Source of the DNA: Anthoceros angustus
Taxonomy: Eukaryota; Plantae; Anthocerotophyta
Assembly: GCA_010909165.1 (NCBI GenBank)
Contig: MU008175.1
Span: 1,045,370-1,109,369, forward strand
Direction: 5' to 3'
DNA length: 64,000 bases
This document shows, one piece after another, positions 1 through 64,000 of this stretch. The notes under the pieces are model-generated. The model was not told the DNA's origin. It ran no database searches and saw nothing but the letters and a program-made list of their open reading frames with translations. The position numbers and the translations under genes were made by a program. The first letter of the stretch is position 1, and each line of letters starts with the position of its first letter.

Positions 1-1411
1 CCATGTACCGAGCAGACTGATGGTGTCTTGCGTAGCCCCCTAAGATCCGTGACGAAGATGACCAAGTCCACCTGCTGTAGCTGCGAAAGCGGCTCTCACT
101 ATGAGTACAGTACTAGCAAGGACACTTAGCAACCGGGAGGCGAGACAAGTGGTAACACGGATCACCAAGTAATCCAACAATTGCACTGGGAGATTCCTGC
201 TCTGCTTCCCAGAAGGATACAAGTAGATTTTTGGCTGCTGCCCATGGCAATCATCAGCGACGCGGCGTCGGGGCCAACTGCCTGCTGCTCGGCTACATCC
301 CCAGCGGCCATCGCCATAATAAGAGTCTGCGGGTGTGAACGGGAAAGAGCTTGCGTCCTTGGACTGTAGCGGCCAGACGGCCTCGTGACGAGAGAGAGCA
401 CTCGTCACTTTGCCGCCGTATTCCCAGTGTGCTCCAAGAGAGGGTTCTCTCCCTACACCTTGTCGTCACCCGGCACTGTCGGCAGCACACCACCAGGTGT
501 CACCCCCATAGCCGGAGGTGTCTCTGTTGTTGCCCCCAGACTCCAACAACTGCCAACGGTACTGTAACGAACTGCGGCGAAGCAGCTTCTCTCACCAGAA
601 GCACTGGACGGTGGATACAGCCCCGCAGCCCACGACTCCAGAGTCCAGCAGGCCAGATGCTCCTGCCATCACCGCTCATCACCTCCCACTGTTGCCCCCA
701 GCATATGCCCTGGCCCGTGCGTCCCATCGCCACAGTTCCCATTCACAACATGTGCGCATATTCCCTCTCCATCACGGAACCCTCGCTCCTCGTCTTCTTT
801 CCCTTCCCTTTCCAGGCACCAAGAATGTGCTGAGCAAACTTCTCCCCACGAGAATCTCTGCCTCTGGCTGTTCCACCAAGGCCATGCCCGGCCCCCCGGG
901 ACGGCACCCCTCCATCCTCGGCTCTGCCACTGCCTCTGCCTGCTCCTGGGACTCGCACTCTTGCATCATTGCTTCCAGTAGTTGATCGGCTTCATGACAT
1001 TGACGACACCCAGCCTGCCCCCCAGTCTTGACACCGAGCCACTGCCGCCCTCCTTCTCCGCATCTTCCATCCACCATCCGGACTGACGGACCTCCCGGCT
1101 CCTTCATCCTTGCTTCATCACACCCTTCCTCCATCTGCATTGCGGCAACATACATTGCAATTTGGTAGCGTGCCCCACACGCTTTCTCTTCCATGGATTA
1201 TATGGCATTTGTTGTGCAACAACTGTATGCACATCCCGCCATGCGAGGCATCGCATCACGCCTCGATGGACCGACCCTGGTCCCTGGCATGCACGCAAGA
1301 GCCGCTTGCTGCGGCGAGCTGCACGCGGCCTTCCGCATAAGAGAAGGGAGACTAAGAAGCCCTAATTAGGGTTATGCAAGAACTAATACTCCGCAAGTCC
1401 CGACACAGTGT

Positions 1412-1450
1412 CCGAGCCCGAACCCGAGCCCGAACCCGCACCCGAACCCG
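1412..1450. repeat. CCGAAC/CCGAGC hexamer tandem repeat, about 6.5 copies
   Basis: Read directly in a GC-rich unassigned region. Confidence 0.9.
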
Positions 1451-2602
1451 GCAGCTTCGGGCCCGAGGTCGGGCGGTTTGCGGGGAAAGCCGTATCGTAC
1501 CAAAACCCGGCCACCTACCGGGCCACATGGACGGGCGGGCGACCGGTGAAACCGAATCCCGCGACCTCCCGAGGCGGGTGGTGTCGGTCGGGCACCGGCT
1601 GGGACGGTGACGCTGGGTGCCTGGGCTCCAGGGAGGGTAGGTGGCGGGTAGGTGGAACCGGCAGCCTTCGCCACCTCGGCCGCCTCGTCATGCCCGTCGC
1701 CAATCGCGGGCCGGGTCAATGCGATCAGGATGGGCCTGGACCCGGGGCTGCCCAGGTTCGGCCGCCCGGAGCGCGCGAACCAGGCTCGCTGGCTGCTCTG
1801 CTGGCTCGCCTCTCTCTTCACTCCTCTCGCTTCGAGTCTATGTATAGAGCAGAAGGAGGCCCCCGGACGTGAGTGCCCAACTTCCGGCTTCACAGCTCCC
1901 GGCCGACCAGGCATCAAACGCAGCACGCTGTAGCGCTCCTGGTGCGCCAGTCTGTCCTTCCTTCCTCCAAAAATTGGGAGCTGGCTCAACGTCTTTCTGC
2001 ATCTGCGGAATCTCGCGGGCGTTTGAAGCTGGTGGATTTCGCTACTCGAATTGGTTTGGTATGCACGGGAGCGTTCTGTTTCCATCCACAATTTCTGTTT
2101 GTGTGGGCTGTTTGCGGGACAAAATCTCTGTTTCTGTGGGCTGTTTGCGGGACTGCGGAGCTGTGCTTTGCATGGACTCGTGTGGGTTTCCTTTTGGGCA
2201 GCTTCCTTTTGCAACCGCGTGTGGTGTAGTTTCCTTGTGCGGCAGCGTTCTGCTCTCCTTTTGCGACATGCAACTCCTACTCCTCAAGTTATTTTTAGCT
2301 CGGGGTCGTATTTCGCGGTTGTATTGTGTTCGCTCCCCCGTTGTGGGTGCATGGCCTTGCAATCTGGCACTCCTCTGCTGCGCCTGTCTTGGCCGGATGA
2401 GGTCGGGCTTGTGGAACATGTGTGTAGCTGGTGGTGGTTTTATGGAGAGATTTGTGATTCGTGGTTGAATTAGGTGCGCGCGCGTCTCGGCTTGTGTGCT
2501 GGCAGCTGAGCTGACTGTGGCGTTGTTGGCAGCGGTTTGTGTAGGTTTACGGTCCGCAATTCTTTCGGAGTGTGGAGCGGGATCGAGTGAGCAGCGGATA
2601 CG

Positions 2603-4374
2603 ATGATGAACCGGAGCATTGCTGGCATGGCTACGGATCACAGGGCAGTGGGACTCGGCGGGTCCTCCTTAATGCAGGTTGGATCTTCGTCCTGGCAGTG
2701 CTGCAGATGCGGGGCTGAGGCAACCTCTACCTCCTCTTATTCGATGGCTACACCGAGGCTGAGGTCGGCTTTCAAAAGCAGCCTGACAACTTCCTTCAGA
2801 GGGTCCTCCCATTTGGCTTTCAGTCCTTTTATGTCCGGCAAGTCCCTCAAGCCCCTCCGAAGACTCCTGGGTGAACGAAAGCGGGGTGCAGGTTTCTTGT
2901 ACGTGGAAGCCAAGGCTTACGATGCTAGCACATCAGATGCTTTCCGGCCTACAGGAGTTCCCGCTAGGGACGAACAGGAAGCACCTAGAGCGACTACCCA
3001 GAGGCTCAAGATTGGCCTGTATTTTGGTTTATGGTGGTCACTGAATGTCGTGTTTAACATCTACAACAAGAAAGTCCTGAACATCTTTCCCTATCCATGG
3101 TTGACGTCCACCCTTTCACTTGCTGCGGGGTCCGTGATTATGCTTGCTTCTTGGGCTTTAAGGATTGTGGAAGTTCCTGATGTCGATATCAACTTTTGGA
3201 AGGCCCTTGCTCCGGTAAGCATCTCACCTTCTGTCCTTAGAAGGCTTATGGCCTGAACCTGTGCAGTTCTGAGATGGCGATAAGGAAAAGCATGTTCAAG
3301 TGGCAACCGGCTTGGGGAATGTCCTTAGGTTCTTATGCAGGATGCTTGGATGAAGCTTAACAAACTGTTGATCAATAGCCCATTCTGTCTCTCAAGAGTC
3401 AATCTTTTTGATGTTGCTGCAGGTGGCGCTTGCTCATACAATCGGCCACGTTGCAGCTACTGTAAGTATGTCTAAGGTGGCCGTATCGTTCACGCACATC
3501 ATCAAAAGCGCAGAGCCTGCTTTCAGTGTTTTGATTCAGCGGTTTTTCTTGGGAGAAACCTTCCCCACACCTGTATACTTGTCGCTCCTGCCAATTGTTG
3601 GAGGGTGTTGTCTGGCAGCCGCAACCGAACTCAACTTCAACATGACAGGTACTGCGTACAAGTTTATTTTGAAGCCACCGTTCTTTCAGATTGTGGGTAA
3701 GGGAGACTAACTTCAAGGTGGTGGATCTTGCAGGGTTTATGGGTGCAATGATTTCTAATATTGCTTTTGTAGCCCGCAACATTGCCTCCAAGAAAGGAAT
3801 GAAAGGGAAGGCTGTGGGAGGAATGAACTACTATGCATGTCTGTGTATGCTGTCACTGGCATTCTTAACACCTTTTGCGTTTGCGATGGAAGGCCCTAAG
3901 CTTTGGGCAACAGGGTGGCAGTCTGCTATTCAATCAGTTGGTCACCAATTTATGTGGTATGTCACATGTTTCGTTCTGTATGTTTTTTTTGTGGTATGTC
4001 ACATGTCTCGTTCTGGATGTTGTTTTGTGGTATGCCACGTTCTGTATGGTTTTTGGCGGTATGGTTCTGCATGTTTCTGATGCTGTGGATCGTGTGAAAT
4101 GATAGATTGGCTGCTCGATTCGCTGACGTTGCTTTAAACGTGATGCAGGTGGGTGGCTGCTCAGAGTGTGTTCTATCATTTGTACAACCAAGTATCTTAC
4201 ATGTCGCTCAATGAGATTTCACCACTTACCTTCAGCATCGGCAATACCATGAAGCGAGTGACTGTCATCGTGGCATCTATTATAGTGTTCCACACAGCCG
4301 TGCGACCGGTCAATGCAGTGGGTGCTGCTATTGCAATTCTTGGAACTTTCCTTTATTCCCAGGCACAGCGATAA
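2603..4374 (+). CDS. GPT: Plastid glucose-6-phosphate/phosphate translocator; exons 2603-3214, 3423-3648, 3734-3956, 4149-4374
   Basis: Spliced translation gives KIGLYFGLWWSLNVVFNIYNKK...KALAP|VALAHTIGHVAATVSMSKVAVSFTHIIKSAEPAFS...W|WVAAQSVFYHLYNQVSYMSL...FLYSQA. These are TPT/GPT family signatures; the N-terminus is Ser/Arg-rich and transit-peptide-like; all introns are GT-AG. Confidence 0.95.
3952..4075. repeat. Degenerate ~36-bp tandem repeat at the start of GPT intron 3
   Basis: GTGGTATGTCACATGT.CGTTCTG.ATGTT recurs near 3954, 3991 and 4028, and partially near 4057. Confidence 0.85.
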
Positions 4375-5162
4375 GTTTCCACTCCATCTTGGTGGCTTGG
4401 GAAGTGGTCAGTGCAGTGTCAAGACGTTATCGATAAGATGGGTTACAGCCGAGACCAAGCTTTTGCTTGGACAATTTTGTTTGATGAAAGCGGCATTTGT
4501 TTCGGCCAAACGTTCGAACATTTTAAATGACAGGGTTTTCATTATTGACTTACCAATTTTTCTGGCCAGATACAGTAAGTGATCTAACGGCCTGTAGTAC
4601 TCAGTCCACCTCGTAATAAGGGAATCCAGATTACCTGGAATCGGTAAAGAGGCTTAGAGATAGAGATAGCGTGGTGGCAGTTGTAGATAGCAATAGGCTG
4701 GTACACTACAGTTAAGTAGAGTGGATGGACTCTGTGTGGTTGGTAGTAACAATGTTGCTGACTGCCTTGCACAGCTTTTAAACTTCCATCGCCGAAGATT
4801 GGTCTCTTTTCAGTATTATCATTCTAAAACTGCCATCGCCGAACAGTATCAACTGTATATCCGATTGTCCTTTGCATATTCCTAAAACGTTGGGCCCCGA
4901 AGAGGAAATTTGACCCCGTTACTGCGTTCGGTATCGACTATGTAGGTGATTCCTCTCTCCTTTCAGTATCAACTGTGTATGCATACGCGGTTTCTGCTTT
5001 GCCAAATCCTAAAATGTTCCTCGCCGAAGAAGAATGTGACTCCACTCCCCCCACTACCTACTTTCAGTATCAAAGTGTATAGGTGGTACAGGAATTTGTC
5101 TCCCTCACTAGTTTCACTATCGACTGACTAATGTCACTGTCGACTGTGAAGGTGGTACAATT

Positions 5163-6170
5163 TCAACTGCTGCTTTGCACGATCGTGAAACTTTGGTCAC
5201 CGAAGAGTAATTTGTACTCCCGCGCTCCCTTCGCCGTTTTCTTCCTTACCTCATAGAGAGCAGCCAACAAGTCGCAGACCCAGCCAGCGACAGCTCCTAT
5301 GATAAGGTCAATCGTATAGTGGCCTCGACTTCCAAGCATGCGTATGCATTGCAGGAAATTAAGGGCGTGGACGATGGTTGCTAAACGCCGCCGTTTCATC
5401 CTCTTCAGATCCAATGACACGATTACAGCTCCGGCAACGTGACCTGAGAAGAAGAAAAAGAAGGAAACACTTCCCACTGGGAAGTCCACTGCCGATGCAA
5501 TGAATTCCTGCCGGACAGACAACTCGCCTTTACCAAACAAACTCATTTTGAACTAGGCAACATTAACCCAACCGAAATTAGGCGCAGGGAGGCTTACCTT
5601 AGGAACTGGTAAGCGCGTAGTGGACCCCAGGATGCCTCGACTGGTGTAGAGCAAAAGGCAGGCTATGCATGCTCGTCGTCTTCCCTCCAAGACAAATGTA
5701 GATGCGATGTAGCCGACTTGGAAAAGAACGAACAGCTGCAACCGCATACCAGCATGTTAGCACAATGCATACTCGACTCCGCTTCTACCACTTGGTGCAG
5801 CAGCTGAAAGGAAGCTGAGAGAAGAAAATTACGAACGCCGAACCGTGTTGAGAGCAGCGAGGAAATGGTGCAAAGCGAGGTGGTCGTTCAGGAAACGATA
5901 GACAGGCGCAGTGAACACAAATCCCAGGTCAAGAGGCTCATGACCAGGCTTCACCATGGGCAAGCCGTACTCCACTTTCATGAACAAGACGAAATTGAAG
6001 CTGAGCAGAACCAGGAGCGGATGATCCCGCAGTGCCTGGACAGCGCTCCGCACAGTCCAGTGCCTGCATGCCCATCCGAGTGGAATAACTTGCAATTTGG
6101 TATCCGGCTCCATGTTTTTCCCTTGTAGATCTAGGTCTCTGTGCATTGAGGATGACAAGGAAGCCGTCAT
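5163..6170 (-). CDS. ROD1: Phosphatidylcholine:diacylglycerol cholinephosphotransferase; exons 6170-5844, 5735-5598, 5507-5163
   Basis: Motifs PLDLGF, LAALNT|LFVLFQ, RLPVPK|EFIASAVDFPVGSVSFFFFFSGHVAG and GSRGHYTIDL match the PDCT family (catalytic SGH and HYT motifs). GT-AG junctions are in phase. Confidence 0.93.
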
Positions 6171-6920
6171 TCTGCTTGCAAAAGTGCTATCTGTTTCAAC
6201 CAGATAGACAACTGGTCACAGCAAGCGCCGCGCTCCGAAGGTACTCAGCCGATGGACAGCTCTAGCCGTCTCTGGGATCCTTCGAATCTCACAGCCTACA
6301 TGCTCCTAAGGACCTCGTTTGCAACGCGTACGGCTTTCCACAACCATGCATTCGAGCCATCGACCCGAGACATAGGATCTACAAAATCTTGGACGAGATA
6401 AGTGGCCTGTAGGAACCCCGGACGCGCGGGCACAAACCCGAGAGTAACGACTGCACGACTGTACGGACCGTGAGAACAGACGGGAGACGTCGGTCCATGC
6501 GCAAAACCAGTGAGTGAGTGGACAGGACATCACATGCACGCTCTCCTAAACTCGAAGGCGAGGCCCGGCCCCGCCCCGATGCCATGCAGCTTCACCGACT
6601 CGTCTCAATAACCGAGCTACCATACTCGGAGGCCGGAGCCACCTCATCACTCTCCTTCGTTCAGGACGCAAACCTTTCTACATATGTACGCAACTTGAAT
6701 GCAGCTTTCTCAACGATGCGATGCTGGGGCAGCTGGGCGGACTCCAATCCATGGATGTGCTGATTGGTGGGTCCCCAGAAGAAGGGACAGCTACTCCTCC
6801 CCATTGGAAAGTTTCTCGTGTTAAGGGCTTTCTCACGTTGGAGGAGGAGGGGCTATGTATGTGGTGTGCCGGTTGATGGTTGACGAGGTTTATCTACATA
6901 TGACAAGTCAGAAGATGGTG

Positions 6921-9130
6921 CTAGAATTGTATGTGCCCGTCCTTCTCAAGGAGTAGGCCCACTTTGTCCAGCAGGGCATAGAGCTCTTTGCACTCTGCGT
7001 GGTGGCAGTCACCAACCAAGAAGCTATGCACTTCCTGCTCATGCTCGATCCAGCTCTGGCCAGGCTTCTTCCATGCGGAATCCTTTTGTCTCAATGCCTG
7101 TACCTCAAGGGCACTGTCCAGAAGGCCAGCATCTGCATAGATGTGCGACATCACGACATATGGGGCAGCATTAGTCGGCTGTAGATGCACTGCACTTTCG
7201 AAAGCCCTCTCTCCTAGAACAACGTTGCCGTGCTTCCGACAGGCACCCAGCAAACACAGCCACAAGGCCAGGTCAGGCTCTACTGGCATTGCTGACAACA
7301 GATCTTCTACCATTGTGAAACATCCTGCACGCCCAAACAGGTCCACCATGCTCACGTAGTGCTCCAGAGCTGGAGTCAACCCATAATCTCTGCTCATAGA
7401 CTTGAAATACTCAATACCTTTGTCGATAAGGCCGGCATGACTGCATGCTGATAGAAGTGACAGGAACGTCACATCATCCGGCTGGATGCCGGTCTGCTGC
7501 ATTCTCTCATAGCAGTGCAGGGCTTCTTGACCAAGCCCGTGGTGAGCATATCCGGCAATCATAGTGGTCCAAGTCACCGCATCTTTTGAAGGCAGTCTGT
7601 CAAATACTCTGTTGGCATCTTCTAAGCTCCCACATTTGGCATACATGTCCACCAAGCTGCTTCCGACGACCGCAAGGGCTTCCAATCCTTCATCCTGAAT
7701 TTTGGAATGCAGATGCTTCCCCTGATGCAGAGCTCCAATGCTGGAACATGCCTTCAGCAGGCACACAAATGTGACATAATCCGCCACGGGCATCCCTTCT
7801 TGTTGCATTTGCACATAAAGAGACAGGGATTCTTGAGGCAGCCCATTCTGTGCATATGCTGAAAGCATCGCATTCCATGTCACTACATCTTTTGACGGCA
7901 AACAGTCAAACACTTTGCGGGCATCCTCAAGTTTGCCACATTTTGCATACATGTCGACAAGGCTGCTGCCTACCACCGGACTATCTTCAAATCCTCGTTC
8001 CCGTACATGGGAGTGGAGCTCCTTGCCCTCATCTAAAGCTCCAACACTCGCGCATGCTTTTAACAGGCAAGCAAACATGACATCATCAGCTGGACTGATG
8101 CTTTCCTGCTGCATTCTTGCATAAAGAGCAAGGGATTCTTGTCCAAGCCCACGCTGGGCATAGCTCGAAATCATGGCAGTCCATGTCATACCATCCTTTG
8201 CAGCTAAACCATCAAACACCGTTCGAGCATCCTCCAATCTCCCACATTTGGCGTACATGTTGACTAGGCAGTTCCCAACAAATTTATTAGGCTCAACTCC
8301 ACTCTGCAAAAGATCAGCATGAACCTGCTTGCCTGCTGCCAAATCTGCGGCACTTGTACACGCTTTCAGCACTGCCACGGCCATATAGCTGTCCAGCTTG
8401 ACATTCGACTTTCTCATCTGCTTATATAGCCTTATGGCGTGCAAAGGCTGCCCATGTTCGGTGTGTGCCAATATGATGGACACCCACATGTAACCACTAG
8501 GTGCAGCCGTCTGCATAAACACCTGCATTGCTTCTTGCAACCTCCCATGAGAAGCATACATGCGGATGATATAGTTGGCCAAGAATGTGTTTGCCTCAAA
8601 CCCACTTTTTGCAAGCAGAGAATGAACACGCGTCCCAAGAACCAAATCCTTCTGTGCGATGCAGCCCTTAAGCACGTGAAAGAAGAGGGGTGCGGAAATC
8701 GCACACCGTTGCTCGACAAGGCAGTCCAATGCTTCGATAGCCTCATAGAGCTGTCCTTTGCATAATCTCCTCCACGCTTCAGCCTCAGGTTCTGCGTCAC
8801 GTCCAGCTCCAGTGTCGATTGCAGCCTGGTGGGATGCTTTCGTACCCCTGGCAGATCGCAGTGTTCCATCTTGTGACAGATGCCCCGAGGGGTCCCCCGC
8901 GATACGTTGCTTGCCTTCCGGATTACCCTGCCATGTTGAAGAGATTGATGCTCAGATCTGCAGTAGTGACAGATGAAACAGATCGCAGGACATGAAATCA
9001 CCTCATTCCACCTTCTGTCCCAACGGCTTCTTGTGGGCCTAGTTACCTGCTCAGCTGCGCCCCGCACTGACGACAGGCGCCTGCACCCAGTCAAGAACGA
9101 CACGAGCCAATGGGTGCCACCTTTTCTCAT
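6921..9130 (-). CDS. PLS-class PPR protein with E1-E2-E+ end, no DYW (PPR-A); proposed exons 9130-9047 and 8927-6921
   Basis: Three VDMYAKCG-type S motifs within P-L-S triplets, E1 (PTNAAPYVVMSHIY), PG box (KKPGQSWIE) and an E+ tail. The frame is open upstream to a CAG acceptor at 8928-8930. Leader exon MRKGGTHWLVSFLTGCRRLSS ends at the donor CAG|GTAACT. The 5' model is less certain than the body. Confidence 0.9.
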
Positions 9131-9391
9131 TGGCCTTGCGGTTCTGCCATCGCCGGCTGATCACGCTGAACCACAGCACAAGTCTTGCCAAAGCAAGCGC
9201 AAATAAAATCGCAGAGTTTCGACATGAAAGGACGACTGCATGAATCCTCAGTTGCAGCTCTGATGCGTCTATCCTCCTTTCCATCTTCACTTGCACAAAA
9301 GTTTTGACTGTTCGCATGGCTGAGGTCCACTTTGATACGGGTGACGAATCCGAGAGTGCGATCACATGGAGCTGGCGAGAGTGCATCACAC

Positions 9392-12300
9392 ATGAGGAAG
9401 GGTTGTCTGGGGGAGTATGTGGTTTTGGGTGGGAGCGTCTGCAGAAGGCTATCATCGTTGCAGCTCGCGGTGGAGCGTCACATACCCTCAACGAGCCCTG
9501 TGGAGCCCAATGCAGGGCAGGCTCGGTGGGAACAGTTTCTGGCAGATCGTTCACACGGGTGGGAGGACCGGTGGAAGAACAAGGTAATTCACGTCAGTAA
9601 TTTTGAGTCTTCCAATTGCCTCTGTGGTCATGGGTGATGTGCTTATGACATCATTGCAGACAACTCAGGCCTACTGTTATTTGAAGAACGACGAGGATGT
9701 GTGTGAAGGTAGACCTGACATCTACTGTGGGCCTAAGGATGAGGATGTTGGGCGGTGCAGACCACAGCCAGTCAGGTGAGCTGGCTTCTCTTTTTTGCTT
9801 GTCCTTCTACTTTGATGAGACTGGGCGGCATCGGGTGTCCAGACACGTTATACTGCACCTGCGTGGAATGGCACACCCAAGCAGTTGCTGTTTTGACAGT
9901 CCTCTCAACCTTGAAGGGTGTCAGACTATTCGGCTAATTCCGAGATTGGAACTTGGAGAAAATTCGTTCGAGAGGGTCAGCTCGTCAAGGCTATTGCAGC
10001 ATTGGACTTCCTGGTCGAGAGAGGTTCTTACGTGTCAGCATCGTTGTTCCACCGACTACTCAGACGATGCACTGCACGTAAGGATCTGGTTCTTGGAAGG
10101 GGTGTTCACGATCTTGCTTTTAAGAGTGGGTATGGGTCTTCTGCATTCTTGGCCAATCACATCATCCGCATGTACGCATCCCTTGGAAAGCTGCTGGAGG
10201 CAACACAGGCATTTGCAGAAGTAGCTGTACCAGACACGTTCATGTGGGTCTCCCTTATTTCAGCACACACTGAACACGGTCGCTCCAGGCAGGCTCTACA
10301 CCTGTACAGACAGATGCGAGAAGCAAGTGTTAATGCAGATAACCACGTGTTTATGGCAGTCCTCAATGCATGCGCTAGTGCTGCAGATTTGGCATCGGGC
10401 AAGCAGGTCCATGCAGATATTCTGCGGTCTGCAATTGAGCCCGACGTATCTGTTGGCAACTGCTTGGTGGACATGTATGCAAAGTGTGGCAGCCTGGAGG
10501 ATGCTCACAGGGTCTTTGACAGTTTGTCCTCCAAAGATGTGGTGACTTGGACTACTATGATCTCCGCATTTTGTCAGCAGGGGCTTGCACAAGAATCCCT
10601 CAATCTTTACGCAACCATGCAAGAGGGCATCATTCCAGCTAATCGTGTTACATTTGTGTGCCTACTAAAAGCATGTGCCGGAATAAGAGCTTTACATGAG
10701 GGTAGACGGCTTCATTTTGAGATTATAGACAGAGGTCTAGAAGTTGATCCACTCGTGGGCAGCAGCCTGGTTGATATGTATGCAAAATGTGGCAGCCTGG
10801 ATTATGCTCGTACAGTCTTTGACAGGTTGCCGACGAAAGATGTTGTCACATGGACTACTATGATTGTCGGATATGTGGAGCACGGCTTTGGTCGAGAGTC
10901 GCTTATCCTATATGCTGTCATGCAGCAAGAGGGCGTCATCACAGCTGACTGTGTTATGTATTGCTGCCTTTTGAAAGCATGTGCTAGCATTGGGGCCCTA
11001 CATGAGGGTAAGAAGATTCATGCCCAAATGCAGGAAAGTGGTCTGGACGTTGACGTGGTTATGGGTAATTGCCTGGTTGATATGTATGCAAAATGTGGCA
11101 GCTTGGAGGATGCTCGCATAGTGTTTGACAGTTTGACCACAAAAGATGTGGTTTTATGGACCACTATGATTTCCACTTACTGTCAGCATGGACTTGGTGT
11201 AGAATCTCTCCATCTTTATAGAAGGATGCAGCAGGAAGGCATCTGCCCTGCAGATAACATCACATTTTCCTGCCTTTTAAAAGCGTGTGCTAGCATTGGA
11301 GCTTTACATGAGGGAATGGAGCTTCATTCCCAGATAGAGAAACGAGGTCTGGAAGCTGACATTGTCATTGGCAACGCTCTTGTGGATATGTATGGGAAAT
11401 GTGGGAGCATTGGCAAGGCTCGCCAAGTATTTGATAATCTACCTTCAAAAGATGTTGTGACGTGGAATTCAATGCTTGTGGGATACGCTGAGCACGGGTT
11501 TGCCCAAGAATCCCTCTCTCTCCATGCAAGTATGCAGCAAGAGGGCATCACTTGTGCTGACAGTGTTACTTTTATGTCTCTCCTGAAAGCATGTGGCAGC
11601 ATTGGAGCTCTACATCAAGGGAAGAATATTCATTCTCAGATTCAGGTTCAAGGGCTGGGAATAGATCCGGCTGTTGGCAGCAGCTTGGTGGACATGTATG
11701 CAAACTGTGGGAGCTTAGAGGATGCCCGCACAGTATTTGATCAATTGCCTCGAAAAGATGTGGTGACCTGGACTGCCATGATTGCTGGGTACGCTCAGCA
11801 AGGGCTTGGTCATGAATCACTTTATCTGTATGCAGAAATGCAGAAGGAGGGTATAACTTCAGCTGATCATGTGACATTTGCCGCCCTTTTGAAGGCTTGT
11901 GCTAGTGTTGCAGCACTAAACAAGGGAAAGCAGCTTCATTCCCACATCCAGGACCTAGGATTACTGCCTAATCTGGTTATAGGCAACTGCCTGGTGGACA
12001 TGTATGTAAAATGTGGGAGCATAGAGGAGGCTCGTCAAGCATTTGACAGATTGCACACAAGAGATGTGGTGACATGGACTTCACTAATATCTGGTTATGC
12101 TCAGTGTGGTTTTGGTGAAGTAGCCCTTACTCTATATGCAAAGATGCAAGAGGAGGGTCTAATTCCAGCAGACCACGTTACATTTGCCTGCCTTTTGAAA
12201 GCATGTGCTAGCAGTGGGGCATTGCACCAGGGAAGGCAGCTTCATTCCCAAATTCAGGACCTAGGATGGCAAGCTGATGTCGTCCTCAGCAATGGCCTGC

Positions 12301-13310
12301 TAGACATGTATGCCAAATGTGGCAGCATCGTAGAGGCTCGAAAAGTGTTTGACAGTATGCCCACAAGAGATGTGATAACATGGACTTCCATGATTGCTTG
12401 CTATGCTGAGCAGGGGTTTGGTCAGGATGCCCTCATGCTATATTCAGGAATGGAACAGGAGAGTGTTTCTCCGGATCATATTACGTTTGTCTGCCTTCTA
12501 AAAGCGTGTGCCAGTCTTGGAGAGTTGAATCAGGGTAAGAAGCTTCATACTCAGATAAGGAACCAAGGACTAGAGGCTGATGTGCTTGTTGGTTTGGTGG
12601 ACATGTACGCAAAATGTGGGAGTTTAGAGGACTCTTGCGATGTGTTCAACAGATTGCCAACAAGGGATGTGGTGTCTTGGAATGCCATGATTGCTGCCTA
12701 CGCCCAGCATGGGTCTGGTCGGGAAGCTGTGCAATGTTACGAGAAAATGCAGCTGGCGGGTGTTAAGCCTGACAAAGTAACGTTTCTTTCTCTTCTCTGT
12801 GCATGCAGCCATGCTGGACTAGTGGACGAAGGTGTTGGGTTCTTCGAGTCCATGTGCCGGGACTACCACATAGCTCCAGAGATGGAGCATTATGTCAGCA
12901 TTGTAGACCTCTATGGTCGTGCAGGATGCTTTTCAAGGGTGGAACATTTAATTTCAACAATACCAACTCAGCCAGACCTTGCAATCTGGTTGTCTTTATT
13001 GGGGGCCTGCCGGAAGTATGGAAATGTAGTGCTGGGAGAGCAGGCCTTTCATTGTGCAGTGCATCTGGAGCCCAAGCACGCTGCATCTTATGTATTGATG
13101 TCACAAATTTATGCTGAGGCAGGGCTTGTAGACCTTGCCCTGGAAGTGCACGTATTACGACAGAAGGAAGGTGCATTGAAGATGCCTGGTGAAACCTGGA
13201 TCAAGCATGGGCAGGAAGTGCACAGATTCGTAGTAGGAGACACCCTGCACCCAGAGCATAAGCAAGTCTATGATCTGTTGGAGGAGTTAAACTTGATATT
13301 GAAGGGTTGA
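9392..13310 (+). CDS. PLS-class PPR protein, E+ type (PPR-B); proposed exons 9392-9583, 9660-9775, 9917-13310
   Basis: 1130-aa ORF with 8 S motifs, E1/E2, KMPGETWI PG box and an E+ tail. Leader MRKGCLG...CRRLSS has donors AAG|GTAATT and GTCAG|GTGAG, which join the main ORF in frame via the AG at 9915-9916. Confidence 0.92.
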
Positions 13311-13647
13311 GGGCGTTCCGTACTAAAACAGCACATGGAGTTTGTGTGCACAAGGTGGTTTTCCATCTGTCGCAAATTTTAAAATGCCATCAAGCTAGTG
13401 GGAAGGACTGCTTGGACGAAGATCATTTTGTCATATGGGTCAAATATTGCCGCTGAACTGATGGATGCATGCAGTCGAACCACGAGCAGTAATAAGTTGA
13501 TGATAGTAGCTGGTAAATGTGTTCCGCTGATAGATTGCTTGTAGCCCCATGTGCAGCCCGGCACATTCATCACGCATTATGAAGAGAGTGAGCAGTAATA
13601 TGGGTGCCCTTCTGGATGACCATAGCCTGGTTGGTGGCGGGCTAGTA

Positions 13648-16600
13648 TCAAAACTTGCAGGGATTCCCTGTGAGCGTCCTGACCGAGGGCACAAGTGGTA
13701 CGTGCATTCTGGCCTCAAGCACATCAGGGTGCAGTAACAAGAGACCTCCAGACCAACGAGCAGTATTGTGGGGCGTTGGAGGCAGCCTGAATTGTGCTAC
13801 ACGTTCATCTTGTATGACCCCAGCATATGTTAGAAATATTGCCTGTAGAGCCTTCGCACCTGTGAGTTCACTGTACCAAGATGCAATTTTAGGATATAAT
13901 GCTTGGACCAATGTCTCTCCTCCAGCTTCCCATATTCGTTTGTGCACAGCGACAGTGGGCCACTCGAAGACTCCCTCTGAGACTTGGACAACTCCTACAC
14001 ATTCACTAGGCTTCCCTTTGCAGTAATGAAGAAAGACTTTGACCTCCACATCCCCTGAAATTGGCTGCGTTTTCATCCGACATCCTGGTTTCTTCCGACA
14101 AGTATAATCATATGGCCTTGCGGCAGGAGCTGTTGCAGGTCTGCCTGAAGCATATATAGGTGGAGGTGAGCCATCCAACGTGCCATGCAGGTAACCAGGA
14201 GGCGATGGAGGTCTGGAACACGGCGGTGATGGTGATTGGCCTCTGGAACATGGCGGGGATGGTGATTGGTCTCTGGTTGGCGGTGATGGTGATTGGTCTC
14301 TGGAACATGGCGGTGATGATGATTTGTCTCTGGAATATGGCGGTGATGATGATTTGTCTCTGGAACACGGCGGTGATGGTGATTTGTCTTTCCTGTTGTG
14401 CAGATCCTGCTGGGGCGGTTGTGATGCACCTTTGGCTCCAGGAGAACAAGATGTGGGTTTGTATGCACTAGGAGGGGCAGCAGCAGAAGGATCTGTGGGT
14501 TTAGCAGCAGAAGGGCAAGGAGTGGGTTTGCCACCCTGCGTGCTATGCAGGTGACAAGGGGGCGATGGATGTCTGGAATAGGGCGGTGATGATGATTTGT
14601 CTTCCTTATTGTGCAGCTCGCAAGGGCGCGATGGTGATTTACTGTTGGCAGCAGGAGGCCAAGGTGTGTGTTTGCCTGCAGTGGGAGGGGCAGCAGACGA
14701 AGGACATGCGGGTTTGGCAGCAGAAGGGCAAGGAGTGGATTTGGCTGTAGGAGGAGGGGAGGAAGATTTGGCAGCAGGAACAGGTGTAGGTTTCGCAGAA
14801 TTCACAGACGGGGTCACTGCAGCTGCAGCTGTTGCAGGTCGAGTCAATTGATTGCTGGGTGGAGTGTTACAGAAATCTGGCTGTCCTGTAGATGTCACAC
14901 AACGGTGCCACATATTGCTGTTTGGATCTACAAAGCGGGAATGCTTGATAACAATTGGAATTGGCAGGAGGCAGTAGTGAGTATTGACTAAACCCACAGT
15001 CACGTTGGAGTACCCGGCAAATGCAGCATGAACCTGCAGAACACCCATACAAACATGATTTCTGTTGGACCTCTCATGAAGAACAGCATAGCCTGACGTC
15101 GTCTTTGACCGTATCAAACGCAGCAACATTTGTCTTACTGCATTCTGCCCCAACACACTGCAGAAAATGTGGTCCGCCGAGTTACAAGGCCTAGCTCGAA
15201 TCATGTACGTGGGATCTATGTACTTCACGTCTGCTGACATTTTTATTTTACTGAAATAGGCTTTCACCTATAAGCAGAGTGTCAATGCAGTAACGAGCTT
15301 GCGAAACAATTTCAGTTGCAACCGGGTTCAGAAGCACAAATCCGGTCTTTTGGATCTAACTTCTTGCTTCTCAAACTGATCGATCGCTAACCTGGCTGTA
15401 GAACCATTTGCCAACATCTGCTAAGACTGTGTTTCCTGACGCATCGACAGCCCCCGTCTTCTCAAGAAGATCCTGCAGTGTTAGGCGCTAGCGTGACAAT
15501 TGGCTGCATATCGACTGACTCAACTTGCATTTGTTTTCGTGTGAACAGATGCGCAAGAACCATTCAAACCGCAAGAGCACCTGTCCGGCACCTTCTGCAA
15601 CCACAACAACACAAATGCCATTCCTTTCCAGTCTTTTTTTCATGAAAGCTAGCACGCCGTTGTTGCCGTCCATCACAAATGGTACCTGCAGGATCACGAG
15701 AGCGAAAATGGTAGAAACTCAGACCGTTTGCAGCAGGGGACACGAATACTATCAAGATCTTACCTCAGGAATGAGAACCACGTCAACTTGGCCACTTGCC
15801 AGTGTAGCATGCATGGCTATGAAACCACTGTGCCTTCCCATGAGTTTTACAATGCCTACACCATTGAAAGCGCTAGAGGCCTAACAAAACGCAACTGAGC
15901 ATAAATCAACATCGCAGTGGACATAGTTCTGCACTGGATTAACAGTACAACAAGTTGCATCCCTGCACTCCACTAATCAAGGCAATAGGGACAGCACCTC
16001 CACATAAGCAGCATTTATGGCACGTTGAGCCTCCTCAACAGCTGTGTCGAAACCAAAGCTTTTATCAACCAGAAGAAAATCATTATCAATGGTCTTGGGC
16101 ACACCTACAACAGCTAGCTTCAACTTGCGTGCCCAGACCTAGCACATTAGCAGTTGGTCTTAAAATTTTAACATGGGTCATTAACCTGACCGAAGCTTCT
16201 GCTCTTGACGTGCGGCGACTGAAGTTTTTAGCACTTACTTCCTTGAAGATAGCATTTGCCCCGGCATGTGAACCATTACCACCGATGACGAAAAGCATGT
16301 TAATCTTCCATGCCTACAGTAAAACTAAAGACAATTGAAAATTTCCAATCAGGAAATGCTAGGCAACTCCACCAGAACCAAGGCTCTCGCACACCTCTAA
16401 TTTATCGACTAACTCGGAAATTTTGGGGCCACCACGAGTTACACCCAAAAAGCTGCCCCCTTGCATGTTGATCCGTTGCACTACCTTTCTGTTCAGCTGC
16501 ATATGTTACAGCTTAAAACTTGTACAATGCCTTGGGCAAGTGATCACAATCAGAACTTCCGCAAAGGAATCACAAGCATGCAAGCAAGGATGAGCTTACA

Positions 16601-17580
16601 GCAATGGGTGGTAGCTTGGGGTCGGAGAATCCACGGAACCCATACTGAATACCCAGGATTTGACTAACACCATAGATCTCCAACGTGTACACAATCTGCA
16701 TCACAGACATCTGATGCATCACATAACATTCCTTCAGCAGCTTCAGACTAGGGAACAAGTGTGGTGAATGTCACTGAGTCTACCTGACGAATGACATCAT
16801 TAAGACCGGGACACAGCCCACCAGAGGTAAGGATGGCAGCCTTCACCTGGCAAAGAGCACTGTTAGACTTGAAAGGAGACTTGAAAGGATGAGAAAATGT
16901 GACGGAAGGACAAAACCATGGAGAACAGAATACAGTATGCACATACGCACTTCGTCTGGGCGAAAATATATCCATGCCCGTGGGCCTGCACGTCGAGCCC
17001 TGGAGCAAGATGAAGCAGGAATTACGAAAGGAAAGCAACCAGAGAAGAATAATCCTCATGTCAGCACGTGGAACGCAGCACACGAACCACATGGGCCTGA
17101 ATTGCCACTCCCCATTCTCATCATTCTCAATGCCAGCAGAAGTTGGGTGGCCATAGTGCACAACCTAGAAGACAGGTTGATGCGGTTGTCAGAACATTTG
17201 TGCAAGCACCGCACCTTGTTGCATTTCTGCGAAACGGGCCCTCAGCTATACAGCCGTCACCTTGACTGTACCTTAACAAGAACACGATCCTCATCATGCA
17301 CAAACAGTCTCCCCATGTCATGCCTATCTGGTCTTGGTGGGCTGGACACCCCATCTGGCAAAGGTGCTCTGGTACATCATGAAAGAAACTGTGAGAAACA
17401 AATGCATGCCGCAATCTGCACTTCATGCAAATGAAGCCTGGATGTATACCCGCTTTTAGTCCTATACGTTGATTCAAGCCGTCCCAGGCCAAGATAGTCC
17501 CCCAAGTGAGGCAACTCGAACGCGTCATCGGACTTTTTAGGCAACGACAGCTCTTCCTCCAGCGCACTCTTTCTCCCCAT
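13648..17580 (-). CDS. PFK: ATP-dependent 6-phosphofructokinase, PFK5-like (group B), multi-exon, with a ~407-aa C-terminal extension; start codon uncertain (17580 or further upstream)
   Basis: Exons encode [23 protein letters not shown]|[21 protein letters not shown]|[48 protein letters not shown] and [15 protein letters not shown], collinear with plant PFK5. Confidence 0.93.
14212..14388. repeat. Six-copy 30-bp coding tandem repeat (one unit 27 bp) encoding S-P/S-SPP-C/Y-SR-D/G-K/Q units in the PFK extension
   Basis: Unit tctggaac(a/c)tggcggtgatg(a/g)tgatt(t/g)gtc read directly at 14212, 14242, 14272, 14299, 14329 and 14359. Confidence 0.95.
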
Positions 17581-18084
17581 CTCCAGTGCTCGAGAAGCAA
17601 GCTACACAACCACTCAGCGGAAACAGGGGTTCCTGTCCTGCGCATGCTCATCTCTGCCCAACGCAAGAAGGATCCAGTCCGGCTGCCGCTGCTGCCCTCT
17701 GAAGGCAATCCTTTGAGATTGGCTGCTCCCCCAAAGTCTGCTTTTGTCCGTCATCATATCACGACAAAATCTCCATCCAGATTTCCCAGGGTCCGACCAT
17801 CCCCATTGTGGCCGAACCACAGAAAATTGCATCCTGCACACAACTCCGTGGCCACTAAACCCACCAGCGATTGCCTCCAGTTTGATACAGACAAGCATCT
17901 CACTGATCGACCACACCGCACCGGCGAGACGCGCGCATTGCAGCAGCCGGCGTGGGTTCAGCTAACTCCGGGCTCACTTTCCTCTAACTTCCAAGCCACC
18001 TGAAAAATCTCGGTCGTCTCCCACCTGCCTGGCAGAAATGGTGGAGCATGGCACGGTGACGGAAAGGCCGTGGTGCTTCTGAGG

Positions 18085-21000
18085 ATGATCAGAGGTGGCA
18101 GTTTGGGTGGCCATTTGGCTGTGTTGCTCAAAGTGCCCATGAAATCCGGTACGGAGGAATGCTGCAGGCATGCATCATGGTGGCAATGCCAGTTCAGCAG
18201 CTCCTCCGTTGAGGTAATCCATGTCCTTGCTGTGGGTCCATGAAAGAGACGCGGTTGACGTTGGTTGGGCTTTGAATTCCGTGTTCAAGTGCAGGGCAAG
18301 CACCGCGGCCAGCAAGGACGAGTGCAGGGATTTGAAGCAGTTGCAGAGATTGGAAGCTGCTGGGGGAAGACGTGGGAGGAGGGAGTACTTCGTAAGGATG
18401 TTGAAGCGTTGGGCCTTGTGGTGGACCGACCATCTCCAGTCCCTGTATCTCTTATCCATCGCTTGCTCAGGAGGTGCATGGCAGAGGGGAGTTTGGTTCT
18501 CGGGAGGCGAGTTCATGCTCTGGCTCTTCGATGTGGGCTAGAGTGCAACATGTTCTTGGCCAACCACTTCATCCGCATGTATGCTTCCCATAAGAGGCTG
18601 GAGGAAGCCACACAGGTGTTCTCCAAACTGGCTGCCCCAAGCACATATTTGTGGTCCTGCATCATATCGGCACATGCTGATCATGGGGAGGTTGCTCATG
18701 CCATGGGGCTGTATGAAGGGATGACTACAAGGCCAGATGATCATACCTTTGTGGCGATACTCAAAGCATGTGCCAGGGCAGGAGATCTGGCATCGGGCAG
18801 GAAGGTCCATGCAGATATTTTGGGGGCTGCAGTTGAGCCAAATGTTTTTGTTGGCAACTGCCTGGTGGATATGTATGTCAAGTGTGGCAGGCTGGAGGAT
18901 GCTCGCAAGGTTTTTGACAGTCTGAGTACCAAAGACGTGGTAACTTGGACCACTATGGTTGGCGGGTATGCTCAGCATGGCCTTGGTCAGGAAGCTCTCT
19001 CTCTTTATGCAGATATGCAGCGGGAGGGCGTCTGTGCAGCCAATCATATTACGTTTGCTTGCCTTTTGAAGGCATGTGCCAGCATCTTAGATTTGCCTGA
19101 GGGCAAGCGGCTTCATTCCGAGTTGCAGGAAAGGGGTCTGGAGACTAATCTGCTTCTTGGCAACTGCCTGGTGGACATGTATGCAAAATGTGGCAGCCTA
19201 GAGGATGCTTGCAAGGTATTTGATAATCTACCTGTGCGGGATGTGGTGACATGGAATGCCCTCATAGCCGGATATGTTCAGCATGGCCGTGGTCAAGAGA
19301 GTCTCACTCTGTTTGCCAAAATGCAACATGCAGGTATTCATGCCGATCAGGTGACATTTGCGTCCCTTTTAAAGGCATGTGCCAGTATTCGAGCTTTACG
19401 TGAGGGGAAGAGTCTGCATCGCTTGATCAAGCAGAGAGGACACGAGGATGATGTGGTTATTGGCAACTGTCTGGTGGACATGTATGCAAGGTGCGGAAGC
19501 TTAGAGGAAGCTCGCAAAGTATTTGACAGATTCCGGACACGAAATGTGATAACGTGGACAGTCATGATAGCAGCATATGCTGACCAGGGTTTTGGTCAGG
19601 AATGTCTCTGTCTTTATGCAAGTATGCAGCAGGAAGGCATCGCTCGGGGTGATCCCGTTACATTTTCATGTCTTTTGAAAGCCTGTGGCTGCATAGCAGA
19701 TTTGCATCGGGGAAGACAAGTTCATGCCGAAATCAAGAGCCATGGCCTGGACTCCGATGTGATCATTGGCAACTGCCTGGTAGAAATGTATGCAAAATGT
19801 GGCAGCTTGTTGGAAGCTCGTAAGGTGTTTGATAGAATGCCCACAAGAGATGTTGTGACATGGACTGTGATGATATCCAGGTATGCTGAGCATGGGCTTG
19901 GTCAGGAATCTCTTGCACTCTATGCAAGTATGCAGCAGGAAGGCATCACTCCAGTAGACAAAATTGCATTGGCCTGCCTTTTGACTGCGTGTGCTGGTTC
20001 AGGTGATTTACAGCAAGGGAAACAGCTTCATTCCCAGATTCAGGAGCAAGGCTTGGAAGCTGATACGCATGTTGGCAACTGCCTGGTGGACATGTACGCA
20101 AAGTGTGGAAGCTTAGAGGATGCCCGTCGAGTGTTCAACAGTATGCCCATCAGAGATGTTGTCACATGGACTGCCCTGATTGCCGCGTACTCTGAGCAGG
20201 GGCTCTTCAAGGAAGCCCTCATTCTGTACGCAAGGATGCAACAAGAGGGCATGACTCCACCTGATAGCGTCACTTTTGCATGCCTTCTAAAAGCCTGTGC
20301 AAGCCTTGGACGTCTACATCAGGGAAAGGAGCTCCACGCTCAGATCCAGAGCACGCAGGGACTGGAAGACGACGAACTTATTGGCAACTGCCTTGTGGAC
20401 ATGTATGCGAAATGCGGCAGTTTAGAGGAATCTTGTAGGATATTCAGCAGATTGCCAGCAAGGGATGTGGTGACATGGAATGCCATGATCGGTGGCTATG
20501 CACAGCACGGGCACGGCCAAGAGGCAGTGCAATGCTATGAGGGAATGTGTTTTGCGGGTATCAAGCCAGATGCAGTCACATTCCTTTCGCTCCTCACAGC
20601 ATGCAGTCGTGCTGGCCTAGCTGACAAAGGTGCTGAGTACTTCCAGTCCATGAGCACGGCCCATGGCCTAACCCCACAAATAGAGCACTACGTCTGCATG
20701 GTCGATCTGTTCGGGCGTGCAGGAATGTTCGCAAAAGTAGAAAAGTTGCTCATGACAATGCCCATGGAGCCGGATCTGGCTCTGTGGCTGTGTTTGCTGG
20801 CTGCATGCCGGCGACACGGCAAAGTTGTGCTGGGAGAAAGTGCATTCCGCTGTGCAGTGCACGAACATCCTAAGCATTCTGCCGCGTATGTGTTGATGTC
20901 TCACATCTATGCTGACGCCGGTTTTCTGCACCACGCCGCGGCAGTGCAAGCCTTGAGAAAACAGGCAGGTGCGTGGAAGGGGCCCGGCTACAGCTGGATT

Positions 21001-21099
21001 GAGCTTGAGACGGAAGTCCACAGCTTCTTGACAGGGGATCGTTCTCCAACCTCGGCATTGGCTGGCCTGTCCACACCCTTACCTGTGACTCGATCGTGA
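18085..21099 (+). CDS. PLS-class PPR protein with E1-E2 and a truncated E+ (PPR-C); proposed exons 18085-18213, 18295-21099
   Basis: 944-aa ORF with 6 S motifs. Leader MIRGGSLGG...CCRH...FSSSSVE ends at GAG|GTAATC and joins CAG|GGCAAG in phase 0 across an 81-nt intron. After VHSFLTGD the sequence diverges from the paralogues. Confidence 0.92.
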
Positions 21100-21542
21100 A
21101 CATCTGGTGGTATCTGTCTGCTGTTCACCTCGAAAGCATACTCACCCATTTTCTGGAATTTCTTCTCGGCCCGCCTTCCTTCTTCGCTTTGGAGCCTGAC
21201 CTTGTGGAAATGCTCAACGCATCTGCTGTTGGAGAGCCCTGAACGATGGCGTCCATCAAAGCTGTGATACAGTTTGTGCCTTTCTCGGCGTCTCTGAGAG
21301 ATTGTTCTCCATGACTGGTCGAGAAAACAACGAGACAGCCACTCACAGAATGCAGGGGTCGAACTTCTCCGGCTCTCTTGCTCACGACTTGGCTCCTCTC
21401 GACTTCTGAATCCCTCAGCTTTCTTCCTTCTGGTAAGGCTGCCAGTGCGGCGGTCAGGCTCGCTGCTACATGGAGAAGGTTCTACCTCCTTCACCTGTGC
21501 CGCCCATGAAGTCCACCAAGGCTGTAGGAACCAGGATCGCAA

Positions 21543-24500
21543 ATGAGGAAAGGTGGGCAATTGTTTCTGTGGAGCCGGTGCAGGCATCTGCCGTCGTCGG
21601 AAGGCGTCGGCCTGGGGAGGGCAACAGCCGAAGGCTCCCATTGCAGGGTGGTGAAGGATGATGGGTACCTGGGTGACGCAGTCGAAGCATTGGGCTTCCT
21701 GGTGGAGCAAAGGCTGTACGTTTCCGTTTCTCTCTTCTGCGACGTGCTCAGAAGGTGCATCCAGCAGAAGGATTTGGATCTCGGTAGGCGTGTGCATGCT
21801 CTCACTGGGAACAGTGGATATGAATCCAGCACGCTGTTGGCCAATTACGTCATTCGGATGTACGCTTCTCGTGGGAGGGTGCAGGAAGCAGCACAGGTTT
21901 TCAGCAAGTTGGTTGCGCCAGATGCTTTCGTCTGGCTGTCCATCATCCTGGCACATGTTGAACATAAGCGACCTGCACAGGCTGTAAAACTGTATGGGCA
22001 GATGAGAGAGTCGGGTGCTGATGCGGATAGCCATGTGTATGGGGCAGTCCTTAAAGCGTGTGCTAGTACCGCAGATCTTGTTTCAGGCAAACAGGTGCAT
22101 GCTGATCTTTTGCGGAGAGCGGTTCAGCCCAATGTGTATGTTGCGAACTGCTTGGTGGACATGTATGCGAAATGTGGCAGCTTAGAGGATGCTCGTAAAG
22201 TTTTTGACAGCTTGCCCACAAAAGATGTGGTGTCGTGGACTGCTATGATTGCTGGATACGCCGAGCATGGGCTCGGTCAAGAAGCTCTTGCTCTGTATGC
22301 GTTGATGCAGCAGGATGGCATCATTGCTGACCGTATTACATTCTCCTGCCTTTTGAAAGCATGTGCAGGCGTTGGTGCCTTGAGTGAGGGCAGGAAACTC
22401 CATTATCAGATACAGGGTCAAGGATTGGAAGGTGATTCATTCATTGGGAGCTCTCTTGTCCACATGTACGCAAAATGTGGTAGCTTGGAGTATGCTCGTG
22501 AAGTGTTTGACAGATTGGTAACAAGAGATGTGGTCACATGGACCGCCATGATCGCGGGGTATGCCCAACATGGGCGTTTTGAAGAATCTTTGGGTATATA
22601 TGCAAGTATGCAGGAGGAGGGCATGACTGCAGCCAATCATGTAACGCTTGTGTGGCTTCTGAAAGCGTGTGCGGAACTCGGAGCGCTGCATCAGGGCAAG
22701 GAGCTGCATGCTCAAGTTCAGGAAAGAGATTTGGAAGCTGATGTTGTTATTGGTAACTGCCTCGTAGACATGTATGCAAAATGTGGGAGCTTAGAGGATG
22801 CTCGTCAAGTGTTTGACAGACTGCCCACCAAAGATGTGGTAACTTGGACTGCAATGATAGCAGGATATGCTCAACATGGATTAGGTAATAAGTCTCTGTC
22901 CCTTTATGCAAGTATGCGCCATGAGGGCATCACGCCAGCTGATTATGTTACTTACGCCTGCCTTCTCGGAGCATGTGCCAGCACTGGAGCTCTACGTCAG
23001 GGTAAGGAGCTCCATGCCCAGATTCAGGAGAGAGGACTTGAAGCTTACATGGTTGTTTGCAACTCGCTGGTGGATATGTATGCAAAATGTGGAAGCTTAG
23101 AAGATGCTCGAAGAGTATTTGACAAGTTGCCCCAAAGAGATGTAGTGACCTGGAATACTATGTTTGCTGGATATGCTCAAGATGGTCTTGGGGAAGAAGC
23201 TCTGGCTCTTCATGAGAGGATGGAAGAGGATTGCATTACTGAAGCTGATCATGTTACGTTTGCCTGCCTATTGAAAGCATGTGCAGGTCTTGTAGCCTTG
23301 CCTGAAGGCAAGGAGCTTCATTCCCAGATTCGACACAGAGGATTGCAAGATAATCTGGTTATTGGCAACTGCCTCATAGACATGTATGCTAAATGTGGAT
23401 GCTTAGAAGATGCTCGTGACGTGTTTGACAAGTTGCCCAGAAAGGATCTGGTAACATGGACTGCCATGATTGGTGGATATGCTGAGCAGGGCCTTGGTGA
23501 AGAGGCCATTAGTTTGTACACAAGGATGCAGCAGGAGGGAATGACTTCAGCCGATTGTGTTACACTTGCCTGCGTCTTGCGAGCATGTGCCAGCATTGGA
23601 GCTTTACACAAGGGGAAGCAGCTTCATTCCGAAATTGAGGACAAGGGATTGAAAGCAGATATTGTTGTTTGCAATGCTCTGATTGACATGTACGCCAAAT
23701 GTGGAAGCTTAGAGGATGCTCGGAAGCTGTTTGATGACCTGTCCACAAAAGATGTGGTTTCATGGAATACCATGATTGCAGGGTATACTCAGCATGGATT
23801 TGGTCAGGAATCTCTTGCATTGTATGCAAGGATGCTGCACGATGGCAATGTCTCACCTAATCATGTCACGTATGTATGCCTTTTAAAAGCGTGTACAAAC
23901 ATTGGAGCCTTGCATCTGGGAAAGGAGATTCTCTCTCACATTCGGGAAAGGAAGCTGGACGAGGATGTAGGTATCGGCAACTGCTTAGTGGATATGTTTG
24001 CGAAGTGTGGCATTGTCGATGATGCCCGAATGGTATTCGACAATCTGCCTGTGAAGGATGTGAGAACGTGGAATGCATTGCTTGCAGGATACAATCAGAG
24101 TGGCCTCGGTGAAGAATCTCTCTCTCTCTATGCACGTATGCAGCAGGAAGACTCGATTTCAGCAGATCAAATCACATATGTGTGCATCTTGAAAGCGTGT
24201 GGAAGCATTGGAGCTTTGCTGCAGGGAAAGAAGGTGCATGGCAAGATTAAAGAAAGAAAAATGGAGAGTGATGTTGTTATTGGCAACTGCCTGGTGGACA
24301 TGTATGCAAGATGCGGAAGCATAGAGGATGCTCGTAGAGTATTTGACAGACTGCCCACAAGAGATGTCGTGTCATGGACTACCATGATTGCCGGGTATGT
24401 CGAGCACAGATCCAGTCAGGAAGCCCTTACTCTGTATGGAAGAATGCAACAGGAGAACCCCACACCACCAGATCAGGCTACATATGCATCACTTCTGAAA

Positions 24501-25313
24501 GCGTGTGCGAATGCCGGAGCCCTTGATCAGGGGAAGCAGCTTCATGTCGAGATACAGGAGAGGACATTAGAAGCTTCTGGGCTTATCGGCAACTGTCTAG
24601 TGGACATGTATGCAAAATGTGGCAGCCTAGAAGATGCGTGCAGTACCTTTAGTAGGTTGGTCACAAAGGATGTGGTGACATGGACTGCCATGATCTCGGG
24701 ATATGCCCAGCACGGGTACAGTCAAGAAGCGGTGGACTGCTATGAGAGAATGCAATTGGCCGGTATTAAGCCAGATGGGGTCACATTCCTCTCCCTTCTC
24801 TCCGCATGTACTCATGCTGGCCTCGTCGTTAAAGGTGTGGAGTACTTCGAATCCATGGGCAGAGATTATGGGATCTCTCCACAGACTGAGCACTACGTCT
24901 GCATGATAGACCTGTTTGGACGTGCCGGATGCTTCACAATGGTAGAAGACTTGTTGTTCAGAATGCCAATGCAGCCTAATGTGACTATGTGGTTGTGTTT
25001 ACTGGGTGCCTGTCGGAAGCATGGCAATGTAGTACTGGGAGAACTGGCCTTCAAAGGCGCAGTTCATCTAGAGCCACAGCATTCTGCTGCATATGTGCTG
25101 ATGTCCCAAATCTATGCTGACGCTGGCCTTCAGGACCGAGCAATGGAGGTTCATACACTGCGACAGGAGCGGGGTGCATGGAAGCAGCCTGGCCAGAGCT
25201 GGATTGAGTGTAACCAAGAAGTTTATTCGTTTGCAGTAGGAGATTGCCAGCATCCGGAGCATAAAGAATTGTATGGTCTATTAAGAGAGGTGAGCAAACA
25301 ACTGAAGCTGTAA
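21543..25313 (+). CDS. PLS-class PPR protein, E+ type, single exon (PPR-D)
   Basis: 1256-aa ORF starting MRKGGQLFLWSRCRHLPSS, with 9 S motifs, E1/E2, KQPGQSWIE and an E+ tail. Confidence 0.96.
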   Translation: MRKGGQLFLWSRCRHLPSSEGVGLGRATAEGSHCRVVKDDGYLGDAVEALGFLVEQRLYVSVSLFCDVLRRCIQQKDLDLGRRVHALTGNSGYESSTLLANYVIRMYASRGRVQEAAQVFSKLVAPDAFVWLSIILAHVEHKRPAQAVKLYGQMRESGADADSHVYGAVLKACASTADLVSGKQVHADLLRRAVQPNVYVANCLVDMYAKCGSLEDARKVFDSLPTKDVVSWTAMIAGYAEHGLGQEALALYALMQQDGIIADRITFSCLLKACAGVGALSEGRKLHYQIQGQGLEGDSFIGSSLVHMYAKCGSLEYAREVFDRLVTRDVVTWTAMIAGYAQHGRFEESLGIYASMQEEGMTAANHVTLVWLLKACAELGALHQGKELHAQVQERDLEADVVIGNCLVDMYAKCGSLEDARQVFDRLPTKDVVTWTAMIAGYAQHGLGNKSLSLYASMRHEGITPADYVTYACLLGACASTGALRQGKELHAQIQERGLEAYMVVCNSLVDMYAKCGSLEDARRVFDKLPQRDVVTWNTMFAGYAQDGLGEEALALHERMEEDCITEADHVTFACLLKACAGLVALPEGKELHSQIRHRGLQDNLVIGNCLIDMYAKCGCLEDARDVFDKLPRKDLVTWTAMIGGYAEQGLGEEAISLYTRMQQEGMTSADCVTLACVLRACASIGALHKGKQLHSEIEDKGLKADIVVCNALIDMYAKCGSLEDARKLFDDLSTKDVVSWNTMIAGYTQHGFGQESLALYARMLHDGNVSPNHVTYVCLLKACTNIGALHLGKEILSHIRERKLDEDVGIGNCLVDMFAKCGIVDDARMVFDNLPVKDVRTWNALLAGYNQSGLGEESLSLYARMQQEDSISADQITYVCILKACGSIGALLQGKKVHGKIKERKMESDVVIGNCLVDMYARCGSIEDARRVFDRLPTRDVVSWTTMIAGYVEHRSSQEALTLYGRMQQENPTPPDQATYASLLKACANAGALDQGKQLHVEIQERTLEASGLIGNCLVDMYAKCGSLEDACSTFSRLVTKDVVTWTAMISGYAQHGYSQEAVDCYERMQLAGIKPDGVTFLSLLSACTHAGLVVKGVEYFESMGRDYGISPQTEHYVCMIDLFGRAGCFTMVEDLLFRMPMQPNVTMWLCLLGACRKHGNVVLGELAFKGAVHLEPQHSAAYVLMSQIYADAGLQDRAMEVHTLRQERGAWKQPGQSWIECNQEVYSFAVGDCQHPEHKELYGLLREVSKQLKL

Positions 25314-25710
25314 ATGTTCATAGCTCTTAGTCAATCCTTTCATCACTTAAGCTGGCTGCAAATATTTGAAGAGCGAGCAAACCAGAATATGATAGATCCT
25401 ATGGTCTATGCAACTCATGGGTGTGTTAGGGTTGTCGCTTCCATACAGTAATGCACAGCGCTACTCATGGCAAGTTGTCTCCTCCAGCAGAGCCTGCCAT
25501 TTGCTTCAAAGGTAAATTCCATGATGTCGTAATGTCGTACACATGGGATACTTGTGGACAGCTATCAGATATGGAAGTGGCTAGTTAGTCCAGGAGCTGG
25601 GCGAGCATAGATCAGTAGGCAGTTACTCTGCTGAACCACTCTAAAATGATTGCCCACTTCCGATGTCGGGTTTCCGATCTCAAAGGGATGCCTGCAATGT
25701 GTCACCACTA

Positions 25711-28700
25711 TCACCCTGCCTGTCTCAGCTTCAATTCCACCGTTTCTAAAACATCACACAGTTCCATATGCTGTGGGTGCTCGCCTCCAACCACAAACCT
25801 GTGAACTTCCTGCTCATGCTCAATCCAGGTCTGCCCAGGGTTCTTCCATGCACCTTTGTTTTGCCTTAATGCCTGCAACTCCACTGCCCGATTCATGAAG
25901 CCGGCATCAGCATAAATCTGGGACATGAGCACATACGCCGCAGGGTGTTTCGGATCTAGTTGCAGCGCATTGTAGAAAGCCCGCTCTCCCAAAGGTACGT
26001 TGCCATACTTACGACAGGCACCCAGCAATGACAACCACATGGCTAGAACAGGCTGCATTGGCATTGTTGACAAAAAACGTTCAACCATGTTGAAGCGCCC
26101 AGCACGCCCAAATAGATCTATCACAGTGACGTAGTGTTCAATGCTTGGCGCAATGTCATGATCTCTGCCCATTGATTCAAAAAACTCTACAGCATTGTCC
26201 ACAAAGCCAGCGTGACTGCATGCAGAGAGAAGTGACAGAAATGTGACTTCGTTGGGCTTCACACCTACCAGCCTCATTTTGTCATAATAGTGGAGAGCTT
26301 CCTCACCGCAGCCATGCTGTGCACAACCTGCAATCATGGCATTCCACGATACTACATCTCTGGCAGACAATCTTTCAAAGACGCTACAAGCATCTTCAAA
26401 ACTCCCACATTTGGCATACATGTCCACCAGGCAGTTGCCGATAAACACATCAACTTCCATTCCCCTGCCCTGAATCTGGCGATGGATCTCCTTCCCCTGC
26501 ACTAACGCTCCAATGCTTGCACATGCTTTCAGAGCACAGGTGTATGTAATTGGATCAGGCGGAGCGTTGTTCTCATGCTCCATAATGGCATAGAGCGCAA
26601 GGCATTCTTCGCCCAGCCCATGCTGTGAATATCCTGCCAGCATTACATTCCATGTCACTACATCTTTCCTGGGAAGCTTGTCAAACACGGTCCGAGCATC
26701 CTCCAGGCTGCCACATTTTGCATACATGTCCACCAGTGAGTTGCTAATAACGACGTCAGCATCTAGTCCCTTTTCCTGAATCTGAGAGTGGAGCTCCTTC
26801 CCCTCATGTAAAGCTCCAATGCTGGCGCATGCCTTCAAGACGTTCACAAATGTAACCTGATCAGCTGGAGTAATGCCCTGTAGTTGCATATTTTTGTACA
26901 AGGCAAGACATTCTTGACCAAGACCCTGCCGAGCATATCCTGAAAGCATCATGTTCCACGACCTCACATCTCTATTTGGCAACATGTCGAACACTCTTCG
27001 AGCATCCTCCATACTGCCACACTTTGCATACATGTCCACCAGGCCATCACCAATTAGTGCATCAGATTCTAACCCTAGCCCCTGAATATGCAAGTGCAGT
27101 TCCTTACCCGGATGCAAAGCCCCAACACCGGCACATGCTTTCAGCAGACTGGCAAATGTGACAGGGTCAGCAGAAGTGATTCCCTCCTTTCGCATCTGCG
27201 CGTAGAGGGAGAGGGCTTCCTGACCAAGCTCATGCTGGGCATACCCTGTGAGAATAGCATTCCAAGTCACCACATCCTTCATGGGTAGATTGTCAAACAC
27301 TCTGCGAGCATCCTCTAAGCTCGCGCACTTTGAATACATGTCAATGAGAGAATTGCCCAGTATAACATCATCAGAGAGTCCAGCTTCCTGGATTTGCAAG
27401 TGGAGCTCCTTGCCCTCAAGTAAAGCTCCAATGGCGCCACATGCTTTCAGAAGGCACACAAATGTTACCACATTCCCTGAAACCATGCCTTCCTCTTGCA
27501 TAACCGCATAAAGACTTAGACATTCTCGACCAAGTCCTTGCTGGACATATCCTGAAAGCATTGCATTCCATGACACTACATCTCTTGTGGGAATTCTGTC
27601 AAAAACACTGCGGGCATCCACTAAACTCCCACATTTCGAATACATATCCACCAAACAGTTGCAAATAACCACATCATGAACTAAACCTTTGCTCTGAATC
27701 TGAGAATGAAGCTCTTTACCCGCATTCAGTGCTTCAACGCTGGCACAAGCTTTCAAGAGGCAGGCAAAGGTTACAACATCAGCTGGCATGATGCCCTGCT
27801 CTTGCATCTCTGTATACAGTGCAAGAGCTTCTTGACCGAGCCCATGCTGGGAATACCCAGTAATCATGGCATTCCATGTCACAACATCCTTAGTCCACAA
27901 AGTATCAAACACTCTGCGTGCATCCTCCAAACTGCCGCATTTTGCATACATGTCAACCAGGCAGTTGCTAATAACCACATCTGCCTCAAGACCACTTTCC
28001 TGAAGTTGATGGTGAAGCTGCCTGCCATGATGTAAAGCTCCCATGCTGGCACACGCCTTGAGGAGACACAAGAATGTCACCTGATTGGCTGGTGTGATAC
28101 CCTCCTCTTGCATACGTTCATACAACATAATAGACTCTCGACCAAGCCCATGCTGAGCATAACCGTCAATCATGGCAGTCCACGTTACCACATCCTTCCT
28201 AGCCATTGCATCAAAGACTTTGCGAGCATCCCCTACGCTGCCGCACTTTGCATACATGTCCACAAGGGAGTTGCCGACAAGAACATTGATTGCCAGCCCC
28301 TTTCCCTGCATCTGTGCATGAAGCTCCTTACCTTCATGTAGAGCCCCAACACTTGCACAGGCTTTTAACAGGCAGGCATATGTCACATGGTCAGCTGCAG
28401 TGTTGCTATCCTTCTGCATCTTTTCATACAACGAAAGCGCCTCTTGACTGAGCCCATGCTCAGCGTACCCAGCAATCATAACAGTCCACGTCACCTTATC
28501 TCTTGTTGGCAACCCGTCAAACAATCTACGGGCATCCTCTAAGCTTCCACACTTGGCGTACATGTCCACCAGGCAGTTGCCAATTACCATCTCAGCTTCC
28601 AATCCACGAAGCTGAATCTGGGAATGCAGCTGCTTTCCCTGATCTAACGCTCCAATGCTGGTGCAAGCTTTCAGCAGGCAGGCAAATGTGAAATGATCAG

Positions 28701-29658
28701 CTAAAGTGATTCCCTCTGATTGCATCGTAGAATAGAGATCAAGCGCTTCTTGACCAAGGCCATGTCGGGCATATCCTGTGATCATGGCATTCCACGTCAC
28801 AACATTTTTTGTGGGCATACAGTCAAACAAGTCTCGAGCATACTCTAAGTTCCCAAATTTTGCATATCCAGCAACGAGTGCAGTCCAGGTAACTACATCT
28901 CTTTTGGCCAATGCATCGAACACAGTGCGAGCATCCTCCAAACTGCCGCATTTCACATACATGTCAACTAGACAGTTTCCGAGCAACACACTGGGTTCCA
29001 CCCCAGTCCGCAAAATATCAGCATGGACTTGCTTGCCTGACGCCAAGTCTGCTGTCCTAGAACATGCTTTCAGTACGGACAGGAATGTGGACATGCGTGG
29101 CCTGACATTTGACTCCACCATCTGCCGGTACAACGCAATAGCATGCTTAGCCTGTCCACCCTCAGCATGTGCCACAATCATGGAGCACCACACTGAGGCC
29201 CTTGGAACCGGGACTTTGGTGAACACCTGTGCAGCTTCTTGCACTCTCCCCAGGCATCCGTACAGGCGAATGAAGTTGCTGGCCAAATCCGTATCACATT
29301 CATACCCAATCGCAAGCGCATGGGCATGAAGACGCCTGCCAAGCACCAAATCCTTCGCTGCAATGCACCCCTTAAGCACGGCACATAAGAGGGATGCAGA
29401 GACATAATATCCTCGCTCCAGCAGCAGATCCAAGGCGTCGACATACAAACTGGCCTGTCCATGTGAGCCCCTACTTTCATCCGCCCCTGCCTCCGCTTCA
29501 TGCTCTGCCAGCCTGCAAGGCTGAGTAGGAACTGGGTCCAGGAGCCTGCTTTCGGGCCTGCATCGCGCAGATGCGTGTCTCAACGTTGACAAACGTCTGG
29601 ACCACTGCTCCAAGGCTTTGCGGGATCTGGGCTGGCCTCCGTTCCCGACCCAGCTCAT
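25711..29658 (-). CDS. PLS-class PPR protein, E+ type, single exon (PPR-E); first ATG at 29658
   Basis: The ORF track starts at a GTG (29733); the first ATG gives MSWVGNGGQPRSRKALEQWSRRLST. It has 9 S motifs plus one SS-type motif (YAKFGNLEYARDLFD), E1/E2, KNPGQTWIE and an E+ tail. Confidence 0.95.
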   Translation of the reverse strand: MSWVGNGGQPRSRKALEQWSRRLSTLRHASARCRPESRLLDPVPTQPCRLAEHEAEAGADESRGSHGQASLYVDALDLLLERGYYVSASLLCAVLKGCIAAKDLVLGRRLHAHALAIGYECDTDLASNFIRLYGCLGRVQEAAQVFTKVPVPRASVWCSMIVAHAEGGQAKHAIALYRQMVESNVRPRMSTFLSVLKACSRTADLASGKQVHADILRTGVEPSVLLGNCLVDMYVKCGSLEDARTVFDALAKRDVVTWTALVAGYAKFGNLEYARDLFDCMPTKNVVTWNAMITGYARHGLGQEALDLYSTMQSEGITLADHFTFACLLKACTSIGALDQGKQLHSQIQLRGLEAEMVIGNCLVDMYAKCGSLEDARRLFDGLPTRDKVTWTVMIAGYAEHGLSQEALSLYEKMQKDSNTAADHVTYACLLKACASVGALHEGKELHAQMQGKGLAINVLVGNSLVDMYAKCGSVGDARKVFDAMARKDVVTWTAMIDGYAQHGLGRESIMLYERMQEEGITPANQVTFLCLLKACASMGALHHGRQLHHQLQESGLEADVVISNCLVDMYAKCGSLEDARRVFDTLWTKDVVTWNAMITGYSQHGLGQEALALYTEMQEQGIMPADVVTFACLLKACASVEALNAGKELHSQIQSKGLVHDVVICNCLVDMYSKCGSLVDARSVFDRIPTRDVVSWNAMLSGYVQQGLGRECLSLYAVMQEEGMVSGNVVTFVCLLKACGAIGALLEGKELHLQIQEAGLSDDVILGNSLIDMYSKCASLEDARRVFDNLPMKDVVTWNAILTGYAQHELGQEALSLYAQMRKEGITSADPVTFASLLKACAGVGALHPGKELHLHIQGLGLESDALIGDGLVDMYAKCGSMEDARRVFDMLPNRDVRSWNMMLSGYARQGLGQECLALYKNMQLQGITPADQVTFVNVLKACASIGALHEGKELHSQIQEKGLDADVVISNSLVDMYAKCGSLEDARTVFDKLPRKDVVTWNVMLAGYSQHGLGEECLALYAIMEHENNAPPDPITYTCALKACASIGALVQGKEIHRQIQGRGMEVDVFIGNCLVDMYAKCGSFEDACSVFERLSARDVVSWNAMIAGCAQHGCGEEALHYYDKMRLVGVKPNEVTFLSLLSACSHAGFVDNAVEFFESMGRDHDIAPSIEHYVTVIDLFGRAGRFNMVERFLSTMPMQPVLAMWLSLLGACRKYGNVPLGERAFYNALQLDPKHPAAYVLMSQIYADAGFMNRAVELQALRQNKGAWKNPGQTWIEHEQEVHRFVVGGEHPQHMELCDVLETVELKLRQAG

Positions 29659-29774
29659 CTGTAGCACATTCTTGTGTCGCTGAACCTCAGATATATATGT
29701 AACTAGGTCCACATATTCTGTAACTCTCCACACCCAGTTCCCTGAATGTTGTGTTGCAGCTGTGGGACAGCGCC

Positions 29775-32700
29775 ATGCCGACGGTCAGCGTCGGACGGGA
29801 CCGGCTTTTTGCCGCCATCGGGAAGCATTACAGTGAGGACAGGACGTGCAGCAGATTGATTTGCCCGACTTCGTTTTGCAGGCGTGGAGTTGCATGCTAG
29901 CTCCGTCACTGCCATCGACTGACTCTCCTTGGAACGGATTGTTGCTGTGTAGCGGAGAAGGAGTTCGATGAGCTATGCTTCGAGTACGGAATTGAGCTCG
30001 ACGAAGTGGTAGGAGCTCAGACACGCATCAGAGAGATTGTGGTCAAGTTAGAGAAGTCCACTTCCTTGATTCCAAGCTTCTGTTGTGCAGACAACTGAGG
30101 AGGCTATAGTTCGGAAAGAAAAGCATTTGGGTACGACAGCTGCTGAGGGGGAGGAGGTGATCTACAAGATTGATGTGCCGGCTAATCGGTAGGTTTGATT
30201 TTAGGCAATGTATCTACCTGGTCTAGAAGGGACGTTCCTGCTTTTTGATGCTATGCATGAATATTTAGGTACGATCTCTTGTGCCTGGAAGGCATTGCCC
30301 GAGCTCTGCGGATCTTCACTGGGAAAGAAGGTGTTCCCAAATTCCGAGTCGCCAGCGGCACCAACCATGCCATCCACAAAATGGTTGTCAAACCGGAGGT
30401 ATTCAGCACTTCGTGCTACGCCGCTTGAGCTCATGTTTTTCCAACAAATCGTGGATCTGTGTTGGGATCTGACTATGAAACAGCTGGTTTCTTTGCAACA
30501 GCATGAGGTCAGCTGATGACCTGTAACGTACTGTTTACAGACTGCATCCATCAGACCGTTTGTGGTGTGTGCTGTCTTGAGGGGAGTGACTTTCGACCAA
30601 GCACGATACAACAGTTTTATTGACCTTCAGGACAAGCTACATCAAAATCTCTGCAGGTTTGTGGAGGATATTGTACTTTACACTTGCTTCTCACCTTCTA
30701 GTTTACCCGGCAGATTGAGCGTTTTGGTATTTGCAGGAGAAGAACACTAGTGGCTATAGGGACTCATGATCTCGACACTGTACAAGGCCCTTTCACTTAT
30801 GAGGTCAGGATCAAACTATTGAAATTAGCTCTGCTGCTTCTGTGTCGTCTTTATTTTGTATGTCATAACTGGAAAGTCCTCTGTCATCATTGAAACGTAA
30901 TGTGCAGGCTTTGAGTCCCCAAGAGATCAAATTTGTTCCTCTGAAGCAGGTCAGCATCGCCTTGCAAAATGTGCTGCTCAGATCCTTCCTGAAAGTTTTT
31001 GCAGAACTCAAACACCCCTGTGATGGCTGCAGAAGAAGGAGTTCCGTGCTGACGACCTATTGAAGTTCTATCAGGTGTGGCTGCTGGGTCATGGAGGCAC
31101 CCTACCAGGGGCATAACAAAGCCTTCGCAAGCTATGATCAGATGCTGTGGCATTGCATAACAACATCGTATTGATTATCAAGTCTCTTTGCTATGACAGT
31201 CTGACTTGAAGTTGAAAAAATTCCTTCATATCATTGAGAATTCTCCAGTGTACCCTGTTATATACGACAGCCAAAGGTGATAGCCATAAAGCATATGATG
31301 TCGCAGCTATAGCTGGTTTGCCTGACAAAATAGTTACGCCTTTCGTGTGGGTTGTAGGACTGTGCTGTCATTGCCTCCGATTATTAATGGTTCACATTCT
31401 GCCATCAAACTGGCCACGAAGAATGTGTTTATTGAATGCACTGCAACAGATTTGACAAAGGCGAAAATTGTGCTTAACACAGTGGTACGTCTAAACCGGC
31501 CTGTTGCAAAATGCAGGAGTCGCAGCTCTTTGAAAGTAAGGTGTCTGGTGGCTAACTCCTGCTACTGTCTGTGAAGGTTACCATGTTCTCCCAGTATTGC
31601 TCGAATAAATTTGAAGTTGAGCCAGTTGAAGTTGTCTCACCAAACGGGGAATCCATTGTCTATCCGTGTTTGGATGTCCGCTCCATGGAAGTTGATCTGC
31701 ACTATATCAAACAACGGATTGGGATTTCTATTGAAGCTGAACAGGTGAAACTGTCTGTCCTGTTTATGAGCCAAGAGAGTCTGGGTACCCTTTTAGTATG
31801 TGATTGGCTAACCTGAATGCCGGTCAGCAGGTGGTTGATCTGCTCAATAGAATGCAACTTCCATCTAGTACTGAGGATAGCAAAGTGCAAGACAAGATAA
31901 GAGTGTCAGTTCCACCAACGAGAAGTGATGTTTTACATCCCTGTGATGTAGCGGAGGTATGCCTTTCTAACAGTACTTTGAGTCACTTGACATTTATATA
32001 CGCAAGTAAAGTGTTTAACATGCTACTGTGCACAAATTTGACAGGATGTGGCGATTGCATATGGGTACAACAATCTCGCCAAAACAGTGCCAAAATCTCA
32101 CACACAAGGCAAGCAACAGCCTGTAAACCAGTTTTGTGACCTACTTAGGGCGGAGGTAAACTTCGGATTTCACTGCAAAGATTCTTACTAGTTTGTATTT
32201 TCACAGTGAGATGCACATGCATCACATACACTCGTTATGCTGTCCAGGTAGCCAATGCTGGGTTTACTGAAATACTGACTTTCATCTTGGGGTCGTATGA
32301 CGAGAACTTCACCTTTGTAAACAAAAAAGATGATCACCACACTGCAGTGGTTGTGGGAAACCCACGTACATCTGAATTCGAGGTAACAGTTGGATGTTGC
32401 ACTATTTGTCTCTTTCTGAAGATTACAATTGTTCAAAGGTATGTCAGACTCTCACACTCATAGACGTGATTAGAATGTGTAAAGGGTGTCTTTTGTCTTT
32501 CTGCAGGTTGTACGCCCTAGTCTTCTTGCTGGAATGTTGAAGACTCTGGGTCACAATAAGGACGTGCCTCGTCCCGTGAAGGTATGACACACTCTGCCTT
32601 TGCTACCTTTTGTCATGCCCTGACAAAAGAAGATGGTGCTTTTCCACCCTATGGATGAACTGATATGACCCTCCAAACCTGTTGACGCAGCTTTTTGAGA

Positions 32701-33438
32701 TATCTGATGTGGTGATACTGGATAGTGAGAATGAGGTTGGTGCAGCCAATCATCGGCATCTGGCTGCATTGAATTGCAACATTACTTCTGGATTTGAGGT
32801 TTTTTGCCATCCTTCCTTTTTTTCAATGGTGTCCTGTGCAATCTTGCACAATCAATTCCTTCGTGAACGACTAACCAAGATTCGAATTTGGGCTGGTCCA
32901 CGTGGACAAGTTGGAGCTTAGAGTGATGCCGACGTTGTGCAGGTCATTCACGGTTTGCTGGATCGCGTGATGGAAGTTGTGCCGGTGAAACGGGTTGATG
33001 TGAGCGACAAATCTGGATACTACTTAACTCCCTCTCATGTAAGATTCGATTACCATTGTTTCGTAGCCACTGCGTAAGTTTGTGTAGGCCAATGATTTAT
33101 GTGCATCTCTGATTGGCAGGAGCCAGAATTTTTTGAAGGTCGCCAAGCTGGTATAATTTGCCACGGAGTTAAAATTGGATCGTTTGGAATCATACACCCG
33201 CAGGTACAAATGGTTAGGCTAAGTGGTACATGACATATATGCATTTGGGATTGCTGAGCCCTGGGAAGCTGTTTCCGAATGGCTGCAAGATGCCTCGTAT
33301 GCTTGCCTCTTGTTCCGCTACCTTCTGCTAAGTTTGGATTTGTCTTCATCTTTGCAGGTTTTGCAAAACTTCAACATTCCTGATCCCTGCACGGCTTTGG
33401 AGCTGGACGTGGAGCAGTTATTGCGGTTGAGTGCATGA
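29775..33438 (+). CDS. FARSB: Cytosolic phenylalanyl-tRNA synthetase beta subunit, many short exons
   Basis: Motifs [40 protein letters not shown]|[57 protein letters not shown] and FGIIHPQ|[11 protein letters not shown] are all present in order. Confidence 0.96.
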
Positions 33439-33849
33439 TTTTGCAGGAAAAGTGTTGGACAGCGAAGAGGCAAGCGATTCATGTACCTATCGGACAGAGG
33501 AGAGTGATTTGTGCCATTCATATGGCAAAAAGTTTTGTACACGTTATTAGTGCCTACAAATGAAAATACAGCTGTCGCTAATCGTGGTGGATGCCTTGCG
33601 TTTTCCGCATCCCCTTCCTTTTTCAGCTTCAAGATTACCACATGATCCTTACACGTAAAGGTACCGAAGGACCTAGCGACTCCGGAAACGGAGCAGTTAC
33701 GGGGCTGGCTCCTCCGTCGACTGGGTCCGTTTGACGCCCCCATTACATGGTGACCGGTGCCGTTCTCTCCACCATGTTCAAGGTCAGGAAAACCAGGTGA
33801 AGGACTGGATATGATCGATCATCAAGGGTTGCGTGCATTTATACCGCAC

Positions 33850-34330
33850 TCAACCAACACTGGTTTATTCTGAAGTCCCTCACACATCATTCTTCTCTGT
33901 GGCCTATCTGTGAAAAATCTCTGCGAGCCTCCTGCAAGCTGCCTTACCTTCACGTCAGCTCCAGAGCCGTGTTCTGTACCTGGAAATGCAGTTCCGTTTG
34001 CTTGCCCTCGTACAAGGCTCCAACCAATACTATCGTGCTGCATTTTTTAAGAGGGAAGAACCATGATCCTCAACAGTCTGCTTGATGCCCTCTTGCAGCA
34101 TTAGAGCATTAGAATGAAACACAGTGAGATAATTCTGGACCAAGCACATGCTCACCATGTCCAGGGATTGATAGCAGTCCATGTCACCATGTCTCGTTTG
34201 GCAGTTTGTCAAAAACTCTGCGAGCATCATGAGGCTGCCGCGTTTTCGGTGTAGGACTGAGGAACACGCATCGGATGCTGATATACTTCTCGGCGATAGC
34301 CTGGTGGACACGCAGGAACGAGGAGAATAA
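33850..34330 (-). pseudogene. Decayed and partly inverted PPR fragments
   Basis: The minus strand reads GSLHDARRVFDKLP..DMVTWTA, MLQEGI and VGALYEGKQ..ELHFQVQ with frameshifts. The plus strand at ~34275-34325 reads DADILLGDSLVDT-QERG. Confidence 0.75.
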
Positions 34331-34498
34331 TCGATCTTTCAACTGTTCTAGGTTGTATCTGGTCGGGAGAATGGATGAGGACTGTGGCCCCAAATTGCAG
34401 GGCTGATGGCAAGCCTTTCGTTCTCCTGGGTCACGTCCCGAAGCCGTCCACACTAGACGAGGCTTGTGTTAGGCCGGTCCTAGCCGAACTCAGCACGG

Positions 34499-37400
34499 AT
34501 GAATGGCGGGTTGCGTGGCCTTTCGTTTGTCTTGAGCTTGAATGGATGTAGGCAAGACCGCCGCAGCGTTTTAAAGCTCTGGAGACATCCTGTATGGTTG
34601 CGGGAGCGATGTACATCTGCAGCTGGTTCCGTGGAACCAGGGAGACGGGAATTTTGGCAGTGGTCCAACAACAGCTTGAAGGTGAGATCTGTGCTCCATT
34701 GTTCCCCGTCTCTCTTTATATGGTGTAGTGGGCAGGTGCATAGGCCAGGCAGGCTATTCATTCGCTGCACCGTTGCAGAGAGACCATCTGAACTTGAAGT
34801 ACGACAGAACGCGTGACACCTCTGGTGACTTTCACGGGAGAACAGGAGAGGCTCTAAATCCAGGTGGAGCAGGAAGCAAGAATCCCGTCAGGTTAGAATT
34901 CTTACAGAGCTTGTCAAGTTTTGTTCTCTGGCTCACTGCTGGATGCTGACGCATGTGGTAGCCAAATTCAGTTGTGAAACTTGTCCAGGATTCTCGGGTT
35001 CGCACCACATATTGTTTCTTTGATGATATCATCAACATTGCAGAAAGGCAGTGTATGAAGACGCTGAAATTGCCAGCAGCCTGGGACACGTCAGTGAGGT
35101 TCTTGAAGAGTTGGATATCCTCGTGGAGCGAGGATCACATGTTCCGACAATCCTCTTTTATCGTTTCCTCAAAAAATGGATTGCTATGCAGGATCTGGCA
35201 GTTGGGAGACGCATTCTCTCTCTTATTCTTCGGAGTGGCTATGGGTCCAATGTCTTCTTGGCGAACGACATCATCCGGATTTATGCTTCTCATGGAATGT
35301 TGCAAGAGGCAATGGAGATGTTTCTCCAGGTACCGGCCCCAGACACGTTTCTCTGGGTTTCCATTATCTTGGCACATGCTGAACATGGACAGGCGGTCGT
35401 TGCGGTACAACTTTACAGACAGATGCGGCAATCATGTCTGCAACCAAACAGCCATGTTTTTGTGGCAGTTCTTAAAGCCTGTGCCACTGCAAGGGACCTG
35501 GAATCTGGCAAGCAAGTCCATGCTGATATTTTGGTGAGTGGGGAGGAGCCCAATAAATTTGTTGGCAGCAGCCTGGTGGACATGTATGCTAAATGTGGAA
35601 GCCTAGAGCATGCTCGTAGTGTGTTCGAAAGTTTGACCACTAAAGATGTGGTGTCATGGAATGCCATGATTGCAGGTTATGCTCTGCAGGGGCTTGGTCA
35701 AGAGTCTCTCGCTCTTTACGGCAGTATGCAACAAGTGGCTACGGATGAAGGCACTCATGGAACCTTTGTTGCCGTCTTGAAAGCATGCAGCAGCATTGGA
35801 GCTTTGCATCAAGGCAAGGAACTTCATTCCGAGATCCGTGAACGAGGAATGGAATCCGATATTATGATAGGCAGCTGCCTGGTTGACATGTATGCAGCAT
35901 GCGGCAGCCTGGAGGATGCTTGCCGAGTGTTTGACAGATTGCCTGCGAAAGATGTGGTGGCTTGGACGGCAATGATGGCAGGATATGCTCAGCATAGGCG
36001 TGTTCCAGAAGCACTCTCTATCTATGCTCGTATGCAGCAAGAGGGTGTCAAACCGGTTGATCCAATTACATTTACATCTCTTCTGAAAGCATGTGCCAGC
36101 GTTGGAGCCCTAAGCGAAGGAAAGCAGCTCCATTCGCAAATTCAGTGCCAAGGCCTAGAACTTGATATGGTTGTTGGAAGCGCCCTTTTAGACATGTATG
36201 CCAAGTGTGGCAGCCTAAACGATGCTCAGAGAGTATTTGAAGGTTTGCTTGCAAAAGATGTGGTGTGCTGGAATGCCATGATTGCAGCCTATGCGCAGCA
36301 TGGGATGGGTCATGAATCTTTGGATTTGTATGCAAGCATGCAGAAACACAGCGCCATTCGAGCCAATCATGTTACATATACATGCCTTCTAAAAGCTTGT
36401 GGCAGCACTGGCGCTTTGGATCAGGGGAAGGAGATACATGCTCAGATCAGGAAGTGTGGATTAGAATTGGATACGGTAGTTGGCAACGGCCTAGTGGACA
36501 TGTATTCCAAATGTGGGAGCTTGGAGGAAGCCAGACAAGTTTTTGACAGTCTGCCCGCAAGGGATGTGGTGACGTGGACGTGCTTAATTGCAGGATACAC
36601 CGAGCATGGGCTGGGTAAAGAATCTCTTGCCCTGTATGCCAAGATGCAAGCGGCGGGCATCGCCCCTGATCCTACCACATATACCTGCCTGCTGAAAGCA
36701 TGTGGCAATGTACGAGATGTGCATCATGGGATGCAGCTGCATTCAGAGATCCAGGGCCAAGGATTTGAAGCTGATCAAGTAGTTGGGAACTGCCTGGTGG
36801 ACATGTACACCAGTTGCGGTTGCTTAGAAGATGCCCGAGCTGTGTTTGACAGGCTATCCAGAAAGGATGTGGTGACATGGACTGCCATGATCGCCGGATA
36901 TGCTGAGCTGGGGCATGCTCAAGAAGCCCTTACTCTGTATGCACAGATGCAGGAGGACGGAATCACTCCAGCTGAGCCAACTGCATATTCCTTGCTCCTA
37001 AATGCCTGCTCTCACATGGGAGCTCTACATCAGGGAAAGCAGCTCCATCTTGAGGTTCAGCACCGGGGATGGGAAGTCGATGGAGTAATTGCCAACTGCT
37101 TGGTCGACATGTATGCCAAGTGTGGAAGTCTGGAAGACTCCTGCGAAGTATTCGACAGACTCTCCTGGAAAGATGTGCTGACATGGACTGCCATGATCGC
37201 TGCATATGCTCAGCATGGGTGTGGGCAGGAAGCTGTGCAATGCTTTGAGTCAATGCTGCAGACGGGCATCAAGCCGGATGAGGTAACATTTCTCGCAATC
37301 CTCTCCGCCTGCAGACATGCTGGTCTGGTTGACAAAGGCATCGAGTACTTCAAATCCATGAGCCGGGACTACAGCCTAACTCCAAAGCTGGAGCATTATG

Positions 37401-37837
37401 CCAGTATGTTGGACCTGTTCGGGCGTGCAGGCTGCTTCCAGAGGGCACAGGAGTTGTTGTCAACCATGCCCATGCAGCCTGATCTAGCCATGCTCTTGTG
37501 CTTGTTGGGTTCCTGTCGCAAGCATGGCAACCTTGCTCTGGCAGAAGATGCATTCCAAGCTGCAGTGCATCTGGAGCCGAATCATGCTGCTGCATACTTC
37601 TTGATGTCGCACATCTATGCCGATGCTGGCCTGCCGGACCATGCAACGGAGGTGCATGCTAGAAGGCAGATGGAATGTGCATGGAAGAAGCCCGGCCAGA
37701 GCTGGCTTCTGATAGGGGAAAGTGTACACAGTTTTGTCGTGGGAGACTGCCAGCACCCACAGCATCCACAGCTGTGTGAGGTACTGGAAATCTTGTCACG
37801 CCAACTGGCTCGCAATGTACCACTACATAATTGCTAA
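34499..37837 (+). CDS. PLS-class PPR protein, E+ type (PPR-F); proposed exons 34499-34681, 34779-34891, 35044-37837
   Basis: 928-aa ORF with 6 S motifs, E1/E2, KKPGQSW and an E+ tail. Leader MNGGLRGLSFVLSLNGCRQ has donors AAG|GTGAGA (phase 0) and GTCAG|GTTAGA (phase 2) that join the main ORF in frame. Confidence 0.92.
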
Positions 37838-37900
37838 GGATCCTTCATTCATGAACTCCTGATCACTTTGTCAATTTGACTCACTCCTTGCGCACCCCGG

Positions 37901-37993
37901 GGAGCCCAAAGGGACTGGCTAGGAGCCCAAGGGGACTTGGCTAGGAGCCCAAGGGGACTGGCTAGGAGCCCAAGGGGACTGGCTAGGACCCCA
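37901..37993. repeat. 21-bp tandem repeat GGAGCCCAAGGGGACTGGCTA, about 4.4 copies
   Basis: Read directly; one unit has a 1-bp insertion and one a G/A change. Confidence 0.95.
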
Positions 37994-38057
37994 CGTTATG
38001 AAAATATATCAAAATACGTTTATTAAAAGAGCCCATTTTTTGAAGAACTGTATCCTG

Positions 38058-38623
38058 ATTAACACCCCTCACTGCGCAGCTAGTAAGGAAGCGGCCCTTC
38101 CCAGCGGTCTAGGACCTCGCCAATTCACTCCACTAGAGACTTGCACGATTCTCAACGCTCTCAACCTCACAACACAGCACTAGGCTCTAAGTAGCCCGCC
38201 GTCCACTGACGACTTGCAGGCCACCTCCTCGAGGTGCTGCTCTTTATTGCAAGAATACAACGATGGAATCTGGCTATCACTAGCTAGCTCTCCACAGCTC
38301 TCTCAACACAAGGCTTGCAGCGCACACTTGCCTGCTCTCTCAAAGAGTGAGTCTCACTTGTAACTTGTTCCTCAAAGCCCTTGCTCTAGCCCTTATATAT
38401 CTCGCAGCCTGACCTTAACTAGGCATGTTAAATCTAGGGATTCTTACGGACCACTAATCACTAAGAGTCCTCTCTAGGCAGCTCTTCATTTGTGGTCAGC
38501 AATTCCTCTCTAACAAGAGATTGCATGAAGCATGCAACACATGCATCTTCTGTGGCGCCTACTAACTTAGCTTTTACCTTTTCAACTTTTCACCTTTCTA
38601 CCTTGTTTCACCAGTGCCTTACT
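38058..38623 (-). repeat. 3' LTR (left copy)
   Basis: Aligns along its length with 46589-47205, with scattered substitutions and a ~40-bp indel; abuts the PPT. Confidence 0.9.
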
Positions 38624-38634
38624 CTCTCCCCATC
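38624..38634 (-). promoter_or_regulatory. Polypurine tract
   Basis: Minus strand GATGGGGAGAG lies immediately before the 3' LTR. Confidence 0.8.
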
Positions 38635-40585
38635 GGAAGATGTCATTGTCCTCAATGACCTCCGTAACGCGAGATCATCCATGATCCTTGTTGCACATCT
38701 TCAAGTGAAACCTGCAGGATCGCATAACCACGAAGCCTTACGGATACTGGTACATTACCACACGAAGCGCTTCTCTCTGCCAGAATTCAACAATCTCCCA
38801 TGAGACCATGATTGTGTTGAACCAGGATGACATAATCCTTCCTGCTCATATCTTCATTCTCTTCGAAATCACAAATGGTTTCAAGAAAGAGACATGAAAC
38901 ACATTATGAGAGAAGATCCATTCAGTGTTGTAGTTTGTAAGCCACATTTCCAATGCGCTTGAACTACGAAAGGTCCTCCATACTTAGGCCTTAACTTTGA
39001 GGTCGCCTTGTGGTAGTGGGAAATTCTTCAATTTCACCCACACCTTGTCTCCTACTTGAAACTCGCCTTTGCCTCGTGCTCACAAGAAACTTCTTTTGCT
39101 GCCCCGAGCCTTGGCCAATATCTTCTTAGCAACTTCATGCCCGCCCTTAATCGCTCAATGAATTCACGTGGTTCTCTTGTCTGCCTCAAACACGCTAGCA
39201 TTCAACATGGAAACTACGTCCATTGCTTCGTTACATCATCCGAAAAGGTGTGTAGCACGTGGAGCTATGTGTTATTATAACAAAACTTTGTATCCTCAAG
39301 ATGATTACTCCAGTCTCGCTGGTCCATCTGTACATAGTGTCGTAAGTATTCTTCTTGGATTCTGTTCACCCTCTGTTGATCCATCTGTATCAGGGTGGTA
39401 CACTGTGCTCATACATAATTGCACTCCTAAGCTCTTCATAAGATGTTGCCAAAACTCTGCAATAAATCTGGGATCTCTATCACTCACAATCTGCATAGGC
39501 AATCCATGTAACACATATATATGCTTCTTGAACAACTGAGCAACTTCAAGCTTTCACCGCTTCTTGTAGGGATGAAGTGTGCTTGCTTGTCAATCTATCA
39601 ACCACATCATGATAGTGTGTCCATTCTTGGTGGCAATGGCATAATGAAATCCATTGATATACTTTTCCAAGGCCCACTTGGAATAGGCGGGGTTGCAACA
39701 AACCTCGGATTTGTCTGCTCCACCTTATCCTGGCTCTACACAAGACTTAACATACTCAACGGTATGCTTGTACATTCCAGCCAAGAAATGCTTTCTCAAC
39801 TTCTCATAAGTTGGGTCAATCCTCTATGACCTGCACTTGGCACATCATGACACTGCAAGCAACTTCCTTCTCAACACATGAGAATCGGGAATCACAATCG
39901 CTTTTGCTTGAACATCAACAAGCCATTTCTAAGCTTAAACTTAGATCCGGTTGCTCCACTTCATTGATCCAATCTGCATTAATGGATCTCGCAGATAAGC
40001 TTCGTTGATCTGCGTGTAAGTGACCCTTGGCTCAATCACCATCTGTGTTGCTAGCTTAGGTCTCTTCAGAAAGCGTTATCAAACTTAAACTCGCTATGAC
40101 TCAAAGCATCCGCCAGAGATTATCCTTCCCCGGCTTGTACTTGATAGACACATCATACATTGCTAGGAAATCTTGCCATCTAGCCTGTCTTGGGCTTAGT
40201 CGCAGCTGATTTGTAAAGAAGCTCGTGCTTACATTGTCGGTACAACAAAAGATCTTCCTAGAAGATAATGTCTCCAAATCTTGAGACAATTGATGATGAT
40301 CATCTCCTTTTCATAAGTGGGTACTTCCTTTCATGTTCATGCAACTTCCTTGACTCGTAAGCCACCGCCTACCTTCTTGCATGAGCACTCCAATTGCAAT
40401 ATCCGACGATCAAGATATACTTCTATATCCTTCTTGGATCATAGATTGCCAACATCGGGTAGTGCCGAGTTTCAACTTAAACTCGAATGCCCTCGACATT
40501 CATCATCCCACTTCCAAGCCTTCGCCTTCTTCAAGAGACATTAATGGGGCGCAATCTTGGCAAACATCGGTACAAATCTTACACG

Positions 40586-41143
40586 CTAGCCAATCCCAAA
40601 ACATACGCACTCGTGCACATTCTTGGCAGCCAACTCAGATGGTTTTACCTTATCAGGATCCATCCTGATACCATCCGCAGAGACAATGAATCCTAGGAAG
40701 TCTATCTCTTCCTTAACAAAGTCACACTTTGTTATAGCTAAGAACAAAGAATTTGCTCTTAACCTTTCTAACACTTTCCTCAAGTGTTGGACATGCTCTT
40801 CCAAGGTAGAACTGTATATCATGATGTCATCCAAGTAGATCACAACACACTCATCCATCAGATCTCTGAATATAGTATTCATGAGAGTCTGAAACGTGGC
40901 TGGTGCATTAGTGAGTCCAAATGGCATGACAAGGAACTCAAAAGATCCATACCTTGTTCTACAAGCAGTCTTGTATTCATGTCCTTCTGCGATGCGAATC
41001 TGGTAATAGCCTGCCATTAGATCCAGCTTGGTGAAATACTTAGCACCTCTCAATCTGTCAAACAAGTCATCCATCCTTGGCAAAGGATAAGAATTCTTCA
41101 CTGTTATCTGATTGAGTGCTCTGTAATCCAAGCATAATCTCAA
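40586..41143 (-). pseudogene. Ty3/gypsy reverse transcriptase core fragment
   Basis: RLCLDYRALN, YPLPRMDDLFD, KLDLMAGYYQI, FLVMPFGLTNAPATFQ and VIYLDDIMIYS; flanked by frameshifts. Confidence 0.97.
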
Positions 41144-42131
41144 TCCTCCATTCTTCTTGCGTGAACAACAAGCACAAATGGGGACTTTGAGAAACTCACA
41201 TAGCCCTTGGCTAGCAGGTTAGACATCTGTCTCTTCAGCTCTTGTAGCTCATCCTGCGATAATCTATATGGCGCTCTTGAAGGCGGTGTACTTCCTGGCT
41301 TGAGATCAATCTCATGATCTACGATTCTTCTCATATCTACAACTGTGAAGCTCACTGCTCCATTCCAATTCCCTATCTGCAAAGGCACTTCTTGCAATTC
41401 ACCTATGTGTTGCAGCATTCCTTTAGCTTGTTTCACTTTACACGGCTCAGATGTACTAGCCCATGTCAAACCAAGCTTGCTTGCCTTGCTAGGAGAAATG
41501 AAATTATGTGTTGCTGCTAAGTCAAGCAACATCCTTGCTCGCTCGATTAGACATCCATGTATGTACATGAGCTCTCCACCGCCTCCGAATAGTGTTGTCA
41601 AGACTGAGACTCACCACATGCAGCCTTCACAACATGTGGCCGATCTCGTCACTTGGGATCCTCGGATCCGGCCACTTCCGTAATCTGAGTCTTCGGGGCT
41701 GTGGATCTCCTTCTGCTACGTTGAGAGTCTGTTTAGCATTTGGGCATTCATTTGCATAATGTCCCGGCTCTCCACATGAGTAGCATACTCCTTTTCGAGA
41801 ACCCATATGACTTTCTCCGAGCTGCCTCTGCTCTCGATTTCTTCCATGAAATTTCCTCTTGAATTGCCTCTTGCAATTCCATTTCCTGATGTCCTTAGCA
41901 GCCTCCTCTCACTGGCACTACTAGAGCTTCCTCTAGTTTGGGCATACCGACCGTGGGTACTGCCTCGAAATCTTCTGGAGGAGTTGGATGTACTAGATTG
42001 AAAAGTATCTGGAATGGCATTTGTCAGAATGGCCTCGCCAACGTAGTTGGACTATGCAACTCAATTATTGGCGGCCCAATCCTTCAAACCAAATGGCAAG
42101 CAATGCGTTTGTCATCTTCACTCATGGTAGT

Positions 42132-45100
42132 TGTGCGCGACTTTTGGCGGCCAGCGAGCGCCGATCGATGTCGTTGCAGTAAAGGGGTCCGCTCCCAAGA
42201 GAATGATGGGCTCCGTTTGTCGCGTTTCAATCGTTTCGGACCGTTCGGGCTCAAACACCTACGTTTATCGTTTCTGCTACTATCTACTCGTGATGTCCAC
42301 CGAACAGGCTCGGTGAGGCCAAACATTTAAGGACTCGTTCACGTCCGTATCATTCCAGTCCGTTCCCCGTAATTCTAGTCCGTCCCTCTTACCACTCTCG
42401 CTACACTCATCTAAAATCACTCACGCCAAAATCTCCACCTCTCTCGCAACACTCAACGTTCTTTGGAAAAAACGGCCGGGCTGCGTGGTCCGGACCTCCT
42501 CCGACGTCCACCGGCCTCTCCGTCCGGGCTCTACTTGCCCTCCCGGAGTTCCTCCGGCCACCGCCTGCCTACCCGACGTTCGCCGCCTGACGAGCAAGGG
42601 TCCCTAGTCGTTCGTCCTTGCACACACCACCACACGTTAGGGTCCGTCACCGGGACCTGGATCAGTCTCTCCGGAGCTGTTGTGCCTGCTCAGTGACTCA
42701 GGACTCACGTTAGAAAGAAGACGCACAAGGGTCTGCAAGGAAACGCGGCATCAACACCAAGAGAAAGATACTTTACTAGAGCAGCCTCGGCCCTCTTGTA
42801 CTACGCCTAAGGTCGGCGTCTTTATTACACTCTTATTCTGAGCTGGTGGCCAACTCAGTGGGCCCTTGCTGGCCGCCTACTATCTTCCTTATTCCGCCTA
42901 TCTATGCGGTCGGTGAAATTTGGGTTGCTCACGGTTCCGCCTCGGTGGCTAAACCTAGCCACACGGCTGCGGCGCGCAATCGGATGATCCGGCGGGCCTC
43001 TACCCTCCGAGACTACAGCCGGTGAGCCTTCCGGCTGACAGCGATCACCACCAAGTCCTCCTCCCTCCTCTCTTCCTCACTGGTGGACCTCGTCCGTGAG
43101 CCTCTAAGAGATGATTCCGTGAGGCGGTGATTGGTGGCTCTCTGCTCCCGAGTCTGGACCTCAAGGTCCGCCTCGACTGAGTTCGGACTCAGTCCGGTCT
43201 TCTCCGGTCCGGACCTCAGGTCCGTCTTCTTCGAGTCCGGACCTGCGGATCCAGTCTTCTTCGAGTCCGGATCTCTGAATCCTTTCTGGAGTCCGGACCT
43301 CTGGATCCGGTCTCGTCACTAGAGTCTGGACCTCGGAGTCCAGACTTTCTTGAGGGGACACAGGATTCCCCTCATTTGGACTTCTCGGTGGTTTATTGAG
43401 CCCTCCGTGGGCCCGGGTTGTGCTCCTCGTAGCCTCCCCAAGACCTTCCTCCCTTCCCTCCGTGGTGGGGTGCGGAGCGTTTACCTCCGGTGCAGCGACA
43501 TGCCTTGTATCCTGTTCCTCCTGCTGCTCCCCTTCTCCACTGCTGATGTCGTCGTCGAACAGCGCACCTAAGGTCTCGGTTTCCATGCCGTCTCCGGGGC
43601 CTTCCTCCCTCGCTCCTTCTTCTGACCCGGCTGGGGGTTCGTCCATCTGCTAGGGGTGGCGCAGGACCTCGAGGGCCTTGAGAAGCTCTGCGTGGTAGTA
43701 GGCAAAGTCTGAATCGACTTGTTGAATTGCCTCTTCCACATGGGCCCGAGCAGCACTCTTCGCCAGTGCTCCGGCCGCTTTCTTCCACGGCCACTGGGAG
43801 ATGCCAGAAGTCCGGCCAGGCGCGGGCATCTCCGCCTGCCAAGGACCGCCATCTGCGATCAGGCGAGTCCGGATCGCGCTCTCGGACCTAATCAGACCTC
43901 AGTCCCGAGTGTTGTGGTCCCGAGCCTCGCCTCCTTGGCCCTCTTGGCCGCTAACTCCTTCTCCGCCCATCTCCTCCTGGGACTCGGAGGTGGAGAAGAA
44001 GTCCGGGAGTTGGCCCTCTTGCCTCCCCGGGGGCGGCTTACAGGTGGGCGCTGTCCTCCCACCTCGGGCTGTCTCTTCGCCTCAGACTGCCTTTGCCTCC
44101 TGCCACTCCGTCGGTAGGGGCAAGGGCAAGTGGTCCCTGGCGCCGCGCTGGTAGGCGCTATCCTCACGCCTCTGTTCCCCGCCGAGTCCGCGGGTTCAAG
44201 ACTGGCGTTATTGGTTGCGACGCCGGAGCTGCAACCGCTAACCCCTCCCGCGGCCTTCAAGGCTTACCGCCGTGGGGCACCAAGAGGAGTGGAAGGGATG
44301 TCCTCCCACACTTCCCTAGGTGGCGAGGGTCCGTTCAGGGCGTATGGAGTCCGGAATCCTCCCGATCGTCCTCCTCCGGACCCTCTTACTCGGACAAGGG
44401 CGCCTCCTGCACTCTCGCTCGGTAGGGCGAGGCCTTTCCGGAGTGCTCGCTCCTCCTCGCCCTCCTTCAGGAGGTTCGCGTGCCCCCACACATGGATCAA
44501 GAACGGCGATAACGCCGATGGAGGTGGCTTCTCGCTCCTCAGCTTGCGAGCCTCTTGGTTGATCCGGGCGAAGATTATTCTGCCGCCGGCTTTTCTCGGA
44601 GGTCGTGGAGGAACACCAGATTGTCTCAAGGTGGTCCACCTCGTCAAGATGTTCCAAAGTGGATGATGATTTTCATCGACCTTACTCTCCGCCCAGAGGT
44701 CCGACATTAGCCATCCGTTAGAGGATCGCTGCGTTCCTAGCGGTAAGAGAGCCGCCCTGGCCGCTTCTACCTTCCCCTTCACCTTCAGGGGCTCCGGCAC
44801 TACGCCCCCTACCTCTTTGACGGCAGACCGCCTCGGGACCTCCACGGTCCACCTCCGGGTCCTCCGCAAATTCTTGAGCGGACCTCCTTCTTGGTCATAA
44901 AGATTTTCCAAAGCGTACTCCGGACTAAGGTTACTGTCAGAGGTCCGCATACTGAAAATATCCAGGTGCCATTCCGCCACCAGCTCCTCCGCCTCCTTGA
45001 GCCACGGACCGAAGTCGGGGTAGCGCTTCGTGACAATGTTGCGCTCCTCCAGGCGCCATGGCTCCCACACCTCCGCCGCTTTCTTGGGTCCCATCATCGC

Positions 45101-45827
45101 CGTGTTCCTCTTGCTTCGCTGTTGGGGCTTGAGACTCCAAAATTCCCCGCTCCTCCGCCGCCATGCTACCGCTCCTCCGCAGTCGCGCCACAAGATAAGG
45201 TGCCTTGCCAAGAGACAACGCCAGAGCTGTCTCAGCGAGAGCGCGAGAATCGGCGCAAAGTTGCTGGGAAGAATGAGCTCCCCGCCACTCCCCTCCGTCG
45301 AGAGTAACCGTCGCCCGGAAGGACGGCTCTTCGCTGCCTGTAATTGTCAGAGGTCTGCATGGCCTGCTCCCGCCTTACGCTTCCGCTTACTCTGGCCTTA
45401 CGTCGCCGCGTACTCTAACCTTACGCCCGCCATGCTCGGCGTGAATACACGCCTATAATGCCACCTGCAACCTCAGTCTCGGTCCGCTGCATGCCCATCT
45501 ACCACTCTGCACCGTCCATGTGGCTTCGTCTGTCTAAATCACGCTCCAACTTCTAAGTTACTTTACTTGGCGTACTTATCTTGTCCCGCCCCGAAGGGTG
45601 GTCCGGACTTATCCCGATAGTCCGTTGTGTGGTTCGGAGTTCCTCCGGAGTGTGCTCCGGACTCCTTCCACCTACTTCGGAGTCCTTACTCCGGAGTGCA
45701 GTCCAGAGTACAGACCGGAGTAGTTCGGACTTCTTTCTTCCTTTCCGCCTTATTTTGCACTCCGTACCTACCAAAAAAAACAAAGCCTAACTCATTTCCC
45801 TACTCCCGAGGAGGTCCGTTGTCCACA
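42132..45827. mobile_element. 3696-bp TG...CA insertion in gag with perfect 5-bp TSD GTAGT and no internal LTR pair; possibly a giant solo LTR or an internally deleted element
   Basis: GTAGT at 42127-42131 and 45828-45832. Termini are TGTGCGCGAC...GTTGTCCACA. Removing the insert and one TSD restores gag C-T-T-M-S-E-D-D-K-R. Confidence 0.9.
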
Positions 45828-45848
45828 GTAGTGCAGTGCATGACAGTT

Positions 45849-46433
45849 TCACTCAAGGTACTTACATAATCTCGTACCTGTTTGCTTGATATTGTCAAGC
45901 TGCTGTCTACTTAGACGCGAAGCATTCGCAGGTTGGAATTGCTTCTTGAGGGCTTCTTTGAAGGATGCCCAGTGTGTGATGGTATGTGCTCGAATACCCT
46001 GGGCAACATTAGCACCATAACTCCGCCACCAGACTAAAGCATAGCCCTTTAAGAAATTGCCAACATTACCTAAGTAGTACTCCGGCTCAACACCAGATGA
46101 GGCGAGATAAGTCTCAATAGAATAGATCCAAGAATCAATGACTTGCAGATCTCTTTCTCCCTCATACTTATCTGGTAGGGCTAACTTCATGCTCGATTTT
46201 AGAGCCACTTTGAAGATGCCTGCTGAATTCGCCGAGAAGATTTCTTCTTGTTCTTCCGCATCTTTGCCTTGTTGAGCTGTGGGCTTTGGATTCTTCTTTG
46301 TCTTCTTCCTTAAAGTCATTACATCATCCAAGACACCTGGAAGAACTTGATAAAGTACTTCCACCATCCGTTTCTTCCAGTCCTCTGACTTTTCTCCAGA
46401 TGGGCCTGCTGTGCTCTCAGGCGGCGCTCTCAC
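45849..46433 (-). pseudogene. Retrotransposon gag, N-terminal part
   Basis: KLALPDKYEGERD..IDSW, FLKGYALVWW, WASFKEALKKQF and LDNIKQTG are Retrotrans_gag-like motifs; the sequence continues left of the nested insertion. Confidence 0.92.
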
Positions 46434-46572
46434 TTCCTCTTGTTCTGACGATGATGAATCTTCAGGCGGTTGAGGCGGATGATCAGCGGGAGACTGCTAG
46501 TTCTTCAGCCTCTCCTTACGCTTCTCATTGACCATCTTGTGCACTCTCTAATCACTCGGAGGAATGGACTAC

Positions 46573-46584
46573 GCTCTGATACCA
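46573..46584 (-). promoter_or_regulatory. Primer-binding site for initiator Met-tRNA
   Basis: Minus strand TGGTATCAGAGC, 4 nt downstream of the 5' LTR. Confidence 0.92.
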
Positions 46585-46588
46585 CTAA

Positions 46589-47205
46589 AGTAACACCCCT
46601 CAATGCGCAGCTAGTAAGGAAGCGACAAGTGCTGGCTTCCCAGCGGTCTAGGACCTCGCCAATTCACTCCACAAGAGACTTGCATGATTCTCAACGCTCT
46701 CAACCTCACAACACAACACTAGGCTCCAAGTAGCCCGCCGTCCATTGACGACTCGCAGGCCACCTCCTCGAGGTGTTGCTCTTTATTGCAAGAATACAAC
46801 GATGGAATCGCCATTCACGCCCAACTGCACGCCTTGATTCCATGACAAGCTCACTAGCTAGCTCTCCACATCTCTCTCAACACAAGGCTTGCAGCGCACA
46901 CTTGCCTGCTCTCTCAAAGAGTGAGTCCCACTTGTAACTTGTTCCTCAAAGCCCTTGCTCTAGCCCTTATATATCCCGTACTGACCTTAACTAGGCAGCT
47001 ATTAAATCTAGGGATTCTTACAGACCACTAATCACTAAGAGTCCTCTCTAGGCAGCTCTTTATTTGTGGCTATAGCAATTCCTCTCTAACAAGAGATTGC
47101 ATGAAGCATGCAACACATGCATCTTCTTAACAGGGTAGCTACTAACTTAACTTTTTACCTTTTCAATTTTTCACCTTTCTACCTTATTTCATCAGTGCCG
47201 TTACT
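46589..47205 (-). repeat. 5' LTR (right copy) bounded by the inverted hexamer AGTAAC...GTTACT
   Basis: Direct repeat of 38058-38623; the terminal 6 bp are perfect reverse complements. Confidence 0.9.
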
Positions 47206-47619
47206 TCCTAGCCACCTGGCCTGCAATCTTCTATAGGGCTGTCGGAAGGTTGTGCGTCCTACAGCTTTGGGTGACAGAGTCACCATGTCCATCTACCCCG
47301 GTCCCCGAGGACCGATGGGAACCTTGGTACGCACATTGGCTTGCGTCTTAAACACTCCAACGATGGCATCATAACCCGATACTGAATACTGAAAGCAGGT
47401 CTCGCACCCTTAGGTCTCGCACATGGAAACTGGCGCGCCCCTCAGCTCTGGGGCCTGACTCCTTGTGGGCTTTCTTTTGTGAGGTTTAAGCTCGCTAGAT
47501 ATTCAGGTAAAATTAAATGGAATTAGCTACCCATTATTGTTCACGTAGTGTGGTGATTTGCTTGGTGATCAAGGGTTTAGGGTACTATGGTGGTCTGTTT
47601 CTGGGTGAGGGGGCAGCCA

Positions 47620-48230
47620 ATCTCAGTGCCCATGTCATTGCTGGAGCAGCTGTAACCCACATGGAAGATGGGGTCAGAGTGGATATTGCTGAATTAATTT
47701 GCCGAAGCCCAAAGACAGCATCCATGCCATCACCCTTGGAGTTGAGGTCATTGGATATTGCCCTACCACAGAAAATGCGGTTCTCATCTACAGGATTTCG
47801 CATGAAGTGGATAAGCCTGTTGAAGAAATTCTTTTTATGAGTGCGGACTGCTGTGGAGAGAGAAAAGAAACTTGAGTCTGATCGCTGCAAAAGAGCTGTG
47901 AAGTCTAGTCAGAGCAGCCACCTCTCCCATAGCACTGCAAGCGGGCACTTCTTAAGTGAAGAGTCGCAATGGCTGATCCTGAAGATGACCAGCACCGATC
48001 CTTGCGCCAAAAGGTCTGGTCGTTACAGTTCATCTCCGCTTCTGGATTCGAATCACTTCTCCCCCTATAGAAAAGGGCTGCTCTCTCCTGAGTCAGCATC
48101 TGTTGTTTTTGGTTCCCTTGTCGATAGCTGGGATAGGCTCAGGGAATGTGCTTTTAAAGTTCTCACAAGGTTTCCGACACCGTTGCCTGGCATGGATACT
48201 GAAACAGAAGTTGAGAATGTTTTGCTTGAC
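47620..48230 (+). pseudogene. THADA: Fragment of a THADA/Trm732-like (tRNA 2'-O-methylation cofactor) gene
   Basis: VTHMEDGVRVDIAELICRSPKTASMPSPLEL, MRFSSTGFRMKWISLLKKFFL*VRTAVER and GSLVDSWDRLRECAFKVLTRFPTPLPG match plant THADA as I recall it. It has an in-frame TGA and no 5' or 3' continuation. Confidence 0.8.
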
Positions 48231-49384
48231 CCCGCACGCGAAGCCCGGTCCGTAGCGGCCGTACGCCACCGGCAGCTGGCTCGTGGCCCAGTGACCAGGT
48301 TTTTTGTGGAGGACTATAGCGGGCCTGCGTTTCAGTGGCTCACGCTTGCTTTCACTTTGGCAAAGCCGTTGTTTCCTTTCCCAGTTCCATTTCTATTCCG
48401 ACAATGATGCAGGGGATCTCCAGGAAGTCGTCTGCATAAGCACCATTGCCATGCTGTCCCAATTTGTGTTTCACGTACAGTTCGGAAGCCGAGTTCCAAC
48501 GTAAGCTTGGCATATTTTGACGTCGCTGGCATTCCACCCAAGAAAGCCTCTTGATGGCTCGTAGCTGCAGCTGCAATTGCTGTCCTCTGGCAGGATATTC
48601 GGATTGCTATCACGGAAGAAAGCTGGGAAACTACAGATCACTAGCTACCTGCAGACCCCTGTGGCAGACTTACCGTACCACGGTTGCAAACTCCACATCA
48701 CTGTCCTCGTAGTCCTCTCAGGGTGAAAGAGAAGAATTGCAGCAGCATGCAGGTACGCGAGCTTGGTCATTTATGTATATGGCGGATGTCAATCTGAAGG
48801 CTTTCAGATGATTTGAAAGCCCTACACGATCGTGTGAGCAACGACAGGCAGAATAGCGAAGAGGCACAGGGGACCTGCCCAGAGAGTTCTTCGTGGGAAA
48901 GTTAGCCCAACCCTTGCCACTATGAACATGCACCTGCGTATCACAGGTTGAGTATCATATGCCGGCATTCCTTCATCGGTCGGATTCTATACTCAAGACA
49001 TGAGTGCCACTCGGTAGCCAGAACAAACGCCGTCTAGGCCACCACATTCCAAAACCCGGCATGCATCTCACAGATGCCTGCCCCTCTGTTTGTCACCTGT
49101 GCTTGTATTTACTTTCAGAATGAAGGGAAGAGAGTAAACGTCGTTAGCCAGATCAGGCCCTCCTGCTCCATTTGTCCATACACGAAAGCGTGTAACTCCA
49201 GGTCATGTCTGATCCCGCTCTGGCTGGGCGTCCTCCACGCACCTGGCTCGTCCTAAACATGACTCTCCGCTGCTCGATCTAGGCCCGGCATCAGCATATA
49301 TTTGTGACATCAACGCGTAAGCAGACGACTCGCCTGTGCATGTAGGTGTACTGCACCATCTCTCTCACCTGCACGTTTTCCAGT

Positions 49385-49852
49385 CTGACGGCAGGCAGCC
49401 AAGAGATGCGCGCTAGATTTTTGACAGCATGGCCACAAATGTGGTGAGCACATAATGCAGAGCAAGGACGCGGCCAGGAGGCGCGTCTTCTGAATGGAGT
49501 CGGACAAAATGGAGTAGTGTAAGAGGGCCTCATTTTGCCTCACCGTGTTACTTTAGCTTGCCAGATGTGAAGGCCAGGGGCCTGGCCTGTGGAAGCACTG
49601 GTGCCTTGCAGAAGGGCAGGTCGCTGCACTCACATATTGTCAAAAAAAGGACTGCTGGATGACACCCTGGTGGGCAGTGGGCGCCTGCTTGGGTGGACAC
49701 ACGTGCAAAATCTGGTGAACTGAAAGAAACACGCCGGGTTTTTTGATGGCATGGCCTTCAAGAACGTGGTAACATGGACCAACATGGACCAATATGGAAC
49801 AACATGGACCAATATGGACCAACATGGACCGCACGGATTGCTGGGCATAAAT
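49385..49852 (+). pseudogene. Decayed PLS-PPR fragment
   Basis: GS..DAR*IFDSM, AEQGRGQEA, EGLILPHRVTLAC, ACGSTGALQKGRSLHSHIVKKGLLDDTLVGS and FDGMAFKNVVTWT..IAG, with stops and frameshifts. Confidence 0.85.
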
Positions 49853-49854
49853 AT

Positions 49855-51680
49855 GGTTTCTGAGCGGTGCGAGTTTGTGGCTTTTGGAGTGTGGGCGATC
49901 CCGAAGTCCTATGCTGATTGGGTCGCATTGCATGTGGATATCCACAATGAGCTCAAGGCCGCAAGTGGGCAACTTGCCAGTCTTATCCCTTTAATTTGTC
50001 CACTCCTTCTACGGGTCTTCTTCCAATCTGTACTATCAGCATGGGTCCGCGTTCGAGGGAGTTCGATGTTGGCCACAGCAGCTAGCTCCAGGCAGGGATA
50101 TCCGTTGGGGGCGCCTTTTTTGCCATGGCTCATTTCCGGGCTCTGTCCATAACTGCCTCTTTGTTTTGGGATTGTATGTATCCCTCCGTGGCGAACGACA
50201 CCCATATCATGGAGCCAGGTGACCGGGTCACGGGGGCTTTTGAACTCGTCTTTTCTGAGCTCTTTCGCCTTGGTTTGAAGGTGAAGATTTTGAAGTGCAA
50301 TGTCTGGTCCCTCTCTGGCGTGGGGCCCTCTTTTCAGTATCCTGAGGGGGATATTGCTTGTCCACAAAGTCTTCGTGTTTTAGGGTCCCAGTGGGCCCCC
50401 AGCTTTTATACAGGAATTCGTGGATGCAGCCTTGCAGGAGGACCTGGCACATATTTGCGATCTCTCCCAATTGGGGATCTACAGGTAGCATTAGGTATTC
50501 TATCTTCTTGTTTTGCGCGCTGGCCAGGCTACCTCCTCTGCACAATTCCGCCCTCATTGGGGTTCTTGTCCAGCTTGAGGGGCTTTGACAGGCAAGTCCT
50601 GCAAGCGCTGGCCAACATCATTGGCACGGGCACAGCTTTGAGTGCGCCGCCAAGGACTTGGCCAGGTAACAGGTGTCCCTCCCCGTCGTGTTTGGGGGCA
50701 CTAGTCTTTTGGCCATGGAGACCTCTGCGCCGACGGCTTTCATTGAGAGTTGGGCCTTCTATGCCCCATCTGAGTCTCCCGTTTCATCATCAAGGACTCT
50801 CGCATTTTGGAGTCCTTCGTCGCGGGGGTGGAGGAGGGCGTTTTTCCTCTATAGGTGTCCCTCCGTTTGGCTAGGGGATCCCTACCCACTAAGGCTAGGG
50901 CTGCACCTAGTCCAGCCTTTGACCTGCTCTCTCCCGGCTTGCAGTTGTGGGGTGCCCCTCGATGACTTGGGGACCCACCTTGCTCGCTATCCCGTAGGCG
51001 GGCAGCGCATAGCTATACATGATATTGTTCGCGATGTCATATTCTTATTGGCTACGGAGGATGGCTTCTTTCCTTAAAGGGAGCACCCTTATACTTTGCC
51101 CAACAGAGTTTCCCTTTGGGCTGACCTATTTTTGCATTGGCCTGGGAGACCTAGGTTTCGATCACAGATGTGGCTGTCACTGACCCTACGCGGAATACCG
51201 TCAATGAGCATGTGATCCTCAACCCTTCGGGATGGGTGGCGAAGGGATGCGCCATGGCAAAGGCTCGTAAGTACTCTCCTATGCAGCAAGGGGCACATCT
51301 TCATCCCCCTCGCCATCGAGACTCATGGGGCCATGGGCAAGGCCTTTTCTAGGTTCCTTAAGGCATGTGCCAGGGAGTACCACAGCCGCAAGAGTGGGGT
51401 TGGCTTCCCTCTTTCCTCTATCGTGGCTTTCTACAGGCAACGGGTGTCCATCGCCCTGCAGCGAGCGTTGACCAACGCGCCGTATAGGATGACGGCAAGC
51501 GTAGGACACCGGTGGCAGGTAGGCCCTTTCCTATCCCCGATTTTGACATCCTTGGCGCGATAGGTAGTTATAAGATTGGCGGCAACGGGGGTTAGTCCCC
51601 ATGGTCTGGTGCCCTCCTAAGGGTTGTTTCCCCTTGTCTTGAGGTAGATGGGTTTCCCCATCTCTTTTCCATAATAAAGT
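49855..51680 (+). mobile_element. 5'-truncated, decayed non-LTR retrotransposon of the RT plus restriction-like endonuclease type (CRE-like)
   Basis: RT remnants DWVALHVDIHN, SFYGSSSNLYY, RQGYPLG..AHFRAL, PSVANDTHI (YxDD position), GLKVKILKC, LRVLG and LPVVFGG. Then a CSCG..HLA..HD zinc knuckle (~50940-51035), WADLF/TDVAVTDP/KARKY REL motifs and QRVSIALQR. The 3' end has a hairpin (51646-51663) and AATAAA. Confidence 0.82.
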
Positions 51681-51747
51681 CTTTATTTCCCCTTTCACGT
51701 CTTCCATTTGACCAAGTTGCGTTGCACAATTTCTTGTTTAACAGCAA

Positions 51748-51829
51748 AAGCTGGCTCTTCTATTGGAGCATAAGCTGGCTCTTCTATTGGAGCACAAGCT
51801 GGCTCTTCTATTGGAGCACAAGCTGGCTC
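51748..51829. repeat. 24-bp tandem repeat AAGCTGGCTCTTCTATTGGAGCAY, about 3.4 copies
   Basis: Read directly. Confidence 0.95.
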
Positions 51830-52683
51830 GTCTCTTTTCCTATTTCGTTCATATCCAACATGCACTAAAACATCATTAAAAAACCTTTAACCTAAGGGTA
51901 TATTCAAAGGGTGAAAAATAATATATTAAGAACATGCTTAAGTTAGGTTTATGCTTTTCTTTTTTTCTTTTTCATACCGTGTAGATACACTTGTGAACAA
52001 ACCTGTTGTAGTAGGGTTGCTTATTAGACTTAGATTTAAGTAACTTAAATTTAATAAGCTTAGACTTAGTTATTAATATATCATTATTATCATATTTATT
52101 TTACAAATATTCCTACCTTTATACCTATTTTTGCTTTGAAAAGACCCATCGTTTTATAAGTGTTGTTCCTATCCAATAACTTTGTAAATATGTAATCTAT
52201 TGCCATGAATTCAAAATTGGTAGGTAGCTGTATGATTATCAAATCATACAATGTTTAGAATCTAGACATATGCAGCGCACAAAAGTACTCATTATGTAAT
52301 GGTGAGGACATTAAAAAAAAATCAAAGGATAAAAAATAAGTTAATTCTCACTTAAGTATGTAGCTTCTCATAGGTACGTCCAAGTGGCTCTCATAAGTAT
52401 AGATGCATGTCCTCACGTCTTTCATTTCATAAGAATTATCGCATGTCATTGTTGAATCCTACTATGCAACGTGCCCCAAGTGTTGAGCGGCAATAGCAAT
52501 ATATGACCTGAAAGATGGTGATGAGATGCTTATGGAAGATGTTGAAGACATGTCAATGGAAGATGGTGATGATGAGATGTGAATGGTAGATATTGAAGAA
52601 ATGTCCATCAAAGGTAATAAGAGATGTCCATCGATTTGGATTATAGTATAGCTACTATGCTAGCCAAGATGAGAAATTACTTA

Positions 52684-52854
52684 GATTCACATGATAGAGT
52701 TGAACATAACCAACAAACCGATTTAGCTTCTAGAAGGGCTAATTCACGTGATGAAGTAGAGCATGACCAACAAACCAATTTAGCTTCTATAAGGCTTGAT
52801 TCACATGATAGAGTAGAACATAACCAACAAACCGCTATAGCTTCTAGAAGAGCT
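52684..52854. repeat. 57-bp x3 tandem repeat (19-aa unit DSHDRVEHNQQTDLASRRA) in an AT-rich TE-like tract
   Basis: Units start at 52684, 52741 and 52798, in frame within ORF 52624-52917. Confidence 0.9.
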
Positions 52855-55800
52855 GCCTTACGCATTATAATCGAGGTTCCAATCCACGAAGGTTATGTGA
52901 GATTTAATCACACATAAAAATTTTATCCTCAGTTATGCACAATCACGGAAGATCCCTTGGGAGATCTAATCGATACACTGTTTGAACTTTCTTAGTGAGA
53001 ATGCTACAATATTTTGGGGTTGACCTAAATTTTGATTTTTTATTCAAAAAATAACTACAATTGATTTCCACTCTTATTTGTGTACCACACTCATCATAAC
53101 ATAAGAAATACGAAACAGTTCACTATGGTTAGTCAAACCTACTATAATTTGGAACGTCATAATATTGGGTAGGCACGCTACTAACTTATATAGGATACAT
53201 GTCCTACGTGGGACAGATACCCTATCCTATGCATCCTTCTTAGGATATGTTTGTTATGTATCAAAAATCAATAATAGCAACACAAATTAAATTCTCTTTT
53301 ATCCTCCTATTACTGTTGGTAACATTTTAAAGTTGGTCCCTTGGGTAAGTGACCGTGTAGCTTGACAAAGATAATGATTTCACTATGCAAATTTAGTGAC
53401 AGTTGACTGCACTAGAAAACTTCGTCGATAAGCTGCAATCCAACGCAATTAACCAAGGTTGGACCTTAGCGGCTGGAAAGAGGATAGTAGACATTTCTTT
53501 AGGTACATGATTCAATTGCACTGCGGGAAGTGAGTAAATTTAAGTTTATTAGGTTTCAAAAAGAACTTATATATGATAAATTAGATTTGAAAACTAACAT
53601 AAAAACACATATTGTACATTACAAATGTACTTCATGTGTCAAGTTCATAGTACTGAACATAGTGTTTTGAATATTCCAATTATTAATCTTCAAGGAACTT
53701 CACTACTTTATGTGTCAAGTTCATAGTGCTCAACATATTGTTTTGAATATTCTGATTATAAAACTCTTAAAAATTCACTGCATTCCACTCTAATCCATTC
53801 CTTGTATTGCATTAAATATTTTATATTTTATATTCTAGTGAATGAATTTATCTAATGTCTTCTAAATCTTTAGTCTTCGATAAATGAGCTTATATTTATT
53901 CTTTGGTAAATGGGCTTATCTTTGTTCTTTGGTAACTCAACTTATCTTTATTTCTTCTCAAACCTTGGTTACAGCGCTTCTCTCTCACAATACAACCTAG
54001 TCCGAAAGCCATCTTTAGAACAATCTAGGTACTTTCCTCACATACCCATATCCTTAAAAAAATAAATAAGAAGTCCTAGAGAATGGATAAGAATCCATGA
54101 TATATATATTTGTACCATAGTTTTAGATGCAAAAACCCATTTTCCCCAGTAGAAGTACTCTGGCAAGTTTATACATAATAACTAATTGCAAGCCAGGTGT
54201 GGTAGCAAACGTTAGTTGCATGGATGAGAAACAGCTGGAAAGGAAAGAATCTCCACACAGCAGGCACGCTACTAACTATGGTAAGTATACTTGGGACGTG
54301 TGGGCCTGCCTTTGCACTCTTTAGCCGTCGCAGCTGTCGCAAACTGAAGTATTATGATTTCAAGGCACAAGGGATTCGAACCCAAATCCTCTCACAACAC
54401 GAGGGGCTGCCCATCTAGCAGTGCCTCTTTCATGATTCCACCACCTCCTGCATCCAGTTTCGGATCCTGCTGACAGCCGGCAGTTCCCAGTATCAACCTT
54501 CCTCCGAGACTTATCCTGCAGGTGACTTTCATTTTCAATAGCGAGACACCAAGCCACCTGGGAGCGAGTTGCTTCTTACCGGAAGGGCGGGCGGGGCGAG
54601 ACGAGCTTCCTACACACATATATCCAGAAAGCTCTCACCTTCCATTTATGATAAGGGAGTAGACTCCTAAAGCTAGACTGCGAACCCAGTTGGGGAACTC
54701 CATTACCACTGCCCTCTATAGTGCTTGCTTTTTCACAACTACAAGTGCATACTCTCATGGATGGGGCAAATACACCCTGGCATGCACGAATCAACCTTTC
54801 ATACCACAGGATGCCCTTTGTCCGTACACCATGCATCATGTTAATATGAACCCGAGCAGTGGCACACACAAGAGTGAAACGAGCGACGTTCGATCGTGAG
54901 CAATATCGTCACGTAACAATCCAGTCATGGCCCGTCTGCTCTTGGGGCATAGAACGTTGATCTAAGCCATAAACCCAAACCTTCTCACGCATCGTCCATC
55001 TCCAATCAAAATAGCAACCCTATAAGATCAGGAAAAGGGGGAGGATTAGACTGTTCAACTTGTGAACAGGGTCAGATCACAAGCTACTAGCACTCAGCAG
55101 ACTTGGCAACAAAAAAGCAGGGCTACAGTGATAGGTGATAAAACGACTCCGTTACCACAGTTATCAGCAACCTGTGTTTCCGCACATTGACAAGGAATAG
55201 GCACCACAAACGTCCCTCTTGCAAAACGTAGACCATTACGAGCTACGTTGCTGGCTGCAGTGAAGTAGCTGCATTTGGAAACTGAGACACGGCCGACTAA
55301 TCAGCTTCCCAGGGGCACCTGACAACCTATGTACAACCTGCGATCCGACTTCAAGGTAATTTGCAGCAAGGAGATCTGGGATCTAGAGCAAGTGGACGCC
55401 ATCCATACTTTTGAGCCAAACATCTATTCAGAGAGGCGATGAGTACTGAGTAGCTCAGTTCCTGCAGCTCGACATACACTCACAGGGAGTTCAACAGTTT
55501 CTGGGCGGGACAAGGACCTGATTGGTAACACCATGACATGGATGAATGTCTTATGCACATTAAACCCCTTGGTAGAAAAAAAACCAGAAAAATCTCCAAC
55601 GGGCTTTGGCAATTTCCACAAAACACGACAGAGCCAGTTTAAGGGAACTGTTTCCCTGAGACCTAAAAGATCCTCTGTTACCTCCAACCGACTTGATAAA
55701 ATGATATTCGATATCCCCCATGCAAGGTGACTAGATAGCAGTGCTTCTGGGCTCCAAACGAGGTATCCTGCTCGCAACTACAAACATTGAAGGGGCAAGC

Positions 55801-55954
55801 TCTTGGCTCTCAAATAGCCTTAGCAACTAAAGTGCTGGACTTGCTAGCAACAAATAGGGCACAAGCCATAGCAAAGTAAAGAGTAACACACAGACCTGGC
55901 AGACTGTCAAGATTGGCCAAATATTTGCAACCAGGCACCTCATCAGTGCTCAAC

Positions 55955-58900
55955 CTAGTTCAACGAACCCCTGCACCTGGAACACAAACGGTCATTTCAA
56001 TCAACTCTCTAGACCAATGGTTCTTAAGCTAGGAAAACGTTCAGCAGTAGATCCTCATGCTAGAATGCTAGACGAAGCAGACTTTTAGTGGTTTGGTTTA
56101 CAATCTAGATAAAATTCATATGACATAGTATGCCGATACACAAAATGAAACTAACCTTGCTGCACCACAAAAACAGGGAATCTTTTTCTCTTCCAAGGGG
56201 AACTTATAATTATATGTGAGCTCCTCTCCAGGAGAGATTGGTCTTTTGGCATAGATGACGACTTTCTTCTGACCCTCCACTGTGATAATTTTAGTATAGC
56301 AATTTGGCTGCATGGTGCAAAACACTGGAAGGTCATGCATGCTGCTAAAGTACAACCAAAAAACCAACTGCATATGGAGAGCACAATTAGGAAAATCAGA
56401 AATGAAAGCCGACAAGCTTCCCTCTTCTAATTTAACGAGATGTTTGCAGGTCAATCTCACCTCACAGGAATGGTTAATAAACCTGGCAAGCCCTCCATGT
56501 TTAGTTGCATCAATCTACTTTGCCAGAACAGCAGTAGCAGAGGAGAAGTTAGATCTGCAAGTCCACCTTGTGTCGAAAAACCAAAAAATTCCAACATGCA
56601 TCATTGGCAAGCAAAAACCAGACTACGGCACGTACAACGTGTTCATCATCAATGCGAAACAAGTAGCTGCTGCCAATACCCATTTTTTCATATTGCTGCT
56701 CACGGAGATCCGACACCTGTGGTACCAAGAAAACTTTGTAAAGATGCAAGACAAAAAGGTGCTCAGCCACAAATCTAAAGTGAAGCAAAGACGAACCTTT
56801 GACCGAATTATTTCACCAACATACTCAATTACGAAATCCTCTGCAGCAATGTTCTCCAGAGCAACCAAACCCCACTCGTGTATTTTGCTTCTTTGAAACT
56901 TCAACCGCTTTTTGCGATTCTGCAGGAGTGGACAACCCATTAAGCAAGTCCGTGCACACAATATTCCTGCCGAAAGAAGGAAAATAGTTTTCATGCAGAG
57001 AGAGATGAGTAGTTGCCTTAAGTTGGCTGAGCTTCATAATGTCAGGCACCACAGCTAATTTTCGCAGCTTTGCTCTCTTCGTCCGTGCAGACTGTAAGCT
57101 GTTTTTGTTGCTTGCACGAAGGGGAGCAGATACTGCTTTGGTCCTCAGCTTGCTACCAGATGTGGTTCTTGGTTCAGAGTCCACCTTGTGCTGAATGACC
57201 CTATCCTTCAATCGAGCTGCTTTGGCGGATTTACGCCATTCCCACCCATCTATACAACATCGAGCACATCCCCTTTGACTGGGAGGGAGAAGAGATTCCT
57301 GAGAATCATAGGAGGTGATAGCTGTTGCACCTGATTGACTTGCCTGATGGATGGCATCAAATGCCTTCACAACAGAAGGTTCCTTACTTCCGTCGTCAAC
57401 AACAGTCTTCTCTGAGCCTAGATATCCTGTTCTTGGACTGCTGACTGAAGCTTTTCTTGGACTCTGCAGTCTCTCTTGGGACTTAATTAGGGCTCTGTCA
57501 CCAGTGTGCGCAGCTGTAGGCATTGGGAGCACCTCAACCTTAGAGTCCAGTACTTTGGAGGCTTGAGTGTCACCAGGGACGTGGGGGAGGACCCTACCAT
57601 GTTTCAGCTCTCCTGTTATCAGTGCACCAATTGCCAGAGACTCTGCATATGATTACCGAACACGATCATTCAGAATAGGCACATAACCATCTTGAAAGTG
57701 AAATATGAACATCTTAGAGCGACCTTGAACTCTAGAGATACAGCAATCCATCAGCTCCGTCTGTAAGTACCTTTTCCTGCCAAATCAGGCCGACGAGTTC
57801 CCTTGAGACTGTCATCACCCACAGCCACGTGTGCTCCAACAGGATTGCCAGGATCCAGCCTCACACATTGCTTCTTCTTGGAACTATCCAATCCAGCTCC
57901 GTTCAAGGCACTAAAATTTCTGATTTTGGCCACCCTAACACCAGGACTTGATGTCTTCTTCCCTGGAGTTTTCGAATGGACTTTCTCCACCTGTCCAGAG
58001 AGCTTGATTTGATGAGTCTCCTCTAACCTAGACGTGACAATCTTTGGCCTACATTGGCCCACAGATGGACGTTTCGGGCTGCTGTTCTGTGAAACGCCAG
58101 CTGGCTGATTGGTGCAGCCTGAGACGGCCTCCACTCCGCCAATATCTGCAGTACTACCACAATATCGCTCTGCAAGCTGAGTTTTCTCCCTCACAGGCAA
58201 GCTTGACTTTTCAACATCCTTAGCCTTAAAATCACTTTGTTTCTTGGCTACAATCCGAGGGGCACAAGAGTCGTCCCCAGCACAAGAGCTTGCATCCTTC
58301 CCAACTGATGATATTGCTGTGCCCTTTACCATCTTTGTTTGGCTGCCTGTGTTCGTGGCACCTGCAGACGACTTCAACTTAGATTGGCCAGCAGGCTTAG
58401 ATTTGCTGACTACTTCTCCAGGGCCACCAGTACGAACAATCCCGCAGGTGGAAGAGGTTCTCTCTAAGCCAATTAGAGTCTTCGTAGGTACACCAACTTC
58501 TTGTGAGCCAACGTCTGTCAGGAGCAGGGATCTATCAATTGAAATACCAACAGTCCTTGAATTCTTAGATGGCAGCTGCTTGGCTGGAACTGATGGATGA
58601 CAAAAGCCTGGCGGACCTGCAACAACAGCCTCCTCAATGTTGCAAGGTTTCCTGCTATGCGGAGACTCAGACTCAGACGTGGGCCTACTCCTCTCTCCAG
58701 CAATGAGAGGACATGTTCCACCTTCAAGGACCTTTTGACCACTTTGTAAGTTGGGCTGCACCACGAAAGACACACATGCAATGCTCATTCAATCCTCCTG
58801 AATCAAAATCTTGTATCCACCTACGAAGTGAAGGCTACTGAATTTCACAGACAATGTGGACGCAAGGAAGGATATCAAAAGTAGGATCTCCAAGTCACTT

Positions 58901-61900
58901 AATTTCAACTCACAATATTGCCCACATTTCAACTGTTAGCACACGCAAGAAAATGCAGCCAAACAAAGCACACCATGAGGAACAGACAGAAGGAAGAATC
59001 GTACACTTCTCTCCCCACTGGCATTTCCAGGCTCCTTCTGAGCCTCGGCGACTAGCTCCCTTTTCTCATCTCGGAATGTTATCACAGATAGCGGTTGCTT
59101 TCTTGCACCGATCCATGCTTGAAGGTGTTCCCCGATTGCAGCATCCAGGAGCACACGCCGGACAGCTGAAATAGTGGCTGAATGCAGCTCCGTTTGAACC
59201 ATCTCCAACACATTTGCCGGGGCCACATCTGCAGTGCTTCTGCTGCCAACTCCAGACTGGCAAGGTAAACGATTGGACATACTGTTCCCCTCAAAACCAG
59301 AATAAAGCCGAGGAAAAAGGCTGTCATCCTGAGCCTGTCTAACAAGATTACTTAAGTTCGTTGGGTGCCACTGGCCATGCATGTCATAGATCTGCAGCAC
59401 ACGATGGCTAGTACTTCAGGGAAATATTAGAGCTAAAAATTCAAAATTCAAGTTTACCTGCAAACAAAAACCTGGAAAAGCAAACAGACAGCAAGACCTG
59501 TAAATCACTATACAGCTGCTTTGTCTCAAGCCAATGTGCCAGCTGCCAGAGCGAAAACGGTCCCTTAAGCACATTGTCAGCTCCTTCATACTGCCAGCGC
59601 AGGTCCTGCCAAGCCTGCCAGAATCAACATGTAAGCCATATATTTTGAAACACTGATACCCATGCATGCACATATTAGCGATATCGAAGGACAAGAACAC
59701 GGTGCTTACCATTTGCAAATCAAAGGCCTCACCATGACCTGCAGAATGAAGGGCTACATGCCCATCATACAGTCCCTCTTGTCCTGGAAACTGCTGATAA
59801 TGTTGTATATCCGCAGCAGCACCAACCAGTGCTGCTACTGAATGCAGTGCGCCACTAGTTTGTTGAAATTCCAGGGGAGCATGCAGCTCATTGTTCTTGC
59901 TTGGCTGCTCATCCAGCTGGTGTCCTGTAAGTCCAGGATCTAACTTTGGGCCTGGCGTGGCCTGTACTACTCCATCGAATCCAGGGGGTAACTCCGGAGT
60001 TTCATCTAGACAAGTACCAGTGTCCTTTTCTGTCATCACCTGGGGAGTCGGCATGGGAAAACCCTGCTAGCATACAAAATATGACCACAGATGAGAAGAC
60101 CAAGGGAGACCAGTTTATTACCAGCATACCTGCTTCAAATATCATACATACCTCTGGAGAAACAGGTCGTTCCCGGCAAATCGTGACGTCCAACCCTGGA
60201 ACCGAAACCTCTGCTTGTGCTGACGCTTCTACATACAGATCTTGCTTCTCTGGCTCAACTACCTGACTAAAGCCGTGTTCAGGAGGAGCCTGATGTATAG
60301 ATGCAGTCGATGCAACGGACAACGAGGAAGGACATGCAGGTGCAGGTGTTGATAATGATGAAAGAGCAGTAGTAGTGCAGACAGGGGCACCAGGTTCCTT
60401 CCCTGACAAGGACACATGACTATCAGAAAGAGACCTCCCATTAACTGGCAAAGTATCCTCATATGATCGAGAGGAGTCATCGAGTCTGAAAGGTCCAATA
60501 TTAGCTTCATCCACCTTTGCTTGTGTTCCCGATGACAAAGGCTGCTCTCCTTCACTCTGATGTACATGCCCATACATGAAACTCGACGTGTGCTGCACAT
60601 CAACAGGTTCACAGTCCGGCTGTGCAAAACCACCAAATGCTGGCGAATATGCTGTGTGCTGTCTTACAGCAACCTCCAAGGGAACCGCCCAAGAGACTTG
60701 CCCGTTAACAACAGGATAAACTGGAAGGTTGGAAGGCAAATATCTGGAAACCATCCCTTCATAAAGCTGTGTCAGACTGTATGGACCAGTCATCACCCCC
60801 TCTGCACTTGGGTACACCCAGCTTTCTGGATGACCGTCATATACCCTAGTTAGGTACTGAAAGGGCCTTGCCATTTCACCATCATTGAGAGCACTTCCAG
60901 CTGCACACCACCTGGTACTGGGTACCGCATCAACGCAAGCATTCCTGCAAAAGTACAGTAACTAGACATCAGTCTGAATCAACTAAAAAGATGAGAGAAT
61001 CTAATAGGGAGAAGAATGAACACAATTACAACTAACCCTTTCATCTGGTTTACAGAGCTCCATGTACCCACAGCTCCATGTAAGTTACGTTCGTCCCTGT
61101 TAGCCCACAAACTGGCATTGCCAGCAGAGAGAAAAGAATCTGAGGACTTCAATCCTTCCCCTACCCCATTCATCTCAGATAGATCTTGTGGTTCAACAGA
61201 AGCGCAGCTGATAAGTTTCACATCTCGATCTGTTACATACTCTTTCGAACTACCATATCTCTGACTTTCAATGGCTCCTTTAGGCTGTAGAGAAATATAC
61301 AACAAGTTAGGATCCACAGGCATCACACAGACTACAGAATCGTATGTGAACATTGACAGCAAAAGAACTTGGCAGTGTCACACAGCAACACCAGAAACCA
61401 CACAGCAACACACACAGTGAGGGTAAAAGTCAGGACCTGCTCATAGATGGAACCGTTGTTGCTAACCCAAGCGTTTTGATGGCTTGATACAACCGAATTT
61501 GAGCCAGCTAGCAGTGGAGCCCTTGGAGAGCCTTCACGGTTCATGGGAGAGCTTCTCATACTTGAGACAGAGGCACCAACTCCAGGAGGTGACTCAATGC
61601 TGCTAGCACCAACATCAAGACACACCCTGCCTACATCTCCTTCACAACTGTCTTGCTGCAACATGCAACATACAATACTAGAGGTGAAAACTTGCACATC
61701 TGACACTTCATGGAGCAACGATCAGACACATTCGGCATAGAAGGGAAGCCAGACTCTCCTCACAAATGCGTCAACACGGAAGCAAAACCCTTCATTTTCT
61801 ACCTTATGAACGCCCAATGGAGCTGGCAGTTCATCAGAACCATCTCCACAATCTGCCTTCACAGTGCTTCCCTGTGGGTGAGAATGGGGAGTCTGAAGAG

Positions 61901-63109
61901 ATGTGCCACCATCACTCGGGGAGGAACAGCCATGTGCAGTCTCCTCAACCAGCCGAGGAGTGGAAGCACTGGTGCCAGAAGGTGGTCCCAATACACGTGG
62001 TACCTCTCCAACGCAGATCCCCTGCCCACGCTGATGCAAGTCTCTGTACTGTCCTTTGACTGGCGAGCAATCAGGCTTGCCAGGAGAAGGAACCCGCTCA
62101 AACGAATCCTGTGCACAAAATATCCGCCATTCAAAAGTCAAGTGGAACCTGACTGTAAAAAAGACGTGCCAAGAAACCATTAGCTAACAGTATCGTTACC
62201 TCGTGACCTGGGCTCAATGCTGCCGGAGGTGCTTGGGAAGAGAAATCTATGCACACACCATGATACAATACCGCAAAGATTAGAGAACACCCAGCCACCA
62301 CGTTCATGATTCGACCAAAAAAACTGACATGAGCGGGGCCGGTGCACCAAAACATAGAAAAGGATGCACGATGAAAACACACCAAACTTCAATCTGCCAC
62401 GACAGCCAAAAATCACATCCCCACCCATCTTATGATCCTCTGGGTTCCTCATTTCAAGTCACCAATCAAGCTCCGTAACACAGTGCGAGCACCGCACCTC
62501 AACTGGCATCTCTTTTCATCATGAACCCTACAGTCATCAGAGACAAAGGAGGATGTTGAGGACAGAATCCAGCGTCTACCTACTCACCGTTCAAATACTC
62601 TCCCTCACTGTCCATCCTAGCTTTTTTCCGCGATGACTGCACACCGCACTCTTCCGTCTCTTCCGAACTGCCAGAACACAATACACACAGACACGCACAC
62701 ATTCAGTAACAGTCCCTTACAAACAATCACCATCTCTAAGAAACTAAGGCGCACGCTAACACGGAGGGGAGCAAACGTACGTCTCGGCTGCCCGCCCCAA
62801 ACCTTCGCCAACTGGCGTGCCCCCTCCGTCAACCTTCCCCGGGGCTGCCTCCTGCGGCTTACCAGCTGACTGTACCATCCTCGACCCCTCCTGAGAGGCC
62901 GGCCTCTTCCTGCCGGAAGCTCCCTCCCGCTTCGCCTCATCGTCCCTAACAATCGCCACGCGCCGACCTTTCTGACTCCTTTCCGGCTGCTCCTGCGAAT
63001 CGCTGCCAAAGCCACTGGAAGCACGCCGCAAATGCACGGCCCCTTCAGTTTCCGCTTCGTCGTCGTGGTCCGGCGGCTTCAGCACGCGCTTCCGGGCTGC
63101 CGCCCGCAT
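55955..63109 (-). CDS. ATXR7: ATXR7/SDG25-like (Set1 class) histone H3K4 methyltransferase, multi-exon; 5' end uncertain
   Basis: GYF-like [23 protein letters not shown]...LPVYP (~60700-60830). SET domain [43 protein letters not shown] and [18 protein letters not shown]. Post-[12 protein letters not shown]|CRGSLN* with the last exon at 55976-55955. Confidence 0.93.
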
Positions 63110-64000
63110 GTCCGTCAGCGACCGCGGCTTGTCCCCGCGCCCGGCCGCATTGCCGCCGCCCCGGCCAAGCTTGTCCGGCCCTGAGCCTGCCCGCGGCCGC
63201 AGCTCCGTCCGCGTTCTGGCGGCTGGCCCGCTGTCCCCACCTGAAAGCCCAGGCCGGGGTCTCTACCGGCCCGGCCTGCTGCCCGCCTGTTCTCCACAGG
63301 ACTCCGCCCGCATCCTCCTCAGACTCCTCCTCCTGCCAGCTCTGTTGTGCCATGCGGCCGCCAGCGGAAGCAAGCCACAAGTCGTGTGCTCACATGGGGC
63401 GCGCCGCCACATCCTTCACATCCTTCGCCTTCTCCGCCTCTTCCCGCTCATCTAACCCTCACACCGAGTGGCCACAGCTTACAGCTTCCTCCCTCCCTCC
63501 CTCCAACACACACCGCCACGCATCCGCGCACCGCAATTGCGAGCACCCCCGCAGCGAAGAAGCAAGAAGCAACCTCGCGGTAGCGTAGCCTAGCCAACAC
63601 TAGCGCCGTGGTGCATCGTACGGAACGGCAAGCCAGCCGGAGCGTGACGAGCGGCAGCCGCACAAGACAACAGGGAGGAACGAGGAGACAGAGGAAGCCA
63701 AGGGATTGGTGCCAGGGCCACCACATAAACCCGAGTCAAATCCCAGCACCTGCGCTCGGGTTACCGTATTCACTACGTAGTCTACCTCGTGTCACTACCT
63801 CTCCCTTTCACACCACCAATCTCCATGATGTGGGCCCAACTTGCGTAGGTATAGGTATGTACCTACTTACCCACTCTTCGAACCTTCGAACAAGGAAACT
63901 GAGTTTTTGTATTCAGGTATTGATAACAATCTCTGGTCGGGCAAGTGACGTCCACAACCGAGACCTCGCTCCCGCATTAAGAAAAGGTCACCTCTAATAC

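Follow-up and report, generated by a model that had tools for sequence, protein, structure and literature searches.

In the window (the whole 64,000-nucleotide stretch of Anthoceros angustus DNA analysed here), the minus strand carries a gene for a PFK5-like ATP-PFK whose last exon does not close at the end motif STGQPDF. The same exon stays open for 407 more codons (13651–14871, minus strand) and then ends in TGA, at exactly the coordinates given in a preliminary description of this DNA. Is this extension part of the enzyme and, if so, what does it add? PFK is one of the main control points of glycolysis. To our knowledge, plant PFKs are poorly understood biochemically, and we found no published description of this C-terminal extension in the literature. 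We conclude, with a probability of roughly 0.8, that the gene encodes a hornwort-restricted, PFK5-like ATP-PFK whose catalytic body is translated on into a long spacer and then into a constrained orphan domain, and we infer that the spacer would serve as a tether and the domain as a binding unit. The features of the gene are listed in Table 1.

Table 1. Features of the PFK gene and its tail, in window coordinates
Feature	Position	Strand	Description
PFK gene, whole	13648..17580	−	14 exons, 882 aa; PFK body residues 1–475, tail 476–882; ATG 17580
Intron	15034–15138	−	105 nt, GT-AG, in frame, stop-free; excision restores conserved PFK motif
PFK part of last exon	14872..15033	−	54 aa, ending STGQPDF
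Spacer	14056..14871	−	272 aa, basic, P/S/A/K/C-rich; 17 Ser-Pro, 13 Cys
Tandem repeats in spacer	14212–14743	−	30-nt unit x6 (decapeptide SPSPPCSRD[KQ]S type), 57-nt unit, 213-nt unit x1.8 (Tandem Repeats Finder)
Conserved spacer end (RPPSPP ... [CG][HY]LH ... RPATAP)	14125..14214	−	Collinear in window and P0001/L001
Conserved C-terminal domain	13651..14055	−	135–150 aa, ordinary composition; predicted ~90-aa beta3-alpha-beta2 core plus ~45 residues
TGA stop	13648..13650	−	Common to window and relative L001

Gene model and catalytic body

The gene model was derived from contigs of four public runs aligned to positions 13300–18200, with spliced RNA-derived contigs in three of the four. Joints in the spliced contigs defined 11 introns, each with GT..AG ends after cut offsets. 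Two further consensus GT-AG introns, 15034–15138 and 16139–16238 (minus strand), were inferred from the reading frame and from orthologues, and were placed because the frame and the conserved PFK motifs are recovered only with them. The spliced translation of 882 aa contains no stops. Since intron 15034–15138 is in frame and stop-free, the raw minus-strand ORF (13648..15267, 539 aa) reads through it; after its removal, the last exon starts at 15033. The extension lies in the PFK frame, as had been proposed, but the raw 539-aa ORF includes an intron. The counterpart of this intron is closed by stops in L001, a 12.4-kb Logan contig from another sample that encodes protein P0001, the sole distant orthologue compared.

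Compared with plant and algal PFKs that contain PF00365, the PFK part of the last exon shows 76–89% identity. The PFK body as a whole is 67–73% identical to moss, liverwort, fern and lycophyte orthologues, with all motifs common to the aligned orthologues intact, and the 882-aa product aligns over the full length of eight PF00365 orthologues with its catalytic and substrate-binding motifs uninterrupted. In a phylogenetic tree, the gene falls within the clade of land-plant PFK orthologues. As judged from these alignments, the catalytic body is intact and canonical. P0001 aligns through its first 44 residues with positions 398–441 of the 445-position PFK model PRK06830 (NCBIfam), indicating that the PFK family ends in the QPDF region and that the remainder is extra.

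A plastid role had also been suggested for the enzyme. The start codon lies 24 aa before the conserved LPHLGDYL motif in the window and 32 aa before it in L001, and in each gene an in-frame stop closely precedes it; no long Ser/Thr-rich, transit-peptide-like leader is visible at either N-terminus as modelled, with an unseen 5' exon being possible. A Cys pair (CxxxxC) upstream of RAGPR in the Klebsormidium PFK, which we take to be the thioredoxin switch of Arabidopsis PFK5, is absent from the window, from L001 and from all aligned land-plant orthologues covering the region (the window reads IENDENGEW, as compared with AEC-LNDDC in Klebsormidium). Given the start positions, the upstream stops and the missing Cys pair, we saw no support in the modelled sequence for a plastid enzyme under thioredoxin control.

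PFK is flanked by two PPR genes of the PLS type, both long, free of introns and on the plus strand (9918–13310 and 18265–21099; 1130 and 944 aa). The first of these converges on PFK, with 338 nt between the two stop codons. On the other side, contigs of two closely related species break or diverge at 17840–17860 (loose ends at 17849 and 17857–17858), ~270 nt upstream of the PFK ATG, which suggests that part of the 5' UTR or promoter carries an indel or has been replaced.

Contigs of three RNA-type runs, from three species, span positions 13300–15265, the whole tail included, and no splice joint was found in that interval in any of the three runs. One contig that is spliced at intron 15268–15391 continues through 14871 to 14582. 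TTCT|GTAACA near 14870 had been put forward as a splice donor that might remove the extension; besides the missing joint, this donor is not kept in L001, which reads TTCTTCAGTCC. Introns 15034–15138 and 16139–16238 were seen spliced in no contig of the three RNA-type runs, although upstream introns were spliced; the last three or four PFK introns look retained in runs X1 and X3, and one contig joins PFK and the convergent PPR gene. These contigs are unstranded graph paths, in which PFK mRNA may be mixed with its pre-mRNA and with antisense transcripts that read through from the PPR gene. Because the same contigs retain consensus introns and reach the PPR gene, we treat the jointless tail contigs as weak evidence, compatible with the long last exon. 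The apparently retained 3' introns could be ones that are removed slowly, or they could stem from transcripts of the convergent PPR gene that read through in antisense.

The contigs also bear on the idea that the tail is a separate, mostly PFK-free protein, made from a transcript that starts in the last intron or exon, with translation beginning at the Met of NSNMWHRC (~17 PFK residues, the spacer and the domain) and the full-length PFK mRNA ending earlier. The k-mer depth of run X2 is ~52–59 over 13300–15265, as compared with ~5–15 over upstream exons, a difference that such a transcript would produce, as it would the apparently unspliced last introns in X1 and X3; moreover, the window species and L001 both keep this Met, 17 residues ahead of QPDF. 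However, contig depth is unreliable as a measure of expression, the X2 pattern could equally come from 3' bias or from PPR-gene transcripts reading through in antisense, and in X1 the depth of the tail (16–23) equals that of the exons (14–20). The feature that is conserved is the continuity of the frame with PFK. The L001 spacer contains no Met at all, so translation cannot start inside it. We consider a separate tail protein distinctly unlikely, and favour an extension that is translated together with the PFK body.

Constraint on the frame past STGQPDF

The whole orthologous gene is present in L001. Its PFK part is 89% identical to that of the window, and the two PFKs are sisters with 100/99 support in a tree of twelve plant and algal orthologues. 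The layout past STGQPDF is also the same: a 256-aa spacer rich in P, S, T, A, K and C is followed by the domain, in the same exon and frame, with the total tail in the range of 391–407 aa for L001 and the window. The preliminary description had divided the extension into a ~265-aa P/S/A/C-rich tether and a ~142-aa domain of ordinary composition, a division that holds at 272 aa and 135–150 aa.

The spacers of the window and L001 cannot be aligned (pN 0.53, pS 0.76), and each contains 13 Cys. The C-terminal domains of the window and P0001 are 66–69% identical over 135–150 aa. For the domain, pN was 0.184 and pS 0.672 (Nei-Gojobori, window versus L001), corresponding to an omega of ~0.12, and nucleotide identity at codon positions 1, 2 and 3 was 76, 84 and 49%, respectively. 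Synonymous sites between the two sequences are saturated. Past the common TGA, identity over 250 nt drops to 47%, which is the random level (51% in a shuffled control). The dN/dS comparison proposed earlier for the tail reveals a constrained domain.

Could the extension nevertheless be an untranslated 3' UTR, or a chance ORF held open by Pro-rich repeats? The repeats are indeed poor in stops, and the other frames contain ORFs of 100–150 aa in the repeat region. However, the frame continuous with PFK has no stops over the tail in either the window or L001, as compared with 7–14 in the other two sense frames; over the spacer of the window alone, the PFK frame has 0 and the other two have 4 and 7. 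None of 5000 shuffles left the tail frame open, and two genomes keep it open despite saturation at their synonymous sites. The omega of the domain, its codon-position pattern and the collapse of similarity exactly at the common stop likewise contradict an untranslated or chance origin. L001 could in principle be a recent transfer or a contaminant of the same lineage, but the saturated pS and the difference in GC content (43% in L001 versus 50%) disfavour this. We consider the 3' UTR or chance-ORF explanation effectively refuted. Because the relative keeps the layout, the domain is constrained, similarity collapses at the stop and the PFK frame is open, the comparison supports the extension being a conserved coding part of the PFK reading frame rather than 3' UTR.

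We also considered an antisense chance ORF (13655..14026, plus strand) as a source of the conservation. It was ruled out: every antisense frame of L001 contains 14–39 stops.

Two close relatives, ~95% identical to the window in DNA, lend weaker support. Where indels are listed or otherwise accounted for, the tail has one of 27 nt (at 14258) and one of 3 nt (at 14277), both in frame, and the adjacent UTR has indels of 11 and 14 nt. Judged from these listed indels, with not every substitution seen, the close relatives appear to retain the tail frame. Among the 16 domain substitutions listed, 7 are synonymous and 9 are not, for a rough omega of ~0.4 based on small numbers.

The Cys residues of HYC and SEC (13995–14024, minus strand), which lie in the first strands of the domain, are replaced by Ser in the two close relatives (at 14001 and 14022), and the corresponding positions in L001 are Ser and Ala. 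Neither cysteine, therefore, is a conserved structural or redox residue.

The spacer consists of 24% P, 18% S, 11% A, 7% K, 7% T and 5% C, with a pI of 9.7, and matched no Pfam family; from its composition, it is probably disordered. Its last part is the exception to the unalignable sequence: 5–6-mers common to both species occur there with matched spacing (24 versus 26 residues).

Family and fold of the C-terminal domain

We searched with the domain, the spacer and the whole ORF against Pfam (E<=10), NCBIfam and PDB sequences, and found no family; a match to PPE-PPW (E 0.05) was dismissed as chance. In an exhaustive HMMER search of 1.84 billion representative proteins with a two-sequence profile, P0001 was the only real match. 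It was also the sole match in a word-index protein search with the domain at length limits of 296–943 aa, and the same search at 82–262 aa gave no match. A scan of metagenome contigs with the domain alignment yielded no relative, and tblastn detected no second copy of the domain within the window. The domain is thus an orphan at the level of sequence, with no detectable relatives beyond its own orthologue.

Three HMMER matches were rejected. P0002 and P0004 are tandem-repeat translations that contain the word W.TVA....W.AGGE many times over, and P0003 is a bacterial protein of long tandem repeats. The P0002 and P0004 matches reach an E-value of 4.6e-21 via the recurring W.TVA....W.AGGE.....LY; summed repeat matches can look significant.

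Structure prediction, which had been proposed for the last residues of the protein, yielded a low-confidence beta3-alpha-beta2 arrangement and no known family. Two AF2 models agree on a beta-beta-beta-alpha-beta-beta core of ~90 residues, with pLDDT values of 47 (two-sequence alignment) and 57.5 (single sequence). The last ~45 residues of the domain are its most conserved part, yet they are unstructured in the AF2 models. Foldseek searches of the PDB with the models returned nothing at E<=0.001. In a wide VIA-align search, the best Z-scores were 5.1–5.5, under the noise level of the tool (typical best Z 7–8), and the best rows of an ESM Atlas feature search had ~120/256 features in common, which is uninformative.

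The spacing of motifs in the domain had been read as recalling a ubiquitin-like or MUB fold. Pfam returned nothing at E<=10 for such a fold, including no ubiquitin or Rad60-SLD signal, and no ubiquitin-like chain was present among the top 50 Foldseek or VIA-align matches listed. The predicted topology also differs, albeit in low-confidence models. Nor do the proteins end in the CaaX prenylation box of MUB proteins: the window sequence ends in ...NPCKF and P0001 in ...NTCKC, placing the Cys at -3 rather than -4. On these searches and low-confidence models, the ubiquitin-like or MUB proposal is not supported.

A weak RNase-H-like theme recurs in the fold searches, which we treat as a lead only, given by predicted models. 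It raises the possibility that the C-terminal domain is an exapted piece of a transposon, namely a degenerate RNase-H-like part of a hAT transposase (DUF659, PF04937). An ESM Atlas shape search returned several plant DUF659/zf-BED clusters at TM 0.48–0.50 over 109–111 residues, and VIA-align matched the Hermes transposase, retroviral integrase cores and RT connection domains at Z 3.5–4.9. All of these scores, however, lie under the stated noise levels of the tools (for Z, the typical best of 7–8), and the models being compared are of low confidence. A hAT origin also has to contend with the silence of Pfam even at E<=10, and with the lack of another copy of the domain in the window. In the RNase H fold, moreover, beta4 and beta5 are separated by a helix (beta4-alpha-beta5), unlike the hairpin that beta4 and beta5 form in the models. 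We give a transposon origin little credence, and continue to regard the domain as an orphan.

Possible role, origin and comparison with known PFKs

The two parts of the tail evolve in a manner that would fit a tether and a binding unit. The spacer keeps its length (272 versus 256 aa), its basic composition and its Cys count while its sequence and repeat number drift, as a flexible tether might. The C-terminal module, which is constrained and is directly preceded by the conserved RPPSPP...[CG][HY]LH...RPATAP segment, would be the binding unit, and could dock PFK to a partner or to a cell structure. Alternatively, it may fold back on the PFK oligomer and regulate the enzyme. The Ser-Pro sites and cysteines of the tail are candidate regulatory sites. 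Both the tethering and the docking or regulatory function are proposed from sequence features of the tail.

Using the PFK portion of the last exon as query, we retrieved thirty-odd orthologues. PFK5-type proteins had been expected to end one or two residues past QPDF, an expectation that fails for the non-seed-plant orthologues retrieved: these have tails of 8–140 aa past QPDF, mostly P/S-rich (52–76 aa in Marchantia, 127–140 aa in Sphagnum and 33–58 aa in ferns and lycophytes). The hornwort C-terminal domain is absent from all of the other PFK orthologues retrieved. Hence, the fusion that had been sought in relatives is found in L001/P0001, but not in the moss, liverwort, fern or lycophyte orthologues retrieved. 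A short P/S-rich tail was already in place here in other non-seed plants, so that the most probable history is one in which such a tail expanded, and a new terminal domain was gained, in the common ancestor of the window species and L001.

The fern and lycophyte tails (P0007, P0008, P0012–P0015, P0017 and P0026) have the motif [YF]PLS[QK][RK]RAS[SN] in common, which looks like a basophilic-kinase or 14-3-3-type site.

A more specific scenario is that the domain is a hornwort invention, which arose de novo or by capture at the tip of a disordered tail as this expanded, and that it places PFK at a cellular site or assembly; this could be a structure of starch or of the pyrenoid periphery, a membrane (via the many cysteines) or a condensate. 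We consider this scenario unlikely in so specific a form. If true, it would imply a spatial layer of carbon-flux control in hornworts that is not seen in other land plants. Any role in localisation would be of interest to the carbon-concentrating-mechanism field, a link that is hypothetical here. The reading that we prefer, a PFK translated on into a spacer and a constrained orphan domain, is broader. It describes a PFK variant in which a ~260-aa spacer and an orphan domain have been kept across a deep split in the lineage, with the domain under purifying selection, and it offers a testable case of a core metabolic enzyme gaining a non-catalytic module, in which the tail expands first and a domain is then born or captured. 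For annotation, it means that hornwort gene models should retain the long last exon and not cut it back as UTR.

Among known systems, the closest are the land-plant PFK5-like ATP-PFKs, including the Physcomitrium "PFK 5, chloroplastic", Marchantia Mp_1g27810 and Selaginella SELMODRAFT_187341, which share the catalytic body, the end motif STGQPDF and short P/S-rich tails. Their tails are 8–140 aa long and have no terminal domain, whereas the hornwort form has a tail of 391–407 aa that includes a domain of 135–150 aa. The PLS[QK][RK]RAS motif sets apart the fern and lycophyte orthologues, being absent from hornwort, moss and liverwort tails. Ubiquitin-like and MUB proteins resemble the hornwort tail in that a small alpha/beta module lies C-terminally and a Cys is found close to the end of the chain, but have a beta-grasp fold and a CaaX box, as compared with the predicted beta3-alpha-beta2 arrangement and the Cys at -3 (CKF, CKC) of the hornwort domain.

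Animal PFKs have C-terminal tails that are an example of disordered regulatory or targeting tails on metabolic enzymes. Green-algal PFKs are reported at specific sub-organellar sites, with the chloroplast PFKs of Ulva and Chlamydomonas at the pyrenoid periphery (bioRxiv 10.64898/2026.07.16.738900). The animal tails and the pyrenoid-periphery PFKs have no sequence relationship to the hornwort tail, and the hornwort PFK has no evident transit peptide and is known here from sequence. What they would share with it, by analogy only, is an appended non-catalytic segment that sets the position or activity of the enzyme.
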